IMG/VR virus record: IMGVR_UViG_2513237361_000014
Direction: 5' to 3' (one strand)
Source of the DNA: a virus
Lineage: Duplodnaviria; Heunggongvirae; Uroviricota; Caudoviricetes
Length of the DNA stretch: 19,370 nucleotides
Shown here: positions 1 to 19,370 of the stretch, one piece after another
Numbering within the stretch: the stretch's first letter is position 1
How the letters are laid out: each line of letters opens with the position of its first letter
The notes under the pieces: model-generated
The model's database searches: none
The model's input: only the letters and a program-made list of their open reading frames with translations
What the model was told of the DNA's origin: nothing
Position numbers and translations under genes: made by a program

Positions 1-300
1 ATGTCTCAGCCAGCGAAAGTTTTGCTGCTGTATGCCCATCCGGAATCTCAGGACTCGGTGGCAAACCGGGTACTGCTTAAACCGGCCACGCAGCTCAGCA
101 ATGTTACCGTGCACGACCTTTACGCGCACTATCCCGATTTTTTTATTGATATTCCCCGTGAGCAGGCATTACTGCGTGAGCACGAGGTGATTGTTTTTCA
201 GCATCCGCTTTATACCTACAGTTGCCCGGCGTTACTGAAAGAGTGGCTTGACCGGGTGTTAAGCCGTGGGTTTGCCAGCGGGCCCGTCAGCACCAGCTGA
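1..300 (+). pseudogene. kefG: KefG (K+ efflux ancillary protein) 5' fragment; KefG-like sequence ends near 285, then the frame runs 5 more codons to a stop
   Basis: Translation [94 protein letters not shown] matches my recollection of the KefG N-terminus. The tail PVSTS plus stop is unrelated, and only about 95 codons are present where roughly 184 are expected. Confidence 0.6.
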
Positions 301-524
301 TTGGTCAGTTTGCTGCGCTGAAGCAGCCACAGTCGGGAGCCGTAACGGTCATTCTGTACCGCAGGCCAGGTATCCCCCCACCATCCCATCGGGACGTCGG
401 CGTTGTCATCAGGCTCCGCCCGCCGCCAGGTAAACAGGGAAATCACCACGGCGCGGGTCAGCGGATCCAGCGGTGCGCTGGCGCAGGTGCGTTTACCGTT
501 CACCGTCAGCCACAGTTCCATCAT
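216..524 (-). pseudogene. Phage baseplate/tail protein, 3'-disrupted (Mu gp46-like by position); last ~23 codons read antisense through kefG
   Basis: ORF directly follows the two baseplate genes on the same strand with a 4-bp start/stop overlap at 521-524. The first ~80 codons are phage-like; the assignment is by gene order, not recognised sequence. Confidence 0.35.
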
Positions 525-1069
525 GCCTCCATCGCTTTATCAGGTTTGTCGGTGTTACTGCCCTGACCGTTCTCTCTGTGACGATGCCCGTTATAGGCAA
601 GCCGCATCGCTGACATGGTGGTGCCGCCGGAGTCGCACAGGTCTTTCACCTGTCCGGTCACTTCCAGATCCATTTCAAAACGTGCTTCAGGTGCATTGCG
701 AAACGTGATCGTTTTCCCTGCACCGTCCACCACGATCCCCTCCCGGGTCAGCGTCACAGACTGCCCCTGATCGTCATAGACAGCCACCTCACCCGTTTGC
801 AGCCCTTTCAGGCGGTAGCGCCGGTCCGACACCGTAACAACCACCGCATGAGAACGGTCGCCATCCGGAAACAACACCACCGCTTCCGCACCGCTGTTTG
901 CCCTTGCGGTAAAACCGTAGGGTTCAAGATATTCAACCCCGGCTTTGGGTTCACCGGCAATCAGGGACACATCCACGGTCTGACATTTCGTGGCGGCACT
1001 GATGCTTTTCACCACTGCCCGCCCAATCAGGCCGAGAAGTTGTCGCTGCATGGCTTCAATCGTCCTCAT
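521..1069 (-). CDS. Phage baseplate assembly/spike protein V-like (Mu gp45-like)
   Basis: 182-aa ORF whose C-terminal region (CDSGGTTMSAMRLAYNGHRH) resembles the spike-apex region of gpV-type proteins as I recall it. Its start overlaps the upstream gene by one base at 1069. Confidence 0.55.
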   Translation of the reverse strand: MRTIEAMQRQLLGLIGRAVVKSISAATKCQTVDVSLIAGEPKAGVEYLEPYGFTARANSGAEAVVLFPDGDRSHAVVVTVSDRRYRLKGLQTGEVAVYDDQGQSVTLTREGIVVDGAGKTITFRNAPEARFEMDLEVTGQVKDLCDSGGTTMSAMRLAYNGHRHRENGQGSNTDKPDKAMEA

Positions 1070-2091
1070 CAGAACGGGTCCTCCTGTACTCTGGCTTTTT
1101 TCTTTTTCCGCGCGCCGGGGGCTTCGGGTTCAGGCAGATAAGCGTCAGGCGGGCCGACACGGATTTCCGTCAGGGTGCCGTTCTGGTCCTGAGTAAACGT
1201 GACTTCCGAGACAAGCAGTTCGGTATTGTCGAAACCACAGACCGGATCGAAGACAATCACCCGCTGGTTGGGCTGCCACAGCGTACCGTTACCCTGTCGC
1301 CAGCCCTGCACCACATAGGTGGTTTCATCCGTCCGCGCCGCCCGTTTTCGGGCTTCAAAGTCAGCACGCGCAATACAGCCTGCCCCCGTGGCCTGCCCTG
1401 TCTGCCTGATATACATCGGACGGTAACGGGCAATAAATGCGTCCTCTGTGCGGGCCCGCAGCGCGGTGGTGGTGGCCTCACCGAAATCATCGTCGTTTCC
1501 GGCACGCTGCCCCGCCACCTGGTAAACAGAAAACCGCTCCCGGATACTCTTCTCCGTATCGCAGGAAAGGATGTTTTCCCCGAGTACCAGCGCAGTATGT
1601 GCCCGCGTTGAGCCAATACCACCAATCACCAGCCTGCCGTGCGGGTCGTCGTAAGCCAGTGCCTGCTGCTGACCGAGTATTTTGTTGATTACCTCAATCA
1701 CCGTTTCACCGTGATCGGGCTGGACGTCAGGAATAACACCCGACGGCGCACCGCTGTTCACCACCTCAATGCCGAAAGGCGCAGCAAGCGCCTGCGCAAT
1801 CTGCACCAGCGAGCGTCCGTTAAACTGTGTCGGTTCGGCTGCACAGTCAATCAGGTCAGCCGTCAGACTACGTCCGGCAATACCGGTGCTGACCGAACGG
1901 GCATCGTAACGAACGGGAGTCGCCTCCACCCAGCCGGTGCTCACCAGCTCATCACCAATCAGCACTTCCACTTTTGAACCGTTTTTAATGCGCGGCTGAA
2001 GCGTGGTGATACCCTCATCTCCCGGCCATTGGCGAGTGATCTCCACACTGAAATCCCGCGCCAGCCGTTCAATACCGGCACCGATGCGCAC
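1069..2091 (-). CDS. Phage baseplate hub / late-control-D-like protein (Mu gp44-like), probably 5'-truncated
   Basis: 340-aa ORF from a GTG at 2091. The frame stays open upstream to 2142 ([23 protein letters not shown]...) with no start codon before it runs antisense into the tuf start, so the native N-terminus appears to be missing. Confidence 0.5.
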   Translation of the reverse strand: MRIGAGIERLARDFSVEITRQWPGDEGITTLQPRIKNGSKVEVLIGDELVSTGWVEATPVRYDARSVSTGIAGRSLTADLIDCAAEPTQFNGRSLVQIAQALAAPFGIEVVNSGAPSGVIPDVQPDHGETVIEVINKILGQQQALAYDDPHGRLVIGGIGSTRAHTALVLGENILSCDTEKSIRERFSVYQVAGQRAGNDDDFGEATTTALRARTEDAFIARYRPMYIRQTGQATGAGCIARADFEARKRAARTDETTYVVQGWRQGNGTLWQPNQRVIVFDPVCGFDNTELLVSEVTFTQDQNGTLTEIRVGPPDAYLPEPEAPGARKKKKARVQEDPF

Positions 2092-2135
2092 CGATGTCCA
2101 GCCATTCCACTCCCGGCCATTTACCCGTAGCGTGA

Positions 2136-3322
<1,187 letters not shown>

Positions 3323-3326
3323 TTAG

Positions 3327-3677
3327 ACCCTTCGCCAGCGTCAGCAACGGCTGGATGCGAAGGTTAACCTGGCGGGCGGCATCAACGAGGATTTTTATCT
3401 TGCACAGCTTGCTGCCCTGGGCAGGCCAGATGCCACCATCACGCGATACGACAAAAGCACCTTCACCTGCTCATCGGCCTGTACTGACGCGGTGAATGCG
3501 CCGGAATGGCGGTATTACTGGCAGATCAACATGCCAGCCGCCACCAACACCACCTGGATGACATGTGGCGATCCCTGTGATTCCGCACTGCGTATCTGGG
3601 GCGACACCGTTGTCGAGTGTGTGCTTAACAAACTCTGCCCGTCGCATACCTACGTAATTTTTAAATATCCGGAGTAA
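3327..3677 (+). pseudogene. Phage tail/baseplate protein C-terminal fragment (gene preceding the tail fibre; Mu gp48-like by position)
   Basis: Frame opens immediately after the tuf stop region with no start codon for ~55 codons and ends ...[13 protein letters not shown] at 3677, 3 bp before the tail-fibre ATG. The ORF track's 3492..3677 is the Met-initiated part of this frame. Confidence 0.35.
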
Positions 3678-3680
3678 TCC

Positions 3681-4031
3681 ATGCATCGCATAGACACTAA
3701 AACCGCGCAGAAGGATAAGTTCGGCGCGGGTAAGAACGGTTTTACTCGTGGTAACCCCCAGACTGGCACACCTGCCACCGATCTGGATGATGACTACTTT
3801 GATATGTTGCAGGAAGAACTCTGCAGCGTGGTGGAGGCATCCGGTGCCAGCCTGGAGAAGGGGCGAAACGACCAGTTGCTTACCGCGCTTCGTGCTCTGC
3901 TGTTAAGCCGCAAGAATCCGTTTGGTGATATCAAATCGGATGGCACGGTGAAAACGGCTCTCGAAAACCTCAAGGGCTGCCGTTTTGTGTTTCAGAATTC
4001 TGTTATGTATTACTGCTGTTTGCGGCGATGA
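3681..4031 (+). pseudogene. Phage tail-fibre protein N-terminal fragment; after ~3965-4002 the frame is antisense to bamD
   Basis: ATG at 3681 with a GGAG Shine-Dalgarno upstream. N-terminus [51 protein letters not shown] resembles tail-fibre N-terminal domains. Only ~105 codons are present before the bamD stop. Confidence 0.45.
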
Positions 4032-4740
4032 TTTTCGCGACTTTTTCAGCTTGTGCATTCATCTGCATCTGACGGTAAGCATTTTCCATTAGTGGCAGAG
4101 CATCACGTGTAGCCTGAGTATCCGGGAAATCACGCAGCATGCCTTCTACACGGTTAACGACAGCAACCCATGCGCCGCGTTCTGTATAGTACTCGGCAAC
4201 AGAGTATTCATATTTCGCCAGGCGATCTTTCAGGAACACCAGACGTTTGGTTGCATCGGTGGTGTACTGACTGTTCGGATAGCCGCGAACTAATTTGGAA
4301 AAGTCACTAAACGCAGCTCGAGCATGTTGAGGATCGCGATCGCTACGGTCAACGCCAAAGAATCCTTGTAGCGCACTGTCATCCAGTGCCATATTGGTCA
4401 GGCCACGCATATACATGACATAATCGATATTCGGATGGGTCGGGTTCAGGCGAATAAAACGATCGATGGCAGCCTGTGCTAACGGCAGATCGGCGTTTTT
4501 ATAATAGGCGTAGATGAGATCCAACTGCACCTGCTGTGAATACGGACCAAACGGATAGCGATTATCTAACGCTTCCAGTTGCGTTATTGCCTGTCTCCAG
4601 TTACCGTCCTGCAGCTTTTGTTGTGCAGTCGCGTAAATTTCATTTGGCGGATTATCAGGTACTTCTTCCTTTGAACCCGAGCAACCCGCCAAAAACAGGC
4701 TTAATGTGGCGGCTGCCACCAGATATTTCATGCGCGTCAT
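4003..4740 (-). CDS. bamD: Outer-membrane protein assembly factor BamD (YfiO)
   Basis: 245-aa ORF with lipoprotein signal peptide and lipobox ([11 protein letters not shown]), TPR-like body, C-terminus ...[13 protein letters not shown]. Confidence 0.92.
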
Positions 4741-4874
4741 GACGTTTTGACTTTCCTCAAAATGTATTACGGGAGATTCTCTGTTCCTGCTCCCGGTTAA
4801 GACCAGCTACAATAGCACACTATATTAAACGGCAAAGCCGTAAAACCCCAACGATAAACGAAGAAGCAGTATAT

Positions 4875-5855
4875 ATGGCACAACGAGTACAACTCACTGC
4901 AACAGTGTCCGAAAACCAACTCGGTCAACGCTTAGATCAAGCTTTGGCCGAAATGTTCCCGGATTATTCACGTTCGCGGATAAAAGAATGGATCCTCGAC
5001 CAGCGCGTGCTGGTTAACGGCAAAGTTTGTGATAAGCCGAAAGAAAAAGTATTGGGTGGCGAGCAGGTTGCCATCAACGCCGAAATTGAAGAAGAAGCGC
5101 GTTTTGAACCGCAGGATATCCCACTGGATATCGTCTATGAAGATGAAGACATCATTGTTATTAATAAACCGCGCGACCTGGTTGTACATCCTGGCGCGGG
5201 TAACCCTGATGGCACGGTGTTGAATGCGTTGCTTCATTACTATCCGCCAATTGCAGATGTTCCGCGTGCGGGCATTGTCCATCGTTTGGATAAAGACACG
5301 ACGGGTTTGATGGTTGTGGCAAAAACGGTTCCAGCTCAGACGCGTTTGGTGGAGTCTCTGCAACGGCGTGAAATTACCCGTGAGTACGAAGCCGTAGCGA
5401 TTGGTCATATGACTGCGGGTGGCACGGTGGACGAGCCAATCAGCCGCCATCCCACCAAACGCACCCATATGGCGGTGCATCCGATGGGCAAACCAGCGGT
5501 CACTCACTATCGCATCATGGAACACTTCCGTGTGCACACGCGTCTGCGGTTGCGTCTCGAAACAGGACGTACGCATCAGATCCGCGTGCATATGGCGCAT
5601 ATCACTCATCCGCTGGTGGGTGATCCGGTTTATGGTGGTCGCCCGCGTCCGCCGAAGGGGGCGTCGGAAGCGTTTATCTCCACGCTGCGTAAGTTTGATC
5701 GTCAGGCGCTTCACGCAACGATGCTACGTCTCTATCACCCGATTTCCGGTATCGAAATGGAATGGCACGCGCCTATCCCACAAGATATGGTTGAACTGAT
5801 TGAGGTGATGCGCGCCGATTTCGAAGAGCATAAGGATGAAGTGGACTGGTTATGA
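4875..5855 (+). CDS. rluD: 23S rRNA pseudouridine synthase RluD
   Basis: 326-aa ORF with N-terminal S4-like region and a pseudouridine-synthase core (HRLDKDTTGLMVVAK). It sits divergent from bamD, as in the E. coli chromosome. Confidence 0.92.
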   Translation: MAQRVQLTATVSENQLGQRLDQALAEMFPDYSRSRIKEWILDQRVLVNGKVCDKPKEKVLGGEQVAINAEIEEEARFEPQDIPLDIVYEDEDIIVINKPRDLVVHPGAGNPDGTVLNALLHYYPPIADVPRAGIVHRLDKDTTGLMVVAKTVPAQTRLVESLQRREITREYEAVAIGHMTAGGTVDEPISRHPTKRTHMAVHPMGKPAVTHYRIMEHFRVHTRLRLRLETGRTHQIRVHMAHITHPLVGDPVYGGRPRPPKGASEAFISTLRKFDRQALHATMLRLYHPISGIEMEWHAPIPQDMVELIEVMRADFEEHKDEVDWL

Positions 5856-6583
5856 GTAAGTTGATTGTCCCGCAGTGGCCGTTGCCAAAAGGTGTTGCGG
5901 CCTGTAGCTCTACCCGTATTGGCGGCGTTAGCTTACCGCCTTACGATTCTCTCAATCTGGGGGCCCATTGTGGTGATAACCCGGAACACGTTGAGGAGAA
6001 TCGCAGGCGACTTTTTGCTGCGGGCAATTTGCCTTCAAAACCGGTCTGGCTTGAGCAGGTACATGGGAAAGATGTTCTAAGGCTTACTGGCGAACCTTAT
6101 GCCTCTAAACGGGCGGATGCATCTTATAGCAACACACCTGGCACGGTTTGCGCTGTGATGACTGCCGACTGCCTGCCTGTGCTGTTTTGCAACCGTGCGG
6201 GAACGGAAGTCGCCGCTGCTCATGCTGGCTGGCGTGGACTTTGCGCTGGTGTGCTGGAGGAGACAGTTTCTTGTTTTGCTGATAAGCCAGAAAACATTCT
6301 TGCCTGGTTGGGACCCGCAATTGGTCCGCGCGCCTTTGAAGTGGGGCCGGAGGTTCGCGAGGCATTTATGGCAGTAGATGCCAAAGCGAGCGAGGCTTTC
6401 ATTCAGCGTGGTGATAAATATCTGGCGGATATTTATCTGCTTGCCCGGCAGCGTCTGGCGAACGTCGGTGTTGAACAAATTTTCGGTGGTAATCGCTGTA
6501 CATACACTGAAAATGAGACTTTCTTCTCTTATCGTCGCGACAAGTGCACGGGTCGTATGGCAAGTTTCATTTGGCTGATATAA
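5852..6583 (+). CDS. pgeF: YfiH/PgeF (laccase-domain protein, DUF152 family)
   Basis: 243-aa ORF whose start overlaps the rluD stop by ATGA, matching the conserved rluD-yfiH-clpB gene order. Confidence 0.88.
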   Translation: MSKLIVPQWPLPKGVAACSSTRIGGVSLPPYDSLNLGAHCGDNPEHVEENRRRLFAAGNLPSKPVWLEQVHGKDVLRLTGEPYASKRADASYSNTPGTVCAVMTADCLPVLFCNRAGTEVAAAHAGWRGLCAGVLEETVSCFADKPENILAWLGPAIGPRAFEVGPEVREAFMAVDAKASEAFIQRGDKYLADIYLLARQRLANVGVEQIFGGNRCTYTENETFFSYRRDKCTGRMASFIWLI

Positions 6584-6644
6584 CCTAAAGAATCAAGACG
6601 ATCCGGTACGCGTGATTTTCTTTTCACATTAATCTGGTCAATAA

Positions 6645-6674
6645 CCTTGAATAATTGAGGGATGACCTCATTTA
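6645..6674 (+). promoter_or_regulatory. Sigma-32 (heat-shock) promoter of clpB
   Basis: CCTTGAA at 6645-6651, a 14-bp spacer, then CCTCATTTA at 6666-6674, fitting the sigma-32 consensus (CTTGAAA ... CCCCATnT), about 40 bp upstream of the clpB start. Confidence 0.6.
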
Positions 6675-6712
6675 ATCTCCAGTAGCAACTTTGATCCGTT
6701 ATGGGAGGAGTT

Positions 6713-9286
6713 ATGCGTCTGGATCGTCTTACTAACAAATTCCAGCTTGCTCTTGCCGATGCCCAATCACTTGCACTCGGGCACGACAACCAATTCATCG
6801 AACCACTTCATTTAATGAGCGCCCTGCTGAATCAGGAAGGGGGTTCGGTTAGTCCTTTATTAACATCCGCTGGCATTAATGCTGGCCAATTGCGCACAGA
6901 TATCAATCAGGCATTAAATCGTTTACCGCAGGTTGAAGGTACAGGGGGCGATGTCCAGCCTTCACAGGATCTGGTGCGCGTTCTTAATCTTTGCGACAAG
7001 CTGGCGCAAAAACGTGGTGATAACTTTATCTCGTCAGAACTGTTTGTTCTGGCGGCACTTGAGTCTCGCGGCACGCTGGCCGACATCCTGAAAGCAGCAG
7101 GGGCGACCACCGCCAACATTACTCAAGCGATTGAACAAATGCGTGGAGGTGAAAGCGTGAATGATCAAGGAGCCGAAGACCAACGTCAGGCTTTGAAAAA
7201 ATATACCATTGACCTTACCGAACGTGCCGAACAAGGTAAACTCGATCCGGTAATTGGTCGTGATGAAGAAATTCGTCGTACCATTCAGGTACTGCAACGC
7301 CGTACTAAAAATAACCCGGTACTGATCGGTGAACCTGGTGTCGGTAAAACCGCCATCGTTGAAGGTTTGGCGCAGCGTATTATCAATGGCGAAGTACCGG
7401 AAGGGCTGAAAGGCCGCCGCGTACTGGCGCTGGATATGGGCGCGCTGGTGGCTGGGGCGAAATATCGTGGTGAGTTTGAAGAACGTCTGAAAGGCGTGCT
7501 GAACGATCTGTCGAAACAGGAAGGCAACGTCATTCTGTTTATCGATGAGCTGCACACCATGGTGGGCGCAGGTAAAGCCGATGGCGCAATGGACGCCGGG
7601 AATATGCTGAAACCGGCACTGGCCCGTGGTGAACTGCACTGCGTGGGCGCGACCACCCTTGATGAATATCGCCAGTACATTGAAAAAGATGCGGCGCTGG
7701 AGCGTCGTTTCCAGAAAGTGTTTGTTGCCGAGCCAACGGTGGAAGACACCATTGCTATTCTGCGTGGCCTGAAAGAACGTTACGAGCTGCACCACCATGT
7801 GCAAATTACTGACCCGGCAATTGTTGCAGCGGCGACGTTGTCTCATCGCTACATTGCTGACCGTCAGTTGCCAGATAAAGCCATCGACCTGATCGATGAA
7901 GCGGCATCCAGTATCCGTATGCAGATTGACTCAAAACCGGAAGAGCTTGACCGACTCGATCGTCGAATTATCCAGCTTAAGCTGGAACAACAGGCGTTAA
8001 TGAAAGAGTCTGATGAAGCCAGTAAAAAACGTCTGGATATGCTCAATGAAGAACTGAGTGACAAAGAACGCCAGTACTCTGAGTTAGAAGAGGAGTGGAA
8101 AGCAGAGAAAGCGTCACTCTCTGGCACCCAGACCATTAAAGCCGAACTGGAACAGGCGAAAATCGCCATTGAACAGGCGCGCCGTGTAGGTGATCTGGCG
8201 CGGATGTCCGAACTGCAATACGGCAAAATTCCGGAGCTCGAAAAACAACTGGAAGCGGCTACACAGCTCGAAGGCAAAACCATGCGTCTGTTGCGTAATA
8301 AAGTGACTGACGCAGAAATTGCTGAAGTGTTGGCGCGTTGGACGGGCATTCCTGTTTCTCGCATGATGGAAAGTGAGCGCGAAAAACTGCTGCGTATGGA
8401 GCAAGAACTGCACCATCGTGTTATTGGCCAAAACGAAGCCGTTGATGCGGTATCTAACGCCATTCGTCGTAGCCGTGCGGGGCTTGCGGATCCTAATCGC
8501 CCGATTGGTTCGTTCTTGTTCCTCGGTCCAACGGGTGTAGGTAAAACCGAACTCTGTAAGGCGCTGGCGAATTTTATGTTCGACAGTGACGAGGCGATGG
8601 TTCGTATCGATATGTCCGAGTTTATGGAGAAACACTCGGTGTCTCGTCTGGTTGGTGCACCTCCGGGATATGTGGGTTATGAAGAAGGTGGCTACCTGAC
8701 TGAAGCGGTGCGTCGTCGTCCTTATTCCGTCATTCTGCTGGATGAAGTGGAAAAAGCGCATCCGGATGTATTCAACATTCTGTTGCAGGTTCTGGATGAC
8801 GGACGTCTGACTGATGGGCAGGGGAGAACGGTCGATTTCCGTAATACGGTGGTCATTATGACCTCTAACCTCGGCTCCGATCTGATCCAGGAACGTTTCG
8901 GTGAACTGGATTATGCGCGCATGAAAGAGCTGGTGCTCGGCGTGGTTAGCCATAACTTCCGTCCGGAATTCATAAACCGTATTGATGAAGTTGTGGTCTT
9001 CCACCCGTTGGGTGAACAACATATCGCTTCGATTGCCCAGATCCAGTTGAAACGTCTGTACAAACGTCTGGAAGAACGTGGTTATGAAATCCACATTTCT
9101 GACGAGGCACTGAAACTGCTGAGCGAGAATGGTTACGATCCGGTTTATGGTGCACGTCCTCTGAAACGTGCTATCCAGCAACAGATCGAAAACCCGCTGG
9201 CGCAGCAAATACTGTCTGGTGAATTGGTTCCTGGCAAAGTCATTCGCCTGGAAGTTAATGAAGACCGCATTGTCGCCGTCCAGTAA
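6713..9286 (+). CDS. clpB: Chaperone ClpB (Hsp100 disaggregase)
   Basis: ATG at 6713 preceded by GGGAGGAG. Translation [18 protein letters not shown]..., two AAA+ modules with Walker A motifs ([16 protein letters not shown]), a coiled-coil middle domain, C-terminus ...EDRIVAVQ. The ORF track's 6701 start adds 4 codons that are probably not used. Confidence 0.95.
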
Positions 9287-9294
9287 ATGATAAA

Positions 9295-9322
9295 ACGAGT
9301 CCTTCGGGGCTCGTTTCTGTCT
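9295..9322 (+). terminator. Rho-independent terminator downstream of clpB
   Basis: 8-bp stem ACGAGTCC / GGGCTCGT with a TTCG tetraloop, followed by a T-rich tract (TTCTGTCT), 9 bp after the clpB stop. Confidence 0.65.
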
Positions 9323-9396
9323 ATAAGTTAGACGGAAAAGACCATGCTCGGGGTGTTTTGCCTGAAAATTGAGCGAACGATAAAGTTTTTATATTT

Positions 9397-10509
9397 TTCG
9401 TGCGTTGCGTAAACATGGTTGCTGATCTGTGGCACGCGCCTGCGCCGAAAAACGGTCAGGCCGTTGGCACCAACACCATTGGTTCTTCCGAGGCCTGTAT
9501 GCTCGGCGGGATGGCGATGAAATGGCGTTGGCGCAAGCGTATGGAAGCCGCAGGTAAACCGACCGATAAACCAAACCTGGTGTGCGGCCCGGTGCAAATC
9601 TGCTGGCATAAATTCGCCCGTTACTGGGATGTGGAGCTGCGCGAGATCCCTATGCGCCCCGGTCAGTTGTTTATGGATCCGAAACGGATGATTGAGGCCT
9701 GCGACGAAAACACCATCGGCGTGGTGCCGACTTTCGGCGTGACCTACACCGGTAACTATGAGTTCCCGCAACCGCTGCACGATGCGCTGGATAAATTCCA
9801 GGCCGACACCGGTATCGACATCGATATGCATATCGACGCTGCCAGCGGTGGCTTCCTGGCACCGTTCGTCGCCCCGGATATCGTCTGGGACTTCCGCCTG
9901 CCACGCGTGAAATCGATCAGTGCTTCTGGTCATAAATTTGGTCTGGCTCCGCTGGGCTGCGGCTGGGTTATCTGGCGTGACGAAGAAGCACTGCCGAAAG
10001 AGCTGGTGTTTAACGTTGACTATCTCGGCGGGCAAATCGGGACTTTTGCCATCAACTTCTCGCGTCCGGCGGGTCAGGTGATTGCCCAGTACTATGAATT
10101 CCTGCGCCTCGGTCGAGAAGGCTACACCAAAGTGCAGAACGCCTCTTATCAGGTCGCCACTTACCTGGCGGATGAAATCGCTAAACTGGGACCGTATGAG
10201 TTCATCTGCACCGGTCGCCCGGACGAAGGTATCCCGGCGGTTTGCTTCAAACTGAAAGACGGGGAAGATCCGGGATACACCCTGTATGACCTCTCTGAAC
10301 GTCTGCGCCTGCGCGGCTGGCAGGTTCCAGCCTTCACCCTTGGCGGTGAAGCCACTGACATCGTGGTGATGCGTATTATGTGTCGTCGTGGCTTCGAAAT
10401 GGACTTCGCTGAACTGTTGCTGGAAGACTACAAAGCCTCCCTGAAATACCTCAGCGATCACCCGAAACTGCAGGGTATTGCCCAGCAGAACAGTTTTAAA
10501 CATACCTGA
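9397..10509 (+). pseudogene. Glutamate decarboxylase (GadA/GadB-type) lacking the first ~95-100 codons and any promoter
   Basis: Translation ...[36 protein letters not shown]... through [19 protein letters not shown] (PLP-lysine region) to ...[11 protein letters not shown]. Similarity begins abruptly about 110 bp after the clpB terminator. I cannot tell gadA from gadB. Confidence 0.85.
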
Positions 10510-10556
10510 TAACCTTGTATTAATCTAATTTTTTATTTTTTTATCAATAGGTTACA

Positions 10557-11153
10557 TTAAGCCTCTTCTCTTTTTAAATTTTCATTTATTAGATTATTTC
10601 TTTCCCATAATCCGGCAAAACGTGCGGCATTACTGGCGGTATAACGCACAGTATGGCGAATATTTCGATGCCCCAGATAATCCTGAATTAAACGAGTATC
10701 TGCACCGCGCTCGGCCAGTTCATAACCGCAAGCATGTCTTAACATATGAGGGTGAGTCTGCGTCACGGTTCCAGCTTCAACACCCGCATCACGAATGATG
10801 CGATAGGCCTGCTGGCGAGAAAGTCGGCTTCCACGACGAGAAATAAATATGGCATCGGTCTGGTCAGCACCTTTCCAGTTAGAACGTTCAAGGGTCCAGC
10901 GTTCTACAGCCTCACGCTCGTCGAAACGTAGTGGATGGACAGTAGAAAATCCGTTCTTCAGCCGACGAATATTTATCCGGCCTTCATTGAGATCAAGATC
11001 CTGATAATGAAGATCAAGTAGCTCACTAATACGCATCCCGTGCCGATATGCCAACAGAATAAGACAATAATCTCTGGCTCCCGTTGCCCCATAGCAAACC
11101 GCTTGCATCATTGCCTGAACTTCTTTACCGGTAAGATAGCGACGTTTACTCAC
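10557..11153 (-). CDS. fimE: Type 1 fimbriae switch recombinase FimE (tyrosine recombinase)
   Basis: 198-aa ORF MSKRRYLTGKEVQAMMQAV...HPHMLRHACGYELAERGADTRLIQDYLGHRNIRHTVRYT, with the tyrosine-recombinase R..HxxR..Y signature. Confidence 0.92.
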   Translation of the reverse strand: MSKRRYLTGKEVQAMMQAVCYGATGARDYCLILLAYRHGMRISELLDLHYQDLDLNEGRINIRRLKNGFSTVHPLRFDEREAVERWTLERSNWKGADQTDAIFISRRGSRLSRQQAYRIIRDAGVEAGTVTQTHPHMLRHACGYELAERGADTRLIQDYLGHRNIRHTVRYTASNAARFAGLWERNNLINENLKREEA

Positions 11154-11632
11154 AATAGTAGTACTCCTGAACTGGGTTATATTTGAATGAATACCTATAG
11201 GAAAACCTCAATCGGTTAAAATTAGCCCAATAGATAAAAAGATAATCACACACGACATTGAGCGATTATCAGACGTTCACATTAAATATCATACAAAAAT
11301 AAAATATCACTGATGTGACAAAATCTATTTTCATTGATTTAATTCAATATAACAATAGAGTAAACAGAATTAACTTCCAGTTGCTTAAAAAATAAAGAAA
11401 AAAACACAATGAGGTAAGAACTTAGGTGATGTGTAAATTTATGAATGATTTTGTTTGTTTATTTTAAAAAAATAAAACCATTGTGGTTTGTATGGCTGTG
11501 GTTAAACCAATGTTTATTCTGATAATTAATGATTATACTTACAATAACATCAATTAATAAATGGTTAATTATTATTGATACATCGTAAGAATAATGTAGT
11601 TTTTAACACCATCCATGGTATCTCATCCGTTT

Positions 11633-12235
11633 TTATAAAACAGCATGGCGTTGCCGACCTCTGGGGCTATCCCAGATACCGTAAAAACGCCCTGCATTAC
11701 TGGCGGTATACCAGACAGTATGACGAATATTACGATGGCCAAGATAATCCTGGATAAGCCGTGTATCTACTCCCATATTCGCCAAAGCAAAACCACATGA
11801 ATGACGTAACATGTGAGGATGAATCTCTAGTGATAATCCAGCATTATCACCTGAAGTAGAGATGATTTGATAAAACTGTTGACGAGAAAGAGGATTCCCC
11901 TTGCGTGACAAAAACACCCACTCGCTCTCAGCATGTGGATAAGAAGTACGCATACTCAACCAGTTTTTTAAAGCCTGAACTTCTTTGTTTAAGAGCGGGT
12001 GTGTCGTTGAAAAGCCTTTTTTTAATCGATGGATATATATACACTTTGCCTTAAGATCAATATCTGAAATTCTCAATCGACAAATTTCACTCGCCCGGAA
12101 GCCATGAATAAAACAAAGTAAAGTCAGACAATAATTACGTGCAGCATGAGGCCCGGTATTTGCTGCTTTAAGGAGTAACTCGATTTCACTGTGGGTCAGG
12201 AAGTTCCTTTTTTTGTTATCAGCCTTATTCTTCAT
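11633..12235 (-). CDS. fimB: Type 1 fimbriae switch recombinase FimB
   Basis: 200-aa ORF MKNKADNKKRNFLTHSEIE...HPHMLRHSCGFALANMGVDTRLIQDYLGHRNIRHTVWYT. It lies 479 bp upstream of fimE on the same strand, as in the native fim locus. Confidence 0.92.
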   Translation of the reverse strand: MKNKADNKKRNFLTHSEIELLLKAANTGPHAARNYCLTLLCFIHGFRASEICRLRISDIDLKAKCIYIHRLKKGFSTTHPLLNKEVQALKNWLSMRTSYPHAESEWVFLSRKGNPLSRQQFYQIISTSGDNAGLSLEIHPHMLRHSCGFALANMGVDTRLIQDYLGHRNIRHTVWYTASNAGRFYGIWDSPRGRQRHAVL

Positions 12236-13262
12236 CGTTTTCCCTTATAATTGCAGACACGCACTAGCTGTACTGGGTTATTACCAGCCCAACATTTAGC
12301 CCTGATTATGTTTATAAAAGCGAACGTTTGTGTAATGACTAACGCAAGTGGATCAGCTCTTTTGAATGAACTAAAATGGAGTGGCGATAGTTACTTATAA
12401 TAACTTTGCCATACAAACGCTATATGCTCTTGTATGCTATGTTCATTAATATATTTATCAGCGTAAGACGAAATCCAATAATAAACCTCATGATCAATAT
12501 AACTATTCTTATCTATATATCATGTGATATCTTCTGTAACAAGCAAATCATCATAAAAATTTAATATTGCTTCTGTCAGCCATCTCACACATAACATTAT
12601 TAGTCAACTCTGTTTTTCCGCATAATTGCTATTTCATAGAAACCGGTAATTTTCAGGTGGCTATTATCATGCTAATGCTTAGTTTCCTAGCCATTATTAT
12701 CCTTTGGTTCGTAAACTCATGCTGTGAGGTTGTTACATCCCTTTTTCATACTGTGTATTTCCCGGAGATATGAGGAAAGCCAGGACACGCTTTTTCCATC
12801 TGCATTCGTTGCTAAAGATAGCTTTGGTCACTACGACTTAAACCTTCCTGACTCACAGCTATTCGCCGGGTGATACGGCAACAAACGGATTGAAACATCA
12901 TCCTGAAAATACCGATGCGTGCTGAACATCAACAAGCCTGCCCGGAACAACTCCGGGAGTTCCCAGCTACGTGCCACAAAGCAGGAAACATATTTCATGA
13001 TGAGAATTATGCCCAGTCTGATGGCGGATAGACACTTATCTTTACCATGCTCGCTGAGTTATCTTGCAAATCGCCTCCTGTTTGAACTAAAAATAAATAA
13101 CATATAAAACAAATAATTAAAGAAAAACCTTTGGTTTATGAAGAGCTCCGCAAGTGGTCATCTGGCTTCACATAGCATCTTCTTCTTAGAAAAATATCGA
13201 CATATTTTGTGACACGAATTGCAAATCTGGTTTTGTTGTATGGATTGTGTGATTTTTGATCT

Positions 13263-13281
13263 GGTATAACAGGTATAAAGG
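13263..13281. promoter_or_regulatory. NanR-type operator (GGTATA hexamer repeats) in the fimB-nanC divergent regulatory region
   Basis: GGTATAACAGGTATAAAGG, with repeated GGTATA units of the kind bound by NanR at sialic-acid promoters, about 430 bp upstream of nanC in a 1.46 kb AT-rich intergenic region. Confidence 0.5.
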
Positions 13282-13692
13282 TTCACCAAGACAATAAATG
13301 AAGCTGGGCATCTCGCAATCTATGACAAACATCACTTCAGTTCTTTCTCATCGGGTGATGAAAACGCACTTCAGTCTGAAAGGAGTATGAAAATGAGATC
13401 AACAAACAATCTATTTTATGACTCTGGGTAAAATGGATTGAGTAAGTGATATAGCTTACGAACATTCAAATCAATTAAACATCAGAAGAGATTTTATACT
13501 CAGGTATTTAATCTGGTCCTCTGTATATTTAAATAATGTGGAAAGTGAATTTTCACAGGAGACCTTATACAAAAAATATAAAATACAGCTATCCGCTGCC
13601 AAAGACACTATAAGCCTGGCAAAAAATATTACACGACATAAATGCTAATTGTTTATGCGGGCTTTGTATTACTTTCTGTATCCTACAAATGA

Positions 13693-14418
13693 GTGAAATT
13701 TATGAAAAAGGCTAAAATACTTTCTGGCGTATTATTACTCTGCTTTTCGTCGCCATTAATTTCTCAGGCTGCAACACTGGACGTCCGTGGTGGATATCGT
13801 AGTGGGAGCCATGCTTATGAAACTCGACTCAAAGTCAGTGAGGGATGGCAAAATGGATGGTGGGCAAGTCTTGAAAGTAATACCTGGAACACTATTCATG
13901 ATAATAAAAAAGAAAATGCCGCACTCAATGATGTTCAGGTCGAAGTTAATTACGCAATAAAACTTGATGATCAATGGACTGTGCGCCCGGGAATGTTAAC
14001 CCATTTTAGCAGCAACGGTACACGCTACGGACCTTACGTAAAACTGTCCTGGGATGCGACAAAAGATCTCAATTTTGGCATTCGCTATCGTTACGACTGG
14101 AAAGCCTACCGACAGCAAGACTTATCCGGCGATATGTCTCGTGATAACGTTCATCGTTGGGATGGATATGTCACTTACCATATTAATAGTGATTTCACCT
14201 TCGCCTGGCAAACAACGCTATACAGCAAACAAAACGATTATCGCTATGCAAACCATAAGAAATGGGCGACGGAAAATGCATTTGTTCTACAATACCATAT
14301 GACGCCAGATATTACGCCATACATAGAATATGACTACCTTGACCGTCAGGGTGTTTACAACGGTAGAGATAATTTATCTGAAAACAGTTATCGCATTGGT
14401 GTGTCATTTAAACTGTAG
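13693..14418 (+). CDS. nanC: N-acetylneuraminic acid outer-membrane channel NanC (KdgM family); start could be 13693 or the ATG at 13702
   Basis: Signal peptide (MKKAKILSGVLLLCFSSPLISQA), beta-barrel pattern, C-terminal ...YRIGVSFKL. Confidence 0.85.
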   Translation: MKFMKKAKILSGVLLLCFSSPLISQAATLDVRGGYRSGSHAYETRLKVSEGWQNGWWASLESNTWNTIHDNKKENAALNDVQVEVNYAIKLDDQWTVRPGMLTHFSSNGTRYGPYVKLSWDATKDLNFGIRYRYDWKAYRQQDLSGDMSRDNVHRWDGYVTYHINSDFTFAWQTTLYSKQNDYRYANHKKWATENAFVLQYHMTPDITPYIEYDYLDRQGVYNGRDNLSENSYRIGVSFKL

Positions 14419-14437
14419 TAGACAGGAGACAGTCACA

Positions 14438-15544
14438 ATGAATAAAAAAATAATGGCACTTGCTATCATAATGGCTTCATTTGCCGCAAACGCGTCTGTA
14501 TTACCAGAAACCCCTGTGCCTTTTAAAAGCGGTACTGGAGTGATTGATAACAACACTGTCTACATTGGTTTAGGTAGCGCAGGAGCAGCATGGTACAAGC
14601 TGGATACGCAAGCCAAAGATAAGAAATGGATAGCCCTGGCGGAATTCCCGGCTGGCCCGAGAGATCAAGCAACCTCTGCATTTATTGATGGTAATTTGTA
14701 TGTATTTGGCGGTGTTGGTAAAAACAGAGATGGGTTAACTCAGGTATTCAACGACGTACACAAATATAATCCCGAAACCAATACCTGGGTTAAATTGATG
14801 TCACACGCACCGATGGGCATGGCGGGTCATGTGACTTTTGTACACAACGGCAAGGCTTATGTTACTGGCGGTGTTAACCAGAATATCTTCAATGGCTATT
14901 TTGAAGATCTCAATGAGGCTGGAAAAGATTCAAAGACTATAGATAAAATCAACGCCAACTATTTTGACAAAAAAGCAGAAGATTATTTCTTCAATAAGTT
15001 TCTGTTGTCTTTTGAGCCCTCTACACAGCAATGGAGTTATGCTGGTGAATCTCCCTGGTACGGTACGGCTGGAGCGGCGGTAGCAAATAAAGGTGATAAA
15101 ACCTGGCTTATTAATGGCGAGGCAAAACCAGGATTGCGAACTGATGCTGTATTTGAGCTTGATTTCACCAGCAATAACATAAAATGGAATAAACTTTCTC
15201 CCGTCTCCTCACCGGATGGCGTAGCTGGCGGTTTTGCTGGTATTAGCAATGACTCTCTTATATTTGCCGGAGGAGCCGGATTTAAAGGTTCACGGGAAAA
15301 TTACCAGAACGGTAAGAACTATGCGCATGAAGGCCTGAAAAAATCGTATAGCGCTGATATTCATCTTTGGCATAACGGGAAATGGGAGAAATCTGGCGAA
15401 CTGTCGCAAGGTCGGGCCTACGGAGTATCATTACCCTGGAATAATAGCTTATTGATTATTGGCGGTGAAACTACGGGCGGCAAAGCTGTGGCGGATTCAG
15501 TGTTACTCTCTGTGAAAGATAATAAAGTGACTGTGCAAAACTAA
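14438..15544 (+). CDS. nanM: N-acetylneuraminate mutarotase NanM (YjhT), Kelch-repeat periplasmic protein
   Basis: ATG at 14438 preceded by AGGAGA. Signal peptide MNKKIMALAIIMASFAANA, with repeated GG/GGV Kelch-like motifs. The ORF track's 14330 start includes an untranslated leader. Confidence 0.88.
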   Translation: MNKKIMALAIIMASFAANASVLPETPVPFKSGTGVIDNNTVYIGLGSAGAAWYKLDTQAKDKKWIALAEFPAGPRDQATSAFIDGNLYVFGGVGKNRDGLTQVFNDVHKYNPETNTWVKLMSHAPMGMAGHVTFVHNGKAYVTGGVNQNIFNGYFEDLNEAGKDSKTIDKINANYFDKKAEDYFFNKFLLSFEPSTQQWSYAGESPWYGTAGAAVANKGDKTWLINGEAKPGLRTDAVFELDFTSNNIKWNKLSPVSSPDGVAGGFAGISNDSLIFAGGAGFKGSRENYQNGKNYAHEGLKKSYSADIHLWHNGKWEKSGELSQGRAYGVSLPWNNSLLIIGGETTGGKAVADSVLLSVKDNKVTVQN

Positions 15545-15549
15545 CTTTT

Positions 15550-15573
15550 CAGGGCTCCAGTAAAGGAGCCCTG
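15550..15573 (+). other. Perfect 9-bp stem-loop between nanM and nanS
   Basis: CAGGGCTCC - AGTAAA - GGAGCCCTG, 6 bp after the nanM stop. It has no strong U-tract, so it is more likely an RNA-stability or processing hairpin within the operon than a full terminator. Confidence 0.4.
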
Positions 15574-15608
15574 ATATCAATTCATCATTTTAATTACGCG
15601 ACATTTAT

Positions 15609-16595
15609 ATGAACGCAATAATATCGCCCGATTATTACTATGTTCTTACCGTTGCCGGTCAGTCTAATGCTATGGCGTATGGCGAAGGACTCCCGTTACC
15701 AGACAGTGAAGATGCGCCTCATCCCAGAATAAAACAACTGGCGAGATTCACTCAGACGCATCCCGGTGGCCCGTTATGTCAATTTAATGACATTATTCCA
15801 CTGACTCACTGCCCACACGATGTCCAGGATATGCAGGGTTATCACCATCCTCTGGCAACGAATCATCAAACACAGTACGGCACCGTTGGCCAGGCACTAC
15901 ATATTGCGCGGAAATTACTGCCCTTCATTCCTGATAATGCAGGCGTTCTTATCGTTCCCTGTTGCCGTGGTGGATCGGCTTTTACCACGGGCAGCGAAGG
16001 GACATATTCAGAACAGCACGGAGCCAGCCATGATTCATGTCGTTGGGGAGCGGATACTCCGCTGTATCAGGATTTAGTCAACAGAACACGAACGGCACTG
16101 TCAAAGAATCCGCAGAATAAATTCCTCGGCATATGCTGGATGCAGGGCGAATTTGACTTAATGACCAGTGACTACGCGTTACATCCTCAATACTTTAATC
16201 ATATGGTTGAAGCCTTTCGTGAGGATTTGAAACAGTATCGTTCTCAGCTTAATAATATTGCTGCCGCTCCGTGGTTTTGCGGCGATACCACCTGGTACTG
16301 GAAAGAAAATTACTCTCATGCGTATGATACGATTTATGGCAATTATAAAAATAATGCCTTAGCCAATATTATTTTCGTCGGCTTCCAGCAACAAGGTGAA
16401 AGAGGGCTGACGAACGAGCCAGATGAAGATCCGGACGATTTTAGCACGGGATATTACGGTTCAGCGTACCGAACACCAGAAAACTGGACGACGGTGCTAC
16501 GCAGCAGTCATTTCAGCTCAGCAGCCCGTCGGGGGATTATTTCTGACAAATTTGTTGAAGCTATTTTACGGTATTGGTGCGAAAGGTGGCTTTAA
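15609..16595 (+). CDS. nanS: N-acetyl-9-O-acetylneuraminate esterase NanS (YjhS)
   Basis: 328-aa ORF MNAIISPDYYYVLTVAGQSNAMAYGEG..., with an SGNH-like esterase N-terminus (GQSNA), following nanC-nanM as in the nanCMS operon. Confidence 0.85.
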   Translation: MNAIISPDYYYVLTVAGQSNAMAYGEGLPLPDSEDAPHPRIKQLARFTQTHPGGPLCQFNDIIPLTHCPHDVQDMQGYHHPLATNHQTQYGTVGQALHIARKLLPFIPDNAGVLIVPCCRGGSAFTTGSEGTYSEQHGASHDSCRWGADTPLYQDLVNRTRTALSKNPQNKFLGICWMQGEFDLMTSDYALHPQYFNHMVEAFREDLKQYRSQLNNIAAAPWFCGDTTWYWKENYSHAYDTIYGNYKNNALANIIFVGFQQQGERGLTNEPDEDPDDFSTGYYGSAYRTPENWTTVLRSSHFSSAARRGIISDKFVEAILRYWCERWL

Positions 16596-16596
16596 T

Positions 16597-16905
16597 ATGC
16601 GCCACGATGACACCACCGTCGCGCTGGAAGCGGCGCATATAAAATGGAAACAGCACGGCGGCCCTTGTGAAATCCCCAATGGTCTGGCGCTTTGCGCAAT
16701 TCACCATAAAGCCTTTGATAAAGGATCGATTGGCCTGGATGAAAATATGCGGGTACTGGTCTCGGATGCGGTAAACGGCGGAGGGATCGTTGAGAAACTA
16801 TTCTGGGATTTTGACGGGAAAACTATTGCGTTGCCGCAGGTGCGTAAAAATTACCCTTTTGAGGGGTTTGTGGAGTGGCATCGGAAAGAGGTTTTTAGGG
16901 GGTGA
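16597..16905 (+). pseudogene. HNH-nuclease-family C-terminal fragment (~103 codons)
   Basis: MRHDDTTVALEAAHIKWKQHGGPCEIPNGLALCAIHHKAFDKGSIGLDENMRVLV carries an H-N-H core (AAHIKW ... NGLALCAIHH). The ATG sits 1 bp after the nanS stop with no room for the N-terminal domain expected of full-length proteins. The ORF track's 16423 start is an out-of-frame overlap with nanS. Confidence 0.45.
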
Positions 16906-16912
16906 GGTTTGC

Positions 16913-16956
16913 TGTAAATAGACCCGTTTTAGTTCCATGCATTTTTTGAGCTCCCG
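16913..16956. repeat. Left inverted repeat (38 bp perfect, 44 bp with one mismatch)
   Basis: TGTAAATAGACCCGTTTTAGTTCCATGCATTTTTTGAG at 16913-16950 is the exact reverse complement of 18137-18174. The match extends to 16956 / 18131 with one mismatch. Confidence 0.9.
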
Positions 16957-17264
16957 ACACTGCTAAATCCGCGCTGGGGCAAGTTGGGTTTAGGTTGCGC
17001 CAGAAGATGGCAACTCATCATGGTATGCAGTTCGTTCCATGGCTGAGAGTCACACTGGAGCAAGAGTTTGTACATAACAATCCGGCCAAAGTTAATGATG
17101 ATAATTTCAATAACGATATTGCCGGAACAAGAGGAAGTTGCCAGGCTGGCATCAGCGCGGCTACCACGCCGCACACACATATTTACGCCAGCATAAATTA
17201 TGAGAAAGGTGATGGGGTGGAATCGCCATGGACTGGAAACATTGGCTTTAATTATAGTTTCTAA
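16950..17264 (+). pseudogene. Outer-membrane beta-barrel protein C-terminal fragment (autotransporter- or porin-type)
   Basis: Frame opens right at the inner edge of the left repeat and ends ...YASINYEKGDGVESPWTGNIGFNYSF, with a C-terminal aromatic residue and alternating hydrophobic pattern typical of barrel C-termini. There is no signal peptide or N-terminal domain. Confidence 0.4.
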
Positions 17265-17370
17265 TATGGCATTTCATGTTTATATCAATTCCTATATATC
17301 CATTGCTTTTACAATCAAATGAGAACACCATTCATTATCTTAACAATAGAGATGAAGTCAGGAGACAGCC

Positions 17371-17964
17371 ATGTCATTGCTAGAGTCATTTGGGAAAGTA
17401 TTAATTATATTGCTTGAAGCATTTTTAGGGAAACGCAAAGGTCAGGAGGAAGCACATATTAATTTTTTAAATGAATATACGAAAGAAAACTGCAACCATC
17501 GTTTGGTAGAATATTGGTTTTGTCAGCTCACAGGATGGCGTTACGCAAAGTACCAGGATATTGTTTTTATAATGATCTCATCCGACCCATCAAAAATATT
17601 GTATATGGCTAAAGGCATTAATTACATTGCCCGTACAGTGGAATTTATTGATAGTGGAGAATGCAAACTATCCGATAGATATAAAGAAACGAAAAAGAAT
17701 ACATTCCTCTTTTTGTTCATATCATTCATGATCATTTTCTTCATATTAATTGCCTGGATGGTATCCTCTGTAATATCTCTGATAACACATCATCATGATG
17801 TCATATTAATGGCTATAAATATTTCATCGATAATAGCAGGTGCGATTTTTATCATGTGCTTTGCATTCTTCATTCATGCAATAACAATGGAGTTTTTTGC
17901 CTTTGAAAAGGCAGAGCATTTTGTAAAATCTTACAATGCAGAAAGAGCATCATCAGGTCGTTAA
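17371..17964 (+). CDS. Hypothetical membrane protein (197 aa), unrecognised
   Basis: ATG with AGGAGA 7 bp upstream. AT-rich codon usage unlike the flanking genes. Hydrophobic N-terminus, a ~100-aa hydrophilic region, then two strong transmembrane helices (FLFLFISFMIIFFILIAWMVSSVISLI and VILMAINISSIIAGAIFIMCFAFFIHAI). Confidence 0.55.
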   Translation: MSLLESFGKVLIILLEAFLGKRKGQEEAHINFLNEYTKENCNHRLVEYWFCQLTGWRYAKYQDIVFIMISSDPSKILYMAKGINYIARTVEFIDSGECKLSDRYKETKKNTFLFLFISFMIIFFILIAWMVSSVISLITHHHDVILMAINISSIIAGAIFIMCFAFFIHAITMEFFAFEKAEHFVKSYNAERASSGR

Positions 17965-18130
17965 TGTTTGCCTCTATATTAATGCTACTGCTATCGCCAC
18001 CTATTAATATCTGCCAATCAATAGGCAAAAAGGTGATACCAGTGGCATCAAAATTTCAGCCAAACAATCTTTGTAAGACGAAGATCTCTGATTTAGCACT
18101 GCACTGATTTTGGGCCAGGGTCAATTTGGC

Positions 18131-18174
18131 CGGGATCTCAAAAAATGCATGGAACTAAAACGGGTCTATTTACA
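18131..18174. repeat. Right inverted repeat, partner of 16913-16956
   Basis: Reverse complement of 18137-18174 equals 16913-16950 exactly. Confidence 0.9.
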
Positions 18175-18306
18175 ACCGGACTGTCAGCGGCAACACTCCC
18201 GCACATGGATTATGAGGTGGCAGGCACACCGGCACAGCGCAAGGTGTGGCAGGACAAAATAGACCAGCAGGCAGCAGAGCTTAAGGCCAGAGGACTGCTG
18301 TCATGA
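18145..18306 (+). CDS. Short ORF (53 aa), possibly the 3' remnant of a P4-like late gene (sid-like by position only)
   Basis: Its ATG lies inside the right repeat; translation MHGTKTGLFTTGLSAATLPHMDYEVAGTPAQRKVWQDKIDQQAAELKARGLLS. Its stop overlaps the next ATG (ATGA), a hallmark of coupled phage genes. No sequence-level identification. Confidence 0.2.
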   Translation: MHGTKTGLFTTGLSAATLPHMDYEVAGTPAQRKVWQDKIDQQAAELKARGLLS

Positions 18307-18383
18307 TGCGCTGCCATTTCTGTCGTCATTCTGCGCATACCCGCACCGGCAAGCACAGCACCGGCTGTTGTCCGAAAAGTTAA
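18303..18383 (+). pseudogene. Ogr/Delta-family zinc-finger transcription activator, N-terminal stub (26 codons)
   Basis: MMRCHFCRHSAHTRTGKHST aligns with the P2 Ogr N-terminus as I recall it (MFHCPLCQHAAHARTSRYIT): the C-x2-C, H-x-A-H and R-T positions are conserved. It then terminates early, whereas full Ogr/Delta proteins are 72-166 aa. Confidence 0.4.
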
Positions 18384-18437
18384 AGGCTGTTACAGCTCAC
18401 CATTCAACCATTAATCAGGAGACGGGGTGTGACTACA

Positions 18438-18572
18438 ATGTCATTACAGCAGGCTTTTGAGGTCTGCCAGAATAATAAAGCGGCATGGCTTCAGCGCAAA
18501 AATGAACTAGCGGCAGCCGAACAGGAATATCTGCGGCTTCTGTCCGGGGAAGGCAGGAATGTCAGCCGGCTT
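18438..18572 (+). pseudogene. psu: Polarity suppression protein Psu (P4-type) N-terminal ~45 codons; after ~18572 the frame runs into unrelated sequence
   Basis: MSLQQAFEVCQNNKAAWLQRKNELAAAEQEYLRLLSGEGRNVSRL matches the Psu N-terminus from memory. Similarity stops exactly where the convergent minus-strand ORF ends (18571). Confidence 0.5.
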
Positions 18573-18705
18573 ACGGGTTCCAGACAATGTCCGGGCAGCG
18601 GTACGGCATTTCCCACGGAATACCGTCTTCCAGAATGCCGACCACGGCCACATCGGGAAAACCGGCAGAACGGTAAATCTCACCGGGCTGGGGAAAATCA
18701 AACAT
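18571..18705 (-). CDS. Small ORF A (44 aa), hypothetical
   Basis: [44 protein letters not shown]. Its ATG overlaps the stop of ORF B (ATGTTTGA). It is below the 60-aa cutoff of the ORF track. Confidence 0.3.
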   Translation of the reverse strand: MFDFPQPGEIYRSAGFPDVAVVGILEDGIPWEMPYRCPDIVWNP

Positions 18706-18985
18706 GCGTCCTGTCTCCCCGGTCTTTCTGCTGGGCGAGAAAATCGCGGCACAGGCCTTTGGCTTTCAGCTCATTCAGCACAAAATCAATATCTTCATTC
18801 AGGTAGCTGAAAATATGCGGAATATAGAGCTGATGCAGGCCGGAGAGTTCACGGTGAATCAAATCACCCCCAACAAACTGGGATACGGCGCTGGCGCGGT
18901 TGAGCTTATGGTAAGCCTCAATGCTGAGGTGTTCACGGGCGTCATGACGCGCTGAGACGGTCTGAGGGGCTTTTTTATTACGCAC
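18698..18985 (-). CDS. Small ORF B (~95 aa from GTG at 18985), hypothetical
   Basis: GGAGG lies 6 nt upstream of the GTG. Protein-like composition (...[69 protein letters not shown]...). The 147-aa form in the ORF track has an implausible Pro/Val/Cys-rich N-terminus. Confidence 0.4.
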
Positions 18986-19133
18986 GGGACACCTCCACCA
19001 CCGGCAGACGGGCAGCAAGGGAGAGCACATAGTCACGGACAAGGGAACGGCGGGCGCTGCGTTCATCACCGGCGACGGTGCGAAGCATACAGATACGGGG
19101 ATGACGGTCTGCGCGACGGACAGCCGCAAACAC
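18978..19133 (-). CDS. Small ORF C (51 aa from GTG at 19133, or 36 aa from ATG at 19088), hypothetical
   Basis: ...[36 protein letters not shown]. Its stop overlaps the ORF B start (GTGCGTAA). Coding status is uncertain. Confidence 0.25.
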
Positions 19134-19214
19134 AAAGACAAATTCAGGGTGTGAGGGGGTAAGGGTTGTAGCCAGGAAAAGCGCGCCAGCCGTCAGGTGA
19201 CAGTCCCGGCGGTG

Positions 19215-19370
19215 ATGCTGGAAAAAGTGATGGCGCTGGCAGGCAGTGAAATGAAGCGCCTGTATGCCGTCGGGAGTGAGAACGGGGGCGACGGTGACGC
19301 ATTCGTCAGGGAGGAACGCGAAGCAATGGACGTTGTGTTACAGGCGCTGGACGGGGAGCACATGTCATGA
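19215..19370 (+). CDS. Small ORF (51 aa), hypothetical; stop TGA at the window end overlaps an ATG (ATGA) that would start a gene beyond the window
   Basis: [51 protein letters not shown] has protein-like composition. It is divergent from ORF C across a ~60-bp gap. Confidence 0.3.

What the first reader, a model, noticed from the sequence alone, without database searches (positions are those of the whole stretch)
16597..16905. Orphan HNH-nuclease C-terminal domain immediately after nanS
A 103-codon ORF with an HNH core starts 1 bp after the nanS stop. HNH-family nucleases normally carry a longer N-terminal region, so this is either a remnant of a restriction or defence nuclease, or a mini-nuclease. 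It directly precedes the inverted-repeat-bounded segment, which is consistent with a degraded mobile or defence island at the end of the nan operon.
Basis: partly seen in the sequence, partly recalled or inferred. Interest (0 to 1): 0.4.

Follow-up and report, generated by a model that had tools for sequence, protein, structure and literature searches.

The report
Deletion remnant of EcoWI-like restriction gene
The small ORF after nanS is the last third of a phosphorothioate-dependent restriction enzyme gene whose front two thirds were lost in a 758-bp deletion, so it is an ordinary gene remnant and not a new mini-nuclease.

Summary
The ORF is real. It runs 16597-16905, has 102 codons plus a stop, and its ATG lies one base after the nanS stop. 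It carries an HNH core (Pfam HNH_2, E 1.4e-8). It matches positions 184-284 of the 284-position NCBIfam model for the phosphorothioated-DNA-binding restriction endonuclease, the SBD-HNH architecture described for EcoWI. It is 98-99% identical in protein to residues 189-290 of the 290-aa E. coli gene that sits downstream of nanS.

Relative to E. coli, 758 bp are missing, from the nanS stop codon to codon 188 of the restriction gene. The two ends are joined at a 3-nt exact match (GTG) inside an 8-of-10 imperfect repeat. The deletion removed the sulfur-binding domain, the linker and the CxxC half of the structural zinc site. It left the H-N-H triad and the CxxH half-site.

The same junction occurs, base for base, in three independent assemblies, so it is not an assembly truncation. 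It occurs in none of 5,426 complete E. coli genomes.

No family of stand-alone 102-aa proteins was found. Three other 102-aa ORF calls that were traced came from independently broken full-length genes, read from the same conserved internal Met.

Verdict: pseudogene remnant, already-known kind, low interest. Residual expression is possible but unlikely to give an active nuclease.

The parts
15609..16595 (+). nanS (sialate O-acetylesterase), 328 aa. Its last two codons (Trp-Leu) and its TAA stop are read from restriction-gene DNA in another frame, because the deletion removed the native TGA stop.
   Evidence: Pfam SASA hit. About 90.6% nucleotide identity to E. coli nanS, which is 326 aa. Junction alignment.
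16579..16588 (+). Deletion junction. The 10-mer GCGAAAGGTG aligns both to the nanS end (10 of 10) and to GCGATATGTG inside the restriction gene (8 of 10). The crossover lies in the shared GTG at 16586-16588.
   Evidence: Two BLAST pieces overlap by 10 nt: reference 1-189 and 948-1277 of L002:3001-4400. Alignment.
16583..16589 (+). Shine-Dalgarno-like AAGGTGG, brought to within 7-8 nt of the internal ATG by the deletion.
   Evidence: Duplex with the 16S 3' end is -7.2 kcal/mol, against -1.5 for the same position in the intact gene. Not evidence of expression.
16597..16905 (+). Remnant ORF of 102 aa, equal to residues 189-290 of the EcoWI-like phosphorothioate-dependent restriction endonuclease. 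It keeps His14, Asn28 and His37 (the HNH triad) and Cys33-x-x-His36 (half of the zinc site). It lacks the sulfur-binding domain, the linker and the CxxC pair (Cys182, Cys185 in full-length numbering).
   Evidence: Residue roles taken from the TagI structure paper PMC6212794.
16913..16956 (.). Left solo end of an IS3-family element. It starts 7 nt after the remnant's stop codon, where similarity to E. coli ends.
   Evidence: Inverted repeat I1. 97.8% match to the outermost 45 nt of IS3-family elements. Homology to E. coli stops at window 16908.
16995..17264 (+). 3' fragment of an autotransporter beta-barrel gene. It is cargo of the IS-end-bounded segment and not part of the nuclease.
   Evidence: Pfam Autotransporter, profile positions 187-254 of 255. 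92% match to E. coli MS 16-3, in an ICE context.
17371..17964 (+). 197-aa hypothetical ORF that travels with the autotransporter fragment.
   Evidence: No Pfam hit. The same gene follows the autotransporter gene in E. coli MS 16-3.
18131..18174 (.). Right solo end of the IS3-family element, inverted relative to the left one.

Best explanation
The ORF is a pseudogene remnant. The ancestor of this Escherichia lineage had the arrangement seen in many E. coli. The window is identical to Escherichia sp. TW09308, GCA_000208565.2. In that arrangement nanS is followed by a short spacer and then a 290-aa type IV restriction enzyme. The enzyme has an N-terminal sulfur-binding domain that recognises phosphorothioated DNA and a C-terminal HNH nuclease, which is the architecture described for EcoWI.

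An illegitimate, microhomology-mediated recombination joined the end of nanS to codon 188 of that gene and deleted 758 bp. This step is inferred from the junction sequence. What is left starts at a conserved internal methionine and therefore reads as a clean 102-codon ORF.

The remnant has no modification sensor and only half of its structural zinc site. It cannot act as a phosphorothioate-dependent restriction enzyme, and it is most likely inactive as a nuclease. It may still be transcribed with nanCMS and translated, but no function is expected. These last points are inferred, not shown.
For: 1. Origin. It matches model positions 184-284 of 284 of NF045808. It is 98-99% identical to residues 189-290 of the E. 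coli protein. That gene is full length directly downstream of nanS in E. coli XJ6.1, E24377A and IHE3034.

2. Deletion. Similarity to E. coli runs to the last base before the nanS stop and resumes at reference position 948. The two stretches share a 10-nt overlap.

3. Real, not an artefact. The junction and the whole ORF are 100% identical in GCA_000208565.2, GCA_023275955.1 and the Logan assembly of SRR29904084.

4. Losses.
- Pfam HNH_2 spans residues 182-236 in the intact protein but starts at profile position 8 in the remnant.
- The lost Cys182-x-x-Cys185 corresponds, by my extrapolation of the alignment offset (not read from a printed alignment), to TagI Cys210/Cys213. Single alanine replacements of those residues drastically reduce TagI activity (PMC6212794).
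- The EcoWI paper describes the zinc finger as CxxC plus CxxH (PMC7461809).

5. No stand-alone family.
- The homologue search returned only pieces of 58-179 aa with heterogeneous ends.
- Other 102-aa calls are a 170-aa SBD ORF followed by a 102-aa ORF that together span 873 nt, or a gene with an internal 428-bp deletion.
- The Met is conserved within the intact genes.
- The full-length form is the rule: most of the 56 species-representative loci returned match the query over residues 1-289/290, and a few are themselves partial.

6. The AlphaFold2 model of the fragment alone is poor. Mean pLDDT is 56.8, and residues 1-32, which include the catalytic His, score below 50.

7. PGAP annotates a comparable 273-bp piece in E. 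coli GD33 as an incomplete HNH endonuclease pseudogene.
Against: - The ORF is intact, with no frameshift or stop.
- The junction places an SD-like AAGGTGG (-7.2 kcal/mol) 7-8 nt before the ATG, and the ATG sits one base after the nanS stop. Coupled translation is therefore plausible.
- No terminator-like site was found between nanS and the ORF.
- The HNH triad is complete.
- An SBD-truncated SprMcrA is reported to be a non-specific nickase (PMC7461809), so a sensor-less HNH can be active. That protein, however, kept its whole HNH domain.
- Differences from E. coli are mostly synonymous: 5 synonymous and 1 non-synonymous. Most of this divergence may predate the deletion.
- The three carriers are identical over at least 5.5 kb. 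The absence of decay therefore says nothing about selection.
Confidence: 0.9

Rival explanations
1. The ORF encodes a functional stand-alone mini-HNH nuclease or nickase. It would be co-transcribed with nanCMS and translated by coupling to nanS, and it would act without a modification sensor.
For: The ORF is intact. There is an SD-like sequence at the right distance, and the ATG is one base after the nanS stop. No terminator-like site lies in between. His14, Asn28 and His37 are present. SBD-truncated SprMcrA is a non-specific nickase (PMC7461809).
Against: - Two of the four ligands of the structural zinc are deleted. In TagI, loss of a single one drastically lowers activity.
- The fold prediction for the fragment is poor.
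- No conserved family of proteins of this size and start exists. Similar ORFs elsewhere are by-products of independent gene disruptions.
- EcoWI, ScoMcrA and SprMcrA work as dimers of whole proteins (PMC7461809).
- A constitutive non-specific nuclease would be toxic.
Confidence: 0.05
2. The truncation is an assembly or scaffolding artefact, and the genome really holds the full-length gene.
For: The source assembly has suspicious synteny elsewhere in the window: clpB, then a truncated gadB-like gene, then fimE. The full-length gene exists at this locus in E. coli.
Against: The same junction occurs base for base in two NCBI isolate assemblies and in an independent Logan assembly of a sequencing run. 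The junction lies inside unique sequence and shows a microhomology signature.
Confidence: 0.01
3. No deletion occurred in place. Instead, the 3' part of an E. coli restriction gene arrived with incoming DNA. It was joined to the resident nanS by homology-facilitated illegitimate recombination, so the lineage never had a complete copy.
For: The remnant is much closer to E. coli than its flanks are. dS is 0.08-0.16, against 0.32 for nanS and 0.41-0.44 for nanM. There are 8 mismatches in 330 bp where about 27 are expected (binomial P 1.2e-5). The joint uses only 3 exact bases within an 8-of-10 repeat.
Against: No relative with the recipient arrangement could be found to tell the two orders of events apart. 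The right-hand side shows no homologous anchor; IS3-family ends follow instead. This rival changes the history, not what the ORF is.
Confidence: 0.2

Closest known systems
EcoWI and the NCBIfam NF045808 family (SBD-HNH phosphorothioate-dependent restriction endonucleases; the authors of PMC7461809 propose filing them as type IIM)
   Same: The remnant is the C-terminal 102 residues of a member. It is 98-99% identical to the E. coli protein at this locus and aligns to the model end to end over positions 184-284. The HNH triad and the CxxH motif are present.
   Different: - It lacks the sulfur-binding domain (the KPxxLL...PF...W region), the linker and the CxxC motif.
- Its score of 155.9 bits is below the family cutoff of 180.
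- I could not confirm that the E. coli protein at this locus is EcoWI itself. The paper gives no accession in the text held. The size fits: a predicted 33.4 kDa against 290 aa.
SprMcrA-S, the SBD-truncated form of SprMcrA
   Same: It is an HNH module of the same enzyme class that lacks a working sulfur-binding domain. It is reported to be a non-specific nicking enzyme (PMC7461809).
   Different: SprMcrA-S lacks only 87 N-terminal residues and keeps the complete HNH domain with its zinc site. The window ORF is cut inside the HNH domain.
TagI (SRA-HNH, PDB 6ghs)
   Same: It is the closest solved HNH domain by sequence (E 0.005 for the fragment; E 8e-6 for the full-length protein). It allows residue-by-residue assignment of the catalytic and zinc ligands.
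   Different: It has a different sensor domain (SRA, for modified cytosine). It uses CxxD instead of CxxH in the second half-site.
PGAP-annotated 'HNH endonuclease, incomplete, missing N-terminus' pseudogenes in E. coli, such as the one in GD33
   Same: These are independent N-terminally truncated pieces of the same gene in the leuX/nan/fim island region.
   Different: They have different breakpoints and neighbours. In GD33 the piece sits between an integrase and IS903B.

Membership tests
SBD-HNH phosphorothioate-dependent restriction endonuclease (EcoWI-like, NCBIfam NF045808) | N-terminal DNA sulfur-binding domain | tested here: not met
   The remnant starts at residue 189 of 290. In the intact E. 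coli protein the SBD matches ScoMcrA structures over residues 5-142. All of that region is deleted here.
SBD-HNH phosphorothioate-dependent restriction endonuclease (EcoWI-like, NCBIfam NF045808) | Whole-protein score at or above the curated cutoff | tested here: not met
   155.9 bits against a cutoff of 180. Only model positions 184-284 of 284 are matched.
SBD-HNH phosphorothioate-dependent restriction endonuclease (EcoWI-like, NCBIfam NF045808) | Descent from a family member (orthology of the retained part) | tested here: met
   98-99% amino-acid identity and 96-98% nucleotide identity to the 3' end of the E. coli gene at the syntenic position downstream of nanS.
SBD-HNH phosphorothioate-dependent restriction endonuclease (EcoWI-like, NCBIfam NF045808) | Cleavage stimulated by phosphorothioate-modified DNA | not testable with these tools
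   This needs an enzyme assay. Without the sensor domain it is not expected.
HNH (beta-beta-alpha-Me) nuclease domain, Pfam HNH_2 PF13391 | Profile match above the gathering score | tested here: met
   34.9 bits against 21, E 1.4e-8. The match covers profile positions 8-66 of 66 only. The intact protein matches positions 1-66.
HNH (beta-beta-alpha-Me) nuclease domain, Pfam HNH_2 PF13391 | His-Asn-His catalytic triad | tested here: met
   His14, Asn28 and His37 align with TagI His229, Asn245 and His254 (residue roles from PMC6212794). His14 and His37 are invariant and Asn28 is at least 90% conserved among 22 relatives.
HNH (beta-beta-alpha-Me) nuclease domain, Pfam HNH_2 PF13391 | Complete structural zinc site (CxxC plus CxxH/C/D) | tested here: not met
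   Cys33-x-x-His36 is present. The CxxC pair (Cys182, Cys185 of the intact protein) lies upstream of the deletion junction and is absent.
HNH (beta-beta-alpha-Me) nuclease domain, Pfam HNH_2 PF13391 | Confidently predicted beta-beta-alpha fold for the fragment on its own | tested here: inconclusive
   AlphaFold2 with a 22-sequence alignment gave mean pLDDT 56.8, with residues 1-32 below 50 and modelled as helix. The alignment is shallow and the model ignores metal ions, so I ran no fold search on it.

The most novel reading that the evidence does not exclude
The deletion turned a restriction gene into a sensor-less HNH stub that is expressed. The stub would now be the last cistron of the sialic-acid-inducible nanCMS operon, with a fortuitous ribosome-binding site and stop-start coupling to nanS. 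It would retain some activity, such as weak non-specific nicking, or interference with incoming full-length EcoWI-like enzymes through the HNH dimer interface.
Probability: 0.04. Interest if true: 0.45.

Novelty: already known. Interest (0 to 1): 0.12.

Why it matters
It matters little in itself. This is a clean, well-delimited example of how a defence gene dies by a short microhomology deletion and leaves an ORF that gene finders call as a small 'HNH endonuclease'. There are two practical lessons.

- Short HNH_2-only ORFs in Enterobacterales should be checked against the 290-aa SBD-HNH family before being counted as mini-nucleases or as defence genes.
- This restriction gene is broken repeatedly and independently in Escherichia. 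That would fit a conflict with phosphorothioate (dnd or ssp) modification systems, an idea that can be tested on whole genomes.

Tried and rejected
- **Exact-match scans for the junction.** I scanned the GTDB species-representative genomes for the junction and the JGI metagenomes for the lineage-specific nanS end. Both returned nothing, so I found no relative with the pre-deletion state.
- **Protein search with the window's NanS.** I hoped it would find close relatives with a different downstream gene. At 90% clustering it falls into the large E. coli NanS cluster, which was not informative.
- **Search for a stand-alone protein family** with the 102-aa query. It returned only fragments of varied length. 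Three 102-aa representatives were traced to contigs. Two proved to be a split gene and an internal deletion; the third has no gene called upstream.
- **Confirming that the E. coli gene is EcoWI itself.** I searched the main text and supplement of PMC7461809. No accession or sequence is held there.
- **Structure prediction of the fragment**. Confidence was too low to justify a fold search, so I ran none.
- **The 160-aa ORF from 16423.** Rejected: its N-terminal 58 residues overlap nanS out of frame and add no domain.
- **Selection analysis among carriers.** Rejected as uninformative, because the three carriers are identical over the region.

Full report
**Observation**

The nanS stop TAA occupies 16593-16595. 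One base follows, and then ATG at 16597 opens a frame that closes with TGA at 16903-16905. That gives 102 sense codons.

- Pfam HNH_2 matches with E 1.4e-8 and 34.9 bits against a cutoff of 21, but only over profile positions 8-66 of 66.
- NCBIfam gives one hit, NF045808 'phosphorothioated DNA-binding restriction endonuclease'. It has E 1.2e-45 and 155.9 bits, below the cutoff of 180, and aligns end to end with model positions 184-284 of 284.

The ORF therefore looks like the last third of a known 284-290-aa protein.

**What sits here in relatives**

About 39% of 5,426 complete E. coli genomes contain DNA 90-98% identical to the ORF. Nearly all of these matches lie under a gene annotated as this restriction endonuclease.

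In strains XJ6.1, E24377A and IHE3034 the order downstream of nanS is as follows:
- a 105-bp remnant of a different HNH gene on the opposite strand, translated;
- then an intact 873-bp gene encoding 290 aa.

The window ORF is 98-99% identical in protein to residues 189-290 of that gene. It begins at the gene's internal Met189.

In the intact protein, residues 5-142 match the sulfur-binding domain of ScoMcrA structures, and residues 170-250 match the HNH domain of TagI. Pfam HNH_2 spans residues 182-236.

The literature describes this architecture, a sulfur-binding domain plus linker plus HNH, for EcoWI. EcoWI is a 33.4-kDa dimeric enzyme that cuts next to GpsAAC/GpsTTC. Its HNH domain is described with a CxxC plus CxxH zinc finger (PMC7461809; PMC9521924). 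I could not verify that the E. coli gene at this locus is EcoWI itself.

**The lesion**

Aligned to E. coli XJ6.1, the window follows nanS up to the base before its TGA stop. It then jumps 758 bp to codon 188 of the restriction gene.

- The two BLAST pieces overlap by 10 nt at window 16579-16588 (GCGAAAGGTG).
- This 10-mer is identical to the nanS end and matches GCGATATGTG in the restriction gene at 8 of 10 positions.
- The base pattern places the crossover in the shared GTG at 16586-16588.

This is the signature of illegitimate recombination at a microhomology.

As a by-product, nanS lost its own stop and now reads two extra codons (Trp-Leu) and a TAA from restriction-gene DNA. It is 328 aa instead of 326 aa.

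The first ATG after the joint is the conserved Met189 codon, which is why a tidy ORF results.

**What was lost and what was kept**

*Lost:*
- the whole sulfur-binding domain;
- the linker;
- Cys182-x-x-Cys185.

*Kept (full-length numbering in brackets):*
- His14 (202), Asn28 (216) and His37 (225). These align with TagI His229, Asn245 and His254, which are the water-activating histidine, the structural asparagine and the metal-binding histidine.
- Cys33-x-x-His36, which aligns with the TagI CxxD half of the structural zinc site (PMC6212794).

In TagI, replacing either cysteine of the CxxC pair by alanine drastically reduces activity. The remnant lacks both.

An AlphaFold2 model of the fragment with 22 relatives is poor. 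Mean pLDDT is 56.8, and residues 1-32 score below 50. This is weak evidence, because the alignment is shallow and metal ions are ignored.

**Not an artefact**

The window is identical to Escherichia sp. TW09308 (GCA_000208565.2) over the 6.4 kb compared.

The same nanS allele, junction and ORF are present base for base in GCA_023275955.1 and in an independent assembly of run SRR29904084. GCA_023275955.1 differs downstream from 18571 onward, where it carries a PvuII-like restriction-modification system instead of P4-like remnants. The deletion is therefore older than that difference.

No complete E. coli genome has the junction (0 of 5,426). Neither do the GTDB species representatives.

**Mini-nuclease tested**

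A database-wide search with the 102-aa query returned only pieces of 58-179 aa with ragged ends. Several are also exactly 102 aa, at 68-97% identity, so I traced three of them.

- One family is a 170-aa SBD ORF followed, after a short gap, by the 102-aa ORF. Together they span 873 nt, so this is a split full-length gene.
- One lies after an internal 428-bp deletion of the gene, downstream of an E. coli nanS.
- One lies about 700 nt downstream of the nearest called gene, with no gene called in between.

A complete E. coli genome, GD33, has a 273-bp piece between an island integrase and IS903B. PGAP marks it as an incomplete pseudogene.

Met189 is conserved in most close relatives within intact genes, so gene finders fall back on it whenever the upstream part is broken.

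Among 56 species-representative loci in Citrobacter, Klebsiella, Enterobacter, Serratia, Xenorhabdus, Gilliamella and others, most match the query over residues 1-289/290; a few are partial.

I find no evidence for a conserved stand-alone form.

**Could it still be made?**

Possibly.

- The deletion puts the nanS-derived AAGGTGG 7-8 nt before the ATG. The duplex with the 16S 3' end is -7.2 kcal/mol, against -1.5 in the intact gene.
- The ATG is one base after the nanS stop.
- No terminator-like site separates the two.

An SBD-truncated SprMcrA is a non-specific nickase, but it retains its whole HNH domain. I give the active mini-nuclease reading about 5%.

**History**

The remnant is much closer to E. 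coli than its neighbours are.

| Region | dS against E. coli |
|---|---|
| Remnant | 0.08-0.16 |
| nanS | 0.32 |
| nanM | 0.41-0.44 |

The remnant shows 8 mismatches in 330 bp where about 27 are expected (binomial P 1.2e-5). The restriction gene, or this piece of it, was therefore exchanged with E. coli recently.

Against XJ6.1 there are five synonymous changes and one non-synonymous change. That pattern is what one expects if most of the divergence predates the loss of function. It carries no information about present selection, because all carriers are identical.

I could not resolve whether a full-length copy was first acquired and then deleted, or whether a fragment was joined directly to nanS during import. 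No relative with the earlier state was found.

**Surroundings**

Seven bases after the remnant's stop, similarity to E. coli ends. A 44-nt arm begins there (16913-16956), and its inverted partner lies at 18131-18174.

Both arms match the outermost 45 nt of IS3-family elements. There is no transposase between them.

The enclosed 1.17 kb holds the 3' end of an autotransporter gene and a 197-aa ORF. It is 92% identical to a stretch of an integrative conjugative element in E. coli MS 16-3. Shuffled pieces of a P4-like satellite follow.

**Verdict**

This is a real sequence feature of an ordinary and already-known kind: the 3' remnant of an EcoWI-like phosphorothioate-dependent restriction gene, left by a 758-bp microhomology deletion. 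It is not a member of the functional family, because the sensor domain and half of the zinc site are missing. It is not a new class of small nuclease.

Noticed in passing
window 16913-16956 and 18131-18174, with the cargo at 16957-18130: Two inverted solo ends of an IS3-family element have no transposase between them. They enclose an autotransporter 3' fragment and a 197-aa ORF that are 92% identical to ICE-borne DNA of E. coli MS 16-3. This could be a MITE-like or collapsed composite structure.
   Followed up: partly
window about 9287-10556: A 5'-truncated gadB-like gene (94% identical to E. coli gadB) lies between clpB and fimE. These loci are far apart in E. coli K-12 (map positions from my own knowledge, not checked here). 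GCA_023275955.1 has a fimbrial-subunit gene (Pfam Fimbrial, fimA-like) beside fimE instead. This is either a true rearrangement or a scaffold join at a repeated gene in GCA_000208565.2.
   Followed up: partly
window 216-2091: Mu-like phage baseplate genes (gp46, gp45, gp44/GpP) sit next to bamD, rluD, yfiH and clpB. A prophage end lies at the start of the window.
   Followed up: no
L008, L012-L016 and L074 (E. coli GD33); L001 and L004 (nanS pseudogenes); L017 (Escherichia sp. E1V33): The nanS/EcoWI-like interval is damaged repeatedly and independently. The restriction gene shows an internal 428-bp deletion, a split gene and a 273-bp remnant. nanS is a pseudogene in E24377A and IHE3034, and it is mostly deleted in E1V33. 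This may reflect conflict with phosphorothioate-modification systems, which I did not test.
   Followed up: partly
window 16579-16908, compared with 13401-16588: The remnant carries an E. coli-type allele (dS 0.08-0.16) inside a background that is about 9% diverged from E. coli (dS 0.32-0.44). This indicates recent exchange of this defence gene between Escherichia lineages.
   Followed up: yes
L002 3198-3302 (- strand); the same feature occurs in L001 and L004: E. coli keeps a second, unrelated 35-codon HNH remnant (ending ...CPNCHAMLHRRK...) on the opposite strand between nanS and the full-length restriction gene. More than one HNH gene has decayed at this spot.
   Followed up: partly
L006 9604-11430 (GCA_023275955.1): The sister assembly shares the deletion. 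Beyond window position 18571, however, it carries a PvuII-like restriction-modification system (endonuclease, C protein and N4/N6 methyltransferase) in place of the P4-like remnants.
   Followed up: no

What the first reader, a model, noticed from the sequence alone, without database searches (positions are those of the whole stretch)
16913..18174. 1.26 kb low-GC segment bounded by perfect 38-bp inverted repeats with no transposase
TGTAAATAGACCCGTTTTAGTTCCATGCATTTTTTGAG occurs at 16913-16950 and as its exact reverse complement at 18137-18174. The enclosed DNA is much more AT-rich than its flanks and carries a beta-barrel C-terminal fragment whose frame opens at the inner edge of the left repeat, plus an unrecognised membrane protein. 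I see no flanking target-site duplication and no recombinase inside. Candidate explanations are a non-autonomous transposon or MITE-like cargo element, a segment invertible by a recombinase encoded elsewhere, or an artificially delimited insert. The repeat does not match the IS ends I can recall.
Basis: seen in the sequence. Interest (0 to 1): 0.7.

Follow-up and report, generated by a model that had tools for sequence, protein, structure and literature searches.

The report
Insertion-sequence end scars around island relic
The 38-bp inverted repeats are leftover right-end stubs of a common IS3-family insertion sequence, and they bracket a dead fragment of a conjugative element fixed at one site in Escherichia marmotae; this is ordinary genome decay, not an active mobile or invertible element.

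Summary
The arms at 16913-16956 and 18131-18174 pair over 44 nt (38 perfect), against 0 expected by chance. The repeat is a known repetitive element: the transposase-3' end (IRR) of a ~1.2-kb IS3-family insertion sequence ("IS-A") found across Enterobacterales. Both arms are IRR-type (38/38 to IRR, 15/38 to IRL), so this is not an internally deleted single IS. The interior (16952-18070) is 92% identical to an ICE of E. coli MS 16-3 and carries the last ~104 codons of a 770-aa autotransporter plus the neighbouring 197-aa membrane-protein gene. The left stub joins the ICE DNA at a 7-8-nt microhomology (ATCCCGGC). The right stub is IS-A positions 1-51 fused to 49 nt of a second IS3-family element ("IS-B"), and that 100-nt block is identical on Klebsiella plasmids. 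The flanks are unrelated (backbone downstream of an HNH gene versus a truncated P4-like sid gene) and there is no target-site duplication. The source is Escherichia sp. TW09308 (E. marmotae). Ten independent assemblies carry the element at the same locus and in the same orientation, at least 99.6% identical. No copy was found elsewhere. Verdict: an inert IS-scarred mosaic. Interest is low.

The parts
16423..16905 (+). Left flank: shortened HNH / phosphorothioate-DNA restriction endonuclease gene. This is the last backbone gene after nanS, and E. coli synteny ends at 16909.
   Evidence: Pfam HNH_2. 97.6% identity to E. coli SCZE5 (L002) up to 16909, then divergence.
16913..16956 (+). Left arm: stub of IS-A (IS3 family), IRR positions 1-44, with the outer TG at 16913. 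It carries the last codons of OrfB (...SKNAWN*) on the minus strand.
   Evidence: 38/38 and 43/44 identity to the IS-A IRR, against 15/38 to the IRL. Alignment of IS-A copies. IS3-family transposase assignment.
16952..18070 (+). ICE-derived interior: the 3' end of an autotransporter gene, an intergenic spacer, the 197-aa gene and about 100 nt downstream.
   Evidence: 91.9% identity to E. coli MS 16-3, inside a region annotated with ICE and pathogenicity-island genes. It overlaps the left stub at the shared TCCCG(GC) microhomology.
16952..17264 (+). Autotransporter beta-barrel C-terminal fragment (about 104 codons of a 770-aa protein): a pseudogene without a start codon or passenger domain.
   Evidence: Pfam PF03797, E 1.5e-8, profile positions 166-254 of 255. 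90/104 aa identical to WP_000684968.1.
17371..17964 (+). Intact 197-aa ORF with a hydrophobic C-terminal half (I read two transmembrane helices by eye) and unknown function. It is the natural downstream neighbour of the autotransporter on the ICE.
   Evidence: Same gene order in L001 (WP_000054460.1). 181/197 aa identical, dN/dS 0.31. No family hit.
18071..18074 (.). 4 nt (TTGT) of unassigned filler at the ICE/IS-B junction.
   Evidence: Lies between the end of L001 homology (18070) and the start of IS-B homology (18075).
18075..18123 (-). Stub of a second IS3-family element (IS-B), IRR-proximal positions 1-49, nested against IS-A.
   Evidence: 49/49 identity to the full-length 1210-bp IS-B on K. 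pneumoniae plasmid L028. IS-B OrfB matches NF033516 at 249.8 bits.
18124..18174 (-). Right arm: stub of IS-A, IRR positions 1-51, with the outer TG (as CA on the + strand) at 18174.
   Evidence: 51/51 identity to the IS-A IRR. The first-stage repeat occupies 18137-18174.
18175..18306 (+). Right flank: 3' fragment of a P4-like satellite-prophage gene annotated 'glycoprotein 3' (sid-like), cut exactly at the IS-A end. P4-like delta and psu sequence follows.
   Evidence: 97.7% identity to E. coli TUM12355 (L005), starting exactly at 18175. Psu Pfam hit.

Best explanation
The segment is an inert mosaic scar, not a working element. Shown: the two arms are short terminal stubs (44 and 51 nt) of the same end, IRR, of a widespread ~1.2-kb IS3-family insertion sequence (IS-A), with their outer TG ends facing outward. 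Between them lies a 1.1-kb remnant of an integrative conjugative element, consisting of a truncated autotransporter barrel and a still-intact small membrane-protein gene. Inferred history: one IS-A copy inserted just downstream of the HNH endonuclease gene, and another inserted into the sid gene of a P4-like satellite prophage. The second copy carries, or acquired, IS-B nested 51 nt from its end. The bodies of these ISs and the adjoining island DNA were then lost by deletions. The left deletion joined IS-A position ~39-47 to the autotransporter gene at a 7-8-nt microhomology (ATCCCGGC), which indicates illegitimate recombination rather than transposase action. The right deletion joined IS-B position 49 to ICE DNA downstream of the 197-aa gene. 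The perfect 38-bp identity of the arms reflects how conserved this IS end is (the same 38-mer is found across at least 11 genera). It does not reflect a recent duplication. The structure is inherited vertically in E. marmotae, and nothing shows that it currently transposes or inverts.
For: - The repeat is an IS3-family end. It gives 97.8-100% matches at the 3' end of 'IS3 family transposase' genes in E. coli. The exact 38-mer occurs at 22 loci in Citrobacter, Salmonella, Kosakonia (7 loci), Morganella, Edwardsiella and others. OrfA and OrfB match NF033516.
- Both arms are IRR-type: 38/38 to IRR against 15/38 to IRL.
- The interior is ICE-derived: 92% identity to the autotransporter plus 197-aa gene pair of E. 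coli MS 16-3.
- The left inner junction has microhomology, and the ancestral G at 16957 extends it to TCCCGGC.
- The right arm is a nested IS-A(1-51)/IS-B(1-49) block, and the 100 nt are identical on Klebsiella plasmids and near-identical in C. braakii.
- The flanks are unrelated and there is no target-site duplication.
- Ten independent assemblies have the same locus and orientation at 99.6-100% identity.
- No other copy was found anywhere searched.
Against: - The order and number of events (two independent IS-A insertions and two deletions) is inferred. No intermediate state, such as a full IS-A at either site, was found in E. coli or in the assemblies read.
- Two deletions that each spare about 45-50 nt of the same IS end is a mild coincidence.
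- Both stubs are at least 38 nt and keep their exact termini, so residual recognition by an IS-A transposase supplied in trans cannot be excluded.
- Assemblies cannot reveal low-frequency inversion within a population.
- Only 10 of about 24 contigs read (107 index blocks) were checked base by base.
Confidence: 0.75

Rival explanations
1. Decayed composite transposon. Two IS-A copies in inverted orientation (IRR ends outward) captured the ICE fragment elsewhere and delivered it here as one unit. Both IS bodies were later deleted, leaving an immobilised cargo, much as Tn6330 (ISApl1-mcr-1-ISApl1) decayed.
For: Both outer junctions are exact IS termini with TG outward, which is the geometry expected of an inverted-IS composite. 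Decay of such transposons to stubs that retain an IRR is documented for Tn6330 (PMC5821093).
Against: There is no target-site duplication, and the flanks are not contiguous in any relative. The right end carries a nested IS-B scar that is shared with unrelated plasmids. No copy of the unit or of its IS-A/ICE junction was found elsewhere.
Confidence: 0.13
2. Mobile-insertion-cassette (MIC/MITE-like) element: a transposase-less cargo cassette bounded by IS-A ends that is still mobilisable in trans by IS-A OrfAB acting on two IRR ends.
For: It is bracketed by at least 38-nt exact IS termini with no transposase inside and an intact passenger ORF. This fits the anatomical definition of a MIC (PMC3913671).
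Against: There is no target-site duplication. It sits at a single fixed locus in all assemblies read. No other copies were found. Both ends are IRR rather than an IRL/IRR pair. The inner junctions are deletion scars: one shows microhomology and the other carries a stub of a second IS.
Confidence: 0.06
3. Invertible segment. Recombination between the 38-44-bp inverted repeats, by RecA or by a recombinase encoded elsewhere such as the nearby FimB/FimE, flips the 197-aa gene.
For: A perfect 38-bp inverted homology exists. By my recollection this is above the minimal length reported for RecA-dependent recombination in E. coli; no tool result tests this. Tyrosine recombinase genes fimB and fimE lie about 5 kb away.
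Against: All 10 assemblies have one orientation. No promoter or gene arrangement would make inversion meaningful, and the promoter-like sites are no more frequent than in shuffles. Only one near-match to the fimS 9-bp repeat lies within the element, at 18109-18117 in the right-end IS-B stub, with none near the left arm and fewer matches than expected by chance. The repeats are explained by their IS origin.
Confidence: 0.04
4. Assembly duplication or artificially delimited insert in the TW09308 pseudomolecule.
For: The source record is a concatenated draft. At least two joins in this window are artefacts, for example 5'-truncated gadB abutting fimE, whereas other assemblies have fimE-fimAICD.
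Against: The element and both of its junctions are identical in 9 other independent assemblies from NCBI and ENA, including the complete chromosome CP099351.1.
Confidence: 0.01

Closest known systems
Solo terminal remnants of IS3-family insertion sequences (orfA/orfB frameshift transposase, TG...CA ends, copy-out-paste-in transposition)
   Same: Both arms are exact copies of the IRR terminus of an IS3-family element and include the last OrfB codons. They begin with TG at the outer edge. Full copies elsewhere have an 88-aa OrfA plus an rve-type OrfB.
   Different: Only 44 and 51 nt survive. There is no transposase, no IRL and no target-site duplication. I could not give the IS an ISfinder name, because no such collection was available and PGAP labels it only 'IS3 family transposase'.
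Mobile insertion cassettes (MIC231 of Bacillus cereus; the qnrD mic of Proteeae) and MITE-like cargo elements
   Same: A passenger gene bracketed by IS-type inverted repeats with no transposase (definition in PMC3913671).
   Different: MICs show target-site duplications and recur at several sites, and MIC231 is mobilised in trans. Here there is no duplication, there is a single fixed locus, both ends are the same IS end, and the inner junctions are deletion scars.
Decay products of composite transposons, e.g. Tn6330 (ISApl1-mcr-1-ISApl1)
   Same: Cargo is left stranded after the flanking IS bodies are lost, and some derivatives retain only a piece of the IS that includes the IRR (PMC5821093).
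   Different: The Tn6330 ISs are direct repeats of an IS30-family element, and the ancestral duplications remain traceable. Here the stubs are inverted and from the IS3 family, and no ancestral composite or duplication is detectable.
Mosaic distal ends of tRNA-associated genomic islands in Escherichia (the variable region beyond nanS next to the fim locus)
   Same: The same chromosomal neighbourhood, fimB-nanC-nanM-nanS-HNH, is followed by variable, IS-rich island debris in E. coli.
   Different: The specific ICE fragment and the IS-A/IS-B scars occur only in the E. marmotae lineage and in none of 5,426 complete E. coli genomes.

Membership tests
IS3-family insertion sequence (complete, autonomous) | Terminal inverted repeats beginning 5'-TG that match a known family member | tested here: met
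   Both arms are 38/38 identical to the IRR of IS-A, whose OrfA and OrfB match NF033516.
IS3-family insertion sequence (complete, autonomous) | orfA/orfB transposase between the ends | tested here: not met
   No transposase ORF lies in 16913-18174. Only the stubs match IS-A or IS-B at word size 7.
IS3-family insertion sequence (complete, autonomous) | One IRL and one IRR end | tested here: not met
   Both arms are IRR-type. Identity to the IRL is 15/38 ungapped.
IS3-family insertion sequence (complete, autonomous) | Short (3-4 bp) direct target-site duplication | tested here: not met
   TGC on the left versus ACC on the right, and the flanks derive from unrelated DNA.
Mobile insertion cassette / MITE-like non-autonomous element | Bracketed by inverted repeats of a cognate IS, with passenger DNA and no transposase | tested here: met
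   Definition from PMC3913671.
Mobile insertion cassette / MITE-like non-autonomous element | Target-site duplication flanking the cassette | tested here: not met
Mobile insertion cassette / MITE-like non-autonomous element | Copies at more than one genomic location | tested here: not met
   One locus in all contigs read. No copy in E. coli genomes, plasmids, GTDB representatives or JGI metagenome contigs.
Mobile insertion cassette / MITE-like non-autonomous element | Mobilisation in trans by the cognate transposase | not testable with these tools
   This needs a transposition assay. Whether TW09308 carries an intact IS-A could not be checked, because the whole genome was not searchable.
Composite transposon | Two complete IS copies flanking the cargo | tested here: not met
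   Only 44-nt and 51-nt stubs remain. An ancestral composite cannot be excluded.
Invertible DNA switch (fimS-type or Hin-type) | Both orientations observed among genomes or reads | tested here: not met
   All 10 of 10 assemblies have the same orientation. Read-level data were not available.
Invertible DNA switch (fimS-type or Hin-type) | Recombinase recognition sites at both boundaries, or a dedicated recombinase | tested here: not met
   No recombinase lies inside. Only one near-match to the fimS 9-mer lies within the element, near its right end, and the number of matches is below chance expectation.

The most novel reading that the evidence does not exclude
The IRR-IRR unit could be a cryptic, still-competent cargo cassette. 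Both stubs keep at least 38 nt of exact IS-A terminus, so an IS-A transposase supplied in trans might mobilise the 197-aa membrane-protein gene. The recurrent IS-A(1-51)/IS-B junction seen across genera could likewise reflect targeted insertion of one IS3-family element into the end of another.
Probability: 0.05. Interest if true: 0.4.

Novelty: already known. Interest (0 to 1): 0.12.

Why it matters
It matters little beyond annotation. The case shows that a perfect long inverted repeat around AT-rich cargo can be nothing more than two decayed copies of a highly conserved IS end. The diagnostic checks are whether the ends are the same end or a left/right pair, whether the flanks are contiguous elsewhere, and whether the inner junctions look like deletion scars. 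The scar may serve as a lineage marker in E. marmotae, since all ten sister assemblies examined carry it and the type strain, which has IS66 in place of nanCMS, appears to lack it. It also preserves an intact ICE-borne membrane-protein gene of unknown function.

Tried and rejected
- **Tn3-family end.** The 38-bp length and a GGAAC..AAAAC motif suggested this from memory. I dropped it once the repeat matched IS3-family ends with TG termini.
- **MITE formed by internal deletion of one IS.** Rejected because IRL and IRR of IS-A differ and both arms are IRR.
- **Extra inverted 9-mer (TGCTAAATC) just inside both arms as a functional extension of the repeat.** Rejected. On the left it is native autotransporter sequence, in register with L001. 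On the right it belongs to the IS-B IRR. By my own estimate, a 9-mer inverted match within 1.2 kb is expected by chance.
- **Empty site or intermediate state.** The exact-nanS look-up was too strain-specific, with only 3 contigs. E. coli genomes never carry IS-A at either junction.
- **Metagenome scan for the left IS-A/ICE junction.** It returned 0 hits. I did not use the second scan because the organism appears to be absent from that collection.
- **Function of the 197-aa protein.** Pfam, NCBIfam, PADLOC and PHROGs gave nothing significant.
- **dN/dS of the passenger gene and the barrel fragment** (0.31 and 0.13). This cannot separate selection before capture from selection after it.
- **Naming IS-A and IS-B.** Not possible without ISfinder. 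PGAP labels both only as 'IS3 family transposase'.

Full report
**Observation.** The sequence TGTAAATAGACCCGTTTTAGTTCCATGCATTTTTTGAG lies at 16913-16950, and its exact reverse complement lies at 18137-18174. With up to three mismatches allowed there are no other copies in the window, and 200 dinucleotide-preserving shuffles gave none. The pairing extends to 44 nt with one mismatch, at 16913-16956 and 18131-18174. The enclosed DNA is AT-rich only in its right two-thirds: GC is 0.32-0.37 for 17265-18075. The barrel fragment is 0.46, against 0.48 for the left flank and 0.56 for the right flank. There is no target-site duplication (TGC|...|ACC) and no recombinase ORF inside.

**What the repeat is.** A search of complete E. 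coli genomes with the arm alone gave hundreds of 92-98% matches. These lie at the 3' end of genes annotated 'IS3 family transposase'. The exact 38-mer also occurs at 22 loci among species-representative genomes. These include Citrobacter, Salmonella diarizonae, Kosakonia oryziphila (7 loci), Morganella, Edwardsiella, Samsonia, Brenneria, Pseudocitrobacter and another Escherichia species, always once per locus. Aligning the longer copies defines a ~1.2-kb element (1207 bp in C. braakii L013), which I call IS-A. It has an 88-aa OrfA and an OrfB whose last codons (...SKNAWN*) lie inside the terminal repeat. Both proteins match NCBIfam NF033516, IS3 family transposase. The 38-mer is the IRR, the transposase-3' end. 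The IRL (TGTAAACATCCCGCATAATCGTGCC...) is clearly different. Each window arm is 38/38 identical to the IRR and only 15/38 identical to the IRL. The segment is therefore bounded by two copies of the same IS end, with their TG termini facing outward. It cannot be one IS that lost its middle.

**What lies inside.**
- Positions 16952-18070 are 91.9% identical to a stretch of the E. coli MS 16-3 chromosome that sits among ICE and pathogenicity-island genes (STY4528 and STY4534 family replication proteins, PFL_4669 and TIGR03759 ICE proteins). That stretch covers the last ~104 codons of a 770-aa autotransporter and the adjacent 197-aa hypothetical gene, in the same order and spacing.
- The fragment matches the C-terminal third of the Pfam Autotransporter beta-domain (E 1.5e-8). 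It has no start codon and no passenger domain.
- The 197-aa ORF is intact. Its C-terminal half is hydrophobic, and I read two transmembrane helices by eye. It is 181/197 aa identical to the ICE copy (dN/dS 0.31) and has no significant match in Pfam, NCBIfam, PADLOC or PHROGs.

**The inner junctions are deletion scars.**
- Left junction: IS-A reads ...TTTTTTGAGATCCCGGCCAAAT and the ICE autotransporter reads ...GGCACATCCCGGCACGGCTAAATC. The window switches from one to the other within the shared ATCCCGGC.
- In 6 of 10 sister genomes position 16957 is G, so the ancestral junction shared at least TCCCGGC.
- A 7-8-nt microhomology indicates illegitimate recombination rather than transposase cleavage, which acts at the IS tip.
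- Right junction: the IS-A stub is 51 nt (18124-18174). It is followed inward by 49 nt (18075-18123) that are 100% identical to the IRR-proximal end of a second IS3-family element, IS-B. IS-B is 1210 bp and full-length on K. pneumoniae plasmid L028, with OrfA and OrfB matching NF033516.
- The 100-nt IS-B/IS-A block is identical on Klebsiella plasmids, and the same IS-A(1-51)/IS-B junction is near-identical in C. braakii L014. In every case only IS-A positions 1-51 accompany IS-B.
- After four unassigned bases (18071-18074), ICE homology resumes.

**The flanks are unrelated.**
- To the left, synteny with E. coli (fimB-nanC-nanM-nanS-HNH endonuclease) runs to 16909 and then stops.
- To the right, homology to a P4-like satellite prophage starts exactly at 18175, inside the gene annotated 'glycoprotein 3' (sid-like), and continues into delta and psu.
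- No E. coli genome has IS-A at either position.
- Both outer junctions are exact IS termini, as expected of transposase-made joints. They belong to different target sites.

**Source and population.**
- An exact-sequence look-up of the 197-aa protein found it in 107 index blocks.
- All 10 places returned carry the whole structure at the same locus and in the same orientation. They are 99.6-100% identical to the window from 11371 to 18571, with 0-4 substitutions in the element itself and none in the 38-mers.
- One place, AEME01000001.1, is 100% identical through the end of the window. That record is Escherichia sp. TW09308 (PMC3850674), which is listed among E. marmotae isolates (PMC11546641).
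- The backbone is 89% identical to E. coli, which fits a separate species.
- The set includes a complete chromosome (CP099351.1), which excludes an assembly artefact.
- The E. marmotae type strain (CP025979.1) has IS66 in place of nanCMS. This explains why the species-representative scan did not return this species.

**Searches for other copies.** No genome among 5,426 complete E. coli genomes contains the unit, and the best hit covers only the interior. No plasmid among 72,556 contains more than the 100-nt IS block. No species representative has two inverted 38-mers in one locus. The unique IS-A/ICE junction is absent from the JGI metagenome contigs.

**Interpretation.** The best-supported reading is an inert mosaic. 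Two IS-A insertions into neighbouring island DNA were trimmed by deletions, and a stranded ICE fragment remains between two IRR stubs. One of the two insertions carries the nested IS-B. The arms are identical because this IS end is highly conserved across genera, not because of a recent duplication. The exact order of events is inferred, and a decayed inverted-IS composite transposon is the main alternative (compare Tn6330, PMC5821093). The unit has the anatomy of a mobile insertion cassette (definition in PMC3913671). It fails the tests for a target-site duplication and for more than one copy. The invertible-switch idea has no support: there is a single orientation in 10 assemblies, promoter-like sites are no more frequent than in shuffles, and there is no pair of FimB/FimE-type sites.

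**Caveats.**
- Only 10 of about 24 contigs read were checked base by base.
- Assemblies cannot exclude rare inversion within a population.
- I could not check whether TW09308 carries an intact IS-A.
- The ISs could not be named without ISfinder.
- The TW09308 record is a concatenated draft. The clpB|gadB' join (~9290-9400) and the gadB'|fimE join (~10510-10556) are artefacts, and the jump at 18571/18572 probably is one too. None of these touches the element.

Noticed in passing
window 9290-9400, 10510-10556 and 18571-18572: The source record (TW09308, AEME01000001.1) looks like a pseudomolecule of concatenated contigs. clpB is followed by a 5'-truncated gadB, and then by fimE with no fim switch or fimA. 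Other E. marmotae assemblies have fimE-fimA-fimI-fimC-fimD. At 18571/18572, nine sister assemblies diverge from the window, and the P4-like pieces are permuted relative to E. coli TUM12355.
   Followed up: partly
window 18075-18174; L028 4001-4100; L029 4001-4100; L014 ~2636-2735; L026 ~2674-2722: A second IS3-family element (IS-B, 1210 bp) sits exactly 51 nt inside the IRR end of IS-A in E. marmotae, Klebsiella IncFIB plasmids and C. braakii, with a related variant in Pseudocitrobacter. The rest of IS-A is never on the other side. This could mean targeted insertion into the IS-A end, or a single old junction spread by transfer.
   Followed up: partly
L044 (E. marmotae HT073016, CP025979.1) 1-1934: The E. 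marmotae type strain has an IS66-family element next to fimB where nanC, nanM and nanS should be, so the whole nan-to-island region that includes this element appears to be missing there.
   Followed up: no
window 17371-17964; L001 6420-7013: A 197-aa ORF with a hydrophobic C-terminal half is conserved next to an autotransporter on an E. coli ICE (92% aa identity, dN/dS 0.31). It has no hit in Pfam or NCBIfam and only non-significant hits in PADLOC and PHROGs. It is intact in all 10 E. marmotae genomes examined.
   Followed up: partly
window 16423-16905 versus L002 5009-6757: The HNH / phosphorothioate-DNA restriction endonuclease region is shortened relative to E. coli SCZE5. About 1.3 kb, including a separate 651-bp HNH endonuclease gene, is absent, and the window ORF is 160 aa against the 290-aa endonuclease in E. 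coli.
   Followed up: no
L030-L037 and L039, 7842-9668: In most sister strains the P4-like remnant to the right carries a PvuII-type restriction-modification system (Endonuc-PvuII, an HTH controller and an N6_N4 methyltransferase) plus an integrase. A PvuII-like system from TW09308 is discussed in PMC3850674, but it does not lie within this window.
   Followed up: no
L027 (Micromonospora sp. BL4, 461-nt contig) and L009 (Brenneria izbisi, 430-nt contig, coverage ~275x): A tiny contig in an actinomycete assembly carries the enterobacterial IS-A end and 9 nt of the adjoining IS-B end (60 nt, 98% identical to window 18115-18174), which is probably contamination. The Brenneria contig is a collapsed multi-copy IS end.
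   Followed up: no
window 521-2091: Mu-like phage baseplate genes (Gp45 and Gp44/GpP domains) lie on the minus strand at the start of the window, in DNA of about 59% GC.
   Followed up: no
window 10600-10759 and 11667-11826: The 160-nt direct repeat (74% identity) is simply the paralogy between fimE and fimB.
   Followed up: yes

What the first reader, a model, noticed from the sequence alone, without database searches (positions are those of the whole stretch)
18145..18572. Compressed P4-satellite-like late-operon remnant: short ORF, Ogr/Delta zinc-finger stub, truncated psu
Within about 430 bp there are three consecutive plus-strand reading frames with phage-style coupling: a 53-codon ORF whose stop overlaps the next ATG, a 26-codon Ogr/Delta-like zinc-finger N-terminus, and the first ~45 codons of Psu. 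All are far shorter than the full genes, so this is a relic rather than a functional satellite. It still marks the neighbourhood as P4-type island DNA.
Basis: partly seen in the sequence, partly recalled or inferred. Interest (0 to 1): 0.45.

Follow-up and report, generated by a model that had tools for sequence, protein, structure and literature searches.

The report
Decayed P4-satellite remnant, partly assembly artefact
This is a dead leftover of a P4-type phage satellite (tail of sid, a frameshifted delta, the start of psu) in Escherichia marmotae TW09308, and the abrupt end of psu is most likely where two draft contigs were glued together, not a biological truncation.

Summary
The three short plus-strand ORFs exist as described. 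They derive from the P4 sid-delta-psu late operon (blastn E 1e-37 to 1e-104; Pfam Psu 46.5 bits).

- The 53-codon ORF is the last 43 codons of sid, fused to a start codon inside an IS3-family end.
- The 26-codon ORF keeps 15 codons of an 81-aa Ogr-sized delta. A 134-bp internal deletion then shifts the frame.
- psu starts at 18438 and stops matching at 18571.

The window belongs to GenBank AEME01000001.1 (Escherichia sp. TW09308, clade V, E. marmotae). Eight other assemblies share block 10514-18571 at 99.65-99.96%. All continue with psu (shared premature stop after codon 113), cos, a PvuII-like restriction-modification cargo, a split integrase and tRNA-Leu leuX. The sid and delta lesions are therefore real and species-wide.

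The psu break is most likely a flush contig join. The same record holds an isolated tuf repeat, a gad repeat piece ending at the gadA/gadB repeat edge, a break 4 nt from the fimS repeat, a 606-bp P4 block and a 534-bp plasmid piece. The psu break lies 2 nt after the last allele-specific SNP.

This is an ordinary relic of a known kind and of low interest.

The parts
16913..16956 (.). Copy of an IS3-family terminal sequence. It is the inverted partner of 18131-18174.
   Evidence: Inverted repeat I1, 44 nt, 98% complementary. The partner matches ends of annotated IS3-family transposase genes in E. coli at 98-100%.
18075..18123 (.). 49-bp fragment of a second IS3-family element.
   Evidence: 100% match to IS3-family transposase features in E. 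coli (H55, H56). 95% match to 'ISBp1 transposase B' places in Salmonella records.
18124..18174 (.). Solo end of an IS3-family element. Its outer terminus at 18174 abuts sid at 18175 and it supplies the ATG (18145) of the 53-codon ORF.
   Evidence: sid homology to L001 and P4 begins exactly at 18175.
18145..18306 (+). 53-codon chimeric ORF: about 10 codons from the IS end plus the last 43 codons of sid.
   Evidence: phrog_6165 (Sid family) positions 198-241/242, E 4.9e-13. Alignment to P4 Sid C-terminus TGLSAATLPHMDYEVAGTPAQRKVWQDKIDQQ(G/A)AELKARGLLS.
18175..18306 (+). 3' end of sid (Sid residues ~202-244: linker loop plus C-terminal helix alpha6).
   Evidence: blastn to P4 10186-10317 and L001 13507-13638. 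Structural assignment of residues from PMC7552001.
18303..18383 (+). 26-codon delta stub: 15 Delta codons with the first CxxC pair, then 11 frameshifted codons.
18339..18350 (.). Junction of the 134-bp internal deletion in delta. These 12 nt align to both L001 13671-13682 and 13805-13816 (imperfect microhomology GCACCrGC).
18351..18414 (+). Out-of-frame 3' end of delta (would read ...PAVVRKVKGCYSSPFNH*), with the native stop at 18412-18414.
   Evidence: Alignment to L001 13817-13880. Read directly from the sequence against L001 Delta.
18438..18571 (+). 5' end of psu (44.7 codons) with its Shine-Dalgarno sequence at about 18415-18426.
   Evidence: Pfam Psu 46.5 bits. phrog_6366 E 5.6e-14. blastn. 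ATG position from L001 psu start 13904.
18571..18572 (.). Breakpoint between the psu-bearing block and the P4 left-operon block. Most likely a flush join of two draft contigs in the record.
   Evidence: All 8 related assemblies match 10514-18571 and diverge at exactly this base. It lies 2 nt after the last allele-specific SNP of psu. There is no microhomology.
18572..19177 (-). 606-bp block equal to P4 7762-8367 (99.2%). It holds the first 44 codons of orf151 (ORF 18571-18705), epsilon/derepression gene (18698-18985, GTG start) and the 3' 66 codons of the Icd/Ash-like gene (18978-19177).
   Evidence: Pfam Derepression 170 bits. phrog_10748 positions 1-44/151. phrog_6928 positions 152-202/202.
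19174..19370 (.). Start of a 534-bp piece of conjugative-plasmid DNA (DUF1380 region), 99.6-99.8% identical to E. coli plasmid records. It is unrelated to P4.
   Evidence: L018 19760-20293 corresponds to window 19174-19707.

Best explanation
Window 18145-18571 is the decayed late (capsid-hijacking) operon of a P4-like satellite that once sat at the leuX tRNA-Leu gene next to the fim-nan region of Escherichia marmotae.

Two lesions are real and fixed in the species:
- A deletion bounded by an IS3-family end removed everything left of sid codon ~202: the Psid promoter, the AlpA/epsilon/alpha side and most of sid.
- A 134-bp deletion between short imperfect repeats removed the middle of an 81-aa Ogr-sized delta and shifted its frame.

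In the living genome psu almost certainly runs on as in eight sister assemblies. There it reaches a shared nonsense codon after residue 113 and is followed by cos, a PvuII-type restriction-modification cargo in the known psu-int defence hotspot, a split integrase and leuX.

The abrupt end of psu at 18571, and its abutment to an inverted-looking orf151'-epsilon block, is an artefact of the source record. AEME01000001.1 is a pseudo-molecule in which draft contigs, including small collapsed-repeat contigs, were joined flush without spacers. The psu contig ended where psu becomes identical to other psu copies in the genome.

Nothing here can work as a satellite module. There is no late promoter. 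Sid lacks its dimer/trimer body, Delta lacks its second Cys pair, and Psu is truncated.

Shown: homology, the lesions, their conservation, and the patchwork nature of the record. Inferred: IS-mediated deletion as the mechanism, the contig join at 18571/18572, and the true continuation in TW09308.
For: Source record: window 8571-19370 is 100% identical to AEME01000001.1. That record is named Escherichia spp. TW09308 in PMC3850674, is clade V, and is listed among E. marmotae.

Conservation: eight other assemblies match 10514-18571 at 99.65-99.96% with the same sid and delta lesions. They continue with psu, cos (GGCGAGGCGGGGAAAGCAC at L005 11796), PvuII-like R/C/M genes, a split integrase, the attP core and tRNA-Leu(CAA). 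All eight share the psu stop after codon 113.

Patchwork record:
- An isolated tuf repeat unit at 2137-3328 has neither tufA nor tufB flanks.
- A gad piece at 9401-10513 ends exactly at the K-12 gadA/gadB repeat edge.
- The next block starts 4 nt from the fimS inverted repeat TGGCCCCAA.
- A 606-bp P4 block is followed by a 534-bp plasmid piece.

The psu break: mismatches between this psu allele and six P4-type psu genes are dense up to the base equivalent to 18569, and the next ones come only at +39/+41 and +101/+103 nt (one comparator, L003, also differs at the first base past the break and one, L015, at +24). The break therefore sits at the unique/repeat boundary.

PMC3850674 reports a PvuII-like RM system on this same record. 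A real deletion from psu rightwards would have removed it.

The psu-int hotspot next to cos that carries type II RM systems is described in PMC9122126.
Against: I could not retrieve the rest of the TW09308 record to show the other half of psu at a contig start. No paper describing how the record was built is held.

Tandem P4-like elements at leuX do exist in this species (L006), so a real deletion between two tandem elements is mechanistically possible.

E. coli TOK-001 has a real junction at the same P4 coordinate 7762. This shows that true breakpoints can occur at this position.
Confidence: 0.85

Rival explanations
1. The psu'|'orf151 junction is real. TW09308 once carried two P4-like satellites in tandem at leuX. 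An illegitimate deletion of roughly 7-8 kb ran from psu codon 45 of the older element, through its cos, cargo, integrase and att site, into orf151 codon 44 of the younger element.
For: The order and orientation fit exactly: P4 coordinates ...11030 are followed by 7762... on the same strand. A tandem second P4-like element directly after the first is seen in L006.
Against: Only 606 bp of the supposed second element is present. It is followed by plasmid DNA and Rhs/gabP sequence, not by the rest of a satellite. The same record shows several other flush joins at repeat edges. The break sits 2 nt after the last allele-specific SNP. A PvuII-like RM is reported on the record although this deletion would remove it. 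The left end of the same block (10514) is also unique to this record.
Confidence: 0.1
2. A large chromosomal inversion or translocation with end points in psu and in orf151 of a distant P4-like element moved the fim-nan-psu' block next to clpB and gabP.
For: The window places clpB on one side and, beyond its end, gabP-csiR on the other. These are not the neighbours of fim/leuX in the relatives.
Against: It would need at least four independent breakpoints, each landing on a repeat edge (tuf, gad, fimS, psu SNP boundary). It would also need the insertion of isolated tuf, gad and plasmid pieces. Contig concatenation explains all of these at once.
Confidence: 0.03
3. The remnant is a retained, working mini-module. 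One example would be the chimeric 53-aa Sid C-terminal peptide, expressed from the IS end, interfering with P2-type capsid assembly.
For: The piece kept is Sid residues ~202-244, the linker plus helix alpha6 that makes most contacts with gpN (PMC7552001). It has acquired an ATG and is conserved in all nine assemblies.
Against: Conservation at 99.7-100% only reflects how close the strains are. No sigma-70-like promoter was found in 17900-19370. Neighbouring delta and psu are plainly decaying, and L009 has acquired a second stop in psu. Sid needs its dimer/trimer body to form the cage (PMC7552001).
Confidence: 0.02

Closest known systems
Enterobacteria phage P4 late operon sid-delta-psu (NC_001609, 9583-11460)
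   Same: Same gene order, strand and ATGA sid/delta overlap. The sid 3' end is 90.5% identical and the psu 5' end 85% identical at DNA level.
   Different: Only the last 43 of 244 sid codons are present. delta is of the short 81-aa type, not the 166-aa double-domain P4 type, and carries a 134-bp internal deletion. The Psid promoter and everything upstream are missing.
P4-like satellite at selC of E. coli TUM12355 (NZ_CP134376.1, L001)
   Same: Closest intact relative found for this operon. It is 97.2% identical over sid'/delta 5' and 95.3% over delta 3'/psu 5', with the same 81-aa delta.
   Different: That element keeps delta, psu, the integrase and the alpha/epsilon side, although its own sid is also partial. 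The window keeps none of them intact.
leuX-associated P4-like island remnant of other E. marmotae assemblies (L004-L011, e.g. CP099351.1)
   Same: The same locus and the same lesions, 99.65-99.96% identical over 10514-18571.
   Different: They continue with psu (stop after codon 113), cos, a PvuII-like RM, a split integrase and leuX. The window record switches at 18572 to an unrelated 606-bp P4 block.
psu-int defence hotspot of P4-like satellites (Rousset et al. 2022, PMC9122126)
   Same: In the relatives, a type II (PvuII-like) RM system sits between cos/psu and int, which is the described hotspot position.
   Different: The hotspot is not inside the window. Here the carrier satellite is dead, so the RM system would be a stranded cargo and not part of a mobile satellite.

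Membership tests
P4-like satellite (seven core components of SatelliteFinder, PMC10085698: Int, Psu, Delta, Sid, AlpA, epsilon/Ash, alpha) | Sid (capsid size-determining scaffold), complete gene | tested here: not met
   Only the last 43 of 244 codons are present (18175-18306). phrog_6165 positions 198-241/242.
P4-like satellite (seven core components of SatelliteFinder, PMC10085698: Int, Psu, Delta, Sid, AlpA, epsilon/Ash, alpha) | Delta (Ogr/Delta zinc-finger transactivator), complete gene with both Cys pairs | tested here: not met
   15 native codons with the first CxxC only, then a frameshift after a 134-bp deletion. No Pfam Ogr_Delta hit.
P4-like satellite (seven core components of SatelliteFinder, PMC10085698: Int, Psu, Delta, Sid, AlpA, epsilon/Ash, alpha) | Psu, complete gene | tested here: not met
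   44.7 codons in the window (Pfam Psu positions 1-40/182, 46.5 bits). In eight sister assemblies there is a stop after codon 113 of 190.
P4-like satellite (seven core components of SatelliteFinder, PMC10085698: Int, Psu, Delta, Sid, AlpA, epsilon/Ash, alpha) | P4-type tyrosine integrase next to a tRNA att site | tested here: not met
   There is none in the window; the only tyrosine recombinases are fimB and fimE. No attP core within 3 mismatches. In relatives the integrase is split into two ORFs next to tRNA-Leu(CAA).
P4-like satellite (seven core components of SatelliteFinder, PMC10085698: Int, Psu, Delta, Sid, AlpA, epsilon/Ash, alpha) | AlpA-type regulator and alpha primase-helicase | tested here: not met
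   Neither gene is listed within the window part covered by L012/L018, and the eight single-copy relatives show none in this element. The IS3 end replaces that side.
P4-like satellite (seven core components of SatelliteFinder, PMC10085698: Int, Psu, Delta, Sid, AlpA, epsilon/Ash, alpha) | epsilon/Ash derepression gene belonging to the same element | tested here: inconclusive
   An intact 95-aa epsilon lies at 18698-18985 (Pfam Derepression, 170 bits). It sits on the separate 606-bp block, which most likely comes from another P4-like copy and another contig.
P4-like satellite (seven core components of SatelliteFinder, PMC10085698: Int, Psu, Delta, Sid, AlpA, epsilon/Ash, alpha) | cos packaging site | tested here: not met
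   No match to either P4 cos end within 3 mismatches in the window. It is present in relatives at L005 11774-11817.
Ogr/Delta zinc-finger family (Pfam PF04606) | Four-cysteine zinc finger (CxxC ... CxxxxC) | tested here: not met
   Only C4 and C7 of MMRCHFC remain. The second pair (CQNIYC in L001 Delta) lies in the deleted 134 bp.

The most novel reading that the evidence does not exclude
The chimeric 53-codon ORF joins an IS-end start codon to Sid residues ~202-244, the helix that contacts the P2 capsid protein gpN. It might be a domesticated peptide, kept in E. marmotae, that disturbs capsid assembly of incoming P2-like phages or of their satellites.
Probability: 0.02. Interest if true: 0.5.

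Novelty: already known. Interest (0 to 1): 0.1.

Why it matters
Biologically it matters little. Decayed P4-like satellites at tRNA genes are common in Enterobacteria, and this one adds nothing new to how satellites work.

The practical lesson concerns data quality. The source record is a pseudo-molecule of flush-joined draft contigs. Apparent gene truncations, fusions and odd neighbourhoods in this window should therefore not be read as biology without checking against other E. marmotae genomes. This applies to psu'|orf151', the isolated tuf and gad pieces, the end at fimS and the plasmid snippet.

The comparison also shows a small, tidy example of a type II RM cargo outliving its satellite carrier at leuX.

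Tried and rejected
(1) Exact-pattern scans of the species-representative genome collection found nothing, so the representative genomes lack this allele. I scanned for the psu|orf151 junction and for the IS|sid junction.

(2) Exact-product look-ups of the chimeric Psu-fusion ORF (122 and 125 aa) found nothing. This is uninformative, because the ORF was not called even on the source record.

(3) An Rfam scan of 16500-19370 found only chance-level hits and no P4 CI RNA or C4-type RNA.

(4) My first model was a real deletion between tandem satellites. I demoted it after finding the other flush joins at repeat edges and the SNP-boundary position of the break.

(5) I tried to fetch the TW09308 PvuII-like RM locus to see the reciprocal end.

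(6) The PNAS 2011 genome paper for TW09308 is not held.

(7) The promoter scan found no sigma-70-like site in 17900-19370.

(8) The 197-aa membrane-like ORF at 17371-17964 has no Pfam or PHROG family.

Full report
**Observation.** The three consecutive plus-strand ORFs exist as described:
- 18145-18306, 53 codons.
- 18303-18383, 26 codons, with its ATG overlapping the previous TGA.
- An ORF from GTG 18429 / ATG 18438 whose first 44.7 codons, up to 18571, are Psu.

Similarity to P4 is unambiguous:
- 18175-18343 matches P4 10186-10354 (end of sid, start of delta) at 90.5%, E 1e-63.
- 18444-18571 matches P4 10903-11030 (start of psu) at 85%, E 4e-37.
- A P4-like element at selC of E. coli TUM12355 (L001) matches better: 97.2% over 18175-18350 and 95.3% over 18339-18571.

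At protein level, the Psu piece passes Pfam's Psu threshold (46.5 bits against 27.4). The 53-aa ORF hits the Sid family phrog_6165 at positions 198-241 of 242. The ATGA overlap is the native sid/delta overlap of P4.

**Anatomy.**

(a) Left edge. A 51-bp IS3-family end (18124-18174) stops at 18174 and sid homology starts at 18175.
- The ATG of the 53-codon ORF (18145) lies inside this IS end, so the ORF is a chimera of about 10 foreign codons plus Sid residues ~202-244.
- An inverted copy of the same IS end lies at 16913-16956.
- Between the two copies are an autotransporter C-terminal fragment and a 197-aa ORF with no known family.

(b) delta. Bases 18339-18350 align to two places in L001, 13671-13682 and 13805-13816.
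- This means a 134-bp deletion between imperfect short repeats (GCACCrGC) inside an 81-aa, Ogr-sized delta.
- The frame shifts. Only MMRCHFCRHSAHTRT, with the first Cys pair, is native.
- The 3' end of delta persists out of frame up to its own stop at 18412-18414.

(c) psu. It begins at ATG 18438 and reads normally to 18571.

(d) Beyond the break. From 18572 to 19177 the sequence equals P4 7762-8367 at 99.2%, on the same strand sense as P4's map. On the minus strand it carries the first 44 codons of orf151, an intact epsilon, and the last 66 codons of the Icd/Ash-like gene.

(e) From about 19174 the sequence is a 534-bp piece of conjugative-plasmid DNA, 99.6-99.8% identical to E. coli plasmid records.

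**Source and relatives.**
- Window 8571-19370 is 100% identical to NCBI AEME01000001.1 of assembly GCA_000208565.2.
- PMC3850674 names that record Escherichia spp. TW09308. The strain is clade V, from freshwater in Michigan, and is listed among E. marmotae.
- The 197-aa ORF led to eight other assemblies (L004-L011). All eight align to the window from exactly 10514 to exactly 18571 at 99.65-99.96%, and they carry the same sid and delta lesions.

Beyond 18571 the eight relatives continue with the following:
- psu, with a shared stop after codon 113. L009 has an extra stop.
- The P4 cos site.
- A PvuII-like endonuclease, C protein and N4/N6 methyltransferase.
- A P4-type integrase split into two ORFs.
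- The attP core and tRNA-Leu(CAA), which is leuX.

The RM system therefore sits in the psu-int hotspot next to cos described for P4-like satellites (PMC9122126). One relative (L006) has a second, different P4-like element in tandem after the first.

**What the break at 18571/18572 is.** I first modelled it as a deletion between tandem satellites, because order and orientation fit. The rest of the window argues otherwise.
- A complete tuf repeat unit (2137-3328) sits alone between phage baseplate genes and the bamD-rluD-yfiH-clpB block. It has neither tufA nor tufB flanks.
- A gad fragment (9401-10513) ends exactly where gadA and gadB stop being repeats in K-12.
- The next block starts 4 nt from the fimS inverted repeat TGGCCCCAA. 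A phase-variable population is expected to break an assembly there.
- The 606-bp P4 block is followed by a 534-bp plasmid piece, then by Rhs-tip/immunity genes and gabP.

These are the marks of draft contigs, including small collapsed-repeat contigs, joined flush into one 4.8-Mb record.

The psu break fits the same pattern. Mismatches between this psu allele (taken from L005) and six P4-type psu genes are dense up to the base equivalent to 18569. After that the shared next mismatches come only about 40 and 100 nt later (one comparator, L003, also differs at the first base past the break and one, L015, at +24). The contig therefore ended where psu becomes a repeat. There is no microhomology at the join.

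PMC3850674 also reports a PvuII-like RM system on this same record. A real deletion from psu rightwards would have removed it.

I could not fetch the reciprocal end. The contig-join reading is therefore an inference, held at about 0.85.

**How it works.** It does not work. In P4 the operon is driven by the Delta/Ogr-activated Psid promoter.
- Sid builds the external cage that forces P2 gpN into small capsids.
- Delta transactivates late promoters.
- Psu antagonises Rho and decorates capsids.

These roles are established knowledge; the Sid structure is in PMC7552001. Here the promoter and the first 201 Sid codons are gone, Delta lacks its second Cys pair, and Psu is truncated. No sigma-70-like promoter was detected in 17900-19370.

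Of the seven core components used to define P4-like satellites (PMC10085698), none is intact within the element. The intact epsilon lies on the foreign 606-bp block.

The likely history is as follows, with steps 2 to 4 inferred:
1. A P4-like satellite with a PvuII-like RM cargo integrated at leuX.
2. An IS3-family element caused a deletion of its left half.
3. A slipped deletion hit delta.
4. Point mutations hit psu and int.

The RM cargo is the only part with a plausible remaining function. It may help the remnant persist, but I did not test that.

**Comparison and novelty.** The closest known items are the P4 late operon itself, the short-delta P4-like elements of E. coli such as L001, and the same relic in other E. 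marmotae genomes. This is a dead derivative of a well-known family, not a member by any functional criterion, and not a new kind of element.

**Unexplained detail.** E. coli TOK-001 (L013/L025) has a real junction between an internal IS66 transposase fragment and orf151 at the same P4 coordinate 7762. Two short-read contigs from other samples also end there. If TW09308 has a TOK-001-like copy plus another P4-like copy, this would explain why its collapsed 606-bp contig starts exactly at 18572. I could not check this.

**Verdict.** One of the three 'truncations' is probably an artefact of the record. Interest is low.

Noticed in passing
window 2137-3328: A complete tuf (EF-Tu) repeat unit sits alone between phage baseplate genes and the bamD block, with neither tufA nor tufB flanks. 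It also has a frameshift near 2624-2636 that splits it into 175- and 163-aa ORFs. It is probably a collapsed-repeat contig with a sequencing error.
   Followed up: partly
window 9401-10513: The 3' 1.1 kb of a gadA/gadB-type glutamate decarboxylase gene lies between clpB and fimE. It ends exactly at the K-12 gadA/gadB repeat edge. This is another isolated repeat contig.
   Followed up: partly
window 10510-10514: The block shared with all relatives starts 4 nt from the fimS inverted repeat TGGCCCCAA. The fimS switch and the fimA-H operon that follow fimE in relatives are missing from this position in the record.
   Followed up: partly
window 16913-18174: Two 44-nt inverted copies of an IS3-family end bracket a 1.17-kb piece. 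The piece holds an autotransporter beta-barrel C-terminal fragment (16995-17264) and a 197-aa hydrophobic ORF (17371-17964) with no Pfam or PHROG family. The same piece without the IS ends occurs at 91.9% in one E. coli genome (MS 16-3).
   Followed up: partly
window 19174-19370 (continues to about 19707 in L018): A 534-bp fragment 99.6-99.8% identical to E. coli plasmid records (DUF1380 protein region) is embedded in a chromosome record. Two small overlapping ORFs (57 and 63 aa) have no family hit.
   Followed up: partly
L012 7682-8973 (beyond the window end): An orphan Rhs C-terminal tip (PxxxxDPxGL motif followed by a toxin domain, 166 aa) with a likely immunity gene (126 aa) lies next to REP-rich DNA and gabP-csiR.
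   Followed up: no
L005 11842-13668 (relatives; not in the window): A PvuII-like type II restriction-modification system (endonuclease, C protein, N4/N6 methyltransferase) occupies the cos-proximal psu-int hotspot of the dead satellite in E. marmotae.
   Followed up: partly
L006 15177-20594: One E. marmotae assembly has a second, different P4-like element (alpha, DUF5375, Ash, AlpA, sid, 81-aa delta) inserted in tandem at the att site of the first.
   Followed up: no
L013/L025 (E. coli TOK-001, NZ_AP018395.1 about 4604719-4605227): orf151 of a P4-like element is cut after codon 44 by an internal fragment of an IS66 transposase gene. The cut is at the same P4 coordinate (7762) where the window's 606-bp block begins. 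It gives the identical 44-aa product (WP_010381230.1).
   Followed up: partly
window 1-2091: Mu/P2-type baseplate genes (GP46, Gp45/V-like, GpP-like) on the minus strand end 45 bp before the isolated tuf piece.
   Followed up: no
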